In this document: one piece after another, positions 1 through 64,000 of the stretch
How the letters are laid out: the number at the start of each line of letters is the position of its first letter
Position numbering within the stretch: the stretch's first letter is position 1
Origin: Escherichia coli
Lineage (GTDB): Bacteria; Pseudomonadota; Gammaproteobacteria; Enterobacterales; Enterobacteriaceae
DNA length: 64,000 nt
Assembly: GCF_044324875.1 (NCBI RefSeq)
Contig: NZ_CP172185.1
Strand: one strand, 5' to 3'
Notes under the pieces: model-generated
What the model saw: only the letters and a program-made list of their open reading frames with translations
What the model was told of the DNA's origin: nothing
The model's database searches: none
Translations under genes and position numbers: made by a program

Positions 1-53
1 CATCATAACTCACCAAACAACCAGTCACCAGTTAAGATACATCAAAAAAAAAT

Positions 54-91
54 TACCCATGGGTATTTACTTTTTGGATACCCATGGGTAT
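54..91. repeat. Two copies of the perfect palindrome TACCCATGGGTA (54-65 and 79-90; second extends to ATACCCATGGGTAT 78-91), centres 25 bp apart, each followed by a T-run
   Basis: Read directly from sequence; dyad symmetry typical of a dimeric DNA-binding protein operator. Confidence 0.6.
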
Positions 92-283
92 ACTTTTTTT
101 CATACCAACCCACCCCGCCCCACAGAACGCAGGGCAATACTTCGAGTTACCAGGCAGTGGTCAGGGGTTAAGTAGCCAGCCCGAGGCGTATGAACATGAC
201 GGCAGGGTTTAACTTTAACTATGCAGCAGGTTTTTGTTCCGCTACCCCGGCGTTAAGGGGAAACAGCACTGAGAGAAATCAGT

Positions 284-502
284 ATGCAGAAGCGAGAACC
301 CGTCATCATCTCGCCAGACTATACCGATGATGAACTTTATGAGTGGATGCGCCGGAAAATTCAGGCTGCGCAGGACCTGAAGTGGGCCAATGAAGCCAGG
401 GCTAAGGAGGCTGAAAATCTGTCAGCTCTGGAGCAGGATATCACCAGGCTGGAAAAAGCAGCGGCATTAAGCATTGCCAGAATGATTACATACCCGCGTT
501 AA
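284..502 (+). CDS. Hypothetical small prophage protein (72 aa), predicted helical/coiled-coil
   Basis: ORF with GAGA-type RBS upstream, co-oriented with prophage early genes; no recognised family. Confidence 0.45.
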   Translation: MQKREPVIISPDYTDDELYEWMRRKIQAAQDLKWANEARAKEAENLSALEQDITRLEKAAALSIARMITYPR

Positions 503-946
503 CAGCTAATCAACAAGGCCAGGGTTGGTAATTAATGACTTCTCCACGGGTGAGGTGGAGTGCGTGCGCCGGACACAGACTGGTTAACGTCGCCTGGAGG
601 CACCAGGCACCGCATCAACAAAGTTCACTTCGGTGATGAAAGGTAAGAGAAAATGTTGAATGTAGCTATTGAAAACCAGTACGGGTGGAATTATAGTGCA
701 CCTGCACCTCATAAAGCGGGTGCCGGGATTGCTACCCCGACGTTCACTAACGCGCATAACCGCGCCCAGGCGGTTTTTTTATGCGTAATGCACAGCCACA
801 TTCAGATTATGGTGGGGCGTGCAGGGCAGCCGCAAGGCTGGCCGGGTTCGTTAGTGACCGGTTGTAGCAACCCTGTACGTCTCACCACCCATGAGATTGC
901 TACCTCCGGTGGTGAGTTAATCAAATTCACTAACGAGGCTGCCATC

Positions 947-1501
947 ATGGCTACTATCCCTACCCTTTCTCACCCTGACATAACCATCAAAAACGGTCGC
1001 GCTGTCACTACGTCTATTGCGATCGCAGAGTTCTTTGGCAAGCGCCATGAACGAGTGCTGGATAAAATTCGCAATCTGGACTGTTCAGCAAAATTCACTG
1101 AGCACAATTTTGTGTCGAGCAAATACACCGACTCAACCGGGCGCAAACTCCCTATGTACCAAATCACCAAAAACGGCTTCGTTTTCCTGGTGATGGGCTT
1201 CACGGGCAAAAAGGCCGCTGCATTCAAGGAAGCCTACATTGCCGAGTTCGACCGCATGGAGGAAGAACTGCGCCGGAATAACACCACACCCGCTGACAAA
1301 ATAATCCCGGGTGATGGCCGCACCCTGGTTATCCGCTTCGACGAACACGGCTACATCAAATTCACCGAAACCGTTCCTGATGGCGCACTGGTCTGTACTC
1401 TGGATACTTTCCGTTTTTATCTGGAAAAGCAGGGATGGACTCTCATAAACCGGGGCGCAATTAAAAATATGACCGTCGAGCAGTTGCTGAGTATTAAATA
1501 G
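947..1501 (+). CDS. Phage regulatory protein, Rha family (about 184 aa)
   Basis: Motif TTSIAIAEFFGKRHERVLDKIRNL typical of the Rha N-terminal domain; GAGG RBS before ATG 947; the track ORF 653-1501 is probably over-extended upstream. Confidence 0.7.
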   Translation: MATIPTLSHPDITIKNGRAVTTSIAIAEFFGKRHERVLDKIRNLDCSAKFTEHNFVSSKYTDSTGRKLPMYQITKNGFVFLVMGFTGKKAAAFKEAYIAEFDRMEEELRRNNTTPADKIIPGDGRTLVIRFDEHGYIKFTETVPDGALVCTLDTFRFYLEKQGWTLINRGAIKNMTVEQLLSIK

Positions 1502-1546
1502 TTTTCTGGAATTTCCTTCATATCACAAATTATTAAGGAGATTATT

Positions 1547-1768
1547 ATGATTGCTCATCACTTCGGAACCGATGAAATACCACGCCAGTGCGTCACTCCC
1601 GGCGATTACGTTATTTACGAAGGCCGGACATATATCGCCTCGGCAAACAATATCGAAAAGCAAAAACTTTATATCCGTGATTTCACTACAAAAACATGCA
1701 TTACTGACCGCATGATTAAAGTCTTCCTCGGTCGTGATGGTTTACCTGTAAAGGCGGTGGCATGGTGA
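1547..1768 (+). CDS. Hypothetical small prophage protein (73 aa)
   Basis: Strong RBS AAGGAG 8 nt before ATG; no recognised family. Confidence 0.5.
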
Positions 1769-3990
1769 GCTGTAATAAATAACTGACCCAATACGACATT
1801 CAGCTTAATAAATACATAAGGGTCGATTCTTATATGCCAGCAATGGCAGGGATTCGCACAACCTTAAAACAGCAATGAGGTTTATCAATGAGCACTGATA
1901 AAGAAACTTTTGCGCTATATTGCGAAGCTAAAAATGACAAAGTCAGAAAACGCCTTGGGATTAAAGGTGGTTTTTACTGGACTACAGCAAAAAAATTATC
2001 TGTTGCCATCTCCCGCTGCATTACCGCAATGGATGATAACGATTATGATGAAGACGACTTTAAAAAACCTGTTCGCGTCCATTTGCCCGTTGTTGATGAC
2101 CTTCCACCGGAAGGCGTGTTTGATACCGAATTCTGTAACCGGTATGAAAAAGGCGGCGAAGATGGCATCACAATGATATTTATCGCGCCTCCGCCATCCG
2201 CGCAGGACAAACCAGCCAGCACTGACAACACCAATGTTAATGGCGAAGACATGACTGAGATTGAGGAGAATATGCTTCTGCCGGTTTCAGGTCAGATTCT
2301 GCCTGTTCGCTGGCTGGCGCAACACGGCGGCGAAAAACCAGTAACGCACGTTTCGCGGGATGAACTGCGCTCATTACATAACGCACAGGAAGAAAAACTT
2401 CCCGCCGTTACCGCGCTGGCCATCTCAAATAAAGCAGCGCAACTCGAACCGCTGGAGATTCGGGATTTGTACAAACTGGTGCGGGACACTGACAAAGTTT
2501 TTCCCGCTCCCGTAAATTCAGACCTGGGACTGATGACCTCCTTCATCGAAGCATACCTGGACGCTGACTACACTGATCGTGGTCTGCTTACAAAAGAGTG
2601 GATGAAAGGAAATCGTGTTTCTCGCATCAGTCGCACACCATCCGGCGCTAACGCTGGCGGCGGTATTCTTACCGATCGCGGCGAAGGTTTTGTGCATGAT
2701 AATGCGTCAATGGCATTCGATGTTGCTACAGGAAAACTGGCTCGTTCGATGGATGTGGATATTTACAGCATGCATCCTTCACATACCAGACGTGTTAACG
2801 AAATTATCGCAGAAAATGATCCCTGTTTCTCCGTCTTCCTTAAGGCTTTTCTGAACATGCCAGGCGGGATGGATTATTCCCGCGCCATCGTGGTTGCCTC
2901 CGTGAAAGAAGCACCGGTTGGTATAGAGGCTATGCCCCACCGCGTCACCGAATACCTGAATAAAGTGCTGACCGAAACCGATCATGCCAACCCTGATCCG
3001 GAAATCGTGGATATTGCCTGCGGTCGTTCCTCTGCACCAATGCCGCAGCGTGTAACAGAAGAAGGAAAACAGGATGATGAAAAAAAACCGCAACCGTCTG
3101 GCGCAATGGCAGATGAACAGGCAACTACTAAAACAGTGGAACCGGATACAACTGAACATCATCCGGACACGCAGACGCTGGATGCTCGGCCGCAGGTGAA
3201 TTCTGTTGATGCGAAATATCAGAAACTGCGGGCAGAACTCCATGAAGCCCGGAAAAACATTCCGCCCCAAAATCCTGTCGACGAAGACAAATTGCTGGCA
3301 ACCTCTCGCGGAGAATTTGCTGAAGGGATTAGCGACCAGAATGATCCGAAATGGGTGAAGGGGATTGAAACCCGCGATTCTGTGAACCAGAATCAGCAAG
3401 AAACGGAACAGAACGACCAGAAAGCGGAACAAAACAGCCCAAATGTGCAACGAAAAGAGCCAAAAGCGAAACAATCCGAACCAGTAGCGCAACAGGAACC
3501 GGAAAAAGTCTGCACCGTCTGCGGTCAGAGCGGTGTCGACAACTGTCCTGATTGTGGCGTGGTGATGGGCGACGCAACATACCAGGAAATGTTCGATGAA
3601 GAGAATCAGCCTGAAGTTCAGGAAAATGATCCAGAGGAAATGGAAGGCTCTGCGCATCAGAACAAGGAGAACTCTGGCGGCAATCAGCATCATGCCAGCG
3701 ATAGTGAAACTGGCGAGACGGCAAATCCCTTAATTAAGATAACCAGTCATCACAAATATAAGTCCACAAGCAAAACGTGGTATCACCTGATGATCGACCT
3801 TGAAACAATGGGAACCAACACCAATGCACCCATAGTAGTTATTGGTGCGGTTTTCTTCGACCCGGAAACAGGGGAAATCGGGCCGGTATTTTATATCGTT
3901 ATCAGCCTGACTGACGCAATGAATACAGGGGCTGTTTGAACCGCCCCGGGAATCCTGGAGACTAAACTCCCTGAGAAAGAGGTAAACAGA

Positions 3991-4317
3991 ATGACTAAAA
4001 ATACTCGTTTTTCCCCCGAAGTCCGTCAGAGGGCGATTCGTATGGTTCTGGAAAGTCAGGGCGAATATGACTCACAGTGGGCGGCAATTTGTTCCATTGC
4101 CCCAAAGATTGGCTGTACACCGGAGACTCTGCGTGTCTGGGTACGCCAGCATGAGCGGGATACCGGAGGCGGTGATGGCGGGCTCACCACCGCTGAACGT
4201 CAGCGTCTGAAAGAGCTGGAACGTGAAAATCGTGAACTGCGCCGCAGTAACGATATCCTTCGCCAGGCTTCCGCTTATTTTGCGAAGGCGGAGTTCGACC
4301 GCCTCTGGAAAAAGTGA
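3991..4317 (+). CDS. IS629 transposase OrfA (108 aa)
   Basis: Recognised IS3-family OrfA sequence; stop overlaps orfB start in ATGA. Confidence 0.9.
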
Positions 4318-5204
4318 TGCCACTGCTGGATAAGCTGCGTAAGCTGTACGGGGTCGGACCGGTATGCAGTGAACTACATATTGCCCCGTCAACGTATTAC
4401 CACTGTCAGCAACAGCGACATCATCCGGATAAACGCAGTGCCCGTGCGCAGCGCGATGACTGGCTGAAGAAAGAGATACTGCGCGTATACGATGGGAATC
4501 ATCAGGTATACGGTGTGCGTAAAGTCTGGCGTCAGTTGTTACGGGAAGGAATCAGGGTAGCCAGATGTACAGTGGCGCGCCTCATGGCGGTTATGGGACT
4601 TGCCGGTGTTCTCCGGGGTAAAAAGGTCCGCACTACCGTCAGCCGGAAAGCCGTTGCCGCAGGCGACCGCGTAAACCGTCAGTTTGTGGCAGAACGTCCT
4701 GACCAGTTGTGGGTGGCTGATTTTACTTACGTCAGCACATGGCAGGGGGTCGTCTATGTGGCGTTCATCATTGATGTGTTTGCCGGATACATCGTGGGGT
4801 GGCGGGTCTCATCGTCTATGGAAACGACATTCGTGCTGGATGCTCTGGAGCAGGCGTTATGGGCCCGTCGACCGTCCGGCACAGTCCATCACAGTGATAA
4901 AGGTTCTCAGTATGTATCGCTGGCCTACACACAGCGGCTTAAGGAAGCCGGATTACTGGCATCAACAGGAAGTACTGGTGACTCGTATGACAACGCGATG
5001 GCGGAGAGCATCAATGGCCTTTACAAAGCGGAGGTAATACACCGTAAGAGCTGGAAAAACCGGACAGAAGTGGAGCTGGCCACACTCACGTGGGTGGACT
5101 GGTATAACAATCGACGATTGCTGGAAAGGCTGGGCCATATCCCACCGGCAGAAGCAGAAAAAGCTTATTATGCTTCCATCGGAAACGATGATCTGGCAGC
5201 CTGA
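4314..5204 (+). CDS. IS629 transposase OrfB (296 aa, DDE integrase-like catalytic domain)
   Basis: IS3-family OrfB; overlaps orfA by 4 nt. Confidence 0.9.
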
Positions 5205-5706
5205 GTTCACAGATAAAACACTCTCCAGGAAACCCGGGGCGGTTCAGTTCCTGATGGTGGCACCATCGAATGGTGGCTGAAGCAGTCCAGCGAAGCCAGA
5301 GCTGCCATTTTAACTGACCAGGTAAAAATGAAAGATGCCCTTTTGCGTTTTCGGGAATTCGTCAATGAACACTCCGATGAAAAATTCGTTCAGGTGTGGG
5401 GTAATGGCGCAACGTTCGATAACGCAATTTTGCGCACCTCATACGAACGTCTGGACATCCCCTGTCCGTGGCATTACAGCAACGATCGTGATGTACGCAC
5501 AATCGTTGAGATGGGGAAAATCACAGACTTCAATGCCAGAAGCGTAATTCCATTCGAAGGCGTGCGCCATAATGCTCTGGATGACGCTCTTCACCAGGCA
5601 AAATACGTAACAGCCGCTATACAAAAACTGATCCCGAATCAGGCTGATTTTTAATGTTCAACAGTCGCCAGTTGTCGTTGCTATTCTGCAACTGGCGCGT
5701 TCCGGA

Positions 5707-5985
5707 GTGATAGCCATGAGCGAACAGTACCTGATAACGCTCGATGAGTGGAAACCAAAACGGTTCAGTCTCCCAATAACAAACACTACCCTGGTGAAAT
5801 ATGGAAAACTAGGATACATCGTTCCAAGACCACAAAAAATTCGTGGGCGTTGGCTGATAGATCGCCGGGCAGTATTTGTTGGGCCAGGTGAAACAGGAAT
5901 TGCGCCGGAAATTCATACTGGCGATGATGATGCACTGAAGGAGATTTTAACTCATGTCACCGAGGCCACGAAAAAACAGCACTGA
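5707..5985 (+). CDS. xis: Prophage excisionase-like protein (92 aa)
   Basis: Small basic ORF directly upstream of and overlapping the integrase start by 32 nt. Confidence 0.6.
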   Translation: MIAMSEQYLITLDEWKPKRFSLPITNTTLVKYGKLGYIVPRPQKIRGRWLIDRRAVFVGPGETGIAPEIHTGDDDALKEILTHVTEATKKQH

Positions 5986-7072
5986 CGTAGCCGGTCTTTA
6001 CGAAAAGTTTGATCGCAGAACTGGCAGGGTTTACTACCAGTATAAAAACCCTGTGACTGGAAAATTTCACGGTCTCGGAACAGACAAATGTAAGGCAGAA
6101 AAAATCGCTTCCACAGCCAATCAGCGAATAGCTGCAGCAGAAGCTGAATATTACATGCGCAAAATTGATGAAAGTCCGTCAGCAACAAAACGTCGGGGTA
6201 TCAGATTAAAGGCATGGGTTGAACGATATCTGAAAATACAGGACACACGACTAAAAAATGGAGATATTGCAGCTACAACCCACAAAGAAAAAGCCCGAAT
6301 GGCTGCATACCTGGTTTCCCGTCTGGGAAACCACCCATTGAAAGAACTGGAAGTAAGAGACTTTGCATTGATACTGGATGAGTGGCTGGATAAAGACATG
6401 GTCAGCACGGCGAGAGTAAACCGTGGATTATGGGTTGATATTTATAAAGAAGCACAGCATGCAGGGGAAGTTCCTCCCGGATGGAATCCTCCGGAGGCTA
6501 CCCGTAAACCGATCCCTAAAGTAAGCAGAGCCAGACTCACCCTGGAAGACTGGCAAAAAATTTACAATGCAACGCCTGAAAGGCACTTTATTCGTAACGC
6601 AATGCTTCTTGCAATTGTTACTGGTCAGCGCCGTGATGACATTTGCCACATGCGTTTTTCAGATGTGTGGAACGAACACTTGCATATCACCCAGGGAAAA
6701 ACCGGAATGCGTCTGGCGTTACCGCTTACACTCCGCTGTGATGCCATTGGGATAACGTTAAAAGAAGTTATTGATGGATGCCGAGACAGAATATTAAGTC
6801 CATACCTAATCCATAGTCGGCACCAGAAACAACCAAAACCGATGAGTAAAGACAACCTGAGCGACTACTTTGCCAAAGCACGGGATCTGGCTGGGATAAT
6901 TCCACCAGCAGGAAAAACTCCTCCCACATTTCATGAACAACGCTCTCTATCAGAACGGCTGTACCGTACGCAGGGTATCGATACAAAAACATTACTGGGA
7001 CATAAAATCCAGGCAACCACCGATCGCTATAACGATACCCGAGGTCAGGAATGGGTTAAGTTGGTTATTTGA
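5954..7072 (+). CDS. int: Prophage tyrosine integrase (372 aa)
   Basis: C-terminal catalytic signature HxxR (HEQR) and terminal Tyr (DRYNDTR); N-terminal arm-binding-like region; lies at the prophage/host junction. Confidence 0.9.
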   Translation: MSPRPRKNSTDVAGLYEKFDRRTGRVYYQYKNPVTGKFHGLGTDKCKAEKIASTANQRIAAAEAEYYMRKIDESPSATKRRGIRLKAWVERYLKIQDTRLKNGDIAATTHKEKARMAAYLVSRLGNHPLKELEVRDFALILDEWLDKDMVSTARVNRGLWVDIYKEAQHAGEVPPGWNPPEATRKPIPKVSRARLTLEDWQKIYNATPERHFIRNAMLLAIVTGQRRDDICHMRFSDVWNEHLHITQGKTGMRLALPLTLRCDAIGITLKEVIDGCRDRILSPYLIHSRHQKQPKPMSKDNLSDYFAKARDLAGIIPPAGKTPPTFHEQRSLSERLYRTQGIDTKTLLGHKIQATTDRYNDTRGQEWVKLVI

Positions 7073-7238
7073 CAAACACCATATGGAATATCCGTCACCA
7101 TCTCAGGAAAAAAGTGTTGTAAAATGCGTGGCCTTGTTTTGGGGAAAAGTTTTGGAGAGATTTTGGAGAAAGGAAAAAATTGAATAAATTCAAAATCCTG
7201 AAAGTGCTCCACCTTATGAATAAAAAGGTGGAACTCGA
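7073..7238 (+). promoter_or_regulatory. attR region with three direct repeats TTTTGGRGA (7137-7145, 7150-7158, 7161-7169) and a short open frame ending ...NKKVELE* that overlaps the potC start like the potB 3' end
   Basis: Repeats read from sequence; the phage/host boundary must lie in this interval because int ends at 7072 and potC starts at 7239. Confidence 0.5.
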
Positions 7239-8033
7239 ATGATCGGTCGACTGCTTCGCGGCGGTTTTATGACCGCTATCTACGCGTACCTGTATATCCC
7301 AATCATTATTTTGATTGTGAACTCCTTTAACAGCTCGCGCTTTGGCATCAACTGGCAGGGTTTTACCACCAAATGGTATAGCCTGCTGATGAACAACGAC
7401 AGCCTGTTACAGGCAGCGCAGCATTCACTAACAATGGCGGTGTTTTCGGCGACGTTTGCTACGCTTATCGGTTCACTGACGGCAGTTGCGCTGTACCGTT
7501 ATCGCTTTCGTGGTAAGCCGTTCGTTAGCGGAATGCTGTTTGTGGTGATGATGTCACCAGATATCGTGATGGCGATTTCGCTGCTGGTGCTGTTTATGCT
7601 GCTGGGTATTCAGCTTGGCTTCTGGTCGCTGCTGTTCTCGCATATCACCTTCTGCCTGCCATTTGTGGTGGTGACAGTGTATTCGCGCCTGAAAGGTTTT
7701 GACGTGCGAATGCTGGAAGCGGCGAAAGATCTCGGTGCCAGCGAATTTACCATTCTGCGAAAAATCATTCTGCCACTGGCAATGCCAGCGGTAGCGGCGG
7801 GCTGGGTGTTAAGCTTTACCCTGTCGATGGACGATGTAGTAGTTTCTTCGTTCGTCACCGGACCAAGCTATGAAATTCTGCCGTTAAAAATTTATTCGAT
7901 GGTCAAAGTCGGCGTATCGCCGGAAGTTAACGCGCTGGCAACCATATTACTGGTGCTGTCGCTGGTGATGGTAATTGCCAGCCAGCTTATTGCTCGTGAT
8001 AAAACGAAAGGTAACACAGGGGACGTTAAATGA
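7239..8033 (+). CDS. potC: Spermidine/putrescine ABC transporter permease PotC
   Basis: 264-aa ORF recognised as E. coli PotC. Confidence 0.95.
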   Translation: MIGRLLRGGFMTAIYAYLYIPIIILIVNSFNSSRFGINWQGFTTKWYSLLMNNDSLLQAAQHSLTMAVFSATFATLIGSLTAVALYRYRFRGKPFVSGMLFVVMMSPDIVMAISLLVLFMLLGIQLGFWSLLFSHITFCLPFVVVTVYSRLKGFDVRMLEAAKDLGASEFTILRKIILPLAMPAVAAGWVLSFTLSMDDVVVSSFVTGPSYEILPLKIYSMVKVGVSPEVNALATILLVLSLVMVIASQLIARDKTKGNTGDVK

Positions 8034-9076
8034 AAAAATGGTCACGCCACCTGCTCGCGGCGGGTGCTCTGGCACTGGGCATGAGCGCCGCTCACGCCGA
8101 TGACAACAACACGCTGTATTTTTACAACTGGACCGAGTACGTGCCACCAGGACTGCTTGAACAGTTCACCAAAGAAACCGGTATTAAGGTTATCTATTCG
8201 ACTTACGAGTCGAACGAAACCATGTATGCCAAGCTGAAAACGTACAAAGACGGTGCCTATGACCTGGTGGTTCCTTCAACCTATTACGTCGATAAAATGC
8301 GTAAAGAAGGGATGATCCAGAAGATCGACAAGTCGAAGTTAAGCAATTTCAGCAACCTCGATCCAGACATGCTCAATAAGCCGTTTGACCCGAATAACGA
8401 CTACTCCATTCCGTATATCTGGGGTGCGACGGCGATTGGTGTTAATGGTGATGCGGTGGATCCCAAATCCGTTACCAGCTGGGCCGATCTGTGGAAGCCT
8501 GAGTACAAAGGCAGCCTGCTGCTGACCGACGATGCCCGTGAAGTGTTCCAGATGGCACTGCGTAAGCTGGGCTACTCCGGTAACACCACCGATCCGAAAG
8601 AGATTGAAGCTGCATACAACGAGCTGAAAAAACTGATGCCAAACGTCGCGGCGTTTAACTCCGATAACCCGGCGAACCCGTATATGGAAGGCGAAGTTAA
8701 CCTCGGCATGATCTGGAACGGTTCTGCTTTCGTTGCACGCCAGGCGGGTACGCCAATTGATGTGGTGTGGCCGAAAGAAGGCGGCATTTTCTGGATGGAC
8801 AGCCTGGCGATCCCGGCAAATGCCAAAAACAAAGAAGGCGCGCTGAAATTGATCAACTTCCTGCTGCGCCCAGATGTGGCAAAACAGGTTGCTGAAACTA
8901 TCGGTTATCCAACGCCAAACCTTGCGGCGCGTAAGCTGTTAAGTCCGGAAGTGGCGAACGATAAAACGCTCTACCCGGATGCTGAAACCATTAAAAATGG
9001 TGAATGGCAGAATGACGTTGGCGCAGCCAGCAGCATTTATGAAGAGTATTATCAGAAGCTGAAAGCAGGACGTTAA
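8030..9076 (+). CDS. potD: Spermidine/putrescine periplasmic binding protein PotD
   Basis: 348-aa ORF with signal peptide, recognised as PotD. Confidence 0.95.
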   Translation: MKKWSRHLLAAGALALGMSAAHADDNNTLYFYNWTEYVPPGLLEQFTKETGIKVIYSTYESNETMYAKLKTYKDGAYDLVVPSTYYVDKMRKEGMIQKIDKSKLSNFSNLDPDMLNKPFDPNNDYSIPYIWGATAIGVNGDAVDPKSVTSWADLWKPEYKGSLLLTDDAREVFQMALRKLGYSGNTTDPKEIEAAYNELKKLMPNVAAFNSDNPANPYMEGEVNLGMIWNGSAFVARQAGTPIDVVWPKEGGIFWMDSLAIPANAKNKEGALKLINFLLRPDVAKQVAETIGYPTPNLAARKLLSPEVANDKTLYPDAETIKNGEWQNDVGAASSIYEEYYQKLKAGR

Positions 9077-9133
9077 TTCAGCAAGCGGGCGGTGGTATTA
9101 CCGCCCGTTTTTTATTTAGCAAGGATGTGGCTA

Positions 9134-9595
9134 ATGAGTCAGGACAGTAGAGTTTTCTTTCGTATATTCCTCGGTATCGGTCTGGTACTGATCCTCATTT
9201 CTGTTGTTGTCTTTTATAACCAGTTCACCTATAGCAAAGACGCGATTCATACTGAAGGCGTCATTGTTGATACCGTCTGGCACTCCAGTCATTCTCATCG
9301 CACGGGTAAAAATGGTTCGTGGTATCCCGTCGTTGCCTTTCGACCGACGCCTGATTACACGCTAATTTTCAATTCGAGTATCGGCAGCGATTTTTATGAA
9401 GACAGCGAAGGCGATAAAGTTAATGTTTATTATTCTCCAGGGCATCCTGAAAAGGCTGAGATAAATAACCCGTGGGTTAATTTTTTTAAATGGGGGTTTG
9501 TCGGCATTATGGGCGTTATTTTTATCGCCGTCGGTTTATTAATCAGTATGCCCTCCTCTAAAAAGTCACGCAGGAAACGGAAGTCCCGTCCATGA
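9134..9595 (+). CDS. ymfA: Inner membrane protein YmfA (DUF3592)
   Basis: Recognised E. coli YmfA; start chosen to give 153 aa (track ORF starts at 9092). Confidence 0.8.
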
Positions 9596-10294
9596 AAAAA
9601 ATCATAATACTGCTCAGTTTACTGATACTGCTGCCTCTGACAGCAACCAGTAAGCCCTTAATCCCAATAATGAAGACACTTTTTACGGATGTTACAGGTA
9701 CTGTACCGGATGCTGAGGAGATTGCGCGGAAAGCGGAGCTTTTTCGTCAACAAACCGGGATTGCGCCGTTTATCGTGGTTGTACCTGACGTTAATGAAGC
9801 AAGCTTCAGGCAAAATGGCAAAGCGATGCTGGCGCATGCGTCATCTTCATTGAGTGATGTAAAAGGCAGCGTCCTGTTACTTTTTACCACCCGCGAGCCA
9901 CGGTTAATTATGATAACCAACGGCCAGGTTGAAAGCGGTCTGGACGATAAACATCTCGGCCTTCTGGTTGAAAATCACACTCATGCTTATTTACATGCGG
10001 ACCTCTGGTATCAGGGAATCAATAATGCATTGGCTGTTTTACAAGCACAGATATTAAAACAACCGACGCCGCCACTGACATATTATCCGCATCCCGGACA
10101 ACAGCAGGAGAATGATCCTCCCGGCAGTACCACGATATTAGGTCTTTTTGCCTGGGCAGTTGCATTCATCTTCTTTACTGCATTTTTTTACTACACGACG
10201 CGCCTTAATTATGCATTAAAGTTTGCAGTGGCGATGACTATTGCCAATATGGGTTATCAGGCTTTATGTTTGTACATCGGGTAATGACTCCAAC

Positions 10295-10798
10295 TTATTG
10301 ATAGTGTTTTATGTTCAGATAATGCCCGATGACTTTGTCATGCAGCTCCACCGATTTTGAGAACGACAGCGACTTCCGTCCCAGCCGTGCCAGGTGCTGC
10401 CTCAGATTCAGGTTATGCCGCTCAATTCGCTGCGTATATCGCTTGCTGATTACGTGCAGCTTTCCCTTCAGGCGGGATTCATACAGTGGCCAGCCATCCG
10501 TCATCCATATCACCACGTCAAAGGGTGACAGCAGGCTCATAAGACGCCCCAGCGTCGCCATAGTGCGTTCACCGAATACGTGCGCAACAACCGTCTTCCG
10601 GAGCCTGTCATACGCGTAAAACAGCCAGCGCTGGCGCGATTTAGCCCCGACATAGCCCCACTGTTCGTCCATTTCCGCGCAGACGATGACGTCACTGCCC
10701 GGCTGTATGCGCGAGGTTACCGACTGCGGCCTGAGTTTTTTAAGTGACGTAAAATCGTGTTGAGGCCAACGCCCATAATGCGGGCAGTTGCCCGGCAT
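10295..10798 (-). CDS. insB: IS1 InsB reading frame (expressed as InsAB' by frameshift)
   Basis: 167-aa ORF recognised as IS1 InsB. Confidence 0.9.
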
Positions 10799-10992
10799 CC
10801 AACGCCATTCATGGCCATATCAATGATTTTCTGGTGCGTACCGGGTTGAGAAGCGGTGTAAGTGAACTGCAGTTGCCATGTTTTACGGCAGTGAGAGCAG
10901 AGATAGCGCTGATGTCCGGCGGTGCTTTTGCCGTTACGCACCACCCCGTCAGTAGCTGAACAGGAGGGACAGCTGATAGAAACAGAAGCCAC
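10717..10992 (-). CDS. insA: IS1 InsA
   Basis: 91-aa ORF recognised as IS1 InsA. Confidence 0.95.
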
Positions 10993-11159
10993 TGGAGCAC
11001 CTCAAAAACACCATCATACACTAAATCAGTAAGTTGGCAGCATCACCTGTACATCGATAATAGCTTTGCGATTACCAGAATATCGCCGCTCTGGGCAGGG
11101 CTGATTGGTGTCTGTACGTTTATTGCCGCGTTGTTATTGACGAGTAAACGGTAAAAGAG

Positions 11160-11290
11160 GCAGTAAAGTGTGCGTTTATTATGCCGGATGCGGCGCGAAC
11201 GCCTTATCTGGCCCACAAAACCCGCAAATTCAATTAATTGCGTCCCCTTGTAGGCCTGATAAGCGTAGCGCATCAGGCAATGCTTCCTGC
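11160..11290. repeat. REP/BIME-type palindromic units between ycfZ and cobB
   Basis: GCCGGATGCGGCG...CGCCTTATC and GTAGGCCTGATAAGCG...CGCATCAGGC motifs. Confidence 0.7.
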
Positions 11291-11291
11291 T

Positions 11292-12113
11292 TTATAAGCC
11301 CTTCAGCAACTTTTCAACAAACTCTGGCACCACCTGGCTTGCCGGGCCGTAATATTTCTCGGCAAATTCATTACCGACCTGGCTTGGTTCAAGATTCAGT
11401 TCCACGGTGTGTGCGCCATGCAGTTTCGCTTCGTGAACAAACCCAGCCGCCGGATAAACATGCCCTGATGTACCAATGGCAATGAAAATATCGGCCATTG
11501 ACAACGCCATATAAATTTCATCCATGCCGAGTGGCATTTCGCCAAACCAAACGACGTGCGGGCGCAAGGGTGCCGGGAACTGGCAACAATGGCATTTATC
11601 TTCTGGCGTAACGTCTCCGGTCCAGTCGAGAACCTGACCACTTTGCGAACAGCGAACTTTCAGCAGTTCCCCATGCATATGAATGACATTGGTATTACCT
11701 GCGCGTTCATGCAGGTTGTCGATATTCTGCGTCACCAGCAAAAAGCGATCGCCGAGGGCGTCTTGCAGTTTAGCCAGCGCAAGATGCGCGGCGTTAGGCT
11801 GAATTTCTGGCTGCTGTAGCTGTCGACGACGGGCGTTATAAAACGCTTGCACCAGTTCAGGATCGCGATCGAAACCTTCCGGCGTTGCCACATCTTCAAC
11901 CCGATGTTCTTCCCACAGGCCATCTGCGGCGCGAAAGGTACGAATACCTGATTCCGCAGAAATCCCTGCCCCTGTCAGTACGAGTACTCTTGGTTTTTCC
12001 ATTGCTTCCGGCACCACTTTATCTCTGAAAAAAATACGCTGACGCAAACGCTCGCGCAGACGGCGTTTATTTTTACGAAAACGACTTAACCGATGACCCC
12101 GACGCGACAGCAT
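11292..12113 (-). CDS. cobB: NAD-dependent protein deacylase (sirtuin) CobB
   Basis: 273-aa ORF recognised as CobB. Confidence 0.95.
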
Positions 12114-12128
12114 AGCAACCTCTGTTGT

Positions 12129-13040
12129 TTAATCGGTTAGATGTAGGAAGGCCGCACCACGCATTCCTCCCGCATCACCGTGGCGCGCGCGTTCAATGCG
12201 CGGAACACGAGCTACAGGTAAGAGATGACGAGGCAGCCTGTCCGCCAGTTGCGTTGTGATTGCCGGGAAATTCGATAAGCCACCACCAATGACGACCAGG
12301 TCAGGGTCAACAATGGTCAGGATATTTCCCAGACAAACCGCTAATAAATCCAGATAACGCTCAACGTGCGCCCTTGCCTGCTCATCACCTTGATCATAAA
12401 GCGCAATAATTTCGGGAGCCTGCAACGGTTGATGATAATAGTGTTGATACAGCCACGCAAAACCGCGACCAGACAGATAATTTTCAATGCAGCCATGCTG
12501 ACCACAGCCGCAGCGGCGTAACGGGAAATCCAGCCCCATCATGGTTAACGCATCAACCGGCAGACGCATATGGCCAAACTCGCCGGTAATATAGCTTTTA
12601 CCGGTAATTGGTTTACCGTTGAAAATCAGCCCGCCGCCAACGCCGGTGCCGAGAATCAACCCCATCACTAGTGGATATTGAGTAAATTCATCATCCCAGG
12701 CTTCTGAAAGGGCAAAACAGTTGGCATCGTTATCAAGGCGGACATCGCGATCAAGACGTGCGCTCAGGTCGGCACGCAGCGGTTTACCGCTGGCAGCGGG
12801 GACATTGGCGGCATACAGCGTACCATCTTCTGTTTCCGGCATTCCCGGAATACCGATGCCGACAGAACCTTTACAGCCAAAACGCTTATCGGCTTCAGCC
12901 ACCAGCTCGCACACTGCATCTAAAAATGCGTCATAGCTGTCACGCGGTGTCGGCACCCGCTTTTCCCACTGCAACTGCCGACTGCTATCAAACACGCCAA
13001 GCGCAATTTTTGTTCCACCAATATCAAACCCGTAATACAT
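12129..13040 (-). CDS. nagK: N-acetyl-D-glucosamine kinase NagK
   Basis: Recognised NagK; start set at [11 protein letters not shown] to give 303 aa. Confidence 0.9.
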
Positions 13041-13068
13041 TGCCGCTCCTTGTTTTAATGTACTGCCT

Positions 13069-16317
<3,249 letters not shown>

Positions 16318-16466
16318 TCAATCGACTAAAGGGCCTCATTTTCTCATCGGCCTTGTAGCCTGATCTTTATCTGAAAAATAACCAAATACAGACAGATACG
16401 CATTACACCACGCGACTGGCCCCTCAGGATCAACAGCATGTTAAATAAAAAGAGCGTGTTGTCCTG

Positions 16467-17540
16467 ATGAAACAAAAAGAGCTATGGATTAACCAGATCA
16501 AAGGGTTATGTATTTGTCTGGTGGTGATTTATCACTCGGTCATTACCTTTTATCCGCATATGACCACTTTTCAGCATCCGTTATCGGAAGTCCTGAGCAA
16601 ATGCTGGATCTATTTCAATCTTTACCTTGCACCCTTTCGTATGCCGGTTTTTTTCTTTATATCCGGCTATTTGATTCGCCGCTATATCGACAGCGTACCG
16701 TGGGGAAATTGTCTCGATAAACGCATCTGGAACATCTTCTGGGTGCTGGCGCTTTGGGGCGTGGTGCAGTGGCTGGCGTTAAGTGCGCTGAACCAGTGGC
16801 TGGCACCTGAGCGCGATTTAAGCAATGCCTCCAATGCCGCGTATGCCGATTCCACCGGTGAGTTCCTGCACGGGATGATCACCGCCAGCACCAGTTTGTG
16901 GTATCTGTATGCGTTAATTGTTTATTTCGTGGTATGTAAAATTTTTAGCCGTCTGGCGCTGCCACTATTCGCCTTGTTTGTACTGATGAGTGTGGCGGTT
17001 AATTTCGTTCCCACGCCGTGGTGGGGAATGAACAGTGTGATCCGCAATTTGCCTTATTACAGCCTTGGCGCATGGTTTGGCGCAACATTAATGACCTACG
17101 TTAAAGAGGTGCCGTTGCGCCGCCATCTGCTGATGGCTTCTTTGCTGACCGTTCTGGCGGTCGGTGCCTGGTTGTTTACTATCTCGCTGCTGTTGTCGCT
17201 GGTATCGATTGTGGTGATCATGAAGCTGTTTTATCAATACGAGCAACGTTTCGGTATGCGCTCCACCAGCCTGCTGAATGTGATTGGCACCAACACCATT
17301 GCTATCTACACCACCCATCGCATTCTGGTAGAGATATTCAGCTTAACTCTGCTTGCGCCAATGAACGCGGCACGCTGGTCGCCGCAAGTCGAACTGACAC
17401 TCCTGATGGTTTACCCCTTTGTCAGTTTGTTCATCTGTACTGTTGCGGGCTTGCTGGTAAGAAAACTTTCACAGCGCGCATTCAGCGATCTGTTGTTCTC
17501 CCCGCCTTCTCTGCCCGCTGCCGTCAGTTACTCCCGCTAA
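16467..17540 (+). CDS. ycfT: Acyltransferase family 3 inner membrane protein YcfT
   Basis: 357-aa multi-TM ORF recognised as YcfT. Confidence 0.9.
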   Translation: MKQKELWINQIKGLCICLVVIYHSVITFYPHMTTFQHPLSEVLSKCWIYFNLYLAPFRMPVFFFISGYLIRRYIDSVPWGNCLDKRIWNIFWVLALWGVVQWLALSALNQWLAPERDLSNASNAAYADSTGEFLHGMITASTSLWYLYALIVYFVVCKIFSRLALPLFALFVLMSVAVNFVPTPWWGMNSVIRNLPYYSLGAWFGATLMTYVKEVPLRRHLLMASLLTVLAVGAWLFTISLLLSLVSIVVIMKLFYQYEQRFGMRSTSLLNVIGTNTIAIYTTHRILVEIFSLTLLAPMNAARWSPQVELTLLMVYPFVSLFICTVAGLLVRKLSQRAFSDLLFSPPSLPAAVSYSR

Positions 17541-17667
17541 GCCATCGCCCCAGCCGGGGCGATTCAATTTGCTAAACCATGTCGATTACGGATAATGAAC
17601 AGCATTGCTTATCAGAGATATGCCCCCATATGTTGAGGCATATCCTAACGAGAATCTGACAACCGTT

Positions 17668-20600
17668 ATGCCTGAACAATATCGTTATACGCTGCCCGTC
17701 AAAGCGGGTGAGCAGCGTCTGCTGGGCGAGTTAACTGGCGCTGCCTGCGCGACGCTGGTAGCGGAAATTGCCGAACGTCACGCCGGACCAGTGGTGCTTA
17801 TTGCGCCAGATATGCAAAATGCTCTGCGTTTGCATGATGAAATTAGCCAGTTTACCGACCAGATGGTGATGAATCTGGCGGACTGGGAAACTCTTCCCTA
17901 CGACAGTTTTTCGCCTCATCAGGACATTATCTCCTCGCGCCTTTCCACCCTTTACCAGCTACCGACGATGCAACGTGGTGTACTGATTGTTCCGGTGAAT
18001 ACGCTTATGCAGCGCGTTTGCCCGCACAGTTTTCTCCACGGCCATGCGCTGGTGATGAAAAAAGGTCAGCGCCTGTCACGAGATGCATTACGAACCCAAC
18101 TGGACAGCGCCGGTTATCGCCATGTTGACCAGGTTATGGAGCACGGCGAATACGCCACGCGCGGCGCGTTGCTGGATCTCTTCCCGATGGGAAGTGAGCT
18201 GCCTTATCGTCTTGATTTCTTTGATGATGAAATCGACAGTCTGCGGGTGTTTGACGTCGACAGCCAGCGCACGCTGGAGGAAGTAGAAGCGATCAATCTG
18301 CTGCCCGCGCACGAATTTCCGACCGATAAAGCGGCAATTGAACTGTTCCGCAGCCAGTGGCGCGATACCTTCGAAGTGAAGCGTGACCCGGAACATATTT
18401 ATCAGCAAGTGAGTAAAGGCACATTACCTGCCGGGATCGAGTACTGGCAGCCGCTATTCTTCAGCGAACCGCTGCCGCCACTGTTCAGTTATTTCCCTGC
18501 CAATACGCTGTTGGTGAATACTGGCGATCTGGAAAACAGTGCCGAACGTTTCCAGGCTGACACGCTGGCGCGTTTTGAAAATCGCGGCGTCGATCCGATG
18601 CGTCCACTGTTGCCACCACAATCGCTCTGGCTGCGGGTAGACGAGCTCTTTTCAGAGCTGAAAAACTGGCCGCGTGTGCAGCTAAAAACTGAACATTTAC
18701 CGACAAAAGCAGCGAATGCCAATTTAGGTTTTCAGAAGCTGCTAGACCTGGCCGTTCAGGCACAACAAAAAGCGCCGCTGGATGCGCTGCGTAAGTTCCT
18801 CGAGTCTTTCGACGGTCCGGTGGTGTTCTCGGTAGAAAGTGAAGGTCGCCGTGAAGCACTGGGTGAACTGCTCGCGCGAATTAAAATTGCTCCTCAACGC
18901 ATTATGCGTCTTGATGAAGCCAAAGACCGTGGGCGTTATCTGATGATTGGCGCTGCCGAACATGGTTTTGTCGATACGGTACGTAATCTGGCGCTGATTT
19001 GCGAAAGCGATCTGCTCGGTGAACGCGTTGCCCGTCGTCGTCAGGATTCTCGCCGCGCCATCAACCCCGATACACTGATCCGTAACCTCGCGGAGCTGCA
19101 TATTGGTCAGCCGGTGGTCCATCTGGAGCACGGTGTCGGTCGTTATGCAGGAATGACCACGCTGGAAGCGGGCGGCATTACTGGCGAGTACCTGATGCTC
19201 ACCTATGCCAACGACGCCAAACTGTATGTTCCGGTGTCGTCACTGCATCTGATTAGCCGTTACGCAGGTGGCGCGGAAGAAAACGCCCCGCTGCATAAAC
19301 TTGGCGGCGATGCGTGGTCACGCGCGCGGCAGAAAGCGGCGGAAAAAGTGCGTGATGTGGCGGCAGAATTACTGGATATTTACGCGCAACGCGCCGCCAA
19401 AGAGGGCTTCGCGTTTAAACACGATCGCGAGCAGTATCAGTTGTTCTGCGACAGCTTCCCGTTTGAAACCACGCCGGATCAGGCGCAGGCCATTAATGCG
19501 GTGCTTAGCGACATGTGTCAGCCGCTGGCAATGGATCGTCTGGTGTGCGGCGATGTTGGCTTTGGTAAAACAGAAGTGGCGATGCGCGCCGCTTTCCTGG
19601 CAGTAGATAACCACAAGCAGGTGGCGGTGCTGGTGCCTACCACCCTTCTCGCGCAGCAGCATTACGACAACTTCCGCGACCGTTTCGCCAACTGGCCGGT
19701 ACGTATCGAAATGATCTCCCGTTTCCGCAGCGCCAAAGAGCAGACGCAAATCCTTGCGGAAGTAGCGGAAGGGAAAATCGATATTCTGATCGGTACGCAC
19801 AAACTGCTGCAAAGTGACGTCAAGTTTAAAGATTTAGGCCTGCTGATTGTCGATGAAGAACACCGCTTCGGGGTGCGTCATAAAGAGCGCATTAAAGCGA
19901 TGCGCGCGAACGTGGATATTCTGACGCTTACTGCAACGCCGATCCCACGTACGCTGAATATGGCAATGAGCGGAATGCGTGACCTGTCGATTATCGCCAC
20001 GCCGCCCGCCCGTCGTCTGGCAGTTAAAACCTTTGTCCGTGAGTATGACAGCCTGGTGGTCAGGGAGGCGATCCTGCGTGAAATTTTGCGCGGGGGGCAG
20101 GTTTATTATCTTTACAATGATGTGGAAAACATCCAGAAAGCCGCCGAACGGCTGGCAGAACTGGTGCCAGAAGCGCGGATCGCCATCGGTCACGGGCAGA
20201 TGCGCGAGCGCGAACTGGAACGGGTGATGAATGATTTCCATCATCAACGTTTCAACGTGCTGGTTTGTACAACCATTATCGAAACCGGGATCGACATCCC
20301 GACAGCCAACACCATTATCATTGAACGCGCGGATCACTTCGGTCTGGCGCAGCTGCACCAGTTGCGCGGTCGCGTCGGACGTTCGCATCATCAGGCATAT
20401 GCATGGCTGCTGACGCCGCATCCAAAAGCGATGACTACCGATGCGCAAAAACGTCTTGAAGCGATTGCCTCGCTGGAAGATCTCGGGGCAGGTTTTGCGC
20501 TGGCAACGCACGATCTGGAGATTCGCGGCGCGGGTGAACTGCTTGGCGAAGAACAAAGCGGCTCAATGGAAACTATCGGTTTCTCGCTGTATATGGAGTT

Positions 20601-21114
20601 GCTGGAAAACGCCGTCGATGCGCTGAAAGCCGGACGCGAGCCGTCGCTGGAAGATCTCACCAGTCAACAAACAGAAGTCGAGCTGCGGATGCCGTCGCTG
20701 TTGCCGGATGATTTCATTCCTGACGTGAATACGCGTTTGTCGTTCTATAAACGTATTGCCAGCGCCAAAACGGAAAACGAACTGGAAGAGATCAAAGTTG
20801 AGCTTATCGATCGCTTCGGCCTGCTGCCGGATCCGGCGCGTACCCTGCTGGATATTGCCCGTCTGCGCCAGCAAGCGCAGAAACTGGGGATCAGGAAGCT
20901 GGAAGGTAATGAGAAAGGCGGCGTGATCGAATTTGCCGAGAAGAATCACGTTAATCCGGCCTGGTTGATTGGTTTGCTGCAAAAACAGCCGCAGCATTAC
21001 CGCCTTGATGGTCCGACGCGCCTGAAGTTTATTCAGGATTTGAGTGAGCGGAAAACGCGTATCGAATGGGTACGCCAGTTTATGCGTGAACTGGAAGAGA
21101 ACGCCATCGCTTAA
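17668..21114 (+). CDS. mfd: Transcription-repair coupling factor Mfd
   Basis: Recognised Mfd; start at MPEQYRYTLP gives 1148 aa (track ORF starts at 17605). Confidence 0.95.
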   Translation: MPEQYRYTLPVKAGEQRLLGELTGAACATLVAEIAERHAGPVVLIAPDMQNALRLHDEISQFTDQMVMNLADWETLPYDSFSPHQDIISSRLSTLYQLPTMQRGVLIVPVNTLMQRVCPHSFLHGHALVMKKGQRLSRDALRTQLDSAGYRHVDQVMEHGEYATRGALLDLFPMGSELPYRLDFFDDEIDSLRVFDVDSQRTLEEVEAINLLPAHEFPTDKAAIELFRSQWRDTFEVKRDPEHIYQQVSKGTLPAGIEYWQPLFFSEPLPPLFSYFPANTLLVNTGDLENSAERFQADTLARFENRGVDPMRPLLPPQSLWLRVDELFSELKNWPRVQLKTEHLPTKAANANLGFQKLLDLAVQAQQKAPLDALRKFLESFDGPVVFSVESEGRREALGELLARIKIAPQRIMRLDEAKDRGRYLMIGAAEHGFVDTVRNLALICESDLLGERVARRRQDSRRAINPDTLIRNLAELHIGQPVVHLEHGVGRYAGMTTLEAGGITGEYLMLTYANDAKLYVPVSSLHLISRYAGGAEENAPLHKLGGDAWSRARQKAAEKVRDVAAELLDIYAQRAAKEGFAFKHDREQYQLFCDSFPFETTPDQAQAINAVLSDMCQPLAMDRLVCGDVGFGKTEVAMRAAFLAVDNHKQVAVLVPTTLLAQQHYDNFRDRFANWPVRIEMISRFRSAKEQTQILAEVAEGKIDILIGTHKLLQSDVKFKDLGLLIVDEEHRFGVRHKERIKAMRANVDILTLTATPIPRTLNMAMSGMRDLSIIATPPARRLAVKTFVREYDSLVVREAILREILRGGQVYYLYNDVENIQKAAERLAELVPEARIAIGHGQMRERELERVMNDFHHQRFNVLVCTTIIETGIDIPTANTIIIERADHFGLAQLHQLRGRVGRSHHQAYAWLLTPHPKAMTTDAQKRLEAIASLEDLGAGFALATHDLEIRGAGELLGEEQSGSMETIGFSLYMELLENAVDALKAGREPSLEDLTSQQTEVELRMPSLLPDDFIPDVNTRLSFYKRIASAKTENELEEIKVELIDRFGLLPDPARTLLDIARLRQQAQKLGIRKLEGNEKGGVIEFAEKNHVNPAWLIGLLQKQPQHYRLDGPTRLKFIQDLSERKTRIEWVRQFMRELEENAIA

Positions 21115-21260
21115 TGGTAAATCGGGGGCGTTTCTGCGCCCCCATCTGCAACATTTACAAATTCTTTGCACTTCCCTGCACTATCCGACACTGTCACCAT
21201 CCATAATTCAGGCTTATCTGTTTATTACAATAACCTTATATTTATTATGTATTTTTGGTG

Positions 21261-22220
21261 ATGATCAAAACGCGTTTTTCTCGCTGGCTAACGTTTTTTA
21301 CGTTCGCCGCTGCCGTGGCGCTGGCGCTACCGGCAAAAGCCAACACCTGGCCGCTGCCGCCAGCGGGCAGTCGTCTGGTTGGCGAAAACAAATTTCATGT
21401 GGTGGAAAATGACGGTGGTTCTCTGGAAGCCATCGCCAAAAAATATAACGTCGGCTTTCTCGCTCTGTTACAGGCTAACCCCGGCGTTGATCCTTACGTA
21501 CCGCGCGCGGGCAGCGTGTTAACGATCCCGTTGCAAACCCTACTTCCAGATGCGCCGCGCGAAGGCATTGTGATCAATATTGCGGAGCTGCGTCTCTATT
21601 ACTACCCGCCGGGTAAAAATTCGGTAACCGTGTATCCAATAGGTATTGGTCAGTTGGGTGGTGACACGCTGACACCGACAATGGTGACCACCGTTTCAGA
21701 CAAACGAGCAAACCCAACCTGGACGCCAACGGCAAACATCCGCGCCCGTTATAAAGCACAGGGAATTGAGTTGCCTGCGGTAGTGCCGGCTGGACCGGAT
21801 AATCCAATGGGCCATCATGCGATTCGTCTGGCGGCCTATGGCGGCGTTTATTTGCTTCATGGTACGAACGCCGATTTCGGCATTGGCATGCGGGTAAGTT
21901 CTGGCTGTATTCGTCTGCGTGATGACGATATCAAAACACTCTTTAGCCAGGTCACCCCAGGCACCAAAGTGAATATCATCAACACTCCGATAAAAGTCTC
22001 TGCCGAACCAAACGGTGCGCGTCTGGTTGAAGTACATCAGCCGCTGTCAGAGAAGATTGATGACGATCCGCAGCTGCTGCCAATTACGCTGAATAGCGCA
22101 ATGCAATCATTTAAAGATGCAGCACAAACTGACGCTGAAGTGATGCAACATGTGATGGATGTCCGTTCCGGGATGCCGGTGGATGTCCGCCGTCATCAAG
22201 TGAGCCCACAAACTCTGTAA
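21261..22220 (+). CDS. ldtC: L,D-transpeptidase LdtC (YcfS)
   Basis: Recognised YcfS; LysM-like region and YkuD-type catalytic motif SSGCIRL. Confidence 0.9.
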   Translation: MIKTRFSRWLTFFTFAAAVALALPAKANTWPLPPAGSRLVGENKFHVVENDGGSLEAIAKKYNVGFLALLQANPGVDPYVPRAGSVLTIPLQTLLPDAPREGIVINIAELRLYYYPPGKNSVTVYPIGIGQLGGDTLTPTMVTTVSDKRANPTWTPTANIRARYKAQGIELPAVVPAGPDNPMGHHAIRLAAYGGVYLLHGTNADFGIGMRVSSGCIRLRDDDIKTLFSQVTPGTKVNIINTPIKVSAEPNGARLVEVHQPLSEKIDDDPQLLPITLNSAMQSFKDAAQTDAEVMQHVMDVRSGMPVDVRRHQVSPQTL

Positions 22221-22231
22221 ATCCTGGATAA

Positions 22232-22270
22232 AAAAAATCCCCGCGACACGGCATGTCGCGGGGAAAAAAT
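22232..22270 (-). terminator. Intrinsic terminator for bhsA, in the convergent gap with ldtC
   Basis: Stem CCCCGCGAC/GTCGCGGGG with a U-run on the minus-strand transcript. Confidence 0.6.
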
Positions 22271-22302
22271 CAGCAGTAGCAGGCATTAATGAGGGTTAAT
22301 GC

Positions 22303-22560
22303 TTATTTATAAATTACTGCTGTTCCATGGAGGGTATTTGGACCGGTTACAGAAGTAATACGGAATGATTTTGCGCCCATCTCATCCGCTTTTTGCGCCA
22401 GCTGCTCTTCCAGCGATCCCAGATTTGTCCCCGCGTTAGCACTGATAGTACCGACTTTTTGTTGGCCTTCTGGCGTTGACTGAACTTCGACAGCCGCAAA
22501 GCTGGCAAATGACATTGAGCTTAAAATCGCCGCAGCGATGAGGGTTTTTACGTTTTTCAT
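22303..22560 (-). CDS. bhsA: Multiple stress resistance protein BhsA (YcfR)
   Basis: 85-aa secreted YdgH/BhsA-family ORF. Confidence 0.9.
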   Translation of the reverse strand: MKNVKTLIAAAILSSMSFASFAAVEVQSTPEGQQKVGTISANAGTNLGSLEEQLAQKADEMGAKSFRITSVTGPNTLHGTAVIYK

Positions 22561-22800
22561 AATAGTGGCCTTATGCAGATGAATGACGTCGCAAGCAATT
22601 ACTTAACGATCGACAACTAAATGATAGATGTGATCTGGATCACATACAAGATATTTTTTATAACAATCATTAATTAATTTAAAAATCTTTAAATTTCAGT
22701 TAAATAGAAAGCAATTATTTTTATGGGATCTGGACTGGTGAACGGAGGTGATTATTTTTATAATAACCTTTCATTCACAGTCACCAGGTACAACGGCATC

Positions 22801-23433
22801 ATGGCAACTGACTCAACACAATGTGTAAAAAAAAGCCGTGGCCGCCCAAAAGTGTTCGACAGGGATGCCGCGCTTGATAAGGCCATGAAATTGTTCTGGC
22901 AACACGGTTATGAAGCGACTTCTCTTGCGGACCTCGTCGAAGCGACCGGAGCCAAAGCGCCCACGCTATACGCGGAATTTACCAACAAAGAGGGGTTATT
23001 TCGCGCCGTACTCGACCGCTATATCGATCATTTTGCCGCTAAGCATGAAGCACAGCTGTTTTGTGAAGAGAAAAGCGTGGAGACTGCGCTGGCTGACTAT
23101 TTTGCTGCCGTCGCCAACTGCTTTACCAGCAAAGACACCCCGGCTGGCTGCTTTATGATCAACAACTGCACCACCCTCTCCCCGGATTCCGGAGATATCG
23201 GCAATACGCTGAAATCACGCCATGCGATGCAAGAGCGCACTTTGCAGCAGTTTTTATGTCAACGACAAGCGCGCGGGGAAATCCCGACCCACTGTGACGT
23301 GACGCATCTGGCAGAATTCCTTAATTGTATTATTCAGGGGATGTCGATCAGCGCACGCGAAGGTGCATCGCTGGAAAAACTGATGCAGATTGCCCGAACG
23401 ACTTTGCGTTTATGGCCGGAACTGGTGAAATAA
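22801..23433 (+). CDS. comR: TetR-family repressor ComR (YcfQ)
   Basis: Recognised YcfQ; start at MATDSTQCV gives 210 aa. Confidence 0.9.
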   Translation: MATDSTQCVKKSRGRPKVFDRDAALDKAMKLFWQHGYEATSLADLVEATGAKAPTLYAEFTNKEGLFRAVLDRYIDHFAAKHEAQLFCEEKSVETALADYFAAVANCFTSKDTPAGCFMINNCTTLSPDSGDIGNTLKSRHAMQERTLQQFLCQRQARGEIPTHCDVTHLAEFLNCIIQGMSISAREGASLEKLMQIARTTLRLWPELVK

Positions 23434-23437
23434 GGCG

Positions 23438-23472
23438 CAAAAAAAGCCCCTCAGCCTGAGCGAATGAGGGGC
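23438..23472 (-). terminator. Intrinsic terminator in the comR/ycfJ convergent gap
   Basis: Stem AGCCCCTCA/TGAGGGGCT with a U-run on the minus-strand transcript. Confidence 0.55.
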
Positions 23473-23494
23473 TAAATTGCAGAGTACAGCCTTG

Positions 23495-24034
23495 TTATAC
23501 TTTGTTATTCAAAATCAGTTGCCCGTTGCTATCTAGCGGGATCTGCGTACCCGGATCGCGGTCCACGCGGATTTTGCCCTGCTGATCGCCAATCTTATAG
23601 GTCACATCATAACCGAGCATTTTTTCTGACTTGTCATACACCGTTTTACAACGCTGTTGCGTAGTCGTGTAAGTATCGCTTTCCTGGAGAGAGCCCTGGA
23701 TCTGGTTACCGGCATAGCCACCACCCAGCGCCCCCACAACAGTGGCGACATCTTTACCGCGACCACCACCAAACTGATGCCCTATCACGCCGCCAGCAAC
23801 AGCGCCGAGTACCGACCCGGTAATGCGATTTTCATCCTGCACCGGTCGACGATGGGTCACTGTGACGTTGCGACACTCCTGACGCGGTGTTTTAACCGTT
23901 TCCTTGATTGGGGTTGCAGAAACAACCTGAGCGTATTGCGGGCCACGTTCAAACACGTTCAGACTGGCCACTGCCGCTACGCCCAACGCAGCTGCGACAC
24001 CAATCCCCATACCCGCCAACATTGATTTATTCAC
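23495..24034 (-). CDS. ycfJ: Glycine-zipper outer-membrane-associated protein YcfJ
   Basis: Recognised YcfJ; probable GTG start giving 179 aa (track ORF extends to 24073). Confidence 0.8.
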   Translation of the reverse strand: MNKSMLAGMGIGVAAALGVAAVASLNVFERGPQYAQVVSATPIKETVKTPRQECRNVTVTHRRPVQDENRITGSVLGAVAGGVIGHQFGGGRGKDVATVVGALGGGYAGNQIQGSLQESDTYTTTQQRCKTVYDKSEKMLGYDVTYKIGDQQGKIRVDRDPGTQIPLDSNGQLILNNKV

Positions 24035-24260
24035 GGGAACACCTCCTTCTTTGCTGTTATGCCAATCATGCAAGCGAAGGAGAAAAGCAGCTATCAGACA
24101 GAAGATGAAAAGCGCGGGAATGGCTGGAAATACTTAAGGATTCGGAGGAGTCTGAAGGAATGCCTGATGCGACGCTTAACGCGTCTTATCAGGCCTACCG
24201 CTCGTACCATTTGTCCAGGGCGGATGAGGCGTTTATGCCCCATCCGTCAGTACAAGCCGA

Positions 24261-25565
24261 TTAATGCAACTTCAAACGTGGACGGATAACGCGGTTAATA
24301 CTCCCCACCAGCATCATTAATCCGGTTTTAAAGTAACCATGCAGCGCAATCTGGTGCATTCGGTACAGCGAGATGTATACAAAGCGCGCAATTCGTCCTT
24401 CAATCATCATTGAGCCGCGCGTCAGGTTACCCATCAGGCTACCGACGGTGGAGAAGTTCGACAGCGATACCAGCGAACCGTGATCTTTATACTGATAATT
24501 TTTCAGCGGCTTACCGTTCATCTGCGCCAGAATGTTGTTCATTGCGCAGGTTGCCATCTGATGTGCGGCCTGAGCGCGCGGCGGAACAAATCCCCCTTCC
24601 GGACGCGGGCATGACGCGCAGTCGCCAATAGCGTATATGTCTGGATCGCGAGTGGTTTGCAGCGTCGGTTCCACCACCAGCTGGTTGATACGGTTGGTTT
24701 CAAGACCACCGATATCTTTCAGGAAGTCTGGCGCTTTGATCCCGGCTGCCCACACCATCAGATCAGCCTCAATATATTCACCATCTTTAGTGTGCAGGCC
24801 GCCTTCATCAGCACTGGTGACCATGGTTTGCGTCAGCACGCGAACGCCAAGTTTCGTTAACTCATTATGGGCCGCAGCAGAGATACGTGGCGGTAATGCA
24901 GGCAAAATACGTTCGCCCGCTTCTACCAGCGTTACGTTCAGGGCTTCGTTGGTCAGGCCTTTGTAACCGTAGCTGTGCAGTTGCTTGACCGCGTTGTGCA
25001 ATTCAGCGGAGAGTTCTACACCCGTCGCGCCGCCGCCGACAATCGCAATGTTTACTTTGCCATTCGCGCCCAGGTTGGCGGAGTATTTCAGGAACAGATT
25101 CAGCATCTCCTGGTGGAAGCGACGCGCCTGGTGCGGGTTATCGAGGAAAATGCAGTTCTCTTTGACACCTGGCGTATTGAAATCGTTGGAGGTGCTACCC
25201 AGCGCCATTACCAGGGTGTCATAGGCGATTTTACGTTCCGGAACCAGCAGTTCACCTTTCTCGTCGCGCAGTTCTGCAATAGTGATTGTTTTCGCTTCAC
25301 GATCAATATCAATGACGGAACCCAGCTGGAACTGGAAACCATGATTGCGCGCATGGGCCAGATAGCTCAACGCATCGACGCCTTCATCAAGCGAGCCAGT
25401 CGCTACTTCGTGCAGCAGCGGTTTCCACAGGTGGCTGTGGTTACGATCGACCAGCGTAATTTTGGCTTTTTTCTTGCGTCCCAGCTTATGCCCCAGCTGT
25501 GTTGCCATTTCCAGCCCACCAGCACCGCCGCCGACAATCACAATTTTTTTCAATGGCGTAGTCAA
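24261..25565 (-). CDS. ndh: NADH:quinone oxidoreductase II (NDH-2)
   Basis: Recognised Ndh with FAD/NAD-binding GGGAGG motif; probable TTG start giving 434 aa. Confidence 0.95.
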
Positions 25566-25837
25566 CGTGACCCCCTTAAATTTATTAACCAATTGTTAAT
25601 TAATGGTTATTAACATAGCTCTTAATTAACAACAGGTTACAGCAATGAAAATGTTCTTCGCTAATGAGAATAACATGAATGGTGCATTGGTCATACCAAA
25701 ATTGATGTTAATCAAGTTTTGTTGCTGAAAAGATAGGCGACTTTACCGGGTGAGATCAAAAAACAGAGTTTGTTGTTTATTATTTGAGCGAATTTGTGAG
25801 AGTGATATAGAGTGAGGTGTGTATGGAGGGCGTTCGG

Positions 25838-25960
<123 letters not shown>

Positions 25961-25964
25961 GCAT

Positions 25965-26507
25965 TTACCCGAGGGTTTTGAACGCTTTAATGCGCTGTAA
26001 ATGCGGGGAGATATTCTTGAATTTGTGCGTCTGCTCTTCGTCCCAGACAATCTCGTAATAATGATGCAGCTCTTCAGATGTCCGCTGGCTGTTAAGCGCT
26101 TCATCATTACGCGACAAAATCACCAGGCAACGATCGCGATTCTTCTCACGGAAGTTGGTCACACACTTAGTGGCAATATCGGCATACTCTTCCGGGCGAT
26201 CAATCTTGCCTTCCATGTTCTCATAAGGGAACAAATTAGGGTTGAAGATCACCTGGCGGATGTCGCAAAGAAAACCAATCCGTTCTGCCCAGTATCCGCC
26301 CAAGCCAACGCCGCAAATTAGCGGACGCTCGTCAACGTTCAGTTGCAACATTTTGTCCACTTCTTTAAGCAGATGCTGCATATCATGTTTCGGATGCCGC
26401 GTACTGTAGCTTATCAAGCGTACATCCGGGTCAATAAACTGCAATTGTAAGACTTTCTCGTGGTTACCCGGACTGTTAGAGTCAAAACCGTGTAAATAGA
26501 TAATCAT
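25965..26507 (-). CDS. ycfP: Alpha/beta hydrolase-fold esterase YcfP
   Basis: Recognised YcfP; start at [10 protein letters not shown] gives 180 aa. Confidence 0.9.
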
Positions 26508-26529
26508 CGCTTCCTCACATAAGCCAGGG

Positions 26530-28370
<1,841 letters not shown>

Positions 28371-28390
<20 letters not shown>

Positions 28391-29012
28391 CTTTACCTGA
28401 CCAGATAATTTCACCCGTCTGCACCAGCATCAGCTGCATTTGTAGGGTCGGAGCGTTAACGTTGCCAGAGGCGCTGGAGTACAGCACGTAATGAGCGCCG
28501 ACATTGCGGGCAATGCCTATGGCTTTACTACGGGTACCTAAACTGTCCTGCGGCGACAAACCTAACTGTTGCTTCGCCATCGACAGCTGCTGGGCGGAAA
28601 CCAGGGTAAATTTACCGTTATTAGCCAGCGCATTTCGCAGCGTTTCGGTCGCTTCTGCGGCATTCAGCGAACCGTTAGTACGGTTGTTAATGCTATCAAC
28701 CAGCAGGACGCTACCCGCAGTCACGCCGTCAGCCCCAAGCATCTTACTGACCATCGGCTGCATTGCGCCATTCCAGTCATAATGGCGAATATGCGGCGCA
28801 GGCGGTGCAGTTTGATCTTCGTGCTCAATTGGGCCTGGCTGCTGCGGGATTGTCGGCACCGATGGCACTGTGGGGACAGGCTGTTGCGGCTCGGCTGGTT
28901 GTTCCGGCGCTGGTTTCACTTCTTCTACCGGCGCAGGTTCACGTTGCCCCACACACCCGGCGAGAAACATCGCCAGCGCGGTAATCAAGGCGTAGCGACT
29001 CATTTTTGTCAT
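28371..29012 (-). CDS. lpoB: Penicillin-binding protein activator lipoprotein LpoB
   Basis: 213-aa ORF with lipobox LAGC, recognised as LpoB. Confidence 0.9.
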
Positions 29013-29025
29013 CAAGATTCACCCC

Positions 29026-29403
29026 TTACAAATATAGATAAAGTCTGACTTTGTGCGCCCCCAGAAAATTGGCGCTGCCGTACAGCGTTACCGCCGAATG
29101 TGCGGGAATGGTAACGCTGCGTGGCCTTTCCAGAGGATGCATCTCCAGCCCTCTGGCGTCATACCAGTAAAAACGATAATGAACGGTAACGGGTTCTTGC
29201 CTTTCGTTATAAAGCGTTGAGGATGCTGAAGGTTGAATATCAGACGTCGAAAGGACGGGCTTTTCTGCACTGATGCCCGCAGCCAATAAAGATGACTCCA
29301 TCACCAGCGATTGCTCATCATTCACCGGAATTTCCGGATGTGAACGACAGCCCACCAGCACTAACAACGCCAGAGACACCAGCCCAAAGCATCCTTTTCT
29401 CAT
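29026..29403 (-). CDS. ycfL: Lipoprotein YcfL
   Basis: 125-aa ORF with lipobox LVGC. Confidence 0.9.
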   Translation of the reverse strand: MRKGCFGLVSLALLVLVGCRSHPEIPVNDEQSLVMESSLLAAGISAEKPVLSTSDIQPSASSTLYNERQEPVTVHYRFYWYDARGLEMHPLERPRSVTIPAHSAVTLYGSANFLGAHKVRLYLYL

Positions 29404-29405
29404 CG

Positions 29406-29765
29406 TTACAGACCTTTATGCGCCAGCATTGGTCCCAGCGGACGGCCACCCAACAAGTGCATATGGATGTGGTAAACCTCTTGTCCGCCGTGGCGGTTGG
29501 TGTTCATGATCAGACGATAGCCATCTTCGGCAATACCTTCTTGCTCAGCAATTTTTGCCGCTACGGTGATCATGCGTCCCAGCGCCTGCTCATGCTCAGC
29601 AGACACGTCGTTCACAGTCGGAATGAGGATATTTGGAATGATCAGAATATGCGTTGGCGCTTGCGGCGAAATATCGCGAAACGCCGTTACCAGATCATCC
29701 TGGTAGACGATATCGGAGGGGATCTCACGACGAATAATTTTGCTAAATATAGTTTCTTCTGCCAC
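29406..29765 (-). CDS. hinT: Purine nucleoside phosphoramidase HinT (HIT family)
   Basis: Histidine triad HIHMHLLGG; probable GTG start giving 119 aa. Confidence 0.9.
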
Positions 29766-29783
29766 GACATTTTCCTTTTTCAA

Positions 29784-30098
29784 ATAGCCATGCGTTGCGC
29801 CATGCTACGCCGCGCCACACTGCGAGTATAGAGTATGGTCGAGTTAAACCTGCTCTTTCAACCTTAACTCACGATTTCTTAAGCAAAAAATCGTTTTGCT
29901 GCCGTAGATATCGCCATTATTCCCATTTCTGCCTGCGAATGCGCTGAAAAGACATTCTCTGTTTGGTTTACACGACAAATATGAATGCGTATATTTCTCA
30001 TTTGCATTTACATACAAAATTATTCGCACACTAAATATAACCGCTCATCCCCCTCCTCCGGCATGAGCCTGACGACAACATAAACCAAGAGATTTCAA
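29784..30098 (+). promoter_or_regulatory. fhuE promoter region; Fur-regulated by established knowledge, candidate Fur-box-like AT-rich sequence near 29907-29922
   Basis: Position upstream of fhuE; exact operator not confirmed. Confidence 0.35.
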
Positions 30099-32288
30099 AT
30101 GCTTTCAACACAATTTAACAGGGATAATCAACATCAAACCACCTCCAAACCGTCACTGCTTGCCGCCTGCATAGCACTGGCACTCTTACCTTCCGCCGCT
30201 TTTGCTGCACCAGCCACTGAAGAAACGGTGATTGTTGAGGGTTCAGCCACTACTCCAGTTGATGACGAAAATGATTACAGCGTAACGTCTACCTCTGCGG
30301 GTACCAAAATGCAGATGACTCAACGTGATATTCCTCAGTCGGTCACTATTGTTAGCCAGCAGCGGATGGAAGATCAGCAGTTACAAACTCTGGGCGAAGT
30401 GATGGAAAACACGCTGGGGATCAGCAAAAGTCAGGCGGATTCCGATCGTGCTCTTTATTATTCCCGCGGATTCCAGATCGATAACTATATGGTTGATGGT
30501 ATCCCCACCTATTTTGAATCGCGCTGGAATCTGGGCGACGCACTTTCTGATATGGCACTGTTTGAACGCGTAGAAGTTGTGCGTGGCGCGACAGGCCTCA
30601 TGACCGGGACGGGTAATCCATCTGCGGCAATTAATATGGTTCGAAAACACGCGACCAGTCGTGAATTTAAAGGCGATGTCTCGGCGGAATACGGTAGCTG
30701 GAACAAAGAACGGTATGTGGCGGATTTACAAAGCCCACTCACCGAAGATGGTAAAATCCGCGCACGAATTGTCGGCGGCTACCAGAATAACGACTCATGG
30801 CTGGACCGCTACAACAGTGAAAAGACCTTCTTCTCCGGCATTGTCGATGCTGATTTAGGCGATCTTACGATGCTTTCAGCCGGTTACGAATATCAGCGTA
30901 TTGATGTTAATAGCCCAACCTGGGGCGGTTTACCGCGCTGGAATACTGATGGCAGCAGCAACAGTTACGATCGCGCACGCAGTACCGCACCTGACTGGGC
31001 GTACAACGATAAAGAGATCAACAAGGTCTTTATGACCCTGAAGCAGCGGTTTGCTGATACCTAGCAAGCGACACTGAATGCCACCCACTCCGAAGTCGAA
31101 TTTGACAGCAAAATGATGTATGTCGATGCCTATGTAAGTAAAGCGGATGGTATGCTGGTTGGGCCATACAGTAATTATGGACCTGGCTTTGATTATGTCG
31201 GCGGCACCGGTTGGAACAGCGGCAAACGTAAAGTTGATGCGCTGGATTTGTTCGCTGACGGTAGTTATGAATTGTTTGGTCGTCAGCACAATCTAATGTT
31301 TGGTGGCAGTTACAGCAAACAAAACAATCGTTACTTCAGTTCATGGGCCAACATCTTCCCGGATGAAATTGGCAGTTTCTACAACTTTAATGGCAATTTC
31401 CCACAAACCGACTGGTCACCACAGAGTCTGGCGCAGGACGATACCACACATATGAAATCGTTATATGCTGCCACTCGAGTCACCCTTGCCGATCCGCTGC
31501 ATCTGATCCTCGGCGCACGTTATACCAACTGGCGGGTTGATACGCTGACTTACAGCATGGAGAAAAACCACACCACGCCTTATGCTGGTTTGGTATTTGA
31601 CATCAATGACAACTGGTCGACCTACGCCAGCTATACCTCTATTTTCCAGCCGCAAAATGATCGTGACAGTTCAGGCAAATATCTGGCTCCAATCACCGGT
31701 AACAACTACGAGCTGGGTCTGAAATCGGACTGGATGAATAGCCGTCTGACCACCACGTTAGCCATCTTCCGTATTGAGCAGGATAATGTCGCTCAGTCCA
31801 CCGGTACACCTATCCCCGGCAGCAACGGCGAAACCGCCTATAAAGCGGTGGATGGGACAGTCAGTAAAGGTGTGGAATTTGAACTCAACGGCGCAATTAC
31901 CGACAACTGGCAGCTGACGTTTGGCGCAACGCGCTATATTGCAGAAGATAACGAAGGAAACGCCGTTAATCCTAATCTGCCACGCACCACGGTTAAAATG
32001 TTCACCAGCTATCGGTTGCCTGTCATGCCAGAGTTGACGGTCGGCGGTGGTGTTAACTGGCAAAATCGCGTGTATACCGACACCGTGACACCGTATGGCA
32101 CCTTCCGCGCCGAGCAAGGTAGCTACGCGCTGGTGGATCTCTTCACCCGCTACCAGGTGACGAAAAACTTCTCGTTACAGGGGAACGTCAATAACCTGTT
32201 CGACAAAACCTACGATACCAACGTGGAAGGTTCTATCGTCTACGGCGCACCGCGTAATTTCAGCATTACCGGCACGTATCAATTCTGA
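30099..32288 (+). pseudogene. fhuE: TonB-dependent ferric coprogen/rhodotorulic acid receptor FhuE with an in-frame TAG stop at 31062-31064
   Basis: Track ORFs 30099-31064 and 31113-32288 share one frame across 730 codons; C-terminal Phe typical of an outer-membrane barrel. Confidence 0.85.
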
Positions 32289-32299
32289 ATAACACCTGT

Positions 32300-32329
32300 A
32301 AAAAAGGCAGCCATCCGGCTGCCTTAGTC
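32300..32329 (-). terminator. Intrinsic terminator between convergent fhuE and ptsG
   Basis: Stem AGGCAGCC/GGCTGCCT with a U-run on the minus-strand transcript. Confidence 0.6.
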
Positions 32330-32347
32330 TCCCCAACGTCTTACGGA

Positions 32348-33781
32348 TTAGTGGTTACGGATGTACTCATCCATCTCGGTTTTCAGGTTATCGGATTTAG
32401 TACCGAAAATCGCCTGAACACCAGAACCAGCAACCACTACGCCCGCTGCGCCCAGTTTCTTCAGGCCAGCCTGATCCACTTTAGACACATCAGCAACGCT
32501 GACGCGCAGACGGGTAATACATGCGTCGAGGTTAGTAATGTTTTCTTTACCACCAAATGCAGCAACCAGAGCCGGTGCCATTTCGCTGGTACCTGTCGCT
32601 TTTGCATCTTCAGTCGCATCTTCACGACCCGGCGTTTTCAGATCCAGTGCTTTAATCAGCACGCGGAAGATGGTGTAGTAAACAATCGCATAACCGATAC
32701 CGACGATCGGGAACAGCCACAGTTTGCTGCTGTTACCAGACAGAACGATGAAGTCGATCAGACCGTGCGAGAACGACGTACCGTCACGCATCCCCAAAAG
32801 AATACAGATTGGGAATGCCAGGCCTGCCAGAATCGCGTGGATGATATACAGGATCGGCGCAACGAACATGAAGGAGAACTCGATCGGCTCGGTGATACCG
32901 GTCAGGAACGAGGTCAGCGCCGCGGAGATCATAATACCGCCCACTTTCGCGCGGTTTTCTGGTTTAGCAGAGTGCCAGATAGCAATTGCGGCAGCTGGCA
33001 GACCGTACATTTTGAACAGGAAGCCACCAGACAGTTTACCCGCAGTCGGGTCACCCGCCATATAACGCGGAATGTCGCCGTGGAAAACCTGACCTGCTGC
33101 GTTGGTGTATTCACCAATTTGCATCTGGAAAGGTACGTTCCAGATGTGGTGCAGACCAAACGGTACCAGGCAACGTTCGATGAAACCGTAAATGCCAAAC
33201 GCAACTACCGGGTTCTGGTAAGCAGCCCACTGAGAGAAGGTCTGGATTGCAGAACCAATCGGCGGCCAAATGAAGGACAGCACAACGCCAGTAAAGATGG
33301 CAGCCAGGCCAGAAATGATCGGCACAAAGCGTTTACCGGCAAAGAAGCCAAGATACTCAGGCAGCTTAATACGGTAGAAACGGTTAAACATATACGCTGC
33401 AATCGCACCGGAGATAATCCCTCCGAGTACGCCAGTATCCGCCAGGTGTTTAGAGGCGATTTCTTCAGCAGGTAAATGCAGTACCAGTGGCGCAACCACG
33501 GCCATGGTTTTAACCATGATGCCATAGGCAACAACTGCAGCCAGCGCGGATACGCCATCGTTATTGGTAAAGCCGAGGGCGACACCGATCGCAAAAATCA
33601 GTGGCATGTTTGCAAAGACGGAACCGCCTGCTTCTGCCATAACATGCGATACAACGGCGGGCAGCCAGCTGAAATTCGCGGAACCGACGCCCAGCAGAAT
33701 ACCTGCGATAGGCAGTACGGATACCGGCAGCATCAGCGATTTACCGACCTTTTGCAGGTTAGCAAATGCATTCTTAAACAT
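32348..33781 (-). CDS. ptsG: Glucose-specific PTS enzyme IICB
   Basis: 477-aa ORF recognised as PtsG. Confidence 0.95.
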
Positions 33782-34074
33782 AATTGAGAGTGCTCCTGAG
33801 TATGGGTGCTTTTTTACGTTCTCACGCGTGGCAAGGGGGGAGAGCCTCGCCGTATACAGGGCATCTAAGCGCCCTTTATTTATTACACAGAGTAAAATAA
33901 TTCAGTGCCAATTTGTTTGACGGCTATCACGTTTCAACTTCAGATCATTGGAAAAGTTGCACATTTTGACAAAACATATGTCACAATATTTCAAACGTGG
34001 TTATTCACCGCCCAATTTTCGGCGGTGAACTTTACTCGTTTTAGCCATTAATTACGAGCTTTAAAAAAACTCAT
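33782..34074 (-). promoter_or_regulatory. ptsG promoter and 5' leader (Mlc/CRP control and SgrS target by established knowledge)
   Basis: Position upstream of ptsG; no motifs verified here. Confidence 0.4.
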
Positions 34075-34872
34075 TCAACGGATGGATTGAAGGCGGGAAG
34101 CGTCGATGTGAAACAGACGGGCGAAGTTATCGGTGGTTACCTGCGCCAGTTCTTCAACGGCAACACCTTTCAACACAGCCATGTATTCTGCAACGTCACG
34201 AACCATCGCAGGTTGATTCTCTTTTCCTCGATGCGGAACCGGTGCAAGGTAAGGTGAGTCAGTTTCCACCAGTAACCGATCCAGGGGGACATATCGCGCA
34301 GCATCGCGCAGTTGCTCCGCATTACGGAAGGTCACAATGCCGGAAAAGGAGATGTAAAATCCGAGATCCAGTAATTTACCCGCCGTTTCTCTGTCCTCTG
34401 TAAAACAGTGTAGTACGCCACCGCAATCCGTCACTTTTTCTTCGCGCAGAATTGCCAGCGTATCGGCGCGGGCGTCACGGGTATGGACGATAACCGGCTT
34501 GTTCAGTTCACGACCAATCTGGATATGATGAATGAAGGACTCTTGCTGACGTACTTTAGTTTCCGGCGTGTAATAATAATCCAACCCGGTTTCACCCAGC
34601 GCAACAACGCCCACTTCTGCCGCCAGACGGCGTAAATCTTCTACATCGTAGGGATCATTCTGGTTGAGTGGATGCACGCCACAAGAAAATACGACGTTGT
34701 CACGTTCGCCTACCAGATCCCGCATATGTAAATAACCCGGTAATGTTGTGGCGACTGCCAGACAAAATTTCACATCGCGTGCGGCGGCTTTCGCCAGAAC
34801 GTCATCCACGTCCTTATGCAAAGATTCATAATCCAGACCATCGAGATGGCAGTGTGAGTCGACTAAAAACAT
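34075..34872 (-). CDS. ycfH: TatD-family metal-dependent DNase YcfH
   Basis: Recognised YcfH; start at [11 protein letters not shown] gives 265 aa. Confidence 0.9.
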
Positions 34873-34882
34873 GATGTCTCTC

Positions 34883-35887
34883 TTAAAGATGAGGAACCGG
34901 TAGCACAACGCCCGGTTGCAGGTAATGCTCAATACGCAGTAAAAGATCGGTGATGAGAAGCTCGCGGTTGATGCCTGTGACAGACATTAACTGTTCACGA
35001 ATGTGGCAAACATCCCCCAGTATAGCCTGCAGGCGCGAGGGAGAAAGATGGTTTGCCAGTTCGACGACCAGCCCCGGCACATCAACATTGGTCACCTGCG
35101 CAGCGCCATAATGGCGTTTTAGCGCATCCATCAGCAACGTTGCCAGCCAGTGTAAACGCGCCGGAGCTTGTTCATGATTAAGGGCCGCTAGCAGCGAATA
35201 CCAGTCGCCCGATTGCACGCTATATGCCAGCGCCTGACACAATGTTTCACGAGCCTGCCAGTTATCTCCCTGAAACAACGCCAGTGCCGCGCCAGGCGAA
35301 CCGGCGCTTAAGCGCAATGCGGCAAGTAGTGCATCCTGTGACATTGTCACTTCGCGTGAAAGCCAGGTCACGGCGTACTGTTCCGGCGGCGGCGCAAGGT
35401 AATGCAACCGACAACGACTACGCAATGTTGCCAGTAAACGTTCTGGCTCGCGGGTAGCAAGGAAAAACCACGTTTCTGCTGGTGGCTCTTCAAGCGTTTT
35501 CAGCAATGCGTTAGCCGCGGCGTCGGTTAGTAAGGCAGCATCGGTTACCCAGACAACTTTCGCACCACCTAAGCGTGCGTGCTCACTCAGCTTTTCGGTG
35601 ACCTCACGTACCGCATCAATGCCCAGCGTATTTTTCCCTTTTTCGGGAGCCAGGGTGTAGTAATCGGGATGTGTGCCAGCCTGCATCAACTGACATCCAC
35701 GACAGTGACCGCAACTTTTGTGGCCCTGCGGTTGTTGGCAGAGTAAATAACGGCTCAGGGCGTAGATTAAAGCATCATCGCCCATGCCCGGTAACGCCTG
35801 AATGAGCAGCGCATGGTGACCTCTTCCGGCCTGATAGCTGGCTACCAGTTTTTCGAAATCAGGTCGTAACCATGGATACCATCTCAT
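34883..35887 (-). CDS. holB: DNA polymerase III delta-prime subunit
   Basis: 334-aa ORF recognised as HolB. Confidence 0.95.
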
Positions 35888-36525
35888 GCGTCCAACTCCT
35901 TCACCCAGTTGGTCACGGTAGTGCGGATTGCATCCATCACGGCCTCCAGCGGCTGGGTGGCATCAATGGTATGAATGCTTTTATCTTGTGCTGCCAGTTC
36001 CAGATAGCGGGCGCGGGTGCGATTAAAGAAATCGAAAGACTCTTGCTCAATACGATCCAGCTCGCCGCGCGCACGCGCGCGTTTTAAGCCAACTTCCGGG
36101 GTAACATCGAGATAGAGCGTTAAGTCGGGGCGAAAATCCCCGAGAACAGCATCACGCAATGTTGCCAGCATATGTTGGTCAATACCACGTCCGCCGCCCT
36201 GATACGCCTGAGTGGAGAGATCGTGGCGATCGCCAATCACCCAAGTGCCGTTAGCCAGCGCAGGTTTGATGACCGTTTCTACCAGTTGAACGCGCGCGGC
36301 ATAAAACATCAGAACTTCGGCTTTATCGGTAATGACTTCATCGCCTACCGATTTGATATCCAGCACCAGGCTTCTTAACTTTTCGGCAAGTTGCGTACCG
36401 CCAGGTTCCCGAGTGAAAACCATGTCGCGGATACCCAGTTGCTCGAGCGTCTCAACCACCACGTTACGCGCGGTAGTTTTGCCTGCGCCTTCCAGCCCCT
36501 CAATGACGATATACTTACTGCGCAT
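35884..36525 (-). CDS. tmk: Thymidylate kinase
   Basis: P-loop GLEGAGKTT; 213 aa. Confidence 0.95.
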
Positions 36526-37537
36526 TTTTTTCCTTAAGCACTTTCAGATAATCCTGCACAGACTTGTTATGACTGGCAAGATTGGTATTAAACGTGTGAC
36601 CACCTTTACCATCGGCCACAAAATAGAGATACGGCGTTTTTGCCGGATGCGCAGCAGCCTTCAGCGAATCCGCCCCCGGCGTCGCTATCGCACCTGGAGG
36701 CAAACCGGTAATGGTATAGGTGTTATACGCTGTCGGCGTTTCCAGGTCTGCACGAGAAAGTTTGCCATTATAACGCTCTCCCATCCCGTAAATCACGGTC
36801 GGGTCGGTCTGCAGGCGCATACCAATGCGTAAACGGTTGATAAATACCGAGGCAACCTGATCGCGTTCACTGGCAACGGCGGTTTCTTTTTCGATAATTG
36901 ATGCCATCGTCACCAGCTGGTTTTTATCTTTATAGGGCAGACCGTCCGCACGCCCTTCCCAGGCGCTATCGACCGCTTTCACCATTTTCTTGTGCGCTCG
37001 CTTGAGTAACGCGACATCGGTGGTATTGGCGGTATACATCCAGGTGTCTGGCCAGAACCAACCTTCAATCCACTCTGGGTTTTCCAGTTCAAGTGCCTGC
37101 GCTACGGTGGCGTACTTATCGTCGCTCAGCGTATGCTTGATATACGGGGCCTCACGCAATTGCTTGAGGTAATCGCTCAGACGCATCCCTTCTACCAGTC
37201 GCAGAGGGAACTGTGCTTCTTTACCGCTTTCCAGCAATTTCAGCATCTCGCGCACGGTCATCTGCGGTGTAAAGCGGTAAGTCCCGGCTTTAAAGTGAGA
37301 AAGATCCGGTTCGATACGCAGCAGCCATTGGAAAACCCGTGGGCGATTGATGATCTTATCGGCATAAAGCTGTTCACCGAGCGCCAGACGTCCGGTCCCT
37401 GGCTTCAGGGTAAATATCGTCTCTTCTTTGATAAGCAATTTGCTGTCGGCAAGATGGCGAACCTTCCAGACGCCCACACCAGCGGCGATACCCAGTACCA
37501 CCAGCAATAACAAGATAATCAATAACACTTTTTTCAT
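36515..37537 (-). CDS. mltG: Endolytic murein transglycosylase MltG (YceG)
   Basis: 340-aa ORF recognised as YceG. Confidence 0.95.
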
Positions 37538-37539
37538 GA

Positions 37540-38349
37540 CTAATTCGGGCGCTCACAAAGTGGGGCTAAATATTCATATAACGTTGCTGACGAAAAGGAG
37601 ACATCGCCACAGGCACGTACGGGCATCACTGGCATTAACGCATTACAAATAACCATCTCATCTGCCTGCAACGCCTCCTCCAGCGAGGCTTGCACTTCGA
37701 CAAGCTGATAAGAGGATTGTGCCAGCAAACGGATACAGAATTGTCGCATAATGCCGTTAACACCTGCCTGATCCAGTCGCGGCGTATAAACTACGTTGCC
37801 CTTCCGCCAGAACAAATTAGCCGCACAGCATTCCGTAACCCACCCTTCGCTGTCAAGGACCAGCGCCTCATCAGCGTTTGTCTGCTCAAGATGAGAGCGG
37901 ATCAATACTTGCTCAAGCCGATTAAGATGTTTAATACCTGCAAGATGAGGATTGCGCCCCAGCCGCACCGGGCTTAGCGCCAACGTCATCCCTTCGTTAC
38001 GCAAACGGTCGTAATGTGCGGGATAAACCGTAACGGAGAGAATCCGCGTTGCCGGTCCGCTGTTCAATGTGCTGTACCCTCGCCCGCCACTACCGCGACT
38101 GATCACCACTTTCAGCACACCATTTTGCTGTTCTGCTGCCAGCGTTTTCATCTCTAGTTCAAGCTGAGGCCAGAAGTCACAGGAAATCATCAACCGCTGA
38201 CAAGCATCCTGTAGTCGCTGGATATGCGCCGATAACAAACTGACTTTACCGTCGATAACTCTGGCGGTGGTAAAACAACCATCACCAAACTGCGTTGCCC
38301 GATCGCTTACTGCCAGCGATTCCTGCTTATGACCGTTAATTAAGAACAT
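37540..38349 (-). CDS. pabC: Aminodeoxychorismate lyase PabC
   Basis: 269-aa ORF recognised as PabC. Confidence 0.95.
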
Positions 38350-38468
38350 ACCGGCTCCTTATCAGAGAATTGTTAGTGTGGCAGCATGTTCACTACGGAA
38401 CAAGTCGGAATAAAAGCTAAGAAAAAAGGCCCGCAAGCGGACCTTTTATAAGGGTGGAAAATGACAAT

Positions 38469-39740
<1,272 letters not shown>

Positions 39741-39797
39741 CTAGTGGGACAAAAAGATAAAACTCAGGCGGTCGAACGACCGCCTGGAGATGTTCAC

Positions 39798-40034
39798 TTA
39801 CGCCTGGTGGCCGTTGATGTAATCAATGGCAGCCTGAACGGTGGTGATTTTCTCAGCTTCTTCGTCCGGAATCTCAGTATCAAACTCTTCTTCCAGAGCC
39901 ATTACCAGCTCAACGGTGTCAAGAGAATCCGCGCCCAGGTCTTCAACGAAAGAAGCATTGTTGGTAACTTCTTCCTGCTTAACGCCCAGCTGTTCGCCGA
40001 TAATTTTCTTAACGCGTTCTTCGATAGTGCTCAT
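39798..40034 (-). CDS. acpP: Acyl carrier protein
   Basis: 78-aa ORF with phosphopantetheine attachment motif LGADSLD. Confidence 0.98.
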
Positions 40035-40244
40035 ACTCTTAAATTTCCTATCAAAACTCGCTTTCGCGATGGTTTTCGTAGTGTATAAAATGTTGAAAAA
40101 TTTGCAACTAAATCCCGGCAGGTCTTACCACGATTTTACGTTATTTTGAGGCCTTACCCCCCAATAACGCAAATCATTTTGCACTAATTATTACTCATAA
40201 CCACGCAGACTGCGCGCAACATGAGCATTTTGTGCAAATCGCGG

Positions 40245-51626: not shown

Positions 51627-53270
51627 TTAGCGAATGTTAATCAGCGCATCAAAAATCGCGTTTGCCGTCTGCAGAACCTGCGCATTCGCGAGGTAATACT
51701 GCTGAAAACGTTGCAGATTTCCGTACTCCTCATCGAGATTGACACCGGAAATCGACTGCTGCTGATTGGAAAGCTGCGTCACCACATTACCTTGCGTGGT
51801 GCTACTGGTTTTCAACGTCGCGGTTTTATTACCGATATCACTCACTAACGAGGCATAAGCGTCGTTAAAGGATTTCGCACCGCCCACCGTTTTACTGTTG
51901 CTTTGCAGATCGAGCAGGGCCTGACCGTTGCGGTTGTCGCTATCACCCGCATCTTCTGCGCTCGCCATGGCGATTTTCGCTTCGTCGGTGATTAATACAT
52001 CCATGTTGACGATGGCGTCACTTACCGGTTTCAGTGTGAAGCTGTCGTTAACGGCAGGCGTTCCTGTTAACGTCAACTCCAGACCATCAAATGCCACTTT
52101 ACCGTTGGCATCCGGCGTCACCGTAAAAGTGGTATTACTGGCAAGGCGGGTGACCTGCCACTGATTATTATCGAACGAGATTTTGTAATCTGTCGCCAGT
52201 ACCGCGGAGGCATCAGTTACCGTTGCACCGATCGCAACGTCACCTTTGTTTTTCGTGTTTTGCAGAACCGCGGGCTTACCGATAGCAAAGAAATCTTCAC
52301 CAGCATCGCCGTTAGCATCAAATCCGGCTTTGTGTTGGGTGTTGAAAGCCTCGGCAAATGCCAGCGCCAGTTGTCCAAGCGTATTACGCGTCTGGTCAAG
52401 ATCCTGAGAACGGAATGTCAGAATGCCGCCCAGTGACCCGGAATTCAGTAATTTCTCCGGGATCTCAATATTGCCTGCCGTCCCATCAACATAAGCGACA
52501 GTCGTACGAGAAGGGTCGGCGCTGGAAGGAACTGCCGCAAGTTGCCGCGCCGTACTTCCCTGAACCAGTGAGTAGCCATTGGCCATCGTGATATTATAAG
52601 TGCCACCATCCTGAACGCTGACTTCTACGCCAACAATCTGGTTTAATTCGCTCACCAGTTGATCGCGTTGATCCAGCAGATTGTTAGGTGACGCCCCTGC
52701 CCCCACGCCTGTCAGGCGGGAGATTTGATCGTTCAGGCTGGCGATTTGTTTAGCGTAATTGTTGATCTGATCAACGCTGGCACCTATCGCGATATTGACC
52801 TGTTTGTCCTGGTCGCGCAGATATTGATCGGTGGTTTTAAACTGATTCACCAACCCTTCTGATTTCCCAATCAGCGCCTGGCGCGCTGCCGGGTCTTCCG
52901 CGTTACTCACCAGCGTTTGCAGGCTGGTGAAGAAATCCTGCATCTGTATTGCCAGCGAAGAGGTACTGGTGGAGAGCATATTGTCGATTTTCGACATCTG
53001 CTCATAGCGGGCAGTCAGGCCGCTACTTTGCGTCTGCGCCGCACGTAACTGGTTGGTAATAAACGCATCATACTCACGCTGCACACCAGAAACGTAGACG
53101 CCATTGCCAACCCAGCCGCCAGCGCCCAACGTGCTATTGGCCTGCGTCATAATAGTGGTTTGGCGGGTATATCCGGCAACGTTATAGCTGGAGATATTAT
53201 TACTTGCCGTATTTAACGCCGCCTGGGCCGCGTTCAGTCCGCTCATGGCGTTATTGATCAAGCTGGACAT
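51627..53270 (-). CDS. flgK: Flagellar hook-associated protein 1 FlgK
   Basis: 547-aa ORF recognised as FlgK. Confidence 0.95.
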   Translation of the reverse strand: MSSLINNAMSGLNAAQAALNTASNNISSYNVAGYTRQTTIMTQANSTLGAGGWVGNGVYVSGVQREYDAFITNQLRAAQTQSSGLTARYEQMSKIDNMLSTSTSSLAIQMQDFFTSLQTLVSNAEDPAARQALIGKSEGLVNQFKTTDQYLRDQDKQVNIAIGASVDQINNYAKQIASLNDQISRLTGVGAGASPNNLLDQRDQLVSELNQIVGVEVSVQDGGTYNITMANGYSLVQGSTARQLAAVPSSADPSRTTVAYVDGTAGNIEIPEKLLNSGSLGGILTFRSQDLDQTRNTLGQLALAFAEAFNTQHKAGFDANGDAGEDFFAIGKPAVLQNTKNKGDVAIGATVTDASAVLATDYKISFDNNQWQVTRLASNTTFTVTPDANGKVAFDGLELTLTGTPAVNDSFTLKPVSDAIVNMDVLITDEAKIAMASAEDAGDSDNRNGQALLDLQSNSKTVGGAKSFNDAYASLVSDIGNKTATLKTSSTTQGNVVTQLSNQQQSISGVNLDEEYGNLQRFQQYYLANAQVLQTANAIFDALINIR

Positions 53271-53335
53271 GGAGGTTCCTTATAAGCCTTCAATTACAGA
53301 GTATTATCGGCAGCGACCCGCCGGACTTGAGTTAT
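53271..53335 (-). promoter_or_regulatory. Candidate sigma-28 (class III) promoter for flgKL; GCCGATAA -10 element at 53304-53311 on the minus strand
   Basis: GCCGATAA read on the minus strand with a partial TAAAGTTT-like -35 (TCAAGTCC) 11 nt upstream. Confidence 0.5.
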
Positions 53336-54277
53336 TCAGAACAGATTATCAATGTTCATGCTGTAGGTTTTGCTCACCTTGTCGCTTATCGATTTCATCT
53401 GCTGAATCATGTTGGTGAGTTTGCGGGCATAGTGAGGATCGGTGGCATAGCCCGCGTCCTGTAGGGCCTGCGCCCCCTGCTCCGCACTCGCGGCGGTCGT
53501 CACGGCGGCGTAGCGCGGGTTACGCGTTAACAGCCCAACGTAATCCGACAATGCTTCCAGATACGAGCTGTAGACCCGAAACTTCGCTTTTACTTTCTTC
53601 GCTTCGCCATTTTCATATTCAGTCGTGGTGATTTCAGTGACTGGCCCTTTCCAGTTGCCAGAGGCTTTGACGCCAAACAGGTTATAGCTCGGCTCGCCGT
53701 TTTCACGGCGGATTTGCCGTTGTCCCCAGCCAGATTCCAGCGCCGCCTGAGCGAGGATCAAATGATGTGGCACACCACTTTGCTGGCTTGCCAGTTGGGC
53801 TGGCAGCGAGAGTTGCGCGAGGAATGCTTTACTGTCACCCGGCAGCGAATCATCGTAGTTACGTGGTACGGCCTTTTGCACCAGCTGCGAAAGCGTCTGA
53901 TTTTGATAACGCACCACGGTTTCGAGCGGGAATTTCATCGGTGCTGCTGGCGTGGACTCCTCTGGCAATGGTTGTTCTGGCGTCATCTGTTTAACCATCA
54001 TCTCTGCCAGCCCCAGACCTTTGCCCGCCGTCATCTGTTGAGCAATCTGCTGGTCATACATACTGGTATACAGGCGAGTGTGCTCGCTGCTGAACAGGCC
54101 ATCTTTTGGTAAAGCGTCGCGCATGCTTTTCAACATCATCTGCACGAACATCCCTTCCACCTGGCGGGCCACCGGACGGATATTTGCCGCCGGATCTTCG
54201 CCCGCTTTCGCCTTAAGTTCGTTGAGCGATTGTGCATCCCAGGCCGCACTTGCCAGTAGTTTGCTGTCGCTGATCAT
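53336..54277 (-). CDS. flgJ: Flagellar rod assembly protein / peptidoglycan hydrolase FlgJ
   Basis: Recognised FlgJ; start at MISDSKLL gives 313 aa. Confidence 0.95.
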   Translation of the reverse strand: MISDSKLLASAAWDAQSLNELKAKAGEDPAANIRPVARQVEGMFVQMMLKSMRDALPKDGLFSSEHTRLYTSMYDQQIAQQMTAGKGLGLAEMMVKQMTPEQPLPEESTPAAPMKFPLETVVRYQNQTLSQLVQKAVPRNYDDSLPGDSKAFLAQLSLPAQLASQQSGVPHHLILAQAALESGWGQRQIRRENGEPSYNLFGVKASGNWKGPVTEITTTEYENGEAKKVKAKFRVYSSYLEALSDYVGLLTRNPRYAAVTTAASAEQGAQALQDAGYATDPHYARKLTNMIQQMKSISDKVSKTYSMNIDNLF

Positions 54278-55377
54278 CAGATGATTTCCAGTTTTGCCCG
54301 CAGACATCCCGCACTTTGCATTGATTGCAGTATGGACATCAGATCCATCGGCGTAGCGCCCAGCGCATTGAGCGCACGCACCACGTTATTGAGGCTGGCG
54401 CTGGAACGTACGCTTTGCAGCGAACCGCCGCTCTGGCGTAAATCGATCTGCGTTTGTGGAGTAACCACAGTCTGCCCACCACCAAACGGTGTATCTGGCT
54501 GGCTGACATTGGCCTGGCGATTAACTGTTACTGAAAGATTTCCCTGCGCTACCGCGCAGCTGTCGAGGGTCACTTCGCGATTCATCACCACCGAACCGGT
54601 GCGCGAGTTAATCACTACTTTAGCGTCCTGCGGGGTAACATTAACCTGCATATTCTGGATATCGGCAAGGAAACGGACCTGGGAACTGTTGCCACTTGGT
54701 ACGCGCACCTGAATAGTCCGCGCATCTAACGCGGTGGCGCTGCCATATCCACGCACGCGGTTGATGGTGTCAGCGATTTGCTGCGCCATGCTGAAATCTT
54801 CGTCGTTAAGTTGCAAATTAAGGGTATTCCCGACGCCAAACTGGCTGGGCAATTCACGTTCAATAACCGCACCATTGGTGATCCGTCCACCGTTCAGTTG
54901 GTTCACCTGAACACTGCTACCGCCAGCGGAGGCTCCTGCGCCGCCAACCAGAATATTGCCCTGCGCCAGCGCATACACCTGACTGTCAACGCCCTTAAGC
55001 GGTGTCATCAACAACGTACCGCCACGCAAGCTTTTGGCATTACCCATGGAAGATACCACCACATCGATGGTTTGCCCCTGGCGTCCAAACGGCGGAAGTG
55101 ACGCCGTCACCATTACCGCAGCGACGTTTTTTAGCTGCATATTGGTGCCCGTCGGAACGGTAATTCCCAGCTGTGAGAGCATGTTATTAAGCGTTTGTGT
55201 GGTAAACGGCGTCTGGGTTGTCTGGTCACCAGTTCCATCCAGCCCCACCACCAGGCCATAGCCAATCAGTGAGTTTTGCCTTACCCCCTGAACACTGGTG
55301 AGATCGCGAATACGCTCAGCCTGAGCCGCCGTGGTAACCAGTAAAAGAATTAATGCAGAGAGAAATTTAATCACCAC
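54277..55377 (-). CDS. flgI: Flagellar P-ring protein FlgI
   Basis: 366-aa ORF with signal peptide. Confidence 0.95.
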
Positions 55378-55385
55378 AGCCTCAC

Positions 55386-56087
55386 TTACATTGGTGACAG
55401 GTTGAGGAAGAAACGCTGCAACCAGCCCATATTTTGCGCTTCGTTAATGTAGCCATTGCCTACGTATTCAATGCGCGCATCCGCCACCTGAGTAGACGGT
55501 ACGGTATTGCTGCCGCTGATAGTGCGTGGATTAACTACACCAGAGAAGCGAATAAATTCGGTACCCTGATTAATGGCAATCTGTTTTTCACCCACCACAT
55601 GCAGGTTGCCGTTAACCAGTACCTGGTCAACCGTCACCGTCAACGTGCCGCTAAAGGTATTGCTGGCATTGGCCCCGCCTTTTCCGTTGAACGTGTTACC
55701 ACCGGAGGCTTCGACATCGGCACGAGCGTTACCAAACAGCCCCTGCAAATAGCGCGGCACAGTATCAAAGCCAAAATTAGATTTACCGTCACGGCTGGCA
55801 TTCGCAGAGGAGCTTTTGCTGGCGCTGACGTTCTCCTGCAACACGATGGTCAGCGTATCGCCAATATTGCGTGGTCGACGATCTTCAAACAGCGGTTGAT
55901 AGCCATAGTTAATCGGCTGAGCAGACTGGAAAATAGAACCGTTGGCGACGGGCGTCGGACCGGGAACCGGTTGTGCACTGGTCGCCCCCTGTACCAGCGG
56001 CGTGGAGGGTATCCAGGCGCAGCCGGTTAGTGAAAGCACCAACAAGCTGGAAATGGCATAAGTATGCGCAGAGTTTTTTTGCATGGC
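55386..56087 (-). CDS. flgH: Flagellar L-ring lipoprotein FlgH
   Basis: Lipobox LTGC; start at [10 protein letters not shown] gives about 232 aa. Confidence 0.95.
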
Positions 56088-56136
56088 TATCATCTTCAAA
56101 AATCAGTAAACCGGTGAATCTGCCACCGGTTATGCC

Positions 56137-56937
<801 letters not shown>

Positions 56938-57055
56938 TTAGTGACAAGCAGAGCAGAAGCACGCGACGGTGCGCATTTCCCCTCACCCTAACCTCTCCCA
57001 AAATGGGCGAGAGAATAGTCCGCGCGCTTTTATTGCAATGTCATCAATCGTTTAA

Positions 57056-57811
57056 TTAACTCATCGACAGCAGTTGGTTGGCACGGCCTGCGTTATCATC
57101 GACGCTGCTGATCACCTTCATCTGCATTTCAAAACGCCGCGCGCTGGCAATCATGTCGCTCATTGCCGCAACGGCATTGACGTTACTGCCTTCCAGAACT
57201 CCAGACATCACACGCAAGGTTGGATCTGCCTGCAGTACCGGCCCACGCGTGGCCTGGCTTTCCGCGCTTAAACGAAAAATGCCGTCGTCACCGCGCTGCA
57301 CTTCGCTGCCCGTGGCTTTCACCAGCTTCAGACGCCCCACTGGCGCAACCGTATTTGCCGGATCGCCCGGATTGAGCACCGAGATTGTGCCATCGGCAGC
57401 AATAGTGATTTCCGCCCCTTCCGGCACAGCAATTGGCCCAGCCTCGCCTATCACCGGATGTCCCTGAATTGTCAGTTGCCCGGTGGGATCAACCTGAATG
57501 CTGCCATTACGCGTATACCCTTCGCTGCCGTCAGCGGTCTGCACGGCCAGCCAGCCATCCTGCTGCAACGCAACGTCCAGCGGGCGCGAGGTGTAATCCA
57601 TCTTGCCGGGCGTCATGTCTGCACCCGGCGTTGACGCCGTTACCAGCGTGCGCGTGGGCAGTGAAAGCCCTTCCACCGGCACTGCGCGCAAGGCGTTTAA
57701 CTGCGCGCGAAAACCGGGCGTAGAGGCATTGGCCAGATTACTGGCGGTTACCGCCTGTTGATTCAACGTCTGGCTGGCTGCTCCCATCGCGGTATAAATT
57801 GCGTGATCCAT
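57056..57811 (-). CDS. flgF: Flagellar proximal rod protein FlgF
   Basis: 251-aa ORF recognised as FlgF. Confidence 0.97.
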   Translation of the reverse strand: MDHAIYTAMGAASQTLNQQAVTASNLANASTPGFRAQLNALRAVPVEGLSLPTRTLVTASTPGADMTPGKMDYTSRPLDVALQQDGWLAVQTADGSEGYTRNGSIQVDPTGQLTIQGHPVIGEAGPIAVPEGAEITIAADGTISVLNPGDPANTVAPVGRLKLVKATGSEVQRGDDGIFRLSAESQATRGPVLQADPTLRVMSGVLEGSNVNAVAAMSDMIASARRFEMQMKVISSVDDNAGRANQLLSMS

Positions 57812-57830
57812 TGAGCTATCCCGTCAGCGA

Positions 57831-59036
57831 TTAGCGTAAGTTAACCAGCGTGTTGAGGATCTGGTCCTGGGTTTTGATGGTCTGGGCGTTAGACTGATAG
57901 TTACGCTGAGCAACGATCATATTGACCAGTTCTTTACTGAGATCGACGTTGGACGCTTCCAGCGCACCGTTGGTCAGGGTGCCAAAGTTGCCCGTCCCGG
58001 CTGTCCCTAACAGCGCCACGCCAGAAGATTGCGTAGCGGACCAGACGTTGTCGCCTTCGGATGCCAGACCTTCGTTGTTGGCAAAGTTCGCCAGTACAAT
58101 CTGCCCCAGCAGTTGGGTTTGTTCGTTGGAATAGTTGCCGACAACCGTACCGTCATCATTGATTTGATAACTCACCAGATCGCCCGGTTTGTAGCCGTTC
58201 TGGGTGGTTGCCACAATGTTGTTAGCACCGGTATTTTGCTGCATGGAGTTGAGGAAACTCAGGCTAAACGTGGCGGGATCTGCGCCGTTAATTGCGCCAG
58301 TGGAAATATTCGCTGTTGGATCTGAGGTCAGAACGCCATTGGCATTAAACACCAGTGTTGTCGCTGTCTTCGCAATGCTGTTTGGATCACTACTATCCTG
58401 GGTGTAGACCTGCCAGTTATTATCCCCGGTCTTCACAAAGTAGACGCTCATGTCATGAGCATTACCCTGACTATCGAAAACAGTCACCGAACCTTTTTTG
58501 TTATAGCTATCCGCATTGCTGGCATCAAATGCGTTAACAGAGGGAAGCGGATCACTGGAATTCAGGTTGATCTGCATCGACGCCGTGGTGGTAGTTTTCG
58601 CTGCCATCAGGGTATTCGGAATCGAAATATTGGTCGGATTCGCCCCTTGCTGAATAGTCGGCGGCGTACCGGTTGCCGGGTAACCCGTCAGCTGTAAACC
58701 TTGCATATTCACCAGGTTACGGTTTTCATCCAGCTTAAATTGTCCGTTACGGCTGTAGAACACCGAACCGTTGCTGTCTACCAGACGGAAAAAACCGTTC
58801 TGGCTGATAGCAACGTCCAGACCTCGCCCGGTGTTGGTAGTCGTGCCATCGGTAAAGTCCTGGGTGATACCGGCAACTTTTACCCCCAGTCCCACTTTCG
58901 AACCGGCAAACATATCGGCAAAAGAGGCCGTGCCTGATTTAAAGCCGTAGGTGGCGGAGTTGGCGATATTGTTGCCAATAACATCGAGGTTGGTGGCGGC
59001 AGCGTTTAATCCGCTAACCGCTTGAGAAAAGGCCAT
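57831..59036 (-). CDS. flgE: Flagellar hook protein FlgE
   Basis: 401-aa ORF recognised as FlgE. Confidence 0.97.
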   Translation of the reverse strand: MAFSQAVSGLNAAATNLDVIGNNIANSATYGFKSGTASFADMFAGSKVGLGVKVAGITQDFTDGTTTNTGRGLDVAISQNGFFRLVDSNGSVFYSRNGQFKLDENRNLVNMQGLQLTGYPATGTPPTIQQGANPTNISIPNTLMAAKTTTTASMQINLNSSDPLPSVNAFDASNADSYNKKGSVTVFDSQGNAHDMSVYFVKTGDNNWQVYTQDSSDPNSIAKTATTLVFNANGVLTSDPTANISTGAINGADPATFSLSFLNSMQQNTGANNIVATTQNGYKPGDLVSYQINDDGTVVGNYSNEQTQLLGQIVLANFANNEGLASEGDNVWSATQSSGVALLGTAGTGNFGTLTNGALEASNVDLSKELVNMIVAQRNYQSNAQTIKTQDQILNTLVNLR

Positions 59037-59060
59037 GACTGACTCCTGAAATGTGAAGGC

Positions 59061-59756
59061 TTAAATTATCTGCCGTACTTCGTCGAGGGTGGTGGTGCCG
59101 TAAGTGCCGAGATCCAGCGTATTACCGTTGTTGCCGCGGATCACACCCTGCACCAGAGCAAACTGCAGCGGCTGGGCAACCAGTTGTGTACCACCGTTAC
59201 TGGCGCTAATCGCTACGTTGTAAGAACCGTTCGGCGCAGTGGTGCCGTCAGTCAACGTACCGTCCCAGGTGAAACTGTGGACTCCGGCGGTCAGTTCACC
59301 AATATCAATGGTACGGACAACCGCGCCATTTTTATCGGTGATGGTGGCCGTAACTTTGTCTGCCGCCTGTTGCAGCTCAACACCAAACGGCGTGGTCGTG
59401 GTCACAGCCCCTTCTTCACTGCCGGTTCCCGCAAGAACAGTGGTGCCGGGGATCATCACGCCGTGACCGATCAGGTTACTGGCCTGTAACGACTGGCTGT
59501 TATCAATCTGTCCGGAAATAGATCCGAGCGTGGTATTGAGTTTTTCAATCCCGCTGACCGTGCTGATTTGAGCCAATTGCGACGTCAGCTCGTTGTTTTC
59601 CATTGGATTGGTCGGGTCCTGGTTTTTCAGCTGCGCCACCAACAAAGTCAGAAAACTGCTTTGTAAATCTGCGGCGTTGCTGCCCGTGAGCGAACTACTA
59701 CTGGTGGTGCTGACGCCGGTATTTGTCGGATCGGTGGTGGTTACCGCAATGGACAT
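59061..59756 (-). CDS. flgD: Flagellar hook capping protein FlgD
   Basis: 231-aa ORF recognised as FlgD. Confidence 0.97.
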   Translation of the reverse strand: MSIAVTTTDPTNTGVSTTSSSSLTGSNAADLQSSFLTLLVAQLKNQDPTNPMENNELTSQLAQISTVSGIEKLNTTLGSISGQIDNSQSLQASNLIGHGVMIPGTTVLAGTGSEEGAVTTTTPFGVELQQAADKVTATITDKNGAVVRTIDIGELTAGVHSFTWDGTLTDGTTAPNGSYNVAISASNGGTQLVAQPLQFALVQGVIRGNNGNTLDLGTYGTTTLDEVRQII

Positions 59757-59767
59757 AGTTTTCTCCT

Positions 59768-60172
59768 TTATTGACCGAGCGTAAGGGTTTTCAGCATCAT
59801 GCTTTTCACCGTGTTGAGCACTTCAACATTGGCCTGATAGCTGCGTGACGCCGACATGGTGTTAACCATCTCTCCGACGACATCAACGTTTGGCATTTTC
59901 ACGTAGCCCTTTGCATCCGCCAGCGGATTACCCGGTTCATAAACCAGTTTGTCCGGGGCCTGACTTTCTATAACATCGGCAACCTTTACGCCGCCTGTCG
60001 CAGCACCTGGTGCAGCGTTAACCTGGAATACCACCTGTTTTGCCCGATATGGCTGTCCATCGGGACCGGTCACGCTATCAGCATTCGCCAGATTACTGGC
60101 CGCCACGTTCAGGCGCTGGGACTGGGCAGTTAACGCCGACCCGGCGATATCAAAAATATTCAGCAGTGCCAT
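59768..60172 (-). CDS. flgC: Flagellar rod protein FlgC
   Basis: 134-aa ORF recognised as FlgC. Confidence 0.97.
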
Positions 60173-60175
60173 CCG

Positions 60176-60592
60176 TTAATTTCCGCTCTGTAAAACGTTC
60201 ATCATGCCTTTGATTTGCCCGCTCAACGCGCTAAGGCTCATCTGGTATTGCAGGCTGTTATCGGCAAACTGGGTACGTTCGCGATCCATATCGACGGTAT
60301 TACCGTCAAGCGAAGGCTGGTCCGGAATACGGTATTGCAGTTCTGCGGTAGGAGGCGTCAGCGCCTGCGCCGGAATGTGTTGCGTTGAGGTCATCGTCAG
60401 TGCAACCACGCTTGTTGCATCCCGTCCACGTTGCATGACTTTTTTAAGTTCACTGGCAAAATCGATATCGCGCGCCTGATAACCAGGGGTATCGGCATTG
60501 GCGATGTTTGCTGCCAGCACTTCCTGACGCTGGGCGCGCAGATTGAGCGCCTCTTGTTGAAAACGTAAGGCGGCGTCGAGCTTATCGAGCAT
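60176..60592 (-). CDS. flgB: Flagellar rod protein FlgB
   Basis: 138-aa ORF recognised as FlgB. Confidence 0.97.
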
Positions 60593-60746
60593 ATCTCCTC
60601 CGCAGGTATCAAAATTCTGCCATCAGCTTAAATGCCTTTACGCGCGCGTTATCGGCGGAATAAACGCAAAATGGGTCGCTATTTATGCCGTTGATGGTCA
60701 TTGCGGACAGGTACAATTCACGTTGTAGAAATGGCAGGGGGCGAAA
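60593..60746. promoter_or_regulatory. Divergent flgB / flgA class II flagellar promoter region (FlhDC-dependent by established knowledge)
   Basis: 154-bp gap between divergent flgB and flgA; no motifs verified here. Confidence 0.5.
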
Positions 60747-61406
60747 ATGCTGGCAATAAAACGTAGCGTGGCGATCATCGCGATACTGTTCAGTCCGTTA
60801 AGTGCGGCGAGCAATCTCACATCGCAATTGCACACCTTTTTTAGCGCCCAGCTCGCGGGGGTAAGTGATGAGGTTCGTGTTTCTATTCGTACAGCGCCCA
60901 ATCTACTACCGCCGTGCGAGCAGCCATTGCTTTCGATGAGCAATAATTCCCGCCTGTGGGGCAATGTGAATGTGTTGGCACGCTGCGGTAACGACAAACG
61001 ATATTTACAGGTTAATGTGCAGGCCACAGGAAATTATGTGGTTGCCGCAATGCCCATTGTGCGGGGAGGAAAGCTGGAAGCTGGCAATGTCAAACTGAAA
61101 CGCGGACGGCTGGACACCTTGCCACCGCGTACGGTGCTGGATATCAATCAACTTGTTGATGCCGTTAGCCTGCGCGATCTATCACCCGATCAACCTATCC
61201 AGTTAACCCAGTTTCGCCAGGCATGGCGGGTAAAAGCGGGACAACGCGTCAACGTGATCGCCAGCGGTGATGGGTTTAGCGCCAACGCAGAAGGTCAGGC
61301 GCTGAACAATGCTGCCGTCGCACAGAATGCGCGGGTGCGCATGGTATCGGGACAGGTGGTCAGCGGCGTTGTTGATGCAGATGGGAATATTCTTATAAAC
61401 CTGTAA
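60747..61406 (+). CDS. flgA: Flagellar P-ring assembly chaperone FlgA
   Basis: 219-aa ORF with signal peptide. Confidence 0.95.
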   Translation: MLAIKRSVAIIAILFSPLSAASNLTSQLHTFFSAQLAGVSDEVRVSIRTAPNLLPPCEQPLLSMSNNSRLWGNVNVLARCGNDKRYLQVNVQATGNYVVAAMPIVRGGKLEAGNVKLKRGRLDTLPPRTVLDINQLVDAVSLRDLSPDQPIQLTQFRQAWRVKAGQRVNVIASGDGFSANAEGQALNNAAVAQNARVRMVSGQVVSGVVDADGNILINL

Positions 61407-61411
61407 GCTGT

Positions 61412-61438
61412 TAAAGATTACCCGTCCCTTGCCGATAA
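61412..61438 (+). promoter_or_regulatory. Sigma-28 (FliA) class III promoter of flgMN: TAAAGATT, 11-nt spacer, GCCGATAA
   Basis: -35 at 61412-61419 and -10 at 61431-61438 read from sequence; close match to consensus TAAAGTTT-N11-GCCGATAA. Confidence 0.85.
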
Positions 61439-61481
61439 ATAAGCAACACATGATAAAAGCGCCCTCAATGAGGAATAAACC

Positions 61482-61775
61482 ATGAGTATTGATCGCACTT
61501 CGCCTCTGAAGCCCGTAAGCACCGTTCAACCGCGCGAAACCATTGACGCGGCGGTAACGAACACCCGGGCGGCAAAAACAACCGCCTCCACCAGCACCAG
61601 TGTGACGTTAAGCGACGCGCAAGCAAAACTGATGCAACCCGGCAGCAGTGATATCAATCTTGAACGTGTCGAAGCGTTAAAACTGGCGATTCGTAACGGT
61701 GAACTAAAAATGGACACCGGCAAAATTGCCGATGCGCTGATCAACGAAGCGCAGCAAGACTTGCAGAGTAACTGA
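61482..61775 (+). CDS. flgM: Anti-sigma-28 factor FlgM
   Basis: 97-aa ORF recognised as FlgM. Confidence 0.97.
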
Positions 61776-61779
61776 TCGT

Positions 61780-62196
61780 ATGACGCGTCTTGCAGAGATC
61801 CTCGACCAGATGTCCGCTGTGCTTAACGATCTCAAAACGGTAATGGATCAAGAGCAGCAACATCTCTCTATGGGGCAGATCAACGGCAGTCAGTTGCAAT
61901 GGATTACAGAACAAAAAAGCTCTCTGCTGGCGACGCTGGATTACCTCGAACAGTTACGCAGGAAAGAACCCAATTCAGCAAATAGCGTTGATATTAGTCA
62001 ACGCTGGCAGGAAATTACTGTGAAAACGCAGCAACTACGCCAAATGAATCAACATAACGGCTGGTTACTGGAAGGACAGATTGAGCGCAACCAACAAGCA
62101 CTGGAAATGTTGAAACCGCATCAGGAACCGACGCTATATGGAGCGAACGGTCAGACCTCAACAACCCATCGCGGCGGTAAAAAGATTTCGATCTGA
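61780..62196 (+). CDS. flgN: Flagellar export chaperone FlgN
   Basis: 138-aa ORF recognised as FlgN. Confidence 0.95.
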   Translation: MTRLAEILDQMSAVLNDLKTVMDQEQQHLSMGQINGSQLQWITEQKSSLLATLDYLEQLRRKEPNSANSVDISQRWQEITVKTQQLRQMNQHNGWLLEGQIERNQQALEMLKPHQEPTLYGANGQTSTTHRGGKKISI

Positions 62197-62235
62197 AGAT
62201 TATCTCCGGCCTGCACTGCAGGCCGGAATGCATTG

Positions 62236-63858
<1,623 letters not shown>

Positions 63859-63880
63859 CTACCGCCAGATGTTACAGGGT

Positions 63881-64000
63881 TTATTCACTCATCGCATCGC
63901 GCCAGATCTTGTCAATGATACGTTGCGCCAGCACGGCCTGTTCGCCGGCGGTTTGCGGAACTGTCTGATTTTGCACGCATTCAATGAAGTGCCGCGCACA
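63881..64000 (-). CDS. yceM: 3' end of a minus-strand gene, probably oxidoreductase YceM (MviM); truncated by window end
   Basis: Open frame to the window edge ending ...DKIWRDAMSE*; placement follows K-12 synteny upstream of murJ. Confidence 0.55.
   Translation of the reverse strand, partial: CARHFIECVQNQTVPQTAGEQAVLAQRIIDKIWRDAMSE

What the first reader, a model, noticed from the sequence alone, without database searches (positions are those of the whole stretch)
1..7238. Prophage end abuts intact potC, splitting the potABCD operon
The integrase ends at 7072 and potC starts at 7239, while potA and potB, which immediately precede potC in K-12, are absent from the window. A short frame (7123-7242) ends ...NKKVELE* and overlaps the potC ATG exactly as a potB 3' end would, so the att core probably covers the last potB codons. 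potCD would then be separated from potAB by the whole prophage and depend on read-through from int or a cryptic promoter.
Basis: partly seen in the sequence, partly recalled or inferred. Interest (0 to 1): 0.6.

Follow-up and report, generated by a model that had tools for sequence, protein, structure and literature searches.

The report
Common prophage splitting the potABCD operon

Summary
A lambda-type integrase ends at 7072 and an intact potC starts at 7239. potA and potB are absent from the window except for the last 26 nt of potB (7217-7242, 25/26 identical to K-12).

This is the int-proximal junction of a lambdoid prophage at the potB/potC site. That is the site of Sakai prophage Sp6, whose Int is 97% identical to this one, of O104:H4 prophage J, and of several Stx2 phages. 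[quoted passage not shown]

Among 5,426 complete E. coli genomes, 1,603 carry the same xis-int-potC junction and 3,800 have an uninterrupted potB-potC junction.

I refined the att site. The exchange most likely lies in TGAATAA (7217-7223). This stretch is flanked by a perfect 8-bp inverted repeat, TCCACCTT/AAGGTGGA, whose right arm is potC's Shine-Dalgarno sequence. Three tandem TTTTGGRGAAA repeats (7137-7171) are candidate arm-type Int sites.

In lysogens with both ends available, potB stays intact with a phage-supplied C-terminal tail.

The far end of this particular prophage lies outside the window, and its genome could not be retrieved. What transcribes potCD remains untested. I found no terminator between int and potC, only weak promoter-like matches, and no RNA data.

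Already known; low interest.

The parts
284..502 (+). Small prophage early-left gene (YdfC-like, 72 aa)
   Evidence: phrog_1744, E=6.5e-38. The same gene is called in relatives L004-L011.
653..1501 (+). Rha/Ash-type phage regulator or antirepressor ORF. Its 5' part overlaps isrK-like (704-780) and C4 antisense RNA (805-892) motifs.
   Evidence: phrog_995, E=7.7e-134. Pfam Phage_ASH + Phage_pRha on the identical protein. Rfam RF01394 at 62.7 bits and RF01695 at 78.2 bits.
1547..1768 (+). KilR-like septation inhibitor
   Evidence: phrog_294, E=9.2e-34. PF27398 KilR on the identical protein.
1888..3936 (+). 5' part of a RecE-like exonuclease VIII gene, interrupted by an IS element
   Evidence: phrog_607, E=5e-234. 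The uninterrupted 817-aa gene is present in L004, L005 and other relatives. The window aligns to them at 1-3936 and 5247 onward.
3937..5246 (+). IS629-like IS3-family insertion sequence (orfA 3991-4317, orfB 4314-5204) with a 3-bp target duplication, GTT
   Evidence: ORFs. Ends TGAACCGCCCCGGG...CCCCGGGGCGGTTCA and flanking GTT/GTT. ALIL frameshift pseudoknot at 4272-4388, 116 bits. 99.8% identical to an IS copy in L009.
5247..5654 (+). 3' part of the RecE-like exonuclease gene (ORF 5328-5654)
   Evidence: phrog_2082 positions 716-823, E=5e-48. Collinear with the intact gene in relatives.
5716..5985 (+). Excisionase (xis); its 3' end overlaps the int start
   Evidence: phrog_629 excisionase, E=5e-26. 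Annotated as excisionase in strain 602354, Sakai and others.
5954..7072 (+). Lambda-type tyrosine integrase (372 aa) with an N-terminal arm-binding domain, transcribed toward potC
   Evidence: E=2e-53 to lambda Int structure 1z1b over residues 26-371; the catalytic-motif stretches align (TGQR, KTG, FHE-RSL, LLGHK, Y). PF09003 + PF00589 on the identical protein. 97% identical to Sakai Sp6 Int ECs_1501.
7073..7216 (.). Phage attachment-site arm on the int-proximal side (P'-like). It carries three tandem TTTTGGRGAAA repeats at 7137-7171, which are candidate arm-type Int binding sites.
   Evidence: No similarity to K-12 potB here. Direct-repeat family D1. The GTTTTGGAGA pattern clusters at 7136-7169. 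One copy occurs in the opposite arm of strain 602354. The function of these repeats is inferred.
7208..7232 (.). Recombination core: inverted repeat TCCACCTT (7208-7215) / AAGGTGGA (7225-7232) flanking the probable 7-bp overlap TGAATAA (7217-7223). The block identical to attB is 7217-7230.
   Evidence: Inverted repeat I1, 100% complementary, 9 nt between arms. Junction alignments. The exchange is placed left of 7224 by allele patterns.
7224..7242 (+). Host-derived remnant of the potB 3' end (…K K V E L E stop), including potC's Shine-Dalgarno AAGGTGG (7225-7231)
   Evidence: 25/26 identity to the K-12 potB end over 7217-7242. The phage version of this stretch differs from 7231 onward (AGCGAATTAG… in 602354-type; CAACAG… after AAGG in Sp6).
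7239..8033 (+). potC, intact
   Evidence: 264 aa, 100% amino-acid identity to K-12 PotC, 6 synonymous differences.
8030..9076 (+). potD, intact
   Evidence: 348 aa, 1 amino-acid difference from K-12 PotD, 27 synonymous differences.

Best explanation
Window 1 to about 7223 is the early-left end of a lambdoid prophage: rha/ash, kilR, recE::IS629-like, xis, int, then the P'-like att arm. It is integrated at the potB/potC attachment site of an E. coli/Shigella-type chromosome.

**Integration (inferred).** A lambda-type Int, which has an arm-binding domain, recombined a phage attP with a 14-bp stretch in the last codons of potB, TGAATAARAAGGTG. The strand exchange most likely lies in the 7-bp TGAATAA.

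**Effect on this side.** The junction keeps the host's last potB codons, potC's Shine-Dalgarno sequence and intact potC-potD.

**Effect on the other side (seen in relatives, outside the window).** potB is completed by a few phage-encoded codons: ...KKVSELDD* in one type, or ...KKATEIDN* in Sp6. potB therefore stays whole.

**Net effect.** potAB, with the potA promoter, is separated from potCD by about 45-50 kb of prophage. potC also loses its stop/start coupling to potB.

**What is shown and what is inferred.** The anatomy, the junction, the homology to known prophages and the prevalence are shown. It is inferred that this genome's far end is at potB. It is also inferred that potCD is transcribed from within the prophage, most simply by unterminated transcription of the same-strand xis-int (early-left) genes, and translated from potC's own Shine-Dalgarno sequence.
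For: - **ORFs and coordinates:**
- **Junction:** homology to K-12 potB-potC begins at 7217.
- **Whole prophages in relatives:** about 45 kb between intact potB and potC in strain 602354. Sakai Sp6 is annotated 1541611-1590033 between potC ECs_1500 and potB ECs_1570, with the same 166-nt int-potC spacing and Int 97% identical.
- **Int family:** a full-length lambda Int homologue.
- **Prevalence:** 1,603 of 5,426 complete E. coli genomes carry xis-int-potC and 3,800 have the uninterrupted junction. The hybrid PotB is listed in 33,056 index blocks of the assembly collection, and in all 10 places displayed the genes next to potB include phage tail-fibre or tail-assembly genes.
- **Crossover position:** position 7224 (A/G) is a host polymorphism present in many empty sites. 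It is never A at the potB-phage junction in 913 genomes. It is mixed at int-potC junctions.
- **Core and arm repeats:**
- **No barrier to read-through:** no + strand terminator-like site from 5500 to 7239 and no significant structure in the spacer (z=-0.33).
- **potC/potD maintained:** intact in 12 of 12 other lysogen loci examined and nearly identical in protein to K-12, with 33 synonymous versus 1 non-synonymous differences.
- **Literature:** PMC8190617, PMC3486847, PMC9453080, PMC8065619.
Against: - The far end of this prophage is not in the window. The source genome is not among 5,426 complete E. coli genomes; best identity is 99.0% over 23 kb of flanking chromosome, and no genome covers 80% of positions 1-7238. 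The only exact matches to the IS1-truncated YcfZ are two 4.7-kb read-assembly contigs. An intact potAB at the other end is therefore not demonstrated for this genome.
- The genome is rich in IS elements (IS629-like in recE, IS1 in ycfZ), so rearrangements are conceivable.
- No transcript data were found for potC in any lysogen. The sigma-70 scan found no promoter-like site at 5500-7600. The int and early-left promoters of lambdoid phages are normally repressed in lysogens (established lambda biology), so read-through may be weak.
- The exchange position is inferred from allele patterns, not from mapped cleavage sites.
Confidence: 0.88

Rival explanations
1. potCD has its own promoter, supplied by the phage arm or the 3' end of int. 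It is then expressed independently of both the potA promoter and phage early transcription.
For: A position-weight scan gives two + strand candidates. One is an extended -10, TGgGATAAT, at 6892-6900 inside int, scoring 10.2; only 13 sites in the 64-kb + strand reach 10. The other is TTGGAG-16-TAAATT at 7163-7190, scoring 8.4, about 45 nt upstream of potC. potC and potD are intact and conserved in all lysogens examined, which suggests they are still used.
Against: The stricter consensus scan finds nothing at 5500-7600. Sites scoring 8 or more occur about once per kb by chance. The int-internal candidate falls in the Ile codon of DLAGII, which is Val in Sakai Sp6 Int, so it is probably not conserved. 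The spacer candidate overlaps the putative arm-type Int sites. There are no experimental data.
Confidence: 0.2
2. potCD is effectively silent in lysogens, so the PotABCD spermidine importer is disabled. The intact potC and potD merely reflect recent or reversible insertion.
For: The potA promoter is about 45-50 kb away in relatives, and potAB transcription enters the prophage antisense to the tail genes. No convincing promoter was found. PMC9453080 describes the phages as disrupting the operon. E. coli has other polyamine routes (general knowledge), so loss could be tolerated.
Against: The insertion is present in about 30% of complete genomes. potC and potD are full length in 12 of 12 other lysogen loci from diverse backgrounds, with 0-2 amino-acid changes. 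An EDL933 microarray paper lists potABCD together as up-regulated in rpoS mutants (PMC2907692), though per-gene values and the state of this site in EDL933 were not checked. No terminator blocks read-through from int.
Confidence: 0.2
3. In this particular genome the element is a rearranged or truncated prophage remnant, and potAB has been deleted or moved. In that case there is no simple 'operon split by one prophage'.
For: The far end is unseen. The genome carries IS629-like and IS1 insertions within 11 kb. In O157, prophages at potC take part in large inversions and deletions (PMC10925052).
Against: The 7.2 kb present is collinear with complete prophages in relatives and 99.6-99.8% identical to them, apart from the simple IS insertion with its target duplication. 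The window's first bases continue into the immunity region in those relatives. In the lysogens where I looked at both ends, potB is at the far end, and 960 genomes match a potB-phage junction query at 80% coverage or more.
Confidence: 0.07

Closest known systems
Prophage Sp6 of E. coli O157:H7 Sakai (lambda-like, annotated between potC ECs_1500 and potB ECs_1570)
   Same: Same insertion site and orientation. The integrase is the same length, 372 aa, and 97% identical. The int-potC spacer is the same 166 nt. xis-int-att are in the same order. The junction ATGAATAAAAAGGTGGAACTCGAATG is the same (PMC8190617).
   Different: Sp6 has a different int-distal arm: the PotB tail is ...KKATEIDN* and identity with attB ends after AAGG. 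Its early and late genes differ and it carries effector cargo (espK, espO, espX7). The left core half-site is CCCGCCTT rather than CTCCACCTT. The window's prophage has a recE::IS629-like insertion.
Other published potB/potC prophages: O104:H4 2009EL-2071 prophage J, and Stx2a/Stx2d phages of O113:H21 and other STEC
   Same: The same chromosomal site. [quoted passage not shown] 2009EL-2071 is among the direct hits for the window's xis-int-potC (H30).
   Different: No stx genes are visible in the 7.2 kb available. The cargo of the window's prophage is unknown.
Bacteriophage lambda Int/attP site-specific recombination
   Same: Int is homologous over its full length, including the arm-binding domain and the catalytic motifs. 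xis lies upstream and overlaps int. int is adjacent to an arm with three tandem repeats, as with lambda P'1-P'3. An inverted-repeat core flanks a 7-bp stretch.
   Different: The target differs (potB 3' end rather than gal-bio intergenic), as do the core and arm sequences. Cleavage positions, IHF and Xis sites were not mapped here. Integration lies inside an operon, so it has polar consequences that lambda integration lacks.
Phages that integrate into the 3' end of a gene and rebuild it (e14 and phage 21 at icd; tRNA-gene integrators)
   Same: The phage attP carries a substitute for the displaced 3' codons, so the target gene, here potB, remains a full-length ORF.
   Different: Here the target is an internal gene of a four-gene operon whose stop codon overlaps the next gene's start. 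Rebuilding potB therefore does not restore the transcriptional or translational linkage to potCD.

Membership tests
Lambda-type tyrosine integrase (Int family with arm-binding domain) | C-terminal catalytic domain with the R-K-H-R-H-Y residues | tested here: met
   phmmer E=2e-53 to lambda Int (1z1b), aligned over residues 26-371. The TGQR, (G/S)KTG, FHE(Q/L)RS, LLGHK and (R/Q)Y stretches are aligned and conserved. PF00589 on the identical protein.
Lambda-type tyrosine integrase (Int family with arm-binding domain) | N-terminal arm-type DNA-binding domain | tested here: met
   PF09003 Arm-DNA-bind_1 is recorded for the identical protein. The alignment to full-length lambda Int starts at residue 26. 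RefSeq names close homologues 'phage integrase Arm DNA-binding domain-containing protein'.
Lambda-type tyrosine integrase (Int family with arm-binding domain) | attP with arm-type repeats and an inverted-repeat core around a 6-8 bp overlap | tested here: inconclusive
   The sequence pattern fits. There are three tandem TTTTGGRGAAA repeats at 7137-7171 and one in the other arm. The 8-bp inverted repeat TCCACCTT/AAGGTGGA flanks 9 nt containing TGAATAA. Binding and cleavage were not tested, and the 10-mer count over the whole window is not above chance.
Sp6-type potB/potC-integrating lambdoid prophage | Int-proximal junction directly upstream of potC with the shared core in the last potB codons | tested here: met
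   The junction matches those of Sakai Sp6 and strain 602354 apart from a few SNPs. It is found in 1,603 of 5,426 complete genomes.
Sp6-type potB/potC-integrating lambdoid prophage | Integrase of the same type | tested here: met
   362 of 372 residues (97%) identical to ECs_1501. The exact protein is encoded next to potC in all 8 places displayed, out of 24 contigs read.
Sp6-type potB/potC-integrating lambdoid prophage | Int-distal junction at potB with a duplicated core and a rebuilt potB 3' end, in the same genome | not testable with these tools
   This lies outside the window and the source genome was not retrievable. It is met in relatives: strain 602354, Sakai and 913 genomes with the 602354-type junction.
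Sp6-type potB/potC-integrating lambdoid prophage | Complete lambdoid gene set (immunity, replication, lysis, morphogenesis) | not testable with these tools
   Only the early-left 7.2 kb is in the window. Relatives with 99.6-99.8% identical DNA continue into repressor, YdaS/YdaT and O/P-like genes.
potABCD spermidine/putrescine ABC importer operon | Intact potC and potD orthologues in the conserved neighbourhood (ymfA, ycfZ, cobB, nagK, lolCDE) | tested here: met
   PotC is 100% and PotD 99.7% identical to K-12. The gene order matches K-12.
potABCD spermidine/putrescine ABC importer operon | Contiguous potA-potB-potC-potD under the potA promoter | tested here: not met
   Only the last 26 nt of potB precede potC. 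potA and potB are absent from the window.

The most novel reading that the evidence does not exclude
The prophage does more than break the operon; it rewires it. Under this reading, the int-proximal arm or the end of int supplies constitutive or phage-state-dependent transcription of potCD. potC is translated from the Shine-Dalgarno sequence that forms the right core site. In roughly a third of E. coli strains, PotC/PotD levels would then be uncoupled from the potA promoter and its polyamine feedback, and would be restored on prophage excision. This would be a widespread, reversible form of lysogenic conversion of polyamine uptake.
Probability: 0.1. Interest if true: 0.45.

Novelty: already known. 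Interest (0 to 1): 0.1.

Why it matters
It matters little as a discovery. The potB/potC site is a catalogued prophage and Stx-phage insertion site, and about 30% of complete E. coli genomes are occupied there.

Its modest value is practical.

- The junction, core TGAATAARAAGGTG at 7217-7230, can be used to set prophage boundaries. At least two GenBank 'phage' records overrun it into potC-potD.
- No published measurement was found, in the searchable library, of whether potCD is still expressed or spermidine uptake still works in these very common lysogens.

Tried and rejected
1. **Retrieving the source genome to see the far prophage end.**
   - No complete E. coli genome covers 80% or more of positions 1-7238.
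   - The best chromosomal identity is 99.0%.
   - The IS1-truncated YcfZ is found only in two 4.7-kb read-assembly contigs from run ERR14764776.
   - I did not walk along related contigs, because strain 602354, Sakai and the population counts already show the far end.

2. **Looking for a free-phage attP.** The only near matches to int in the phage collection are two 'partial genome' records that are really prophage excerpts, with potC, potD, ymfA and ycfZ annotated as phage genes. A search with the int-distal arm gave one prophage-type Stx1a record and otherwise only partial matches that do not reach the core (e.g. phage cdtI, and lambda-like phages over tail-fibre-assembly genes). attP was therefore reconstructed from the two junctions only.

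3. **Looking for transcript evidence for potC in lysogens.**
   - The Sakai dRNA-seq paper has no supplements held.
   - The EDL933 11-condition supplements have no pot entries.
   - The EDL933 Cappable-seq supplement lists one start site annotated to potB and none to potC, and the stored file is truncated.
   - Fold-change tables in PMC7649339 and PMC2907692 do not resolve promoter usage.

4. **First model for the crossover, rejected.** I first placed it in AAGGTG, to the right of the A/G site, with A as the phage allele. A is common at empty sites yet never found at 913 potB-phage junctions. In Sp6, identity with attB ends after AAGG.

5. **Steyert et al. 2012 (PMC3491183).** The main text does not contain 'potC', so that attribution rests on later papers that cite it.

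6. **Structure or terminator between int and potC.** None was found.

Full report
**1. Observation**

ORF listing and direct reading confirm every coordinate in the finding.

- A 372-aa ORF runs from 5954 to 7072 on the + strand.
- It is followed after 166 nt by potC (7239-8033) and potD (8030-9076).
- PotC is 100% identical in amino acids to K-12 PotC. PotD differs at one residue. In total there are 33 synonymous and 1 non-synonymous codon differences.
- The frame 7123-7242 is open and ends ...LMNKKVELE*. Its TGA overlaps the potC ATG.
- K-12 PotB ends ...SRLLNKKVELE*.
- A sensitive blastn search with K-12 potA+potB against the window finds only 7217-7242 (25/26 nt). The tblastn hits are the paralogues PotC and LolD.

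Only the last 7-8 codons of that frame are potB. Positions 7123-7216 show no similarity to potB.

**2. What the left 7.2 kb is**

All genes run on the + strand, toward potC. In order:

| Coordinates | Feature |
|---|---|
| 284-502 | YdfC-like small gene |
| 653-1501 | Rha/Ash-type regulator |
| 1547-1768 | KilR |
| 1888-3936 and 5247-5654 | RecE-like exonuclease VIII, split by an IS |
| 3937-5246 | IS629-like IS3-family element, 3-bp GTT target duplication |
| 5716-5985 | Excisionase |
| 5954-7072 | Integrase |

These assignments rest. The integrase is a full-length homologue of lambda Int: E=2e-53 to PDB 1z1b, with the catalytic-motif stretches aligned. The identical protein carries the arm-binding domain PF09003 and PF00589.

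The same 7.2 kb, minus the IS, is 99.6-99.8% identical to prophage DNA next to potC in several NCBI assemblies. There it continues leftward into repressor, YdaS/YdaT and replication genes. This is therefore the early-left, int end of a lambdoid prophage.

**3. The junction**

Alignment with the uninterrupted K-12 potB-potC junction shows that homology begins at 7217.

- Window: ...ccaccttA TGAATAAa AAGGTG GAACTCGAATG
- K-12: ...cgtttgC TGAATAAg AAGGTG GAACTCGAATG

In the complete genome of strain 602354, a lambdoid prophage of about 45 kb lies between potC and potB. It runs from terminase to tail fibres on one side and from immunity to int on the other. At its far end potB reads ...CTGAATAAGAAGGTG AGCGAATTAGATGATTAA. 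PotB is therefore a complete ORF whose last residues ELE are replaced by SELDD.

That hybrid PotB is listed in 33,056 index blocks of the assembly collection. In all 10 places displayed, the genes next to potB include phage tail-fibre or tail-assembly genes.

In O157:H7 Sakai, the annotated 'prophage Sp6; lambda-like phage' (1541611-1590033) occupies exactly this position, between potC ECs_1500 and potB ECs_1570. It has the same 166-nt int-potC spacing, and its Int is 97% identical to the window's. The Sp6 far arm differs: its PotB tail is ...KKATEIDN*, and identity to attB ends after AAGG.

**4. Where the exchange occurred**

The block shared by attB and the reconstructed attP is TGAATAARAAGGTG (7217-7230). 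The R position (7224, A in the window) is informative.

- Many uninterrupted potB-potC sites carry A. In one search the 40 best rows are all 100% matches spanning potB and potC, and include ATCC 8739 and E. coli C. It is therefore a host synonymous polymorphism.
- At int-potC junctions the base is mixed, A or G.
- At the potB-phage junction, none of 913 genomes has A.

The simplest reading is that 7224 and everything to its right in the window is host DNA. The invariant G at the potB side is then phage DNA, and the exchange lies in TGAATAA (7217-7223).

This 7-bp stretch sits inside a 9-nt spacer between a perfect 8-bp inverted repeat, TCCACCTT (7208-7215) and AAGGTGGA (7225-7232). That geometry matches a lambda-type core: two core-type sites around a 7-bp overlap.

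Three tandem TTTTGGRGAAA repeats (7137-7171), plus one copy in the opposite arm of strain 602354, are plausible arm-type sites.

These assignments are inferred from sequence pattern and allele distribution. They are not based on binding or cleavage data.

**5. Consequences**

- The right core half-site, AAGGTGG (7225-7231), is also potC's Shine-Dalgarno sequence, 7 nt upstream of the ATG. potC therefore keeps its own translation signals.
- The ATGA stop/start overlap with potB, which suggests translational coupling, is lost. Upstream of potC there is now only an 8-codon phage/host hybrid mini-frame, ATG AAT AAA AAG GTG GAA CTC GAA TGA (from 7216), with no obvious ribosome-binding site. This is read directly from the sequence.
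- In relatives the potA promoter ends up about 45-50 kb away, and potAB transcription enters the prophage antisense to the tail genes. potCD must therefore be transcribed from inside the prophage, if at all.
- All prophage genes visible in the window point toward potC. No terminator-like site lies on the + strand between 5500 and 7239. The int-potC spacer has no significant structure (z=-0.33). Any transcription of xis/int should therefore continue into potCD.
- Promoter evidence is weak. The consensus scan finds none. A looser matrix scan gives two candidates, an extended -10 at 6892-6900 and TTGGAG-16-TAAATT at 7163-7190, at scores that chance also produces.
- potC and potD are full length in all 12 other lysogen loci examined, with 0-2 amino-acid changes. 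That is compatible with continued use but does not prove it.
- No transcript or start-site data for potC in a lysogen could be found.

**6. Prevalence and prior knowledge**

Of 5,426 complete E. coli genomes:

| Feature | Genomes |
|---|---|
| xis-int-potC junction at 80% or more query coverage | 1,603 |
| Uninterrupted potB-potC junction | 3,800 |
| 602354-type potB-phage arm at 80% or more query coverage | 960 |

Almost every interrupted site is thus explained by this integrase type.

The literature already lists the site:

- Sakai Sp6 at potC/potB (PMC8190617).
- O104:H4 prophage J at potB/potC (PMC3486847).
- potC as an Stx-phage insertion site (PMC8065619).
- Prophages at potC acting as breakpoints of large inversions and deletions in O157 (PMC10925052).

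**7. Limits**

The window starts inside the prophage, so its far end and potAB are not visible. The source genome is not in the complete-genome collection; best identity is 99.0% over 23 kb of adjacent chromosome, and no record covers 80% of positions 1-7238. Its lineage-specific IS1-truncated YcfZ occurs only in two short read-assembly contigs. The claim that potAB sits at the far end in this genome is therefore inferred from relatives. I give it about 0.9 probability.

**8. Verdict**

The att core does cover the last potB codons. The expression hypothesis is sensible but untested.

The feature is a new instance of a well-known and very common prophage insertion, so it counts as already known. 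Interest is about 0.1.

The only slightly new details are the placement of the exchange in TGAATAA, the overlap of the core with potC's Shine-Dalgarno sequence, and the two alternative phage-encoded PotB tails.

Noticed in passing
window 704-892 (within ORF 653-1501): Rfam finds isrK (704-780, 62.7 bits) and C4 antisense RNA (805-892, 78.2 bits) on the + strand, inside the 5' part of the 282-aa Rha/Ash ORF. This resembles the P1 immI c4-ant arrangement, so the true protein start may lie downstream of the RNA elements even though the assemblies call the whole 282-aa ORF.
   Followed up: no
window 3937-5246: An IS629-like IS3-family element with a 3-bp GTT target duplication and an ALIL frameshift pseudoknot (4272-4388) splits the prophage recE-like exonuclease gene. 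It has the same orientation as int and potC. It should be polar on early-left transcription, and could in principle contribute outward transcription toward int-potC.
   Followed up: partly
window 10280-11047: An IS1 copy with a 9-bp target duplication, TGTACATCG, truncates ycfZ to 230 aa. This exact truncated protein occurs only in two 4.7-kb contigs from run ERR14764776, so the window's lineage is poorly represented in public assemblies.
   Followed up: partly
whole window (chromosomal part 11100-34000): The best match among 5,426 complete E. coli genomes is only 99.0% identical. K-12 is 95.8-97.5% identical across potC-lolC. The host is an E. coli/Shigella-type lineage absent from that collection, and its IS load hints at Shigella or a similarly IS-rich lineage. 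It was not identified.
   Followed up: partly
L012 (ON470619.1, phage vB_EcoS-813R8) 4286-7285; also ON470612.1: Two GenBank 'phage' records are prophage excerpts that run past the att core into the host genes potC, potD, ymfA and ycfZ, which are annotated there as phage genes. This is a boundary over-extension that could seed false 'phage-encoded polyamine transporter' annotations.
   Followed up: partly
window 7181-7188 and 7217-7224: The 8-mer TGAATAAA, which contains the probable overlap sequence, occurs twice, 36 bp apart. One copy is in the phage arm and one is at the core. It may be chance in AT-rich DNA or a secondary or ancestral core; this was not examined.
   Followed up: no
L008 about 11266 and L015 about 4835: A T/C polymorphism lies inside the probable overlap (TGAAYAA; Asn codon AAT/AAC). 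It appears at an int-potC junction in one genome and at a potB-phage junction in another. Either overlap variants exist in hosts and phages, or a single mismatch in the overlap is tolerated.
   Followed up: no
L025 (Sakai) 1700-3650: Sp6 carries type III effector cargo (espK, espO1-1, an nleB2 pseudogene, and espX7 nearby) plus an IS2 near its potB-side end. Prophages at this site can therefore be virulence-gene carriers. The cargo of the window's prophage is unknown.
   Followed up: no
window 44892-45060 (-) and 46921-47257 (+): SraB sRNA and the RNase E 5' UTR element are detected at their expected chromosomal positions. No tRNA genes are present in the window.
   Followed up: no

Follow-up and report, generated by a model that had tools for sequence, protein, structure and literature searches.

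Twin palindromes over a predicted early-left promoter are probable operators of an apparently uncharacterised repressor in an Escherichia coli lambdoid prophage

In the 64,000-nucleotide stretch of Escherichia coli DNA analysed here (the window), a perfect 12-bp palindrome, TACCCATGGGTA, occurs at positions 54–65 and 79–90, with centres 25 bp apart. Sequence comparisons indicate that these sites are very probably the left operators, OL2 (54–65) and OL1 (79–90), of a Qin/Rac-like lambdoid prophage and the targets of the repressor that it encodes. The sites are interleaved with a σ70-type promoter just downstream of the repressor gene, related sites recur between the repressor and cro genes of relatives, and the motif travels with the repressor's DNA-binding domain across distantly related bacteria. 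The most likely overall picture is an ordinary lambda-type switch with a different, apparently uncharacterised, specificity.

Results

Both copies are exact, as the first-pass annotation had reported, and they are the only copies in the 64 kb. Because one exact 12-mer is expected only about 0.004 times in a sequence of this length, two copies 25 bp apart are not a chance occurrence. The looser pattern TACC-N4-GGTA has no matches in the window beyond the same two sites (mean in shuffled sequence, 0.44). The order around the sites is AAAAAAAAAT, TACCCATGGGTA, TTTACTTTTTGGA, TACCCATGGGTA, TACTTTTTTTCATACC, with an A-tract at 44–52 (+ strand), variable between 4 and 9 A among relatives, just 5′ of the first palindrome. 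T-rich sequence follows both palindromes (TTTACTTTTT and TACTTTTTTT, respectively), in line with the T-runs noted earlier. A third OL site was sought in window positions 1–53 and not found. A search of the window for the LexA box CTGT-N8-ACAG also found none, and thus there is no sign of direct SOS control within it. A literature search for the 12-mer found no paper containing it.

Promoter scanning predicts a σ70 promoter on the + strand with the −35 hexamer TTTACT (66–71), a 17-bp spacer, and the −10 hexamer TATACT (89–94), together matching the consensus at 9 of 12 positions. The two palindromes, which have no assigned strand, are nested in this promoter: OL2 abuts the −35 hexamer, while OL1 takes up the spacer and runs 2 bp into the −10 hexamer, its last two bases serving as the first two of the hexamer. 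A protein on either site would therefore be expected to block RNA polymerase. In relatives, the slot directly after OL2 is occupied by TTGAC, TTTAC, or TAGAC, and the −10 register by TATCCT, TATATT, TATAGT, or TAATAT. Because ydfC, Rha, exo, xis, and int lie downstream in its reading direction, the promoter is predicted to be the early-left promoter, the equivalent of PL or dicBp, of a Qin/Rac-like lambdoid prophage. The closest relative among complete E. coli genomes (L121) is 98.6% identical over window positions 1–140. Relative to L121 (990–1000), the window carries two substitutions just past OL1, at 92 and 97, by which TATCCTTTCTTTC becomes TATACTTTTTTTC; together they yield a better −10 hexamer (TATACT in place of TATCCT) and an unbroken run of seven T. 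Among 80 near-identical loci from IMG/VR, TATACT is present in only one other and the T7 run in none.

Judged from the position of the −10 hexamer, the early-left transcript would start at 101, with a leader running to 283 (+ strand). The first ∼160 nt of this leader (101–260) are conserved at 90–95% identity in more than 4,000 of 5,426 complete E. coli genomes, alongside various immunity types, and match no Rfam family. Matches from Qin-like prophages with other immunity regions begin at window positions 94–113, which indicates that the immunity module ends at the predicted transcription start.

The window opens inside the last 8 bases of the repressor gene (CATCATAA, 1–8, + strand, stop codon TAA at 6–8), so that the upstream context is indeed cut, as the first-pass annotation had remarked; the same end is found in the repressor ORFs of the relatives L001 and L121. 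Following the 12-mer into related prophages, a step that the annotation had proposed, identifies the flanking regulator gene as one encoding a 139-aa repressor (WP_000362152.1; L001 3589–4008; L121 489–908), annotated in relatives as a hypothetical protein. The prophage in the window presumably has an intact copy, to judge from its relatives, the gene and its right operators (OR) lying outside the window. The description of the sites as standing at the prophage edge has to be corrected: the edge is that of the window only, and in related genomes the prophage extends leftward. There, to the left of the repressor and on the other strand, lie genes for a 93-aa Cro/YdaS-like regulator, for YdaT (“CII-like” in PHROG), and for O-like and P-like replication proteins. 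To the right, relatives that cover the window from its first base carry ydfA/B/C, dicB, Rha, kil, exo, xis, and int. In the window itself, a ydfC homologue (284–502, + strand), predicted to be the first gene of the operator-controlled operon, starts 194 bp past the second palindrome, close to the earlier estimate of about 190 bp. It is followed on the same strand by a Rha-family regulator (653–1501), an exonuclease gene split by an IS3-family element (1888–5654), an excisionase (5707–5985), and an integrase (5954–7072), the integrase end of the prophage lying at ∼7072. With the end of the repressor gene to the left and the ydfC-to-int operon to the right, the palindromes thus stand where OL/PL lies in lambda and dicBp in the K-12 Qin prophage.

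Several features of this operon differ from those of close relatives. The window lacks ydfA and ydfB (240–284 versus L001 4230–4590), with almost nothing separating the ydfA ribosome-binding region, GTTCCGCTACCCCGGCGTTAAGGGGAAA, from ydfC; also absent are dicF and dicB, between ydfC and Rha. The exonuclease gene, intact in relatives at ∼820 aa, is present as a 5′ part (1888–3939) and a 3′ part (5328–5654) separated by an IS3-family insertion (orfA, 3991–4317; orfB, 4314–5204), which we take to be IS629/IS1203-like; because of this split, the prophage is at least partly defective. Rfam models detect, on the + strand, an isrK Hfq-binding RNA (704–780; 62.7 bits against a gathering score of 50), a C4 antisense RNA (805–892; 78.2 bits against 45), and a weak c4 a1b1 target (691–743). 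A promoter-like site (669–697, 10 of 12 consensus positions) lies just before the isrK and C4 RNAs, and a Rha/Ant domain is encoded downstream of the RNAs, the ORF for which probably starts near 947 rather than at 653. Together, 669–892 and Rha/Ant look like a P1 immI-type cassette, in which an antirepressor is controlled by antisense RNA.

The repressor matches PHROG 5736 (phrog_5736, “transcriptional regulator”; E = 5e-70), whereas a Pfam search gave no match even at E = 10. Its residues 1–86 are 65% identical to the N terminus (86 aa) of the cI protein of phage mEp043, and its residues 84–136 resemble the C terminus of DicA (33% identity). The same segment, 84–136, is all that aligns to the NCBIfam DicA model (NF007257), against which the protein scores 24.1 bits relative to a cut-off of 101. 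The repressor lacks an S24 self-cleavage domain. The same N-terminal domain is, however, fused to an S24 (LexA-type) peptidase in CI proteins of Salmonella, Klebsiella, Pantoea, Edwardsiella, Yersinia, and others, and a PDB sequence search with the family profile matched only the S24 domain of these long relatives and left the N-terminal domain unmatched. Overall, the N-terminal domain is found joined to at least three C-terminal modules, namely the DicA-like helical hairpin and two S24 classes (∼221–235 aa and ∼242 aa), and its consensus is MDKYExRRxxLIxIRDxxCxGKAxxxARxIxREPSYVSRMLYPEGKKGKKRIADDMxExIExxFxLPRGWMD.

The AlphaFold model of the repressor (mean pLDDT 84; >90 over residues 1–70) predicts a helical N-terminal domain, a disordered linker, and a long helical hairpin. 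Its top structural match in the PDB is the Rep–Ant complex of a Salmonella temperate phage (5d50), followed by the XRE-type helix-turn-helix (HTH) proteins C.Esp1396I and HigA and the N-terminal domains of lambda cI and TP901-1 CI; with E values of about 1e-3 and upward, these weak matches speak for the fold class and nothing more specific. Neither the repressor family nor its recognition sequence appears ever to have been studied experimentally.

In relatives that cover the window from its first base, the repressor/cro intergenic region contains three related sites, TACCCACAGGTA, TACCCTTGGGTT, and TACCTTGCGGTA, and across L001 and the 80 near-identical IMG/VR loci this OR triplet reads TACCCACAGGTA, TACCC(A/T)(C/T)(A/G)GGTT, TACCTTGCGGTA. 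In these loci, the OR sites overlap divergent promoter-like hexamers; with only 6 bases between the end of the repressor promoter and the ATG, the repressor mRNA is probably leaderless, as is that of lambda cI. Three OR sites are present in every relative examined. The OL sites are conserved in all 80 close loci while their flanks vary, and their positions are also kept in diverse relatives.

The pattern extends well beyond these close loci. Phages mEp043 and CharmingMan carry TACC-N4-GGTA triplets at OR and pairs at OL. A domain-profile scan limited to one genome per species recovered 30 loci from Enterobacterales, Aeromonas, Burkholderiales, Neisseria, Nitrosomonas, and Xanthomonas, and in nearly all of them TACC-N4-GGTA, or a one-mismatch form, stands at −72/−73, −47/−48, and −32/−33 from the repressor ATG. 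The downstream pair, 25–26 bp apart in diverse relatives, always takes the form [site]-TTGAC/TTTAC/TAGAC-∼13 nt-[site]-TAnnnT. Over 32 diverse loci (111 kb, five orders), 83 exact TACC-N4-GGTA sites were observed against an expectation of 0.6–1.7, and the symmetrised consensus from these loci is tTACC-Y-R-Y-R-GGTAa. Motif and positions track the repressor DNA-binding domain even where the neighbouring genes differ. The first-pass annotation had named random frequency and a lack of positional conservation in related prophages as grounds for dismissing the motif; the relatives display the opposite. In mEp043-type relatives (L005 2950–2975, L102, L097, L088), a split site, TTACCTG-N10-CAGGTAA, with the same half-sites one helical turn further apart, lies ∼40 bp upstream of OL2. 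This element, absent from the window, might be a third operator with a different geometry.

Because the palindromes are identical, the two sites are also inverted repeats of each other, and on the + strand they form a composite hairpin (54–100) that is a candidate intrinsic terminator. The 16-bp stem (54–69/75–90; 6 G–C pairs) comprises OL2 and OL1 with their inner flanks, TTTA and TGGA, closed by the 5-nt loop CTTTT and followed by TAC and T7 (94–100). The hairpin lies 45 nt past the repressor TAA, on the coding strand, with UACUUUUUUU after the stem. Folding of the window hairpin gives −26.6 kcal/mol (z = −4.8), the upstream A-tract pairing with the U-run; the predicted hairpin energies were −26.6, −22.2, and −24.4 kcal/mol, with z-scores from −4.8 to −7.5. 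In an Rfam scan of positions 1–2000, this hairpin matched microRNA precursor models below threshold (27 bits against a gathering score of ≥58), and we set these aside as generic hairpin hits.

Discussion

Our analysis supports the suggestion of the first-pass annotation that the palindromes are a pair of operator sites recognised by a dimeric regulator: they lie beside and across a σ70 promoter just downstream of a repressor gene, related sites lie in the repressor/cro intergenic region, and the motif accompanies the DNA-binding domain across distant bacteria. The same annotation had raised a recombination or packaging site (att, cos, or pac, recognised by a recombinase or terminase), for which dyad symmetry and repetition are the sole arguments. 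This reading is highly improbable, since the excisionase and integrase genes occupy 5707–7072, with the prophage end beyond them, leaving the integrase 5.9 kb from sites that are internal to the prophage; the motif follows the DNA-binding domain of the repressor, rather than int or terminase, and recurs at OR; and the palindromes are nested in a promoter. Even more remote is the idea that the repeat is present by chance or is a selfish element, REP-like or related to restriction for example, without any part in regulation. Although the palindrome core does contain CCATGG, a common restriction target, there are only two TACCCATGGGTA copies in 64 kb, the motif is enriched 50- to 100-fold and confined to the surroundings of homologous repressor genes, and all 80 close loci keep the sites despite variable flanks.

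A different question is whether the operator pair, in addition to its role in DNA, also serves as the intrinsic terminator of the repressor transcript (a t_imm equivalent), which would stop PRM transcription from entering the toxic early-left genes. The remark that the hairpin potential is too short for a convincing terminator holds for each palindrome alone but not for the two together, which form the 16-bp stem; a terminator scan flags 54–90 plus TACTTTTTTT, and the same element in the commonest relative. Furthermore, in the E. coli lineage the stretch from the repressor stop codon to OL2 contains no further hairpin, while S24-type relatives (mEp043, CharmingMan, L097–L099, L102, L103) carry a distinct canonical terminator ahead of OL. 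Among 27 distinct E. coli-type variants, 99.1% of cells are paired, with compensatory changes at two pairs; one stem pair is GC in 12, GU in 10, AU in 5, and A–C in none, and the recurrent one-sided changes give G–U on the + strand, whereas C–A changes are singletons. In L003, L009, and L053, both operators have lost their self-palindromy and yet OL1 remains exactly the reverse complement of OL2, a persistence that selection on the hairpin would explain. Against this, near-identical palindromes always pair with each other, so that most of the stem comes free, and templated correction of quasi-palindromes could yield exact complementarity without selection. The variable inner arm (TAAA, TGGA, TGAA, or TAGA) lies in unconstrained spacer opposite the constrained −35 hexamer, and neutral A/G drift there gives U–G automatically. 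The U-run is also variable, being weak in the majority (UCCUUCUUUU) and absent from L003 (UCCUACAUUCC), and the T7 of the window is unusual. Beyond the E. coli lineage, members of the wider family do not consistently keep the central 4 bp of OL1 complementary to those of OL2, and short-type relatives from Serratia, Yersinia, and a metagenome contig carry a terminator of their own, or additional genes, behind the repressor rather than the layout in which the operators follow the stop codon. A shuffle control gave 2/500, a figure that is not a probability because the sequences are closely related. We therefore hold use as a terminator to be possible and advance it only tentatively. The more inclusive proposal, that the element is dual-purpose (operators and promoter as DNA, terminator as RNA) and that the repressor N-terminal domain is a widespread module with the recognition code tTACC-YRYR-GGTAa, is as a whole somewhat doubtful.

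Under the operator reading, the 139-aa repressor, consisting of an N-terminal HTH domain of the mEp043 cI type and a short, helical, DicA-like C terminus, would bind OL1 and OL2 as dimers and, from the way these sites abut and overlap the promoter hexamers, exclude RNA polymerase. Dimers on sites 25 bp apart would probably bind cooperatively, by analogy with lambda OL1/OL2, and the operon of ydfC, Rha, exonuclease, xis, and int would thereby be kept silent in the lysogen. The Cro-like (YdaS-type) protein probably shares the same operator sites. The TACC and GGTA blocks are 8 bp apart centre to centre, compared with the ∼10 bp typical of HTH dimers, and this shorter spacing makes the binding mode of the repressor uncertain. 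The Rha/Ant cassette may provide a route for inactivating a repressor that is not cleavable; derepression by an antirepressor, like binding, dimer stoichiometry, and cooperativity, is a part of the switch that we infer.

This type of immunity region is present in 821 of the 5,426 complete E. coli genomes, including O157:H7, O111, O55:H7, and ST131. The advance is modest: an operator motif and its promoter are identified for a prophage immunity type that is very common in E. coli but unstudied, and the motif is seen to travel with a DNA-binding domain unmatched in Pfam across several orders of Proteobacteria. The operator TACC-N4-GGTA and its promoter offer a direct handle on prophage co-immunity and a basis for reporters, and knowledge of the operator helps to explain the silencing of dicB/kil-type cell-division inhibitors. 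Because domain and motif extend to prophages of Neisseria, Burkholderia, Xanthomonas, and Aeromonas, one binding experiment would annotate many loci. Double use as operator and terminator, if true, would add a small detail to the ways in which compact phage switches prevent read-through. None of these results alters the general view of lambdoid regulation.

Among known systems, lambda offers a parallel in layout. As at lambda OL1/OL2 and PL, dyad-symmetric sites ∼24–25 bp apart lie over the early-left promoter; as at lambda OR1–3, a triplet separates divergent repressor and cro genes; and here too the repressor operon has to be separated from PL by a terminator. Lambda differs, however, in having a 17-bp core, against 12 bp here (14 bp with flanks), and three OL sites, against two here; in addition, the 139-aa repressor lacks the domain that undergoes RecA-stimulated cleavage in lambda CI, and no N/nut antitermination system is found downstream in the window's prophage.

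The region also resembles the dicA–dicC/dicBp region of Qin, in which a repressor gene is followed by operators and promoter and then by the ydfA/B/C, dicF, and dicB slot. In K-12 Qin, DicA represses dicBp 22-fold, repression is relieved by the antirepressor Rem, DicA having no cleavage site, and operators have been described at dicCp and at dicBp, the latter overlapping the promoter (PMC10448788). We find two related sites around the −35 of the K-12 dicBp region, in the same layout. The downstream leader and ydfC are homologous to those of Qin, and relatives of the window's prophage also carry ydfA, ydfB, and dicB, whereas the window is without ydfA, ydfB, dicF, and dicB. Like DicA, the repressor is short and without an S24 domain, and it shares the C-terminal region (33% identity), but its N-terminal DNA-binding domain is unrelated in sequence. 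Likewise, the operator TACCCATGGGTA bears no resemblance to the DicA operator Oc, TTGTTAGTCATAACTAACAA (PMC3441716). Because DNA-binding domain and operator both differ, the immunity specificity differs from that of Qin.

The mEp043 cI and CharmingMan CI systems share the homologous N-terminal domain, the TACC-N4-GGTA motif, and the OR/OL geometry, but they possess an S24 peptidase, a separate terminator before OL, and the extra split site. By virtue of the S24 domain, their repressors are SOS-cleavable. In a literature search, the papers mentioning mEp043 did not describe its operators. The SPC32H Rep/Ant pair (5d50, 5d4z) of a Salmonella phage and the antirepressor-controlled repressors of the Gifsy type are alike in that the former is the best match to the modelled structure and the repressor is non-cleavable, and a Rha/Ant-type gene with C4 and isrK RNAs lies nearby in the window's prophage; SPC32H Rep differs, however, in having only 16–21% sequence identity (Foldseek E ∼1e-3) and unrelated operators. 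Finally, prophage CP-933P of O157:H7 has an immunity region with PaaR2, YdaS, and YdaT and the promoters PRM, PR, and PL (PMC8630535). It shares with the present system the cro-like YdaS and cII-like YdaT partners and the lambdoid layout, and is distinguished from it by the PaaR2 repressor, GTTTAGTAA-type repeats, and a toxin–antitoxin pair after PaaR2.

Follow-up and report, generated by a model that had tools for sequence, protein, structure and literature searches.

Two small open reading frames beside rha in an Escherichia coli prophage are very probably ydfC and kil/kilR of a Rac/Qin-like early-left operon

What are the two small open reading frames that flank a rha gene near the left end of a 64,000-nucleotide stretch of Escherichia coli DNA (contig NZ_CP172185.1, assembly GCF_044324875.1; the window below)? 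The initial annotation, made from the letters of the sequence, recognised no family for either of them and placed both in the late part of the leftward early operon of a lambdoid prophage, among accessory genes. The list of open reading frames confirms that ORF1 (284-502, + strand, 72 aa) and ORF2 (1547-1768, + strand, 73 aa) exist at these coordinates and lengths, both with an ATG start, and the strong AAGGAG ribosome-binding site noted for the 73-aa frame was found at 1535-1540, 6 nt ahead of its ATG at 1547. However, profile searches give named families for both, YdfC/phrog_1744 for ORF1 and Kil/KilR (NF008465) for ORF2, and the two frames are thus already known, named prophage genes. It is proposed, with a probability of about 0.9, that ORF1 is ydfC and ORF2 is kil/kilR, and that both belong to the early-left operon backbone of a Rac/Qin-like lambdoid prophage; no evidence contradicting the two identities was found.

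284-502, + strand: ydfC, 72 aa, leading gene of the operon, predicted small coiled-coil protein (identity to K-12 YdfC, phrog_1744)
1547-1768, + strand: kil (kilR homologue), 73 aa (NF008465, phrog_294, identity to Rac KilR)

The relatives used for comparison were the ydfC locus of E. coli strain 135 (L001), a further related locus (L002), the Qin and Rac prophages of K-12, and phage Evi. Comparison with homologues in phage Evi and in other E. coli prophages gives a pN/pS of 0.32-0.38 for ORF1 and 0.17-0.28 for ORF2. Because of these low values and, for ORF1, also because an exhaustive profile search at E<=1e-3 returned 93 cluster representatives of its family, both frames are genuine genes under purifying selection, not chance frames. 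Some part of a 1.75-kb query (150-1900 of the window) is matched by 4245 of 5426 complete E. coli genomes, and the whole arrangement occurs in only 17 of the 5426, at 93.6% identity or less. As a discovery, the two frames matter little, ydfC being a catalogued y-gene in many E. coli genomes; the main by-products of the analysis are a corrected anatomy of the region called rha and a sharper description of the YdfC family.

The identity of ORF2 is given by its match to the NCBIfam model NF008465, "FtsZ inhibitor protein", over residues 1-73 of 73 (149.9 bits against a curated NCBI cut-off of 92 bits, E 1.5e-44) and to phrog_294, "Kil protein for bacterial septation inhibition". It is as long as KilR of the K-12 Rac prophage (b1352, 73 aa) and 88% identical to it, ungapped over all 73 residues, with nine substitutions. 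The C-terminal tail is full length and differs from that of K-12 KilR only by E71V and S72A, both of which fall in the last three residues. In Rac and in the window alike, the gene lies upstream of a recE-type exonuclease gene, which places ORF2 within a Rac-like early-left operon. The surroundings differ in part: upstream of kil the window carries isrK-C4-rha where kilS and sieB are annotated in Rac and, unlike in Rac, neither ydaE nor racC stands between kil and the exonuclease gene.

The kilR gene has been under study since the 1990s. Toxicity on plasmid expression, which the initial annotation had suggested as a test, is the published phenotype of KilR, the family of ORF2, and the K-12 protein inhibits FtsZ and MreB (PMC12482147). 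At a low level, KilR disrupts the Z-ring and cells form filaments, which is suppressed by extra FtsZ; at a high level, MreB is mislocalised and cells become lemon-shaped (PMC12482147). The 12-residue C-terminal tail is essential for toxicity in a length-dependent manner, and the identity of its last three residues is unimportant, as their replacement with three alanines leaves KilR functional (PMC12482147). By its 88% identity to the K-12 protein, the 73-aa Kil of the window would, after derepression of the operon, block Z-ring formation, and larger amounts of it would block MreB-dependent elongation as well. Its action, as judged from K-12 KilR, would end in filamentation, rounding and growth arrest, and would need the 12-residue C-terminal tail. 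In Rac, the repressor and Rho/NusG-dependent termination together silence kilR (PMC12482147). The λ Kil protein (PF06301) is likewise a small early-left protein that blocks FtsZ-dependent division. However, ORF2 has no match to PF06301 at E<=1, and the effects of KilR are distinct from those of λ Kil (PMC12482147); λ Kil is an analogue of ORF2, not a demonstrated member of its family.

ORF1 is 93% identical (67 of 72 residues) to YdfC of the K-12 Qin prophage (b1573), which also has 72 residues and whose gene also follows that of a DicA-like repressor. At the DNA level, ORF1 does not differ at all from the gene that RefSeq calls "protein YdfC" in strain 135 of E. coli (L001). It matches phrog_1744, a family of unknown function, with E 6.5e-38 over positions 1-68 of 68; no family was found for it in Pfam, NCBIfam or PADLOC. 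The family reaches beyond E. coli to Citrobacter, Klebsiella, Salmonella, Serratia and Kluyvera and is Enterobacterales-wide. The source names shown for its members are "protein YdfC" or generic ones such as "hypothetical protein". Some members bear extra C-terminal domains, which match only unnamed PHROG families and, in Pfam, nothing above noise. The y-ome paper of 2024 lists YdfC as uncharacterised (PMC11551758), and reviews mention ydfC solely as the mRNA whose 3' UTR gives DicF (PMC9438474). The sole experimental paper on YdfC in the literature concerns a YdfC-GFP fusion evolved in yeast; no activity was reported for wild-type YdfC, and the study is therefore silent on the native function.

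Where in the operon do the two genes stand? The left end of the window lies about 22 nt past the stop codon of the repressor gene, which is itself off the window, and the following elements are predicted directly downstream of it.

54-65 and 79-90, no strand assigned: two copies of the palindrome TACCCATGGGTA, with an A-run before and a T-run after; putative early-left operators
66-94, + strand: predicted early-left promoter (PL or PdicB equivalent), TTTACT-17-TATACT, 9 of 12 consensus matches

The two copies of TACCCATGGGTA bracket the promoter-like site, the position of which agrees with that of the promoter region found after dicA in K-12. Promoter and operators at 54-94 remain putative, as predictions from consensus matching and from the analogy to K-12, and the palindrome pair with its A-run and T-run could instead fold as a terminator of the upstream repressor gene. 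In L002, too, the TACCCATGGGTA element comes after the gene for the repressor. The repressor of L001 is a different one, and the operator region of that locus differs in sequence, but its downstream leader is the one seen in the window. The start of ydfC is about 180 nt from the predicted transcription start, and ydfC is the first operon gene in the window. The placement in an early-left operon of a lambdoid prophage carrying accessory genes is therefore upheld, but not the assignment of ORF1 to its late part, since ydfC is promoter-proximal. No N-like arginine-rich frame was found between promoter and ydfC in a large group of Enterobacterales lambdoid prophages. A structured RNA of the put or nut type was also considered for the leader and the spacer, and rejected: the folding z-score is +0.93 for 100-290 and -0.47 for 500-700, and an Rfam search of leader and spacer gave nothing but implausible miRNA matches on palindromes.

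Compared with L002 and Qin, the window differs in two places. The genes ydfA and ydfB are missing at a junction after GGGGAAA, near 262, and dicF and dicB at a junction near 574-580; no ydfA or ydfB frame and no DicF match were found in 1-8000 of the window by the frame list and Rfam. The first ~70 nt of the ydfC 3' UTR are common to Qin and the window. Where Qin has ydfA, ydfB, dicF and dicB, the window lacks them, ydfC comes first and isrK-C4-rha-kil follows, and from the aligned sequences the operon of the window reads as a mosaic variant relative to the ydfABC-dicF-dicB-ydfD (dicBF) operon of Qin. The dicBF layout is thus a trait of Qin and not of the YdfC protein family. In phage Evi, ydfC and Kil lie within one operon, with other genes and DicF between them. 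Since Evi and the window differ between ydfC and kil, both genes are considered a conserved backbone flanking an exchangeable slot.

More distant members of the YdfC family have a similar setting. Six were looked up, five of which gave loci with upstream sequence, 13 loci in total. In 13 of 13, the YdfC homologue is downstream of and co-oriented with a LexA-like, CI-type repressor; it adjoins the repressor in nine and is separated from it in four by one to three called genes on either strand. Wherever a Pfam match was recorded, the Cro and CII-type genes are found across the repressor from ydfC. A convergent gene of unknown function overlaps the 3' end of the ydfC homologue. In every locus examined (L001, L002, K-12 and the distant members) ydfC stands first or nearly first in the early-left operon. 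Few early genes of these prophages keep their place as consistently, and YdfC is a tractable target among the y-genes.

The slot between ydfC and kil holds the gene that had been called rha. Its membership in the Rha family stands, but not its extent: the mechanical frame runs from 653 to 1501, the RefSeq call on L001 also begins at 653, and the 5' third of this frame holds isrK and C4.

669-697, + strand: promoter-like TTGAAA-17-TATAGT, 10 of 12 matches, just upstream of isrK
704-780, + strand: IsrK-like sRNA (Rfam RF01394, 62.7 bits; gathering score 50)
726-735 (a1) and 741-752 (b1), + strand: upstream C4 target sites, inside IsrK, complementary to C4 loops
758-775, + strand: IsrK terminator hairpin, within the IsrK-like sRNA
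805-892, + strand: C4 antisense RNA of the P1/P7 immI type (Rfam RF01695, 78.2 bits; gathering score 45)
895-910 (a2) and 926-936 (b2), + strand: downstream C4 target sites, complementary to C4 loops
947-1501, + strand: rha (Rha family, antirepressor-like), probable start ATG 947 (Phage_pRha, E 1.2e-30; TIGR02681)

One C4 loop (848-860) pairs with 741-752 and 927-936, and the other (857-873) with 726-735 and 897-910; b2 adjoins a GAGG Shine-Dalgarno sequence at 935-938, ahead of ATG 947. In the translated frame 653-1501, Pfam gives Phage_ASH at residues 14-108 and Phage_pRha at residues 119-204. An alignment with three related loci separates the two parts. In 653-946, substitutions by codon position number 26/36/34, without bias, and they cluster in the C4 loops and the four targets, co-varying between loci (L001, L002), whereas the rha part has 24/23/41, an excess at third positions. 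Because of the IsrK and C4 RNAs, the co-variation of loops and targets and the lack of codon bias in 653-946, ATG 947 is most likely the start of rha, and the "Ash" extension is most likely a translation of RNA genes. The calls of 282-283 aa as "Rha family" and the N-terminal Phage_ASH match would then also be translations of the IsrK/C4 RNA genes, as the RNA-type co-variation and the absence of codon-position bias there suggest. The rha product itself is of the Rha family, with weaker PHROG matches to the Ant and anti-repressor families.

Judged from its sequence features, the isrK-C4-rha stretch is identified as a putative antirepressor cassette of the P1 immI / Gifsy-1 isrK-anrP type. As in P1/P7 immI (c4 RNA-icd-ant) and Gifsy-1 (isrK-orf45-anrP), IsrK and C4 are present, both above the Rfam thresholds, with two targets upstream and two downstream of C4, the last abutting the ribosome-binding site of rha. 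In Gifsy-1, isrK has its own promoter, and IsrK turns on translation of the downstream antirepressor-like gene of isrK-orf45-anrP (PMC4825925). Unlike in P1 immI and Gifsy-1, no separate icd- or orf45-like frame is established in the window, and the C4 cassette lies within an early-left operon beside kil; the downstream gene is of the Rha family, whereas that of P1 is Ant. An Stx2a phage carries the same isrK-C4-rha unit followed by a diverged Kil homologue. For the Rac sRNA KilS as a possible relative of C4/IsrK, no Rfam match was found in Rac at gathering thresholds.

With the genes identified, the remaining question is what YdfC does. The family shares the N-terminal motif M-x-K-x-E-P-x-I-I-A-x-G-x-S/T-x-D/E-E-L-x-x-W-M-x-x-K, with W21 invariant, K25 nearly invariant and S/T-x-x-E as a helix N-cap. 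A heptad pattern follows the N-cap, with hydrophobic periodicity peaking at 3.5, and homologues down to 22% identity keep W21, P6, K25, L32, I53 and the heptads. Structure prediction, which had been suggested as a check on the small frames, gives for the ORF1 monomer one long helix at 15-69 (AF2, pLDDT 85.7). When two copies are joined by a linker, residues 7-9 of both copies form the only two β strands and the N-terminal pLDDT rises from 55 to 80; this tandem model relies on a linker hack, has a mean pLDDT of 70 and was reached at that quality in only two of five models. It is proposed, with moderate confidence, that YdfC would be a parallel coiled-coil dimer with a helix at about 15-60/69 and a small N-terminal ribbon. 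Structure searches gave generic coiled coils only. With Foldseek, the monomer model had no PDB match and a best BFVD E-value of 6.8. A sequence-profile search of the PDB with YdfC returned only designed antiparallel coiled coils, a reflection of composition. The alignment, the conserved motif and the predicted dimer define a target for work on the E. coli y-ome.

A tentative mechanism can be outlined from these data. YdfC might be a non-toxic small protein made immediately early, probably a parallel coiled-coil dimer capped by the conserved N-terminal motif. Identical ydfC genes stand behind different repressor/operator sets in the window and in L001, and the cognate repressor is therefore a less likely partner of YdfC than a conserved host component; tentatively, YdfC would bind such a component, conserved in Enterobacterales, and not the phage's own repressor. 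A further, unlikely reading is that YdfC represents an unrecognised class of immediate-early regulator, either a CIII-like inhibitor of FtsH or a modulator of Rho/NusG-dependent termination, of the kind that silences kil-containing operons. If true, either role would tie YdfC functionally to the downstream kil.

The more specific proposal that YdfC is the functional counterpart of λ CIII, inhibiting FtsH and so stabilising a CII-type regulator (YdaT or Phage_CP76), is improbable as well. λ CIII (PF02061) and YdfC are both small amphipathic-helix proteins encoded in the PL operon of phages with a CII-type regulator. Such a gene was found to the right of cro in every related phage sampled: YdaT, which we take to be CII-like, in L001 and L002, and Phage_CP76 in three of the distant loci (L008, L015, L017). 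Among the called genes of the 4-5 kb flanks or short contigs, there was no Pfam Lambda_CIII match, as would be expected if YdfC filled the place of CIII. Hhalign pairs residues 13-28 of YdfC (YTDDELYEWMRRKIQA) with the CIII core (CPSESLLERITRKLRD); however, this single comparison falls short of significance (probability 0.3%, E 0.21), ten YdfC family members gave no PF02061 match even at E<=10, and the invariant or nearly invariant CIII residues G7, G12, R21, T23, G29 and W30 are without counterparts in YdfC. YdfC is also longer, with a helix of 45-55 residues and another conserved motif. Homology of YdfC to λ CIII was therefore rejected on the hhalign probability and the missing PF02061 match, and the proposal is retained as a weak functional rival only.

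It was also considered that one or both frames encode novel toxins or phage-exclusion factors of an undescribed family. This is decidedly improbable. Proteins of the Kil family are toxic (PMC12482147), an accessory position in the early-left operon is compatible with such a role, and the uncharacterised status of YdfC leaves room for exclusion. However, both families are named and widespread, as the 4245 of 5426 complete E. coli genomes matching within the query indicate, neither frame matches any PADLOC defence model, and K-12 YdfC is non-toxic in its operon context: induction of ydfABC without dicF and dicB caused neither toxicity nor a growth defect (PMC5069750).

Even less probable is a direct action on DNA or on the repressor, with YdfC either a small DNA-binding protein (a ribbon-plus-helix dimer) or a repressor-inactivating regulator resembling P1 Coi that locks in lytic development. 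P1 Coi is similar in size to YdfC, ydfC is the first gene under repressor control, and the tandem model predicts a two-stranded N-terminal ribbon with helices, as a ribbon-plus-helix protein would have. Against this, an identical YdfC is encoded behind the different repressors and operators of the window and L001, and the family co-occurs with both DicA-like and LexA-like S24 repressors. In the ribbon, the residues are hydrophobic (I8, I9), with an acidic D/E cluster after them, and both features are untypical of DNA-reading ribbons. YdfC matched no RHH or HTH family.

The weakest proposal, that ydfC is important chiefly at the RNA level, its frame being a translated spacer or 5' scaffold with a functionless peptide and with regulatory sRNAs produced from the 3' UTR (DicF in Qin, IsrK/C4 in the window), draws on the processing of DicF from the ydfC 3' UTR in K-12 (PMC9438474, PMC5069750) and on an sRNA gene after ydfC in the window, L002 and Evi, but it is hardly credible given the protein-level selection on ydfC (pN/pS 0.32-0.38), the residues and heptads retained at 22% identity, the promoter-like site that the window IsrK has of its own, and the distant YdfC loci without an Rfam sRNA downstream. 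A constant pairing of YdfC with a downstream sRNA was likewise rejected, as none of seven distant loci had an Rfam match downstream of the YdfC homologue.

The preferred reading, ydfC and kil/kilR as backbone of an early-left operon, includes the layout of the rest of the locus. This layout was read from the annotated L001 and L002, K-12 Qin and Rac, and phage Evi. In L001 and L002, the order is cro-side genes leftwards, HTH repressor, ydfC, Rha, kil, RecE-like exonuclease, excisionase, integrase. The window very likely has the repressor (off its left end), promoter and operators, ydfC, isrK-C4-rha, kil, an IS-split recE-like exonuclease gene, xis and int, with the right-hand part as follows.

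1888-5654, + strand: RecE-like / 3'-5' exonuclease gene, interrupted by an IS3-family element
3991-4317 and 4314-5204: IS3-family insertion ORFs, within the exonuclease gene
4272-4388: ALIL pseudoknot (Rfam), in the region of the IS3-family insertion
5707-5985: ORF at the excisionase position (label from position and L001 annotation)
5954-7072: ORF at the integrase position (label from position and L001 annotation)

With an IS inside its exonuclease gene, the prophage has undergone at least partial decay. The host chromosome that follows the integrase on the right is E. coli/Shigella-like, with up to 98.3% identity to E. coli genomes, and bears IS1.

The Pfam Phage_ASH match coincides exactly with the third of the annotated rha ORF that holds two RNA genes (653-946).

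704-780: IsrK sRNA, in the 5′-most third of the ORF annotated as rha (653-1501)
805-892: C4 antisense RNA, within the same third

Substitutions in 653-946 show no codon-position bias and are concentrated in the C4 loops and C4 targets. Taken with the RNA genes at this place, this makes the Ash "domain" of the window look like translated RNA genes. The true start of rha is probably the ATG at 947. The loop sequences of C4 and the four sites that they target were compared with those of two annotated relatives, L001 (E. coli strain 135) and L002.

Window: 726-752, 848-873 and 895-936
L001: 6504-6800
L002: 5249-5545

Three sequence types were found, one shared by the window and the Stx2a-converting phage Stx2_131990 (L014), the others represented by L001 and L002. 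Despite the differences between types, the loops of every locus are still complementary to their own targets, which suggests distinct antisense specificities, like those of phages P1 and P7. In L014, a diverged 70-aa Kil homologue (3458-3670) again lies immediately after the isrK-C4-rha unit, so isrK, C4, rha and kil seem to move together as four elements. The GenBank record of this phage carries no annotation at 3458-3670.

The ~180-nt leader upstream of ydfC (103-283) is nearly identical behind different immunity regions (L001, L002) and precedes either ydfC or ydfA, depending on the locus. Neither a thermodynamic structure signal (z = +0.93) nor a credible Rfam match was found for it. A 46-codon ORF (190-330) overlaps the leader and the ydfC start. 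In distant relatives, the ydfC homologue is overlapped at its 3′ end by a convergent gene of 66-217 aa, which has no counterpart in the window and, in these six loci, no Pfam family.

L005: 2636-3082
L007: 1516-2037
L008: 5158-5811
L011: 261-707
L015: 4167-4613
L017: 4422-4622

The RecE-like/Rv2179c-like 3′-5′ exonuclease gene (1888-5654) is interrupted by an IS3-family element, and thus the prophage is at least partly degraded.

3991-4317 and 4314-5204: IS3-family element ORFs, inside the exonuclease gene
4272-4388: ALIL frameshift pseudoknot of this element

The flanking chromosome (9000-12000) is the cobB/ymfA/potD region, bearing IS1. Its identity to E. coli genomes reaches 98.3% at most, whereas the prophage segment does not exceed 93.6% to any complete E. 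coli genome. The host is likely an IS-rich E. coli or Shigella-like strain.

Follow-up and report, generated by a model that had tools for sequence, protein, structure and literature searches.

RNAs of the C4 family (Rfam RF01695; P1/P7 c4, P4 CI) are characterised by RNase P processing out of a longer transcript and by repression in trans. In the immI operon of P1/P7 (a1 b1 - c4 - a2 b2 - icd - ant), for which the P1-like phage D6 stands in our comparison, the a' and b' segments of this RNA are complementary to sites both upstream and downstream of it, and b2 lies over the ribosome-binding site (RBS) of the first gene. P4 has the order PLE - seqA leader - CI RNA - seqC - kil, with a nested eta; its 214-aa ORF (8812-8168, minus strand) has its start upstream of PLE, extends across leader and CI, and shares its end with the 65-aa Kil MATTLTPSHPEF. 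This ORF and Kil are the nested genes eta and kil of Forti et al. (1999), whose work is said to have defined eta genetically as a gene of P4 nested with kil. The P4 CI RNA is a termination factor that acts via seqA and seqC (PMC4825925), and in 2023 the Rfam C4 and isrK models were reported to detect relatives of CI and seqA, with CI lying within a Bro-network gene (PMC10111431).

The third system is the isrK - orf45 (STnc1160) - anrP locus of Gifsy-1, where the IsrK sRNA has a promoter, a terminator and partial read-through (PMC4825925) and where Hershko-Shalev et al. described a processed STnc1160/orf45' RNA of ~80 nt. Translation of orf45 was shown experimentally, and the authors attributed the action of IsrK to a change in how the long mRNA folds around the orf45 RBS rather than to a processed C4 being titrated; constitutive STnc1160 failed to relieve IsrK toxicity (PMC4825925). 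The same paper compares the Gifsy-1 locus with P4 CI and leaves P1 c4 uncited, and a 2025 review lists IsrK and c4 as unrelated entries (PMC12197685). In our Rfam searches, however, the isrK, c4-a1b1 (48.1 bits, above threshold) and C4 (69 bits) models fill the isrK-orf45 interval of Gifsy-1, and because of the C4 match STnc1160/orf45' is, on sequence grounds, a C4 homologue. The Gifsy-1 residues mutated in PMC4825925, G28/G31 in IsrK and C162/C159 in orf45 (pairs G28-C162 and G31-C159), lie within a1 and a'. Judged by their sequences, P1 c4, P4 CI and Salmonella IsrK/STnc1160, usually described apart, are one family.

We analysed a 64,000-nt stretch of Escherichia coli DNA (GCF_044324875.1, NZ_CP172185.1; hereafter the window), which contains a further case of this already known cassette type. 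Current understanding is little changed by it, because the parts and their logic have been worked out in P1, P4 and Gifsy-1.

Parts and position of the cassette

The original prediction treated positions 503-946 as one long leader upstream of rha. That outline holds for about 579-946, a conserved cassette, and fails for 503-578, a context-specific spacer after ydfC. In about 22 other distinct contexts the identity to the window is 92-98% from ~579, upstream of which the sequences are unalignable, and only about 579-975 is shared with them. The features of the region are the following.

284-502, YdfC ORF, upstream of the cassette
579-652, plus strand, conserved left flank of the cassette, with no promoter or terminator match and no Rfam match
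653-1501, plus strand, read-through ORF of 282 aa ('Ash-Rha' in PGAP), counterpart of P4 eta
669-697, plus strand, sigma-70 promoter-like site (-35 TTGAAA at 669-674, 17-nt spacer, -10 TATAGT at 692-697)
704-780, plus strand, IsrK-type leader sRNA (Rfam RF01394), corresponding to the P4 seqA region and the P1 a1/b1 region
805-892, plus strand, C4/CI-type antisense RNA (Rfam RF01695)
809-811, plus strand, ATG inside the C4 5' end, equal by alignment numbering to the first AUG (+107) of Gifsy-1 orf45
881-916, plus strand, alternative helix between GGTGGTGAG (908-916) and the 3' side of the C4 basal stem (881-889)
896-938, plus strand, downstream target sites a2 (ATTGCTAC, 896-903) and b2 (TCACTAACGA, 927-936)
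947-1501, plus strand, nested rha gene of 184 aa (Pfam Phage_pRha)
1547-1768, Kil ORF, downstream of rha

By comparison with annotated E. coli relatives, the cassette sits between ydfC and kil-recE-xis-int of a Rac/Qin-like prophage. Its identity as a P4/P1-type RNA immunity cassette is in our view practically certain, and it is highly probable that this cassette, at about 579-975, belongs to a lambdoid prophage of Rac/Qin-like type and lies in its early-left operon (ydfC-rha-kil-recE). An upstream promoter-like site (TTTACT-17-TATACT, 66-94) is directed at ydfC-rha-kil-recE; its -35 is bracketed and its -10 overlapped by two perfect 12-bp palindromes TACCCATGGGTA at 54-65 and 79-90, which are probably the operators of the early-left promoter. 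The terminator scan found no intrinsic terminator between this site and ATG 653. A structured RNA in 503-703 was considered and rejected on its unremarkable fold (z = -0.77), and the Rfam search of that segment found no DicF-like RNA and no other family. MicroRNA matches at 35-107 were below the Rfam threshold and reflect the palindrome, and a scan of 1-3000 for tRNA and tmRNA returned none. The window opens with CATCAT, probably the start of a divergent gene.

The internal promoter-like site at 669-697 scored 10 of 12 matches in the promoter scan and ends 7 nt before 704. By sequence it is a strong site with a predicted start near 704, and is the counterpart of P_isrK and of P4 PLE; 704/705 is precisely where similarity to other phages sets in. 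Across the window, Gifsy-1, D6, mEp460 and SfV the -10 positions T.A.A..T do not vary, and P4 carries a TATAGT -10 box at the place equivalent to 692-697. The isrK model (RF01394) matches 704-780 over its full length with 62.7 bits against a gathering score of 50, both in the search of 1-3000 and in that of the whole window. Within this RNA, 704-709 pairs with 718-723, and 724-727 with 736-739, holding a1 (ATTGCTAC, 728-735) in the loop; b1 (TCACTAACG) follows at 744-752. The intrinsic terminator of IsrK (758-780) consists of a stem (758-763/770-775) and T7 at 774-780, GGCGGTTTTTTT at 769-780 being the 3' half of the terminator hairpin. It is among the 7 sites that the terminator scan placed in 2 kb, against 2.3 expected, and the fold of 740-790 reaches -16.4 kcal/mol (z = -2.1). 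The terminator-like element originally predicted at about 765-780 is thus real, and because the isrK match spans 704-780 it is the 3' end of an IsrK-type sRNA, which was one of the options then offered (a phage sRNA). With the terminator accounted for in this way, nothing similar to an N/Q-type antitermination site was found, and the companion suggestion of an antitermination-controlled terminator falls away.

The characters of the isrK family are present in the promoter at 669-697 and the Rho-independent terminator at 758-780; a separate orf45 with an AUGA stop/start overlap is absent, the frame of ATG 809 entering rha without a stop. The AUGA arrangement occurs in 1 of 48 unique cores that have an identifiable downstream start. 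The c4-a1b1 model (RF03163) reaches 18.9 bits at 691-743, below its gathering score of 46.7; a1 and b1 segments complementary to C4 do exist in the window, and their pairing co-varies. P4 resembles the window in the order of its parts, with the isrK model on the seqA leader (8692-8615) and the C4 model on the CI RNA (8507-8420, 74.9 bits), and differs from it in having a leader-CI spacer of 107 nt, as opposed to 24 nt here.

C4, its target sites and the control of rha

The second RNA was not seen in the original prediction, which nevertheless suspected that the leader gates rha. The C4 model (RF01695) matches 805-892 with 78.2 bits against a gathering score of 45, covering model positions 1-87 of 87, in the search of 1-3000 and again in that of the whole window. 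Together with the isrK score, this match puts the region well beyond chance. Its minimum free energy structure (-47.8 kcal/mol, z = -4.64) equals the Rfam family structure, with a 17-bp basal stem (810-826/871-887) and hairpins at 827-840 and 841-862. The loop of the latter holds b' (CGUUAGUGA, 849-857), and a' (GUAGCAA, 864-870) forms a single-stranded joint. Exact complements of about 7-10 nt to these segments lie inside IsrK, where a1 matches a' and b1 matches b', and again downstream at 896-903 and 927-936, where b2 overlaps the GAGG (935-938) of the rha Shine-Dalgarno sequence, so that C4 is indeed complementary to the rha RBS. The alternative helix 881-889/908-916 has 9 perfect pairs in the window; a2 then sits in a hairpin loop, and the helix is in competition with the fold of C4. 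Further a/b-like sites in the window are limited to isolated, unpaired single copies, a b-site 9-mer (TCACTAACG) at 51842-51850 and an a-site 9-mer (ATTGCTACC) at 63855-63863, which are probably chance matches.

Conservation among related prophages, which the original prediction had proposed to examine, was followed by a pattern scan of viral contigs. It yielded 120 loci with 49 distinct cassette sequences; annotated phages, Gifsy-1, D6 and P4 were added to these relatives, and the covariation alignment comprised 52 sequences. Intramolecular helices were paired in 97.6% of cells, with 17 pairs changed on both sides; the three C4 helices alone were 99.6-100% paired (11 pairs changed on both sides), and the IsrK hairpins covary too. 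The loop-target pairings behave in the same way: pairing reaches 100% in a1:a' and 94.9% in b1:b' (both sides changed in 13 of their 16 pairs) and 94.4% in b2:b' (both sides changed in 8 of 10). For the alternative helix the figure is 98.3%, and 5 of its 9 pairs changed on both sides, including in P4 and D6. Slid controls gave 33-52%. Because a 3-nt alignment gap spoils the column count for a2:a' (44-85% paired), that pairing was judged from duplex energies. These favour cognate over non-cognate partners by 5-7.5 kcal/mol for b'-b1, b'-b2 and a'-a1 (for b2:b', -17.3 versus -9.8 kcal/mol), and by ~2.4 kcal/mol for a'-a2.

The relatives carry 17 b' and 9 a' alleles in 23 combinations, and their cassettes precede unrelated cargo, namely Rha, Bro-N, Ant, an epsilon-like derepression protein (P88), Icd-Ant (D6) and small ORFs. 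The 23 loop combinations and the varied cargo suggest that specificity loops and cargo are shuffled as modules. In the lysogen the cassette probably keeps a Rha-type regulator and the toxic kil silent, and it probably also provides an RNA immunity that is sequence-specific. Two short loops would determine this specificity, and at least 17 b' and 9 a' variants of them are shuffled among relatives.

By analogy with P1/P7 c4, P4 CI and Gifsy-1 isrK, we propose that the internal promoter at 669-697 would be constitutively active in the lysogen. Most transcripts would end at 780 as IsrK, and the read-through RNA would be processed to a C4 of ~80 nt, which would pair with a2 and b2 in cis and in trans and block ribosome entry at ATG 947. 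The untranslated rha RNA would then probably be cut short by Rho, leaving rha and the toxic downstream kil silent, and a superinfecting phage with the same a/b specificity would be blocked likewise. Abundant IsrK, acting as an a1/b1 decoy, might titrate C4 and turn rha on, as IsrK does for anrP in Gifsy-1. Speaking against this scheme are the low c4-a1b1 score of the window and, from Gifsy-1, the published refolding account of IsrK and the failure of constitutive STnc1160 to relieve its toxicity. That C4 occludes rha translation is, from the pairing pattern and from these analogies, a conclusion we hold with considerable confidence. Partial read-through of the terminator at 780 is expected by homology with Gifsy-1 (PMC4825925), and to that extent the attenuator of the original prediction is loosely true; the region as a whole is no simple attenuator.

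A different emphasis is that C4 chiefly promotes termination, as P4 CI does at timm and as has been proposed for STnc1160 at the IsrK terminator, with 758-780 a regulated attenuator and the translational block secondary. The role of CI as a termination factor via seqA and seqC speaks for this (PMC4825925), as does the position of b1, only 6 nt upstream of the terminator stem, and IsrK in trans did raise transcription of a Gifsy-1 fusion 8-fold; the translational effect in Gifsy-1, 139-fold, was however far larger (PMC4825925). In every variant b2 overlaps the Shine-Dalgarno sequence and co-varies with b', an arrangement that favours occlusion of translation as the primary event. In P1 and P4, moreover, termination is said to follow from blocked translation, a view ascribed to Biere (1992) and Forti (1999). 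Termination and translational occlusion are not mutually exclusive, and we regard a chiefly terminating C4 as rather unlikely.

The frame from ATG 653 and the nested rha gene

As the original prediction held, Rha homology and a proper RBS begin at 947. Phage_pRha (PF09669) matches aa 119-204 of the 282-aa ORF, which lie after 947 (106.4 bits, cut-off 29.9, E = 1.2e-30), and ATG 947 is preceded by ACGAGG-N8. The Rha part is grouped by PHROG with anti-repressor and Rha families. The start sequence GAGGCTGCCATCATGGCTAC is conserved across the family, and the cassette extends over the first ~10 rha codons (MATIPTLSHP), which match the beginnings of D6 Icd and P4 Kil. Annotation as a 282-aa "Rha family" CDS conceals an internal promoter and two curated RNA genes; the start that is really regulated is 947.

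The 282-aa ORF was also correctly placed. It occupies 653-1501 within a frame open from 647 to 1501, and its ATG lies 16 nt upstream of the -35 box behind a weak Shine-Dalgarno sequence (AAGG/AAGAG); it starts upstream of the internal promoter, crosses IsrK and C4 and shares its frame with ATG 947. ATG 809 is in this frame too, so that the orf45 equivalent is fused to rha. PGAP annotates an equivalent 849-nt CDS in the relative L125, and PHROG 995 covers the entire 282 aa. Pfam PF10554 (Phage_ASH) matches aa 14-108 with 71.5 bits (cut-off 26, E = 9e-20), and the codons so matched are exactly the two RNA genes. Column entropies at the three codon positions are 0.48/0.61/0.55 in isrK, 0.52/0.48/0.47 in C4 and 0.66/0.85/0.84 in a2-b2, compared with 0.96/0.72/1.30 in the rha CDS; the leader shows no third-position excess, and therefore no protein-level constraint is present there.

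The original prediction had called the 98 codons upstream of 947 non-genic. This is borne out by their lack of codon periodicity, but not by the behaviour of the frame, which is open from upstream of IsrK to an in-frame downstream ATG in 45 of the 49 distinct cassettes. Stops occupy 0 of 374 distinct site-codon combinations in the 653 frame, compared with 22 of 377 and 19 of 370 in the other frames (P ~7e-10 in a crude test that treats site-codon combinations as independent; part of the signal could be shared ancestry). The bias holds separately in 653-703, in 704-808, in C4 and in the a2-b2 segment. Indels between variants are multiples of three, the ATG distances being 135, 138 or 141 nt. 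Each of the 109 distinct contexts has an in-frame start (ATG in 108, GTG or TTG in one) that precedes the sRNA 5' end by 42 nt or more, which places it before the internal promoter. An open frame as a universal trait was rejected, since stops occur in 6 of 7 additional divergent loci (six added ones and D6). The frame is closed in D6, Gifsy-1, P88, TL-2011b, VT2phi_272, PhiR12_2 and YpM_39, which keep both RNAs above the Rfam gathering scores, and open in 2H10; because of these closures the open frame, and with it any translational bypass, is a subfamily trait.

Within that subfamily the sequences indicate that stop codons are selectively excluded from the 653 frame and that the frame is not accidental. 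Translation from 653 on transcripts arriving from upstream is likely, because the frame is stop-free, an in-frame start always lies upstream and the P4 homologue is eta. BLASTP of the window ORF against the 214-aa eta ORF of P4 gave E = 5e-15, confined to the region of the RNA module. As in P4, the long ORF is in frame with a short gene beginning MAT(T/I)..P(S/T)HPE.

It is proposed that transcripts from the repressor-controlled upstream early promoter would carry ATG 653. As suggested by the stop-free frame and by eta/kil of P4, ribosomes starting there would cross the terminator, C4 and a2/b2 and prevent those structures and pairings from forming. Rha would then be produced in the form of a 282-aa fusion, with the remaining operon genes expressed whatever the state of immunity. 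We give this translational bypass of immunity about an even chance. An extension of it, advanced more tentatively, concerns a large subfamily of the cassettes (the window, mEp460, SfV, ST64B, 2H10 and P4): the 'Ash domain' of Pfam and PHROG annotation may here be no protein domain, but a shadow, free of stops, that two RNA genes cast. The open frame would serve only to let ribosomes that start upstream of the internal promoter cross the IsrK terminator, C4 and its target, which would make early-operon transcripts immune to the phage's own RNA immunity. If true, this would generalise the eta/kil trick of P4 to lambdoid prophages and would explain why the frame is open in cassettes inside a long operon and not in those heading their own operon. 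As a corollary, IsrK-type sRNAs would be a1/b1 decoys for C4, uniting the Gifsy-1, P1 and P4 models.

Against selection on the frame it could be argued that the leader is purely non-coding, the 653 frame is open by accident and rha is translated from 947 only. The good Shine-Dalgarno sequence and ATG at 947 are conserved family-wide while the one at 653 is weak, nothing upstream is conserved in a protein-like way, and many relatives manage without an open frame. An accident would nevertheless have to account for no stop at 374 site-codon combinations against 41 in the other two frames, a bias found in 653-703 alone and in 704-808 alone, as well as for indels in multiples of three and an in-frame start always upstream of the promoter. 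The P4 homologue, furthermore, is reportedly a genetically defined gene, eta. We consider an accidental frame improbable.

Very improbable is the opposite extreme, that 653-1501 encodes a plain two-domain protein (Ash + Rha) and the RNA-family matches are incidental to a conserved CDS: the Phage_ASH and PHROG 995 matches, the calling of the long ORF by PGAP and several phage annotations and the frame being kept open would all fit such a protein, but the leader lacks the third-position excess seen in rha, its substitutions are compensatory for RNA helices and for the three-way loop-target pairing, relatives with stops in the frame retain both RNAs above the gathering scores, Phage_ASH falls in P4 on a discredited ORF over the CI RNA and not on epsilon, and the amino acids of orf45 were noted to be variable (PMC4825925).

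The P4 match just mentioned concerns the historical 'cI ORF137' (locus L128, 8168-8812, minus strand), and P4 epsilon is PF25738. The equation of Ash (PF10554) with P4 epsilon, assumed in at least one preprint that takes PF10554 as the epsilon marker, was rejected accordingly. The Pfam 'Ash protein family' PF10554 appears to be a "protein" family built on translated RNA genes, those of this cassette.

Cargo and neighbouring elements

What follows the cassette differs among the described systems. The nested gene of P4 is the 65-aa Kil, followed by epsilon, whereas in the window a Kil/Icd-like N-terminus is fused to a Rha domain; P4 itself is a satellite, while the host element of the window is a lambdoid prophage operon. 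In D6, where the cassette precedes icd-ant, the MATIPTLSHPD of the window has its match in the N-terminus of Icd (MATIPTPTHSE) and in the start context GGAGGCTGCCAATATGGCTACTATCCC. Unlike the window, D6 has stops that close the frame through the leader and C4, its icd is a separate small ORF coupled to ant in place of one nested ORF, and its cargo is Ant and not a Rha-family protein.

Gifsy-1 shares with the window an AUG inside C4 and an IsrK complementary to the C4 loops. Its orf45, however, is a separate 45-codon ORF that ends in AUGA and has a stop just before its AUG, while the frame of the window is continuous from 653 into rha, and the Gifsy-1 locus adjoins antQ in the late region, as opposed to the early-left operon. 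The Rha of the window and AnrP of Gifsy-1 are unrelated (E = 4.9); homology between them was rejected on this value, and only the cassette is shared, not the cargo. A Gifsy-1 C4 loop, UCGGUGAU, is complementary to AUCACCGGAGG in the anrP Shine-Dalgarno region (locus L127, 34076-34214, minus strand), which is a b2 site. This site is undiscussed in the 2016 IsrK paper, which attributes control to the orf45 RBS (PMC4825925).

Farther along the window, the recE-like exonuclease has 683 aa, compared with 817 aa in the closest E. coli relative, and looks truncated. Directly after this ORF stands an IS3-family insertion sequence (3940-5204) with overlapping ORFs at 3991-4317 and 4314-5204 and an ALIL frameshift pseudoknot at 4272-4388 (Rfam, 116 bits). 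The SraB sRNA on the minus strand (44892-45060) and the 5' UTR element of rne (46921-47257) mark the right-hand portion of the window as E. coli core chromosome.

Follow-up and report, generated by a model that had tools for sequence, protein, structure and literature searches.

RecE of the Rac prophage in Escherichia coli K-12 carries its own PD-(D/E)XK 5′-3′ nuclease domain (approximately residues 600-866), which is preceded by a long N-terminal region. It has been established that this N-terminal domain, whose function is unknown, is dispensable for recombination and enhances linear-linear recombination (PMC11611040). A second type of nuclease is represented by DexA of phage T4 (PDB 8KEL/8KEN), a DEDDh exonuclease which, like the other members of the DexA/Rv2179c family, is a free enzyme of ~190-227 residues. 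Recombination is usually inhibited by DnaQ-type 3′-5′ exonucleases, which destroy 3′ tails (PMC12315714), and therefore a pro-recombination role for such enzymes is not obvious. In some lambdoid phages, DnaQ-like nucleases are classed as the nucleases of the Rec module, while DnaQ-type nuclease genes adjoining int were reported in 2025 as a sporadic feature of this group (PMC12315714).

The gene described here, found in a stretch of 64,000 nucleotides of E. coli DNA (contig NZ_CP172185.1; hereafter the window), is a prophage gene in which the first two-thirds of RecE are fused to a 3′-5′ exonuclease domain of the DnaQ/DexA type. It comes last in the early-left operon of a lambdoid prophage, where the gene order is Rha, Kil, exonuclease, xis and int, after which the chromosomal potC lies at 7239 (Table 1). 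This position in the early-left operon, downstream of kil, is shared with recE of Rac, but the recT, ralR and rcbA genes of Rac are all missing from the locus.

The interrupted gene and its prophage locus

A single gene occupies positions 1888-5654 of the window, where it is split in two by an IS3-family element. The ORFs at 1888-3939 (683 aa) and 5328-5654 are fragments of this gene, and when the insertion sequence (IS) is removed by joining 1888-3936 to 5250-5654, an uninterrupted ORF of 817 amino acids is obtained, the same length that the initial annotation had given to the reconstructed protein. The stop codon of the 5′ fragment (TGA, 3937-3939) consists of the first bases of the IS. The element displays the terminal inverted repeats (25 nt, 3937-3961 and 5222-5246, 92% complementary), the 3-bp target duplication and the two overlapping transposase ORFs (orfA, 3991-4317, and orfB, 4314-5204, both matching transposase PHROGs) that define the IS3 family, and records matching it are annotated as IS3 family transposase. 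The element is putatively IS629-like.

The IS leaves Exo motif I in one fragment and motifs II and III in the other, so that catalysis by either fragment is precluded and the window copy is a pseudogene, inactivated by the insertion after codon 683. The inactivation appears to be recent, given that the copy is 98.9% identical to the intact protein WP_112037659.1 (817 aa), with zero non-synonymous differences in the DEDDh domain. Neither the truncated product of 683 aa nor the IS junction was found in the protein collection or in the complete E. coli genomes.

Table 1. Features of the exonuclease gene and its surroundings (positions in the window)
Feature	Position	Strand	Evidence
Rha-family regulator gene, upstream	653..1501	+	PHROG match, comparison with LH50-c prophage
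kil homologue, directly upstream	1547..1768	+	89% DNA identity to Rac kilR
Exonuclease gene, 5′ part (codons 1-683)	1888..3936	+	ORF list, sequence, reconstruction
Pfam Exonuc_VIII (PF06630), residues 57-189	2056..2454	+	E 2.9e-26
RecE-homologous segment, residues 58-616	2059..3735	+	BLASTP, DNA identity, NCBIfam
Conserved all-helical N-core, residues 120-390, common to RecE proteins	2245..3057	+	
Four-cysteine motif C542xxC545-x7-C553xxC556 (putative zinc ribbon)	3511..3555	+	BLASTP, motif search
DEDDh domain, first part (residues 628-683), with Exo motif I (D637, E639 at 3796-3804)	3769..3936	+	Pfam, alignment, motifs, AlphaFold, Foldseek
Target-site duplication GTT (3 bp), left copy	3934..3936	.	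Sequence, reconstruction
IS3-family insertion sequence, 1310 bp	3937..5246	+	Inverted repeats, target duplication, transposase ORFs
Target-site duplication GTT (3 bp), right copy	5247..5249	.	Sequence, reconstruction
Exonuclease gene, 3′ part (codons 684-817 and stop; remainder of DEDDh domain)	5250..5654	+	Reconstruction, Pfam, alignment
Exo motif II, D740	5418-5420	+	Pfam, alignment, motifs
Exo motif III, H790 and D795	5568-5570 and 5583-5585	+	Pfam, alignment, motifs
Excisionase gene (xis), directly downstream	5707..5985	+	ORF list, PHROGs
Integrase gene (int) at prophage end	5954..7072	+	ORF list, PHROGs

A RecE-like region joined to a DEDDh exonuclease domain

In the N-terminal ~616 residues of the reconstructed protein, which represent the RecE N-terminal region, a variable head is followed by a helical core and by acidic linkers that surround four clustered cysteines. 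The core, the linkers and the four-cysteine motif are common to this protein and Rac RecE, and BLASTP aligns residues 58-616 to residues 50-591 of the K-12 protein with 69% identity over 559 aligned residues; at the DNA level, identity to Rac recE reaches 78% over window positions 2226-3734. The RecE likeness proposed in the initial annotation therefore holds in real alignments, and these two identities rule out a chance resemblance. It extends somewhat further than the 600 residues originally suggested. Similarly, the cysteine motif, which is also present in K-12 RecE and is flanked by acidic, low-complexity linkers, exists as described except for its spacing, the spacer having seven residues and not six. 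Past RecE residue 591, where the RecE nuclease domain begins, BLASTP against the K-12 protein detects no similarity. In line with this architecture, residues 1-633 match positions 1-620 of the 877 positions of the NCBIfam RecE equivalog (NF007259) with a score of 1010 bits, under the curated cut-off of 1269 bits, so the protein as a whole falls outside RecE, while both hallmarks of the RecE N-terminal region, PF06630 and the conserved core, are present.

In place of the PD-(D/E)XK domain of RecE, the C-terminal ~190 residues (628-817) form a DEDDh exonuclease domain of the Rv2179c/DexA type. The Pfam family Rv2179c-like (PF16473) covers residues 633-805 with an E-value of 1.5e-67 (model positions 2-175 of 177), which places the domain within this family. 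The three motifs quoted in the initial annotation were all located (MIDLET, 635-640; FDNAIL, 739-744; HNALDDA, 790-796), and in an alignment of 20 homologues D637, E639, D740, H790 and D795 are invariant or nearly so. An AlphaFold model of the C-terminal region (pLDDT 90) adopts an RNase H-like fold which, together with the Exo I DxE, Exo II D and Exo III H-x4-D residues, identifies a member of the DEDDh superfamily. The best Foldseek match of this model is T4 DexA (8KEL, E 1e-12, TM 0.78), followed by REXO2, Orn and RNase T, and DexA is also found by phmmer (E 1.5e-8). Thus, both the profile searches and the structure prediction that had been proposed as checks support the DEDDh assignment. 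No PD-(D/E)XK signal was detected in the C-terminal region by Pfam or Foldseek, nor did the RecE nuclease domain, used as phmmer query, match the DEDDh-bearing homologues; a hidden PD-(D/E)XK nuclease is thereby excluded. Of the two outcomes that the initial annotation had named as refuting its proposal, a PD-(D/E)XK score of this region and a failure of the RecE alignment, neither was obtained. The polarity predicted from family membership would be opposite to that of RecE. The domain is also under purifying selection, with dN/dS values of 0.17-0.27 between fused homologues.

The likeness to DexA includes the fold and all five catalytic residues (D, E, D, H, D), but identity amounts to only 24-34%, the extra loops of DexA are missing, and the domain forms the C-terminal end of a protein of 817 residues whereas DexA/Rv2179c enzymes are free. 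Closer members of the domain family are mEp235 gp30, the epsilon34 homologue and the 'DnaQ' nucleases of PMC12315714, which share 53-63% identity and an early-left location near xis-int; unlike the window gene, these stand-alone lambdoid nucleases have 182-233 residues and lack the RecE N-terminal region. The 823-aa 'exonuclease' of Qin-type prophages has the same C-terminal half, composed of linker, zinc ribbon and DEDDh domain, with an identity of 66-83% over residues 465-817. It likewise sits before xis-int, its K-12 copy, ydfE, being an IS2-truncated remnant. The Qin-type protein differs in that its first ~245-470 residues are of another sequence type, without a Pfam Exonuc_VIII match, and in that the RecE profile matches only positions 271-600.

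The exchange of the RecE nuclease for a DEDDh domain is real, but the rarity implied in the initial annotation is not, as the gene belongs to a very abundant and already annotated mosaic family. A probe that runs from the linker through the zinc ribbon into the DEDDh domain is matched in 4077 of the 5426 complete E. coli genomes, the gene occurs at up to 9 places per E. coli genome, and the clusters formed at 90% identity have 973 and 23,183 members, which rules out a one-off swap. Near-identical proteins are present in RefSeq under the product names 'exonuclease' or '3′-5′ exonuclease', and the family has its own PHROGs; the sequence family is therefore already known. No paper describing the fusion was found in the literature on RecE with Rv2179c or DEDDh, or on the ydfE exonuclease, nor any published enzyme assay or other experimental study of the RecE-N/DEDDh architecture, probably because K-12 keeps only the truncated ydfE.

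Predicted activity of the intact protein

Intact copies of the gene are best read as encoding a mosaic 817-aa 3′-5′ DNA-end exonuclease of the early-left operon that operates without a partner, to which we assign a probability of about 0.6. The protein would be made when the prophage is induced, from transcripts that read through from the early-left promoter, in keeping with the lack of a promoter-like site between kil and the start codon. It would act as a Mg2+-dependent exonuclease that shortens 3′ ends. DNA is probably preferred as substrate, since the closest solved relative is T4 DexA.

RNA might also serve as substrate, given that the Pfam family is named after the exoribonuclease Rv2179c. 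On induction, a Rv2179c-like 3′-5′ exoribonuclease could trim or degrade small RNAs or the transcripts of phage or host, in agreement with the best Pfam family, with the presence of Orn, REXO2 and RNase T among the structural neighbours and with the name '3′-5′ exoribonuclease' given to many database entries. Against this role, which we regard as very improbable, the nearest solved relative both by sequence and by fold is a DNA exonuclease, and the fusion to the N-terminal region of a recombination exonuclease as well as the homologues in Rec modules favour DNA.

The relationship with DexA, together with the extreme prevalence of the gene in E. coli prophages, bears also on a role in anti-phage defence or superinfection exclusion, in which the DEDDh domain would break down the modified DNA of incoming phages, as reported for EcD ('HREX'), and so protect the host. 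EcD, an E. coli homologue of DexA, has been shown to confer protection against T4, whose 5hmC-containing DNA it digests while leaving unmodified dsDNA intact (PMC12153337). However, EcD is a different protein, as the cloning primers in the supplement encode one that starts with MIDTET and ends with TIPETY, and identity with it is excluded. Moreover, at the low identity to DexA noted above, W152, implicated together with D169 in 5hmC recognition, faces no conserved residue: the hhalign alignment, short and ambiguous, ends at DexA residue 162 and pairs W152 with a variable position. A known defence system is also ruled out, PADLOC yielding just a weak, generic DEDDh match. Finally, no promoter-like site was found between kil and the exonuclease start codon, and a gene of the early-left operon without such a site of its own is expected to be silent in lysogens. 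Defence is therefore a quite unlikely function.

In the preferred reading, the exonuclease would trim DNA 3′ ends alone, not as half of an exonuclease-annealase pair. As the initial annotation had pointed out, the interval that separates the gene from xis holds neither recT nor bet, and the absence of a partner was confirmed both in the window and in relatives. With the stop codon at 5654 and xis starting 53 nt further on, there is no room for either gene; the annotation of the entire related LH50-c prophage lists no homologue of RecT, Bet or Erf, none was found in the other related prophages examined, and a phmmer search for the three proteins across 80 IMG/VR loci, reaching as far as 10 kb upstream, gave no match. 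These seeds, through which Sak, Sak4 or unknown annealases would escape, reveal no adjacent SSAP as found in two-component recombinases of the RecET/Red type.

An exonuclease of opposite polarity might nonetheless replace RecE in recombination if its partner were encoded elsewhere, be it host RecBCD/RecA or the annealase of another prophage. Both the operon position and the N-terminal region are those of RecE, and the 182-aa stand-alone homologue of mEp235 belongs to a module with the gene order Erf, SSB, Exo and Abc2, in contrast to the fused form, which has no annealase nearby. In addition, a related prophage contains 9 Chi sites in 23.9 kb, versus none in 14.5 kb of mEp235. On the other hand, RecT is bound by the C-terminal domain of RecE, whose nuclease domain is the part replaced here, and recT itself is absent. 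Besides, a 3′-5′ exonuclease leaves 5′ tails, unused by RecA, and int-proximal DnaQ-type nucleases are not counted among Rec-module members (PMC12315714). Recombination with a distant partner is thus unlikely. The gene order in mEp235 and the Rec-module classing in PMC12315714 do show that the domain family takes part in phage DNA transactions, in support of the preferred reading.

The RecE N-terminal region as a possible module

At least 14 of the clusters formed at 50% identity combine the N-core with a DEDDh domain, and at least 11 combine it with the RecE nuclease, which argues that the nuclease swap is modular and recurrent. Since the N-terminal region is found with either nuclease type, it probably represents a nuclease-independent scaffold or targeting module. 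A more tentative possibility is that lambdoid prophages use it as a portable targeting or scaffolding module, by which one and the same DNA substrate or host partner is supplied with either a 5′-3′ PD-(D/E)XK nuclease, accompanied by RecT, or a 3′-5′ DEDDh nuclease, unaccompanied by any annealase. The DEDDh form would then process DNA ends for a very common class of lambdoid prophages, rich in Chi sites, devoid of a Rec module and reliant on host RecBCD.

The fused gene, present in ~75% of complete E. coli genomes, is far commoner than canonical recE. Its architecture means that the long N-terminal region of RecE combines with two unrelated nuclease folds, whose polarity, as predicted from their families, is opposite, and a nuclease-independent role of this region is therefore directly testable. 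If the portable-module reading were true, it would provide the first function for the RecE N-terminal domain.

Architecture of the split gene

The exonuclease gene in the window is interrupted by an insertion sequence (IS). Its inverted repeats and the flanking GTT show it to be an IS3-family element of 1310 bp that duplicated 3 bp of its target; we take it to resemble IS629. Excision of the element together with one GTT joins 1888-3936 and 5250-5654 in frame into an 817-aa ORF, the length reconstructed in the initial annotation, and the TGA stop of the 683-aa fragment consists of the first three IS bases. The closest intact relative, WP_112037659.1 of E. coli LH50-c (817 aa, 'exonuclease'), is 98.9% identical to this reconstruction.

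Features of the exonuclease locus, in window coordinates
Feature	Position	Detail
Small unknown ORF		first in gene order
Terminator-like hairpin	54-90 (+)	16-bp stem and T run, in segment matching Rac near ydaF/ydaG
Rac-matching segments within 1-1768	101-261, 579-630, 1537-1768 (kil)	88-89% identity
Rha-family regulator	653-1501	no Rac counterpart; splits the Rac-like pieces
Kil	1547-1768	
Exonuclease gene, 5' ORF	1888-3939	683 aa
GTT directly outside both IS ends	3934-3936, 5247-5249	sequence
IS inverted repeats	3937-3961, 5222-5246	25 nt, repeat search
Transposase ORFs between the gene pieces	3991-4317, 4314-5204	matches to transposase PHROGs
Exonuclease gene, 3' ORF	5328-5654	108 aa
Excisionase (xis)	5707-5985	
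Integrase	5954-7072	
Chromosomal potC	from 7239	complete

The observation of a RecE-like protein carrying a DnaQ-type DEDDh domain is confirmed. Exonuc_VIII (PF06630) was detected at residues 57-189 (Pfam, E 2.9e-26), and positions 1-620 of the 877 in the NCBIfam RecE equivalog align with residues 1-633; with the final 257 profile positions left unmatched, the score reaches 1010 bits and so misses the 1269-bit cut-off. The proposed kinship with RecE holds by BLASTP, which aligns K-12 Rac RecE 50-591 with residues 58-616 at 69% identity and finds nothing past residue 616; recE DNA is likewise 78% identical to window 2226-3734, its similarity ending at codon 616 and not resuming downstream. The paired CxxC motif described initially is present and also kept in RecE, although with a spacer of seven residues rather than six (C542-x2-C545-x7-C553-x2-C556), and is flanked by segments high in E, Q, K, D and P.

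In the C-terminal part, residues 633-805 match Pfam PF16473, the Rv2179c-like 3'-5' exoribonuclease domain, over model positions 2-175 of 177 (E 1.5e-67); RNase_T also matches these residues, but weakly. D637 and E639 (MIDLET), D740 (FDN), and H790 and D795 (HNALxDA) are fully or almost fully conserved in a 20-homologue alignment, and the H-x4-D spacing of motif III assigns the domain to the DEDDh type. In a Foldseek search of the PDB, an AlphaFold model built from that alignment (mean pLDDT 90) came closest to T4 DexA, exonuclease A of phage T4 (structures 8KEL and 8KEN; E about 1e-12, TM 0.78), with REXO2, oligoribonuclease, RNase T and a Cas2-associated DnaQ domain next. DexA was also the sole phmmer match among PDB sequences (E 1.5e-8). 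Since Pfam, phmmer and the Foldseek fold search gave no PD-(D/E)XK signal in the protein and the RecE alignment holds, both points on which the initial annotation had staked its reading come out in its favour, and its structural interpretation is supported.

A search of 1.84 billion representative proteins with residues 120-390 (N-core) was followed by local classification of the long matches. At 50% identity, at least 14 clusters combine this region with the DEDDh domain, at least 11 combine it with the RecE nuclease domain, and about a dozen carry neither nuclease; these last may be the nuclease-less proteins called 'RecE-2' (PMC12315714).

Abundance and inactivation

The rarity implied by the initial annotation is contradicted by complete genomes. 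An 897-nt probe from the LH50-c gene, running from the linker through the zinc ribbon and the DEDDh domain (residues 520-817), was at least 80% covered in 4077 of 5426 complete E. coli genomes, at up to nine places per genome; in K-12 strains the match is confined to 30%, which is recE. The first 2049 nt (RecE-type N-terminus plus junction) reached the same coverage in 339 genomes. Product names in RefSeq are 'exonuclease', '3'-5' exonuclease' or '3'-5' exoribonuclease domain-containing protein', and the architecture is represented by PHROGs 607, 2082 and 20376. Clusters at 90% identity hold 973 members for the window's type versus 23,183 for the Qin type, a fused exonuclease with another N-terminus. 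Among 80 IMG/VR loci found by a domain-alignment search, 14 carry the RecE(Rac)-type N-terminus of the window, 31 the Qin type (no PF06630 match; RecE profile matches at positions 271-600 only) and 32 stand-alone proteins of ~190 aa, the other three being truncated or contig-end copies. The gene class is thus abundant, annotated and lately noted in the literature, and the window copy is inactivated by the IS.

Values of dN/dS among fused homologues (0.17-0.27 in the DEDDh domain, 0.26-0.48 in the linker region) indicate that intact copies are under purifying selection. The window's DEDDh domain still shows zero amino-acid differences from LH50-c, so the insertion is recent; because the IS parts motif I, ahead of it, from motifs II and III, behind it, neither piece can be active. 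Neither the exact 683-aa product nor the 108-aa fragment was found in a collection of 15 billion proteins, and the closest match among complete E. coli genomes reaches 99.3% (window 1888-3936 and 5328-5651). A 90.7% identical match in E. coli PK8241 (NZ_CP080139.1, 835624-836223) spans the entire exonuclease-IS junction (window 3637-4236); a diverged copy thus seems to carry an IS3-family element at the identical site, which could mark a hot spot for insertion or point to common descent.

Qin-type prophages encode an 823-aa fused exonuclease in the order dicB, ydfD, exo, xis, int at rspB. At exactly this position, past dicB and ydfD and ahead of intQ, K-12 has the pseudogene ydfE. Its disruption by IS2E represents a second, independent loss of a gene of this class to an IS, and probably explains the lack of studies on the class in the laboratory strain.

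Gene order and predicted role

The Rac order is kilR, ydaE, racC, recE, recT, ralR, rcbA, xisR, intR. In the window, xis starts 53 nt past the stop at 5654; recT, ralR and rcbA are therefore absent, and no recT/bet partner intervenes, as first noted. Upstream, racC and ydaE are also missing. Past the integrase, the position of potC places the prophage inside the potABCD operon, with potCD parted from upstream genes beyond the window.

The LH50-c gene belongs to a complete lambdoid prophage at ompW with the order Rha, Kil, exonuclease, xis, int, and no annealing protein is annotated across that entire prophage. Phage Evi and a further three E. coli prophages share this arrangement. Searches of the ORFs called at the 80 IMG/VR loci with RecT, lambda Bet and mEp235 Erf gave no match, seeds that would miss Sak, Sak4 and unknown annealases. 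A recombination nuclease of reverse polarity whose partner is encoded elsewhere is rather doubtful.

To our knowledge, all characterised DEDDh enzymes take nucleotides off 3' ends. [quoted passage not shown] In phage mEp235 a stand-alone homologue sits between SSB and Abc2, adjoining Erf, in a canonical recombination module, which also counts toward DNA; an exoribonuclease of the kind named by the Rv2179c-like Pfam match is thus very improbable. Kinship with DexA would also suit a defence nuclease resembling EcD (HREX), the 5hmC-directed E. coli DexA homologue, but EcD is a different protein and the operon position speaks against expression in lysogens, making this reading unlikely.

No promoter-like site was found ahead of the exonuclease gene, so expression is most likely by early-left operon read-through after induction. 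Also in favour of a DNA substrate, Zheng et al. 2025 (PMC12315714) place DnaQ-like 3'-5' nucleases among the four kinds of nuclease in lambdoid Rec modules; the sporadic DnaQ-type nuclease genes that they describe near int are not included in those modules. Given DexA kinship, the mEp235 module, this listing and early-left read-through, we favour a partnerless exonuclease that would process DNA 3' ends in lytic development, with the RecE N-terminal region as a putative nuclease-independent scaffold. Chi sites number 9 in 23.9 kb of the LH50-c prophage versus 0 in 14.5 kb of the Rec-module phage mEp235, a single observation that fits the prophage class with high Chi density and no Rec module (PMC12315714).

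Follow-up and report, generated by a model that had tools for sequence, protein, structure and literature searches.

The window analysed here, a stretch of 64,000 nucleotides of an Escherichia coli chromosome, includes a prophage integrated at the potB/potC junction. One gene of this prophage, encoding an exonuclease, is split by an insertion sequence (IS), and the genes for excisionase and integrase follow on the same strand before potC, which starts at 7239. The features relevant to this report are as follows.

1888..3936, + strand: exonuclease 5′ fragment, codons 1-683, ending at the TGA at 3937-3939 within the IS
3934..3936: left copy of the GTT duplication
3937..3961, + strand: left inverted repeat (IRL), TGAACCGCCCCGGGAATCCTGGAGA, whose first three bases, TGA, are the stop of the truncated exonuclease ORF
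3991..4317, + strand: orfA, 108 aa, DNA-binding part of the transposase, matching NF033516
4272..4388, + strand: ALIL pseudoknot (Rfam RF01497), stimulator of programmed -1 frameshifting, 116.2 bits
4314..5204, + strand: orfB, 296 codons from a GTG, in the -1 frame relative to orfA, DDE catalytic part
5222..5246, - strand: right inverted repeat (IRR), reverse complement TGAACCGCCCCGGGTTTCCTGGAGA
5247..5249: right copy of the GTT duplication
5250..5654, + strand: exonuclease 3′ fragment, codons 684-817 plus stop, with Exo II and Exo III; phrog_2082 and phrog_255 ('exonuclease')
5716-5985, + strand: excisionase gene (xis), downstream of the IS
5954-7072, + strand: integrase gene (int), downstream of the IS and followed by the potC junction

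The inserted element

An earlier note, made from the sequence alone, had described a 1310-bp element with terminal repeats, flanked by a 3-bp duplication, and both observations were borne out. The element occupies exactly 1,310 bp (3937-5246), is intact and lies in the same orientation as the exonuclease gene that it interrupts. Its ends read TGAACC...GGTTCA, thus starting with TG and finishing with CA, and the terminal inverted repeats, both TGAACCGCCCCGGG, agree at 14 of 14 positions, and at 23 of 25 across the first 25 bp. With no mismatches allowed, the 14-mer TGAACCGCCCCGGG is found at just two places in the 64-kb window, and these are the two ends of the IS. The flanking GTT triplets (3934-3936 and 5247-5249) are identical, as would occur by chance for a 3-mer with a frequency of 1/64, and a 4-bp duplication is impossible at this insertion (TGTT vs GTTC). 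The span of 3934-5249 given in the note comprises the IS and both GTT copies.

OrfA is identical to public proteins found on at least 1,000 contigs, and OrfB likewise matches widespread public proteins exactly; fusion of the two (OrfAB) yields a transposase of 404 aa. The model NF033516 (transpos_IS3) matches OrfB with 308.5 bits (cutoff 160) and matches the OrfA part as well. The ALIL hit is full-length (1-117) and is to be compared with a gathering threshold of 50 bits. A slippery run, AAAAAG, is situated at 4309-4314, just ahead of the orfA stop codon. On the basis of its sequence, the IS is probably still mobile. In identical copies of the IS elsewhere, the ALIL feature has also been annotated by PGAP.

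Under the ISfinder criterion, isoforms are 90% or more identical in nucleotide sequence to the reference, in this case IS629. The element is 96.1% identical to one annotated 'IS629' in phage BP-4795, 95.8% identical to 'IS3 family IS629' in Stx2_499 and 95.1% identical to an O157 copy (PGAP 'IS1203 family'). The name IS629 as used here rests on the approximately 96% identity to depositor-labelled copies, taken as a proxy for the ISfinder reference, and by that proxy the identity lies above the 90% level. The element is approximately 95% identical to two other subtypes, and copies that are 100% identical to it were found in the chromosome of E. coli 23CRST013 and in the Salmonella plasmid NZ_CP012931. 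The hosts of the identical copies are poultry and human commensal E. coli and, for the plasmid, Salmonella.

The features shared with IS629 (isoforms IS1203 and IS3411; known from O157:H7 and Shigella) include the length of 1,310 bp, the TG...CA ends, imperfect repeats of approximately 25 bp, the 3-bp duplication, the -1 frameshift between orfA and orfB, the ALIL pseudoknot and the preference for prophage DNA (PMC3271280). Subtypes of IS629 are 4-5% apart, and their duplications are 3-4 bp in length (Rump et al. 2011, PMC3271280). For the same IS in viral contigs, the duplication was 3 bp at 34 of 38 duplication-bearing sites. The window element differs by approximately 5% from the O157 copy and, again, from the subtype found in strain PK8241 (see below), and so represents a distinct subtype. 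These comparisons support the placement of the element in the IS3 family, within the IS629/IS1203/IS3411 isoform group. The label IS629 given in the earlier note is therefore appropriate as to the kind of element; it does not denote the O157 copy itself, as this is an isoform approximately 95% identical to the O157/Shigella-type copies.

The interrupted exonuclease

Joining 1888-3936 to 5250-5654 produces an ORF of 2,454 nt, consisting of 817 codons and a stop, with no internal stop codon. Removal of the IS and one GTT thus restores a continuous 817-codon frame, as had been claimed, with the flanks joining in frame. In the window as it stands, the truncated 5′ ORF (1888-3939) encodes 683 aa and ends with the TGA at 3937-3939. 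The earlier note had referred to this as the 'IS stop codon'; it does consist of the three opening bases of the IS, but belongs to the truncated exonuclease ORF. In the 3′ fragment, the sole internal start codon opens a 108-aa ORF (5328-5654), which does not contain Exo I.

The product of the 5′ fragment has a RecE-like N-terminal region and an acidic linker, together with a CxxC...CxxC motif (aa 542-557) and the first part of a DEDDh domain, in which Exo I lies. The Pfam match to the Rv2179c-like DEDDh domain (PF16473) spans residues 633-805 of the restored protein (E 1.5e-67). Exo I (IDLETMG, aa 636-642, nt 3793-3813) lies upstream of the IS, while Exo II (WGNGATFDNAIL, aa 733-744, nt 5397-5432, with FDNAIL at aa 739-744) and Exo III (HNALDDALHQ, aa 790-799, nt 5568-5597) lie downstream. 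It is apparent, from the Pfam span and the motif positions alike, that the insertion is situated within the DEDDh domain between Exo I and Exo II, as the note had proposed. All of the DEDDh motifs are found in the restored protein (D-x-E in Exo I, D in Exo II and H-x4-D in Exo III), whose family is conserved, with catalytic residues that are invariant across the Enterobacteriaceae. In the window as it stands, no single polypeptide includes all three Exo motifs. Because Exo I is separated from Exo II and Exo III, the exonuclease activity would be lost, as no polypeptide with a complete active site should be possible. The 683-aa N-terminal product could keep whatever function the RecE-like region has. 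Precise excision of the IS would be expected to restore the wild-type allele, since the duplication and the flanks are unaltered.

The N-terminal region was compared with RecE, the exodeoxyribonuclease VIII encoded by the Rac prophage. Residues 1-633 align with positions 1-620 of the 877 in the NCBIfam RecE model NF007259, with a score of 1,010 bits (cutoff 1,269), and Pfam PF06630 covers residues 57-189. The likeness to RecE resides in these N-terminal 620 or so residues and in the early-left operon position of the gene, near kil, xis and int. In contrast to RecE, the protein lacks the C-terminal 5′-3′ nuclease domain (model positions 621-877), carrying the DEDDh domain instead, and no adjoining recT is present within the window. 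The description 'prophage exonuclease' can accordingly be refined: the gene encodes a fusion protein, with an N-terminal region resembling that of RecE and a DexA-like DEDDh domain, and is not RecE proper.

The resemblance of the DEDDh domain to T4 DexA (exonuclease A; PDB 8KEL/8KEN) includes membership of PF16473 and phrog_255, and conservation of the catalytic residues. The two align, Exo I and Exo II included, both by phmmer (E 4.6e-10) and by hhalign, where the probability is 98.9% (E 3.6e-17), with 34% identity over 140 columns. For the C-terminal half, no sequence match was found in the PDB. DexA and its E. coli homologue EcD, which constitutes the 'HREX' defence and protects against T4 (PMC12153337), are stand-alone proteins of approximately 190-227 aa, whereas the domain in the window forms the C-terminal fifth of an 817-aa protein. 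The start of EcD corresponds to the internal MIDLETMG, as judged from a primer sequence in the supplement (PMC12153337); no protein starting with MIDTET was present among the top 120 homologues. The tetramer-forming Asp of DexA (D90) has been lost from EcD, in which it is Ala78, whereas the window protein keeps an Asp (KMKDALL); the equivalent of DexA S87 is Lys. Of the DexA residues involved in 5hmC recognition, W152 aligns to Ser133 of the query, with a family-invariant Trp three residues upstream, and D169 falls outside the aligned region. A scan with PADLOC returned only a weak, generic DEDDh hit.

IS-free relatives and the age of the insertion

The restored protein is identical, over all 817 residues, to the public protein P0031, which is present on at least 10 contigs. 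The earlier note's description of the locus as a clean insertional pseudogene is thus well founded, as the restored product is a real protein and near-identical siblings lack the IS. Empty sites read GAATACAGGGGCTGTTCCTGATGG, with a single GTT, in LH50-c and sibling contigs, and 15 complete genomes have an empty site, at an identity of at least 99.5%, reading ...GGGGCTGTTCCTGATGG. The IS-free contigs L021-L023 are 99.85-99.95% identical to positions 1-3936 of the window and 99.98-100% identical to positions 5247-10279, and carry their genes in the order seen in the window (Rha, KilR, exonuclease, xis, int, potC, potD). For L022 in particular, the identity to the flanks in the window is 99.95-100%, and the exonuclease gene differs from it at a single nucleotide (position 3036), which leaves the protein unchanged. 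Comparison with IS-free prophage alleles had been proposed in the note; since such siblings at potB/potC are near-identical to the window on both sides, the insertion is judged to be recent and clean.

Many prophages of this type are defective, and PGAP calls fragments of the gene partial or pseudo in several genomes, so the IS might have landed in dead DNA, within a gene that was already a decaying pseudogene. That explanation is improbable. The restored ORF is uninterrupted, with 817 of 817 residues shared with proteins on those 10 or more contigs, and the sole difference from L022 is silent. In addition, the allele shared by PK8241 and SLK172 is an intact ORF of 821 codons, and the family is conserved, with its catalytic residues invariant in the Enterobacteriaceae.

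The exact junction was found in none of 5,426 complete E. coli genomes (0/5,426). The junctions read ACAGGGGCTGTTTGAACCGCCCCGGG and CCCGGGGCGGTTCAGTTCCTGA as 26-mers; the exact junction 26-mer was absent from the viral and metagenome contig collections, and the exact 683-aa truncated product was not found in the protein index. The junction therefore rests on one assembly. Multicopy repeats of the IS629 type often confuse assemblies, and a collapsed or misplaced repeat could account for a junction that is absent from every collection searched. However, a perfect 3-bp duplication, full-length repeats and a site that is otherwise base-for-base identical to that of the siblings are the signature of real transposition, and the same architecture exists in an independent complete genome. 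Given the perfect duplication and flanks, misassembly is very unlikely, and an artefact is given almost no weight here. Members of the protein cluster that are approximately 675 aa long and labelled 'partial' were considered as draft traces of the insertion and were rejected; their ends fall 7-8 codons short of the junction and were read as ordinary contig breaks.

Taken together, these data point to the following account. An IS3-family element of the copy-out/paste-in type recently transposed into a lambdoid/Rac-like prophage at the potB/potC junction, inserting after codon 683 of an 817-codon gene of the early operon and duplicating the target triplet GTT. The exonuclease gene was intact up to the insertion, which cut off Exo I (Asp/Glu) from Exo II and Exo III (Asp, His, Asp); translation of the 5′ part now stops at the TGA that opens the IS. 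For this account as a whole, the recent transposition of an IS629 isoform that split an intact prophage exonuclease gene, the probability is estimated at roughly 0.93.

Such an insertion is ordinary E. coli biology, to which the recurrence at the exact site, described below, adds slight interest. IS629-type insertions in prophages are a well-documented strain polymorphism in E. coli, and form the basis of IS-printing typing. With IS-free siblings available, this is an unusually clean and datable case, and it could be used to mark the strain, or as a natural knock-out that is reversible. Insertions of IS629 are potentially reversible through precise excision, which is raised by the IEE protein (bioRxiv 10.1101/2023.06.07.543989; PMC3271280). 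In STEC, prophage and chromosomal genes known to have been knocked out by the IS629 group include stx2 (stx2::IS1203v), gne (gne::IS629) and lacZ (lacZ::IS in O121). The case presented here resembles these in that a gene is inactivated by simple insertion, accompanied by a 3-bp duplication; it differs in its target, a RecE-N::DexA-like prophage exonuclease, and in its host, which is not O157.

A second insertion at the same nucleotide

An IS629 subtype is inserted in PK8241 at the same nucleotide, in the same orientation and with the same GTT duplication; this is the 1 genome of the 5,426 complete genomes with an insertion at the site. The PK8241 element is 94.7% identical to that in the window, the 70 differing sites being distributed along the whole element, and is 100% identical to further copies within PK8241. 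The exonuclease allele of PK8241 is approximately 86% identical to the window allele. Compared with the IS-free SLK172, its left flank is 100% identical (2,061 bp) and its right flank 99.92% identical (3,840 bp). Among variable sites up to 400 bp to each side, 105 of 107 segregate by allele, up to positions -31 and +6 from the junction.

Given that the position, orientation and duplication are identical, and that both prophages are located at potC, the two insertions might be thought to represent one ancestral event, inherited or recombined between alleles, with no hotspot involved. The divergence of the two IS copies could then be ascribed to later gene conversion of the IS interior, since the IS copies of one genome can convert each other. 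Against this, the two alleles with the IS match their respective IS-free twins (SLK172 for PK8241, L022 for the window; 99.92-100%) to within 31 bp on the left and 6 bp on the right, the 105 variable sites follow the allele pattern, and the 70 differences between the IS copies are spread out. Transfer between alleles would, moreover, need crossovers confined to stretches of identity of 30 bp and 8 bp. A single event is thus already largely refuted, and its probability is very low. As both alleles have IS-free twins, the comparison indicates that the insertions in the window and in PK8241 are independent.

Since the same nucleotide was hit twice independently, the site at codon 683 seems to be a favoured target of IS629-type elements, a suggestion drawn from two events only. 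The chance of such a coincidence was estimated at approximately 1-3% under a generous null, which allowed for a weak consensus and for prophage bias.

It is also conceivable that the insertion was selected or is regulatory, either by a polar effect on xis and int that locks the prophage in place, or by removal of a costly or defensive nuclease of the DexA/EcD ('HREX') type. The IS precedes xis and int and shares their strand, the exonuclease gene has been knocked out twice at one site, and the homology to T4 DexA brings to mind the protection against T4 that is provided by EcD (PMC12153337). However, a simple scan of the + strand detected no terminator-like site within the IS and no promoter-like site after it, and inactivation would not demand an identical nucleotide. 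The protein also keeps the D90 equivalent, while W152 and D169 do not map, the PADLOC match is weak and generic, and the insertion occurs in just 1 of 5,426 complete genomes. Selection or regulation is therefore considered rather unlikely. Natural pairs of intact and interrupted alleles could be used to probe whether this widespread prophage version of the DexA family defends against T4 as EcD does (PMC12153337).

The target specificity of IS629 was left as an open question by Rump et al. 2011 (PMC3271280), whose supplements do not include flank sequences; both the recurrence described above and the weak consensus derived here bear on it. That consensus consists of C at -1, T-C at duplication positions 2-3, no G at +4, and G at +5. 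The insertion site scores in the top 4% on it and thus fits the consensus, which alone does not explain the exact recurrence. Similarities among duplications were reportedly noted by Ooka et al. in 2009, in Genome Research. As the IS subtypes are approximately 5% apart, the alleles are approximately 14% apart, and the nucleotide and orientation are the same, the GTT at codon 683 may be a hotspot for IS629, directed by sequence or structure; this is put forward tentatively, as a possibility that is more doubtful than not, and the recurrence might also reflect selection against the DexA-like nuclease. If the site is a hotspot, it would provide a defined substrate for working out the target specificity of IS629.

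Mimicry of the IS end by the target was considered as well. The empty site, ACAGGGGCTGTTCC, and the right end of the IS, CCCGGGGCGGTTCA, are alike at 10 of 14 positions (P ~0.014), and among 15 sampled sites the insertion site is the best match to the IS end. Across 38 duplication-bearing IMG/VR sites, however, the mean match was 7.1 versus 7.04 (P = 0.23) and, in a fixed register at the same 38 sites, 3.7 versus 3.5 expected, which does not amount to enrichment. Mimicry of the IS end is accordingly rejected as a general rule, and is possible only as a peculiarity of the site in the window. Blast hits extending 17-30 nt into the left flank were examined as a shared target motif and discarded, having been selected for flank similarity. 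The sequence of the empty site also features a G-run and GCTGTTCC.

The interrupted gene and the element within it

The interrupted gene belongs to the early-left operon of a prophage of lambdoid/Rac-like type; elsewhere the window holds ordinary E. coli chromosomal DNA (potCD to mfd, fhuE, ptsG and the fab cluster).

Features of the prophage region and its border (window coordinates)
653-1501, Rha/Ash-type regulator, 282-aa ORF upstream of Kil
1547-1768, Kil, between the Rha/Ash-type regulator and the exonuclease
3793-3813, Exo I (IDLETMG), 5′ of the IS
3937-5246, IS3-family insertion sequence, IS629 group, 1,310 bp exactly
3991-4317, orfA, 108 aa
4272-4388, ALIL pseudoknot, full-length Rfam match (116 bits; threshold 50)
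4314-5204, orfB, -1 frame
5397-5432, Exo II, 3′ of the IS
5568-5597, Exo III, 3′ of the IS
5716-5985, excisionase, after the exonuclease
5954-7072, integrase, after the excisionase
7239, potC, next to the integrase, followed by potD
10271-10279 and 11048-11056, 9-bp duplication of IS1, TGTACATCG
10280-11047, IS1 element, 768 bp, inverted repeats GGTAATGACTCCAACTTATTGAT and GGTGATGCTGCCAACTTACTGAT

The element at 3937-5246 carries all the parts expected of an IS3-family insertion sequence. The terminal repeats reported in the earlier note were found as TGAACCGCCCCGGG at both ends, inverted, with 14 of 14 positions perfect and 23 of 25 alike across the first 25 bp; zero-mismatch matches to the 14-mer in the 64-kb window were the two IS ends only. 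The GTT duplication was likewise observed, as identical triplets directly outside the IS (3934-3936 and 5247-5249), and a 4-bp duplication was ruled out (TGTT versus GTTC). The overlap of orfA and orfB falls at an AAAAAG run, and ALIL is the Rfam family of the structure that stimulates frameshifting in these elements. OrfB scored 308 bits with the NCBIfam IS3 transposase model (cutoff 160). Unrelated replicons (the chromosome of E. coli 23CRST013 and a plasmid from Salmonella) carry copies with 100% nucleotide identity, and widespread public proteins match OrfA and OrfB exactly, which argues that the copy in the window is very probably functional.

Copies labelled IS629 by GenBank depositors (phage BP-4795, Stx2_499) are 95.8-96.1% identical to the window IS, and an O157:H7 copy labelled 'IS1203 family' by PGAP is 95.1% identical. 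Rump et al. 2011 (PMC3271280) handled IS1203 and IS3411 as IS629 isoforms, with a 4-5% difference between IS629 subtypes and duplications of 3-4 bp. The name IS629 is thus right at the level of the isoform group, identity having been measured against depositor-labelled copies.

The N-terminal region of the restored 817-aa protein is RecE-like: Pfam PF06630 covers residues 57-189, and the RecE model NF007259 (NCBIfam) places residues 1-633 on model positions 1-620 of 877, with 1,010 bits, short of its cutoff (1,269). A Rv2179c-like DEDDh domain follows at the C-terminus (PF16473, residues 633-805, E 1.5e-67), so that a 3′-5′ exonuclease domain stands in place of the RecE nuclease domain. Annotation of this fusion gene family is inconsistent (exonuclease, 3′-5′ exoribonuclease or RecE family). 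In the IS-free strain SLK172 (L019 2240-4705), PGAP annotates one continuous exonuclease ORF of 821 codons as two features, a pseudogene ('RecE family, partial') and a shorter CDS ('exonuclease').

The interrupted DEDDh domain (3793-3936 plus 5250-5654) is a homologue of T4 DexA, its closest solved structure (8KEL/8KEN; phmmer E 4.6e-10). A family profile of 37 sequences aligned with DexA at an hhalign probability of 98.9% and 34% identity, and phrog_255, the PHROG containing DexA, was matched by both gene fragments. The DexA homologue EcD of E. coli has been shown to break down DNA carrying 5hmC and to confer protection from T4 (PMC12153337, 2025); its N-terminus is M-I-D-T-E-T according to the cloning primer in that paper, and its start is equivalent in position to the internal MIDLETMG of the prophage exonuclease. 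Of the residues that serve to define EcD-like specificity (PMC12153337), the D90 equivalent is retained in the prophage domain, unlike in EcD; DexA W152 aligns to a Ser, DexA D169 falls outside the alignment, none of the top 120 homologues starts with MIDTET, and PADLOC gave only a weak generic DEDDh match. An EcD-like defence role is therefore offered as a possible lead, not a classification. EcD is a stand-alone homologue, and stand-alone versions of 183-190 aa are common across the Enterobacteriaceae.

Consequences of the insertion and IS-free siblings

Exo I lies upstream of the IS, and Exo II and Exo III lie downstream, so the position originally described, between Exo I and Exo II, is correct. 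Translation of the upstream ORF (1888-3939, 683 aa) would stop at a TGA (3937-3939) formed by the first three IS bases. Joining 1888-3936 to 5250-5654 restores a frame of 2,454 nt, 817 codons plus stop. DEDDh (DnaQ-like) catalysis requires all four acidic residues and the His on one chain. Since the IS divides the catalytic domain and ends the 5′ ORF within its own sequence, it can safely be inferred that exonuclease activity is lost. Given the perfect duplication and flanks, precise excision could potentially reverse the insertion; transposase and IEE are known to stimulate the excision of IS629 (bioRxiv 10.1101/2023.06.07.543989). Simple terminator and promoter scans gave no support for IS polarity on xis/int.

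Comparison with IS-free alleles bore out the description of a clean insertional pseudogene. Public protein P0031 (10 contigs) equals the restored protein exactly over its full length, and four of its contigs (L021-L024) have this prophage in the same place at potC. One of them, L022, has 2 mismatches to window 1-3936 and none to 5247-10279 and 11048-14431. The empty site, present at ≥99.5% identity in 15 complete genomes, reads GAATACAGGGGCTGTTCCTGATGG in strain LH50-c, with GTT once only. That the gene was already dead before the IS landed is excluded, as the siblings carry it intact and the restored protein is exactly P0031. The IS1 element, which breaks a TPM-domain (ycfZ-like) gene (ORF 9592-10284) close to its 3′ end, is a second young insertion; L022 lacks it and has the empty site GTTTGTACATCGATAATAG. 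The window is therefore a known IS-free sibling plus these two insertions. Taken together, these data confirm the earlier observation and support its interpretation.

Recurrence at the same nucleotide and target choice

The insertion is a fresh instance of a very well-known type of event, to which recurrence at the exact site adds an observation. The left junction was spanned by one of 5,426 complete genomes, that of E. coli PK8241 (NZ_CP080139.1), at just 95% identity. Its IS (5151-6460 of locus L002) has the same position, orientation and GTT, but is 94.7% identical to the window IS, with 70 dispersed differences; further copies on the PK8241 chromosome and mcr-1 plasmid match it at 100%. 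The surrounding alleles are 85-87% identical, and the differences closest to the insertion point lie at -31 and +6. A single ancestral insertion, or its transfer by recombination, would also place both elements at one nucleotide, but is effectively excluded by this IS divergence and by the pairing of each allele with its own IS-free twin: within 400 bp on each side, 105 of 107 variable sites segregate window with LH50-c and PK8241 with SLK172. The PK8241 flanks match SLK172 at 100% across 2,061 bp and 99.92% across 3,840 bp, and both have an intact 821-codon ORF (restored in PK8241). As judged from the alleles, the insertions are two independent recent events.

According to Rump et al. 2011 (PMC3271280), the site specificity of IS629 is unknown. 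Compared with the right end of the IS, the empty site agrees at 10 of 14 positions (P about 0.014), the best such match among 15 sampled sites. In an unbiased sample, 120 IMG/VR loci with the left end of this IS (L026-L145) yielded 53 distinct sites, 38 with a duplication; at these 38, likeness to the inverted repeat was at background (7.1 versus 7.04, P = 0.23), and a repeat-mimicking target was rejected as a general rule. Read in the IRL-to-IRR direction of the IS, these sites favoured C at -1 (18/38), T and C at the second and third positions of the duplication (17/38 and 20/38) and G at +5 (22/38), with G in 0/38 at +4. The -1 C and +5 G form a complementary, partly palindromic pair, and the commonest duplications were TTC, ATC and GTC. 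This weak position-specific preference held in a leave-one-out test (P = 2e-11) and was marginal on 10 additional sites from complete genomes (P = 0.07). At 2.51, the score of the exonuclease site exceeds the real-site median and ranks among the top 4% of positions, but 219 positions/orientations within the gene score equal or better. The consensus thus marks it as a good target without explaining the exact recurrence. With the consensus and the known bias towards prophages taken into account, chance coincidence was roughly estimated at 1-3%, and the site is therefore a likely, but not proven, IS629 hotspot.

Other observations in the window

Rfam matches to isrK (704-780 (+), 62.7 bits) and C4 antisense RNA (805-892 (+), 78.2 bits) fall within the first ~80 codons of the Rha/Ash-type ORF (653-1501). 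They suggest a P1 immI-like antisense-RNA/antirepressor module, and the annotated start of the ORF may be too far upstream. Two ordinary RNA elements of the chromosome, SraB sRNA and the RNase E 5′ UTR element (44892-45060 (-) and 46921-47257 (+)), gave expected scores, with nothing unusual. Across the 25 kb of window 7100-32000 the best complete RefSeq E. coli genome is only 98.6% identical, and identity of 100% to the chromosomal part is reached by draft contigs such as GCA_958308375.1; in the collections searched, draft assemblies alone thus represent the host lineage.

Follow-up and report, generated by a model that had tools for sequence, protein, structure and literature searches.

The three direct repeats TTTTGGRGA that follow the integrase gene of an E. 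coli prophage at potB|potC are very probably the int-proximal (P'-arm) arm-type sites of a lambda-family integrase, as predicted from comparison of the sequence with its relatives. The window, i.e., the whole stretch of 64 kb that was analysed, holds, upstream of the junction, the right-hand end of a lambdoid prophage that lies between potB and potC (Table 1). The initial annotation had described three such repeats beside the integrase, 11-13 bp apart and located between the int stop and a predicted att core, and had taken this as the expected place and arrangement for integrase arm-type sites. Its coordinates and description are exact when read against the sequence (start-to-start spacing of 13 and then 11 bp), the core is now resolved, with the repeat triplet lying between the int stop (7072) and the core at 7217-7223, and the assignment as predicted arm-type sites is borne out by lambda-like geometry, copies on the far arm, an arm-binding domain in Int, conservation among relatives and covariation with the Int N-terminal domain. 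The element is of a kind already known: it falls in the integrase clade of phage 21 and e14, and its motif differs from that of phage 21 by one base.

Table 1. Features of the potB|potC junction, positions relative to the overlap centre (int-sense orientation, overlap centre = 0) and lambda counterparts
Feature	Location (window position unless stated)	Strand	Position from overlap centre	Lambda counterpart	Sequence or remark
xis, excisionase, 89 aa	5716..5985	+			Pfam Exc match; overlaps int start
int, integrase, 372 aa	5954..7072	+			lambda-type arm-binding N-terminal domain (residues 1-64) and tyrosine recombinase catalytic domain
Outer edge of conserved int-proximal arm	7116..7136	+			homology to the window resumes here in alleles with ~0.9 kb of cargo after int
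Outermost predicted arm-type site	7137..7145	+	-83..-75	P'3, -83..-74	TTTTGGGGA
Middle predicted arm-type site	7150..7158	+	-70..-62	P'2, -72..-63	TTTTGGAGA
Innermost predicted arm-type site	7161..7169	+	-59..-51	P'1, -62..-53	TTTTGGAGA
A/T-rich spacer, third repeat to core	7170..7207	+			length kept, sequence diverged; candidate bending/IHF (H'-like) region
Phage-side core-type half-site	7208..7215	+			TCCACCTT (core CACCTT); inverted repeat with 7225-7232
Common core and putative 7-bp overlap (crossover)	7217..7223	+			TGAATAA; identical in attB, attL and attR
Bacterial-side core-type half-site	7225..7232	+			AAGGTGGA; within last potB codons
potC, host gene	7239..8033	+			marks bacterial side of junction; potD further downstream
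Far arm, P2 position				P2, +103..+113	no P2-like inverted site found
Far arm, P1-like predicted site	EcPNK006, L033		+127..+135	P1, +131..+145	exact TTTTGGAGA
Far arm, second copy	EcPNK006, L033		+141..+149	no counterpart	TTTTCGAGA, one mismatch
attB (empty site)	strain LD39-1, L002				...CGTCTGC TGAATAA A AAGGTGGAACTCGAATGA...
Far junction	strain EcPNK006, L003				...CGTCTGC TGAATAA G AAGGTGAGCGAATTAGATGATTAA...
Window junction	this window				...CTCCACCTTA TGAATAA A AAGGTGGAACTCGAATGA...

To resolve the att sites, we compared the empty site with attL and attR, as represented by LD39-1, EcPNK006 and the window. Homology to the empty potB-potC site starts at 7217, and TGAATAA is centred in the inverted repeat CACCTT-N9-AAGGTG. 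The comparison of attB with the far and window junctions therefore places the prophage in the last codons of potB, with the end of PotB in EcPNK006 changed from ...NKKVELE to the phage-supplied ...NKKVSELDD. The window junction, which int adjoins, is the equivalent of lambda attL (B-O-P'). A natural contiguous attP, with both phage arms joined, is provided by an IMG/VR contig (L033), agrees with the reconstructed attP and carries the same five sites. Two "phage" records matching the window (ON470612 and ON470619) were rejected as attP, as they are prophage cut-outs with bacterial flanks; most IMG/VR loci end exactly at the int stop, without the arm, and the MK422450 record is without the other prophage end. 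Two further details of the core region were observed. The phage-side core-type half-site occurs in two E. coli alleles, GCTCCACCTT and GTCCCGCCTT (window 7205-7224; L001, L004, L033, L042), and the base at 7224, immediately beyond the putative overlap, is A in the window junction vs. G in the ON470619 (L001) junction, which may be a host polymorphism or may mean that the crossover region is one base longer than we infer.

This junction is common. The potC side is matched in 5424 of 5426 complete E. coli genomes and the whole int-potC junction in 1395 of the same 5426 (about a quarter). The window prophage shares its chromosomal insertion site with prophage Sp6 of E. coli O157:H7 Sakai, which is located at potC/potB (PMC8190617), and some Stx phages are also found there according to the literature. 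Our search of the literature found no published description of the Sakai Sp6 attP arms.

The arrangement of the repeats relative to the core closely follows that of lambda (Table 1). The repeats are located 51-83 bp from the core centre, on the phage (int) side, and are unlike the core-type sites in sequence. Lambda, too, has three tandem direct repeats on the arm at the int 3' end, and the layout of the core is alike in both phages, i.e., 6-bp inverted half-sites, a 9-bp spacer and a 7-bp overlap (CAGCTT-T-TTTATAC-T-AAGTTG in lambda vs. CACCTT-A-TGAATAA-G-AAGGTG here). The arm-site sequences, however, are unrelated (TTTTGGAGA here vs. C/AAGTCACTAT in lambda), and the insertion here is within an operon, whereas lambda inserts between gal and bio. 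Since the opposite end of this prophage falls outside the window, the far arm was read from related genomes, namely the 98.8%-identical junction of EcPNK006 (its attL) and the natural attP contig, in which the 9-mer that the initial annotation had proposed to look for near the opposite prophage end is indeed present, exact at +127 and with one mismatch at +141. Both copies have the orientation of the proximal sites, just as lambda P1 is oriented like the lambda P' sites, although the second copy here lies outside the P1-like site while lambda's P2 lies inside.

As for the DNA between the sites, the third repeat and the core half-site are 49-50 bp apart in 10 loci at three insertion sites, all of the subclade of this Int, and the sequence of the spacer has diverged among them. 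On the far arm, the IHF consensus is matched perfectly at +106..+118 (WATCAANNNNTTR) and with one mismatch at +37..+49; the int-proximal spacer, from the repeats to the core, has no IHF consensus with one mismatch or fewer, only weak matches (at least two mismatches). A prophage of Citrobacter sp. Cu233 (L094 2711-2800), whose Int is 76% identical, also occupies the potB|potC position, and its arm spacer has diverged with an array-to-core distance of exactly 49 bp.

The integrase itself carries the domain that arm-type sites call for in lambda. Residues 1-64 match the Pfam arm DNA-binding domain (PF09003, E 4e-21), and the protein shares 35% identity with Int of lambda and 44% with that of phage 21. 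In the AlphaFold model, residues 1-75 (pLDDT 87) have a beta-beta-beta-alpha fold (three strands and a helix), and each of the 8 best Foldseek matches in the PDB is a lambda Int structure that contains the N-terminal domain (2wcc, 1kjk, 1z1b and others), the complex with P'2 DNA among them (probability 0.95-1.00, E 0.02-0.2). The domain architecture of Int and the fold of its N-domain are common to lambda and this prophage.

The repeats are also conserved well beyond this prophage. We scanned one genome per species, which gave 80 Enterobacterales loci with Int 43-76% identical, and submitted these to an unbiased search for any 9-mer that occurs three times with at most one mismatch and a spacing of 10-15 bp. 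The search was positive in 51 of the 80 loci, and all triplets found began with TTTT and were spaced 13/11 or 13/12. Within 400 bp after int, such a triplet was present in 48 of 75 related loci, as opposed to none of the 75 upstream windows, none of the 75 windows inside int and none of the 75 shuffled downstream windows. With a looser pattern and a longer reach, TTTTNNNNN triplets with 13/11 or 13/12 spacing were found in 73 of 89 Enterobacterales loci (Int identity 42-98%). Among named phages, all those read have a triplet directly after int, which is TTTTGGGGA three times at 13/12 spacing in phage 21 and, at 13/11 spacing, TTTTGATAA three times in Klebsiella phage Kp4865-4, TTTTGCAGA three times in PPompW and TTTTGGGGA, TTTTGG(T/A)GG and TTTTGGGGA in PSTCR8lys and ST13-OXA48phi12.4. 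A literature search for the 9-mers returned only unrelated primer or oligonucleotide matches.

These data bear directly on whether the repeats could be a functionless coincidence or a remnant of slippage, as might be argued for a sequence this short and of such low complexity. TTTTGGRGA has four matches on both strands of the window, against an average expectation of 0.92 per 64 kb in dinucleotide-preserving shuffles, and a stretch of 33 bp holds three of the four; the remaining one, which lies within an ORF on the minus strand (32791-32799), looks like a chance match. Further, substitutions among E. coli alleles affect the first spacer and bases immediately beside the 9-mers, which are themselves free of them. 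Together with the frequency of the triplet among relatives and its absence from the control windows, the comparative data effectively refute a chance origin, to which we assign a probability close to nil.

The position of the array is tied to the core rather than to int, as is evident where cargo follows int (L004, L126, L149, L152 and e14), in which cases the array is beside the core. In alleles with cargo, homology to the window resumes at the outer edge of the arm (Table 1), and the arm therefore remains joined to the core. The cargo between the int stop and the array consists of a DUF2335 gene and a hypothetical gene in L004 (2097-3000) and of lit, ymfE and ymfD in e14 (L175 1980-5180); the interval from int to the P' arm is a moron insertion hotspot. 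The array is likewise found at a fixed position relative to the core in relatives inserted at icd, ompW, dcp and others.

The latter finding also weighs on a different interpretation, i.e., that the repeats are a transcription signal (a regulator site, a promoter or a terminator) concerned with int read-through into potCD. Such a role would suit a prophage that cuts the potABCD operon and whose int-potC region is without a + strand terminator, but the array accompanies the core at genes unrelated to pot and the repeats recur on the far arm. Moreover, a scan of 6900-7400, from int to potC, detected no promoter on either strand and no + strand terminator, and we dropped the transcription-signal interpretation because of this result; we consider it highly improbable. 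On the host side, the operon is cut between potB and potC (window 7073-7242; L003 7359-8222), leaving potC without the upstream operon. Because this upstream operon is lost and neither a promoter nor a + strand terminator was detected in the int-potC interval, potCD may rely on prophage read-through.

The closest known systems, along with lambda and Sakai Sp6, are phage 21 and e14. Phage 21 belongs to the same Int clade as this prophage and has one more TTTTGGGGA copy beyond its icd-derived core region, and its variable half (GGGGA) is one base apart from the one here (GGAGA). It inserts in icd, and its arm is much longer because a 165-bp icd replacement sits between the array and the core, whereas the arm length of the present prophage is lambda-like. 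"Repeated dodecamers" in phage 21 were reportedly suggested as arm recognition sites in Schneider's 1992 thesis, as cited by Wang et al. in 1997, and the same sources are said to give a minimal phage 21 attP of 366-418 bp; the outermost phage 21 copies in M61865 span ~400 bp, which fits this size. In E. coli K-12, the cryptic prophage e14 shares the triplet architecture of the window prophage, with TTTTGATAA three times at 13/11 spacing adjoining the att core and a far-arm copy 118 bp inside its other end. Its array is 3.2 kb from intE (with lit, ymfE and ymfD as the intervening cargo), and its motif class, GATAA, is unlike that of this prophage and is matched by its own N-domain signature (NLYPLYSRK...YWRY).

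A copy of the phage-specific motif on the far arm, in like orientation, was found in phage 21, Kp4865-4, PPompW (with one mismatch) and e14, in each case ~110-120 bp past the core region; the chance of such a copy is 2-14% per phage. The Providencia phage PSTCR8lys (L008/L011) has the proximal triplet but no far-arm copy with at most one mismatch in the 300 bp past its presumed core, and its attP may be organised differently or its core may be misplaced. A second element was also observed on the far arm: TTTTCTCT follows the far-arm copy by ~13-14 bp in both phage 21 (L005 2507-2515) and Kp4865-4, despite their different motif classes, and the corresponding place in the present element holds TTTTCGAGA (L003 8335-8343). 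This second element may represent either a weak arm site or a site for some other protein.

The question of which protein reads the repeats can be approached through their variation. Four motif classes were distinguished, GGRGA (36 loci), GATAA (18), GCAGA (15) and ACTGA (4), and the TTTT half is invariant across all of them. The most class-informative Int columns are residues 18, 21, 8, 29 and 19, and in the AlphaFold model the class-informative residues are located in strands beta1 (15-20) and beta2 (25-31), in the turn between the two and in the N-terminal tail. When sequence identity was used to predict whether two loci share a motif class (2278 locus pairs), the AUC was 0.88 for Int residues 8-45, 0.55 for residues 66-185, 0.58 for residues 186-372 and 0.63 for Xis, values that describe the data and should not be read as probabilities, given that the sequences are related and non-independent. 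Per-column mutual information failed to separate Int from Xis (mean scores of 0.24 and 0.26, respectively), but the pairwise AUC did. Judged from sequence covariation, these patterns point to the Int N-domain and away from Xis.

Lambda Xis binds three head-to-tail sites ~10 bp apart (X1-X1.5-X2), and three tandem direct repeats at roughly helical spacing beside an Exc-family xis gene could accordingly be taken as binding sites of the excisionase (the recombination directionality factor) instead of Int, the more so as some Xis alignment columns show an association with motif class. We regard this as very unlikely. The motif occurs on both arms and is not confined to one, the repeats occupy the int-proximal arm, whose lambda counterpart carries P' sites instead of Xis sites, and motif class follows the Int N-domain well but Xis poorly; within the GGRGA class, the site is kept across Xis proteins that are as little as 17-32% identical. 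It is very unlikely, too, that the phased T-tracts represent a mere intrinsic bend or a host-factor (IHF/Fis) element that Int does not read in a sequence-specific manner. The TTTT runs recur every 11-13 bp, their T half is the same in all classes and the adjoining spacer is rich in A-tracts, all of which a bend could explain, but the non-T half is kept within each phage, is repeated on the far arm and shifts with the Int N-domain. A pure bend would not need such a half, and its conservation and tracking of Int therefore count against it; the repeats are also unlike the IHF consensus. Hence, we favor the interpretation that the repeats are arm-type sites read by Int.

In lambda, an Int monomer places its N-domain on an arm site and its C-terminal domains on a core site (PMC4880445). 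By analogy, each Int monomer of this prophage would grip a repeat via its small N-terminal domain and a core-type site via its C-terminal domains, and bending in the 49-bp A/T-rich spacer, by IHF or by intrinsic curvature, would let one protein bridge the arm and the core. The resulting intasome would integrate into potB|potC and, with Xis, would excise. For the invariant TTTT half, the probable reader is the invariant basic N-terminal tail (RPRK); for the variable half (GGAGA here), it is a set of beta1/beta2 residues (about 16-21 and 29). For comparison, the beta-sheet of the lambda arm-binding domain is known to enter the major groove and its tail to become ordered on DNA, as reportedly found by Fadeev et al. 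(2009), a study cited in PMC4880445.

More tentatively, and with somewhat less than even confidence, we suggest that the arm site may be a two-part code, with an invariant TTTT and a variable pentamer (GGRGA, GATAA, GCAGA or ACTGA) set by a few beta1/beta2 residues, and that this module may be swapped independently of core and insertion-site specificity. The elements at icd carry three arm classes (GATAA, GGGGA and GCAGA; L123, L169, L172, L005 and L175), and among them phage 21 (GGGGA) and e14 (GATAA) have a common attB and a different class. Cross-excision between these two is reportedly poor, which the class difference would fit. If the two-part code is true, elements with a common attB could stay mutually non-excising, and the classes could be ready-made orthogonal arm/N-domain pairs for engineering. 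The covariation of discrete classes with a handful of N-domain residues, and their decoupling from the insertion site, may be of specialist interest, and are unsurprising.

With respect to the broader value of these results, a functional attP is defined, at the level of predicted sites, for a prophage type that is very common in E. coli (that of the Sakai Sp6 site), which helps in setting exact prophage boundaries and in predicting excision competence. The comparison also yields a searchable att signature for a large Enterobacterales integrase clade, namely the TTTTNNNNN triplet with 13/11 spacing, whose distance to the core half-site is 49-50 bp in the prophage's own subclade and much longer in icd-inserting relatives such as phage 21, as well as a candidate map that links residues of the lambda-type arm-binding domain to the bases they would specify. 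This comparative by-product may be more useful than the attP itself; current understanding is not overturned.

Finally, a few features of the surrounding DNA were observed. An IS3-family element (window 3940-5250), with overlapping orfA/orfB transposase ORFs (3991-4317 and 4314-5204), splits the exonuclease gene of the prophage into two pieces (1888-3939 and 5328-5654); the homologous gene is intact in EcPNK006, and continuous alignment to the EcPNK006 prophage is confined to window 5252-7300. On the far arm, there are two G+C-rich hairpins, GCCGTT/AACGGC at L003 8265-8282 (+71..+88) and CTCCCCGAC/GTCGGGGAG at L003 8390-8417 (+196..+223), which could terminate potB or tail-fibre transcripts or could act like lambda sib/tI on int read-through transcripts.

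Follow-up and report, generated by a model that had tools for sequence, protein, structure and literature searches.

The window analyzed here, i.e. the whole 64-kb stretch of Escherichia coli DNA, contains the genes potD (8030-9076), ymfA (9134-9595, plus strand) and ycfZ in this order, followed by cobB (11292-12113), a sirtuin deacetylase gene on the minus strand that converges on ycfZ, and by nagK, which is likewise on the minus strand. The K-12 arrangement potD-ymfA-ycfZ with a convergent cobB is kept in the window, as seen from the open reading frames, the annotation and a collinear alignment. The upstream partner of ycfZ, ymfA, is intact and encodes a DUF3592 membrane protein according to Pfam, and its stop codon overlaps the ycfZ start codon (ATGA). 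ycfZ itself is interrupted in its 3' part by an IS1 element. Between the stop codons of ycfZ and cobB (11165-11290) lie sequences that we take to be REP-type palindromes (GCCGGATGCGGCG...CGCCTTATCTGGCC; GTAGGCCTGATAAGCGTAGCGCATCAGGC). No REP hairpins were reported by an inverted-repeat search with a 7-nt seed at 11150-11300, and a search for structured RNA between 9000 and 12200 gave no Rfam hits at the gathering score.

To the left of these genes, the first ~7.2 kb of the window is prophage, with e.g. a Rha/Ash regulator and a RecE-like exonuclease. K-12 homology reaches no further left than 7217, which is 22 nt ahead of the potC start; the prophage therefore occupies the 3' end of potB. Directly upstream of potC, in the region 5954-7239, a lambda-type integrase with Arm-DNA-bind and Phage_integrase domains was found. 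The prophage exonuclease gene (context 1888-5654) is split by a 1310-bp IS3-family element at 3937-5246, which comprises orfA (3991-4317) and orfB (4314-5204) with rve domains and is bounded by 25-nt inverted repeats (TGAACCGCCCCGGGAATCCTGGAGA) that are 92% complementary. We take this inverted repeat to resemble that of IS629. The N-terminal part of the split exonuclease (1888-3939) ends after 50 of the 177 positions of its Rv2179c-like domain, and the remainder of the gene appears to lie at 5328-5654.

The IS1 element in ycfZ is IS1A-like, occupies 10280-11047 (exactly 768 bp) and carries its transposase genes on the minus strand; a script check found it to be the only IS1 copy in the 64-kb window. 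The repeat finder placed the right inverted repeat (IRR) at 10280-10302 (GGTAATGACTCCAACTTATTGAT) and the left inverted repeat (IRL) at 11025-11047 (reverse complement GGTGATGCTGCCAACTTACTGAT). These 23-nt terminal repeats are imperfect, being complementary at 18 of 23 positions (78%), and the right-hand terminus of the element, up to 11047, reads ...ATCAGTAAGTTGGCAGCATCACC. On the minus strand, insA (10717-10992) consists of 91 codons and a stop, with a GTG start at 10992, and is overlapped in the -1 frame by the insB' reading frame (10295-10798). The programmed -1 frameshift motif TTAAAAAAC (A6C) lies in the insA frame at 10735-10743 on the same strand, and a fusion of insA and insB' by a -1 shift at A6C yields an InsAB' protein of 232 aa without stops. 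In this protein, Pfam identified the domains Zn_ribbon_InsA (8e-21), HTH_Tnp_IS1 (1.7e-28) and DDE_Tnp_IS1 (3.5e-78), and the NCBIfam equivalog transpos_IS1 was matched with 245 bits at a cut-off of 100. At the nucleotide level, 765 of 768 bases are identical to K-12 IS1A, with three substitutions, and copies identical at 100% occur in four E. coli records, where RefSeq annotates them as 'IS1-like element IS1A family transposase'. IS1-like sequence was found in 4,969 out of 5,426 complete E. coli genomes, at a median of 11 places per genome. This copy shows all the hallmarks of IS1 that are open to in-silico testing, i.e. length, repeats, frames, domains, target duplication and near-identity to IS1A. 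Judged by its sequence, it has all requirements intact and looks like a standard, fully functional copy.

Both IS1 ends are abutted by the 9-mer TGTACATCG, whose left (10271-10279) and right (11048-11056) copies, located with the repeat finder and a script, are identical at 9 of 9 positions. For one fixed pair of positions, the chance of such a match is 4^-9 (~4e-6), and on both strands of the window the 9-mer was found at those two places only. The junction sequences are TTTGTACATCGGGTAATGACTCC (left) and GCAGCATCACCTGTACATCGATAATAG (right). An earlier note on this DNA had described a 768-bp IS1 in ycfZ with a perfect 9-bp duplication, which was confirmed by the element at 10280-11047 and its flanking 9-mers. 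Its account of the reading frame, i.e. an interruption of ycfZ after codon 229, with one residue added and a stop inside the IS1 end, was verified in all parts. The truncated ycfZ ORF (9592-10284, plus strand) comprises 229 native codons, a glycine codon and TAA, and encodes 230 aa. Codon 229 is ATC (10276-10278), and codon 230 (G|GG, Gly) spans the junction, the insertion having taken place after the first base of this codon; the G is the last base of the duplication, the GG comes from IS1 and the new TAA stop at 10282-10284 lies inside the IS1 end.

Downstream of the element, the 3' remnant of ycfZ (11056-11154, plus strand) consists of 32 codons and the native stop at 11152-11154. It reads GAT AAT ... 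CGG TAA, the first codon taking its G at 11056 from the repeat. The insertion adds 768 + 9 = 777 = 3 x 259 nt, and the remnant is therefore in frame with the 5' part, from which it is separated by 13 stops. The last 32 codons had also been reported as in frame by the earlier note, with a start at 11057; this is the first non-duplicated base, the codon itself beginning at 11056. Translated, the remnant gives DNSFAITRISPLWAGLIGVCTFIAALLLTSKR, which matches the C-terminus of K-12 YcfZ at all 32 residues and contains a loop, the third transmembrane helix and a TSKR tail. Translation of the remnant on its own was considered and rejected, as in-frame ATG and GTG codons are absent from it and TTG/CTG codons come only late.

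When IS1 and one copy of the repeat are removed in silico, a 786-nt ORF encoding a 261-aa YcfZ is restored. This exact protein is found on 739 contigs in a public collection, and four complete genomes, in which this stretch is annotated as ycfZ, contain the restored empty site (400 bp) contiguously and at 100% identity. K-12 aligns to both flanks of the insertion, with a 9-nt overlap at the target. The simple transposition proposed in the earlier note is thereby borne out: excision restores an exact existing allele, and the K-12 flanks overlap by the length of the duplication. Non-identical flanking 9-mers, or a downstream frame not matching the YcfZ C-terminus, had been named there as grounds for abandoning this reading. 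Since the 9-mers are identical and the downstream frame agrees with K-12 throughout, a simple insertion is the sole reading that fits. Mechanistically, the InsAB' transposase would be produced through a -1 frameshift at the A6C motif, and the two strands of an AT-rich part of ycfZ would have been cut at positions offset by 9 bp, the TGTACATCG duplication arising when the gaps were filled.

In RefSeq, no complete E. coli genome (5,426 in all) has the IS1 insertion at codon 230 of ycfZ. The 62 'full-coverage' matches obtained from these genomes were rejected, since each is joined from three pieces and has its IS1 at another site. The exact 230-aa truncated YcfZ has the NCBI accessions WP_395762506.1 / XJR43447.1 and is encoded on a 5,752,694-bp E. 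coli contig. There, the product of the IS-truncated ycfZ (9592-10284) is filed under WP_395762506.1 as an ordinary 'TPM domain-containing protein', and not as a disrupted gene. The truncated protein is also encoded in Logan assemblies from four sequencing runs, namely ERR1512459, two more samples and ERR14764776, whose independence as confirmation is uncertain, as some of their reads could come from the strain whose complete genome is the source of the window. Contigs of ERR1512459 and the two samples are 100% identical to the window over 3715 bp, and that of ERR14764776 is 99.97% identical. These contigs end 27-29 nt into IS1, so it is the left junction that they share with the window. The ERR14764776 assembly has, together with the same IS1 junction, a ymfA that lacks 1 nt of an A5 run (L003 ~2717; ~9308-9312 in the window), which shortens the called product to 76 aa. 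This may be either a real frameshift or a sequencing or assembly error.

When 13 kb of the right flank were compared with the complete genomes, the best match reached only 99.0% identity, and the source lineage is therefore poorly represented among them. Because no complete genome exceeds 99.0% over these 13 kb, the insertion is undatable against a sister lineage. The earlier note had regarded the transposition as probably recent, and in an evolutionary sense this is supported: the 3' remnant is undecayed, copies identical at 100% to the intact IS1 exist elsewhere, none of the 5,426 complete genomes contains the insertion, and the flanks of its carriers are 99.97-100% identical. Given the undecayed remnant, the intact IS1 and the narrow distribution, the data fit a recent, clonal event, and the insertion marks a small clone.

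By sequence, fold and synteny, the interrupted gene is the ycfZ orthologue, with an incomplete product. In the literature, ycfZ occurs in lists and screens only, with no established function. It is an entry in e.g. a virulome list and a CRISPRi placental-barrier screen, as well as among mutations in phage-resistant APEC and in an ASKA screen. The restored and the truncated YcfZ alike contain the Pfam TPM domain (PF04536) at residues 41-151, with 29.3-29.7 bits at a gathering cut-off of 22.1. Using the N-terminal domain as a query, Foldseek placed TPM domains on top, namely 7tbr (TM 0.79), AtTLP18.3, BA41 and Psb32. A PDB sequence search with YcfZ gave no match at E <= 1, the domain being placed there by fold search only, and no family match was found among the NCBIfam profiles. 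Relatives of YcfZ at E <= 1e-3 amounted to 43 clusters (50% identity) among 1.84 billion representatives, many of them fragments; since only 43 clusters reach this threshold, the YcfZ subfamily is very narrow.

Hydropathy analysis of YcfZ indicated a signal peptide at residues 1-20, strong hydrophobic segments at 181-203 and 238-257, and a weaker one at 208-229. An AF2 model (16-sequence alignment, pLDDT 79.6) has helices at 182-197, 204-229 and 240-258, and IS1 is therefore predicted to cut YcfZ exactly where the second membrane helix ends. The truncated protein retains 229 out of 261 residues (88%), from the signal peptide through the TPM domain, which is periplasmic, to the second membrane helix. 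What it lacks is everything beyond this helix: a loop of 10 residues, the third transmembrane helix (~240-258) and the basic tail at the C-terminus. The complete three-helix C-terminal anchor, which ends in the conserved PLW...TF...KR segment, is thus absent from the truncated product, its third helix and tail being encoded only in the untranslated remnant. In full-length YcfZ homologues of 29-46% identity, the C-terminal motif PLW..IG..TF.A..L.T.(K/R)R is conserved. The side on which the C-terminus of a membrane protein lies can be assigned with the positive-inside rule, from which we infer that the native YcfZ C-terminus is cytoplasmic and that the truncated one would be periplasmic. Because a conserved segment is lost and the C-terminus would now be periplasmic, the truncated YcfZ is probably destabilized or non-functional, i.e. 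a loss-of-function or strongly hypomorphic allele. The earlier note implied that function is abolished by the truncation, which goes beyond the evidence, and as a counterweight 88% of YcfZ is kept, including its only recognized domain.

The same simple IS1 insertion could also be functionally near-neutral, if YcfZ can do without the third helix and remains active with the TPM domain and two membrane helices. We regard this as possible, if rather doubtful. It would agree with the retention of the TPM domain and of 229/261 residues, with the acceptance of the truncated ORF as an ordinary protein by the NCBI pipeline, and with the persistence of the truncated allele across several sequenced isolates. 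Furthermore, IS1 is tolerated elsewhere at the locus, near ycfZ codon ~60 and in ymfA, which suggests that strains can do without this locus in any case. On the other hand, conservation of the third helix and the basic tail extends to homologues of 29% identity, and removal of an odd-numbered last helix flips the side of the C-terminus, whereby membrane proteins are often destabilized. Also considered was that the structure only resembles a simple insertion, having arisen by misassembly or having been left behind by a rearrangement that IS1 mediated (a deletion, an inversion or a composite transposon). IS copies are classic sites of misassembly, and also of neighboring deletions without target duplications (PMC11708052), but in this case the duplication is perfect, both flanks are collinear with K-12 with the 9-nt overlap, excision gives back the exact common allele and the window contains one IS1 copy. 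With the same left junction found in separately retrieved short-read assemblies as well, an artefact or a rearrangement is extremely improbable.

Polar effects of the insertion on other genes are not expected, because ycfZ is the last gene in its unit and cobB converges on it. A consensus scan for outward promoters found none at the IRR end and, at 11034-11061 on the plus strand, a promoter-like hybrid site directed outward from IS1, which is a consensus match only. Its -35 hexamer TTGGCA (11034-11039) lies in the IRL and is followed, after a 16-nt spacer, by the -10 hexamer GATAAT (11056-11061) in the repeat and flank. In PMC8764528, which cites Prentki et al. 1986, the IS1 inverted repeat is described as having an outward -35, with hybrid promoters arising where a well-spaced -10 is available. 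The case described there is the activation of afaA in ST131 by an IS1 hybrid promoter. The outward -35 is likewise present here, 16 nt from a -10-like hexamer, but unlike in the afaA case there is no gene to activate downstream, only a start-less 98-nt remnant and the antisense strand of cobB. A regulatory role, in which the IRL -35 and the flank -10 form a hybrid promoter directed through the ycfZ remnant and REP region and antisense to cobB, is weighed between the documented creation of such promoters by IS1, together with a score of 10/12 matches that makes this the best site in the scan, and several points against it. The region has a total of five promoter-like sites versus 3.4 +/- 1.8 expected by chance from shuffled sequences, so that the match is no evidence of function; native ycfZ transcription already proceeds in the same direction; and the cobB stop is ~235 nt away from the site, with REP-like sequence in between. 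We consider such a role very unlikely. That the hybrid promoter is active antisense to cobB, or that the two-helix YcfZ, its C-terminus then being periplasmic, has an altered activity, and that either was selected in this IS-bearing clone with its 5.75-Mb genome, is likewise highly improbable.

We are highly confident in the simple insertion, i.e. that a single intact IS1A-type IS1 transposed into the 3' part of ycfZ in the ancestor of a small clone, leaving a truncated product that is probably destabilized or non-functional. The observation is real and was read correctly, and the event is an ordinary, routine mutation. Truncation of a gene by IS1 together with a 9-bp duplication is textbook material, the allele is already in public databases, and the insertion bears on no open question and has little value beyond bookkeeping. 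As a clean clonal marker, it would allow identification of the lineage, by PCR of the junction or with a k-mer that spans TGTACATCG|GGTAATGAC. It also illustrates that public annotation can hide IS-truncated genes, as annotation-based comparisons of gene content would miss the ycfZ truncation. Finally, it provides a natural C-terminal truncation allele for the study of the uncharacterized YmfA/YcfZ pair.

In E. coli K-12, YcfZ (b1121) is listed as a 'putative inner membrane protein' and belongs to a TPM-domain / YgcG-like family. The YcfZ of the window shares 237 out of 262 residues with it, the last 55 being fully identical, and differs from it in belonging to a divergent 261-aa allele class and in missing residues 230-261. 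At the nucleotide level, 88 of 789 positions (11%) differ between ycfZ of the window (9592-10279 + 11056-11154) and of K-12 (L006 4480-5268), and 20 of these differences are packed into nt 541-600, which encode the first membrane helix. The last 55 codons have five synonymous and no non-synonymous differences, and 25 amino-acid differences are found upstream of them; the low divergence at the 3' end could stem from recombination rather than from purifying selection. Among E. coli core genes, ycfZ is unusually divergent. The 400-bp ycfZ site is matched at 80-90% only by 3553 of 5394 records, which suggests, from sequence identity, two deep allele classes, and both recombination and diversifying selection are possible causes of this divergence.

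IS1A of E. coli K-12 MG1655 (NC_000913.3 19796-20563) has the same length of 768 bp as the IS1 of the window, as well as the inverted repeats, the insA/insB' layout and the A6C site, and the typical 9-bp target duplication is common to both copies. The window IS1 differs from it by the three substitutions and by its other chromosomal site. A candidate hot spot for IS1 at ymfA/ycfZ was rejected, as 5 out of 5,426 genomes carry an insertion there against ~15 genome-instances expected from a rough estimate (median 11 places x 1.25 kb / 5 Mb x 5,426), i.e. there is no enrichment. The other E. coli IS1 insertions in the ymfA-ycfZ-cobB-nagK region stem from the same element family and represent independent events at different sites. 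Strain 51489 has an IS1 in the 3' end of ymfA, which is a different variant of the element (96.4% identical), while strains 30EVA1, 10034940-2, 15.03CC and R2 carry an IS1 in ycfZ near codon 60, and in the B/BL21/REL606 lineage the IS1 is situated in nagK.
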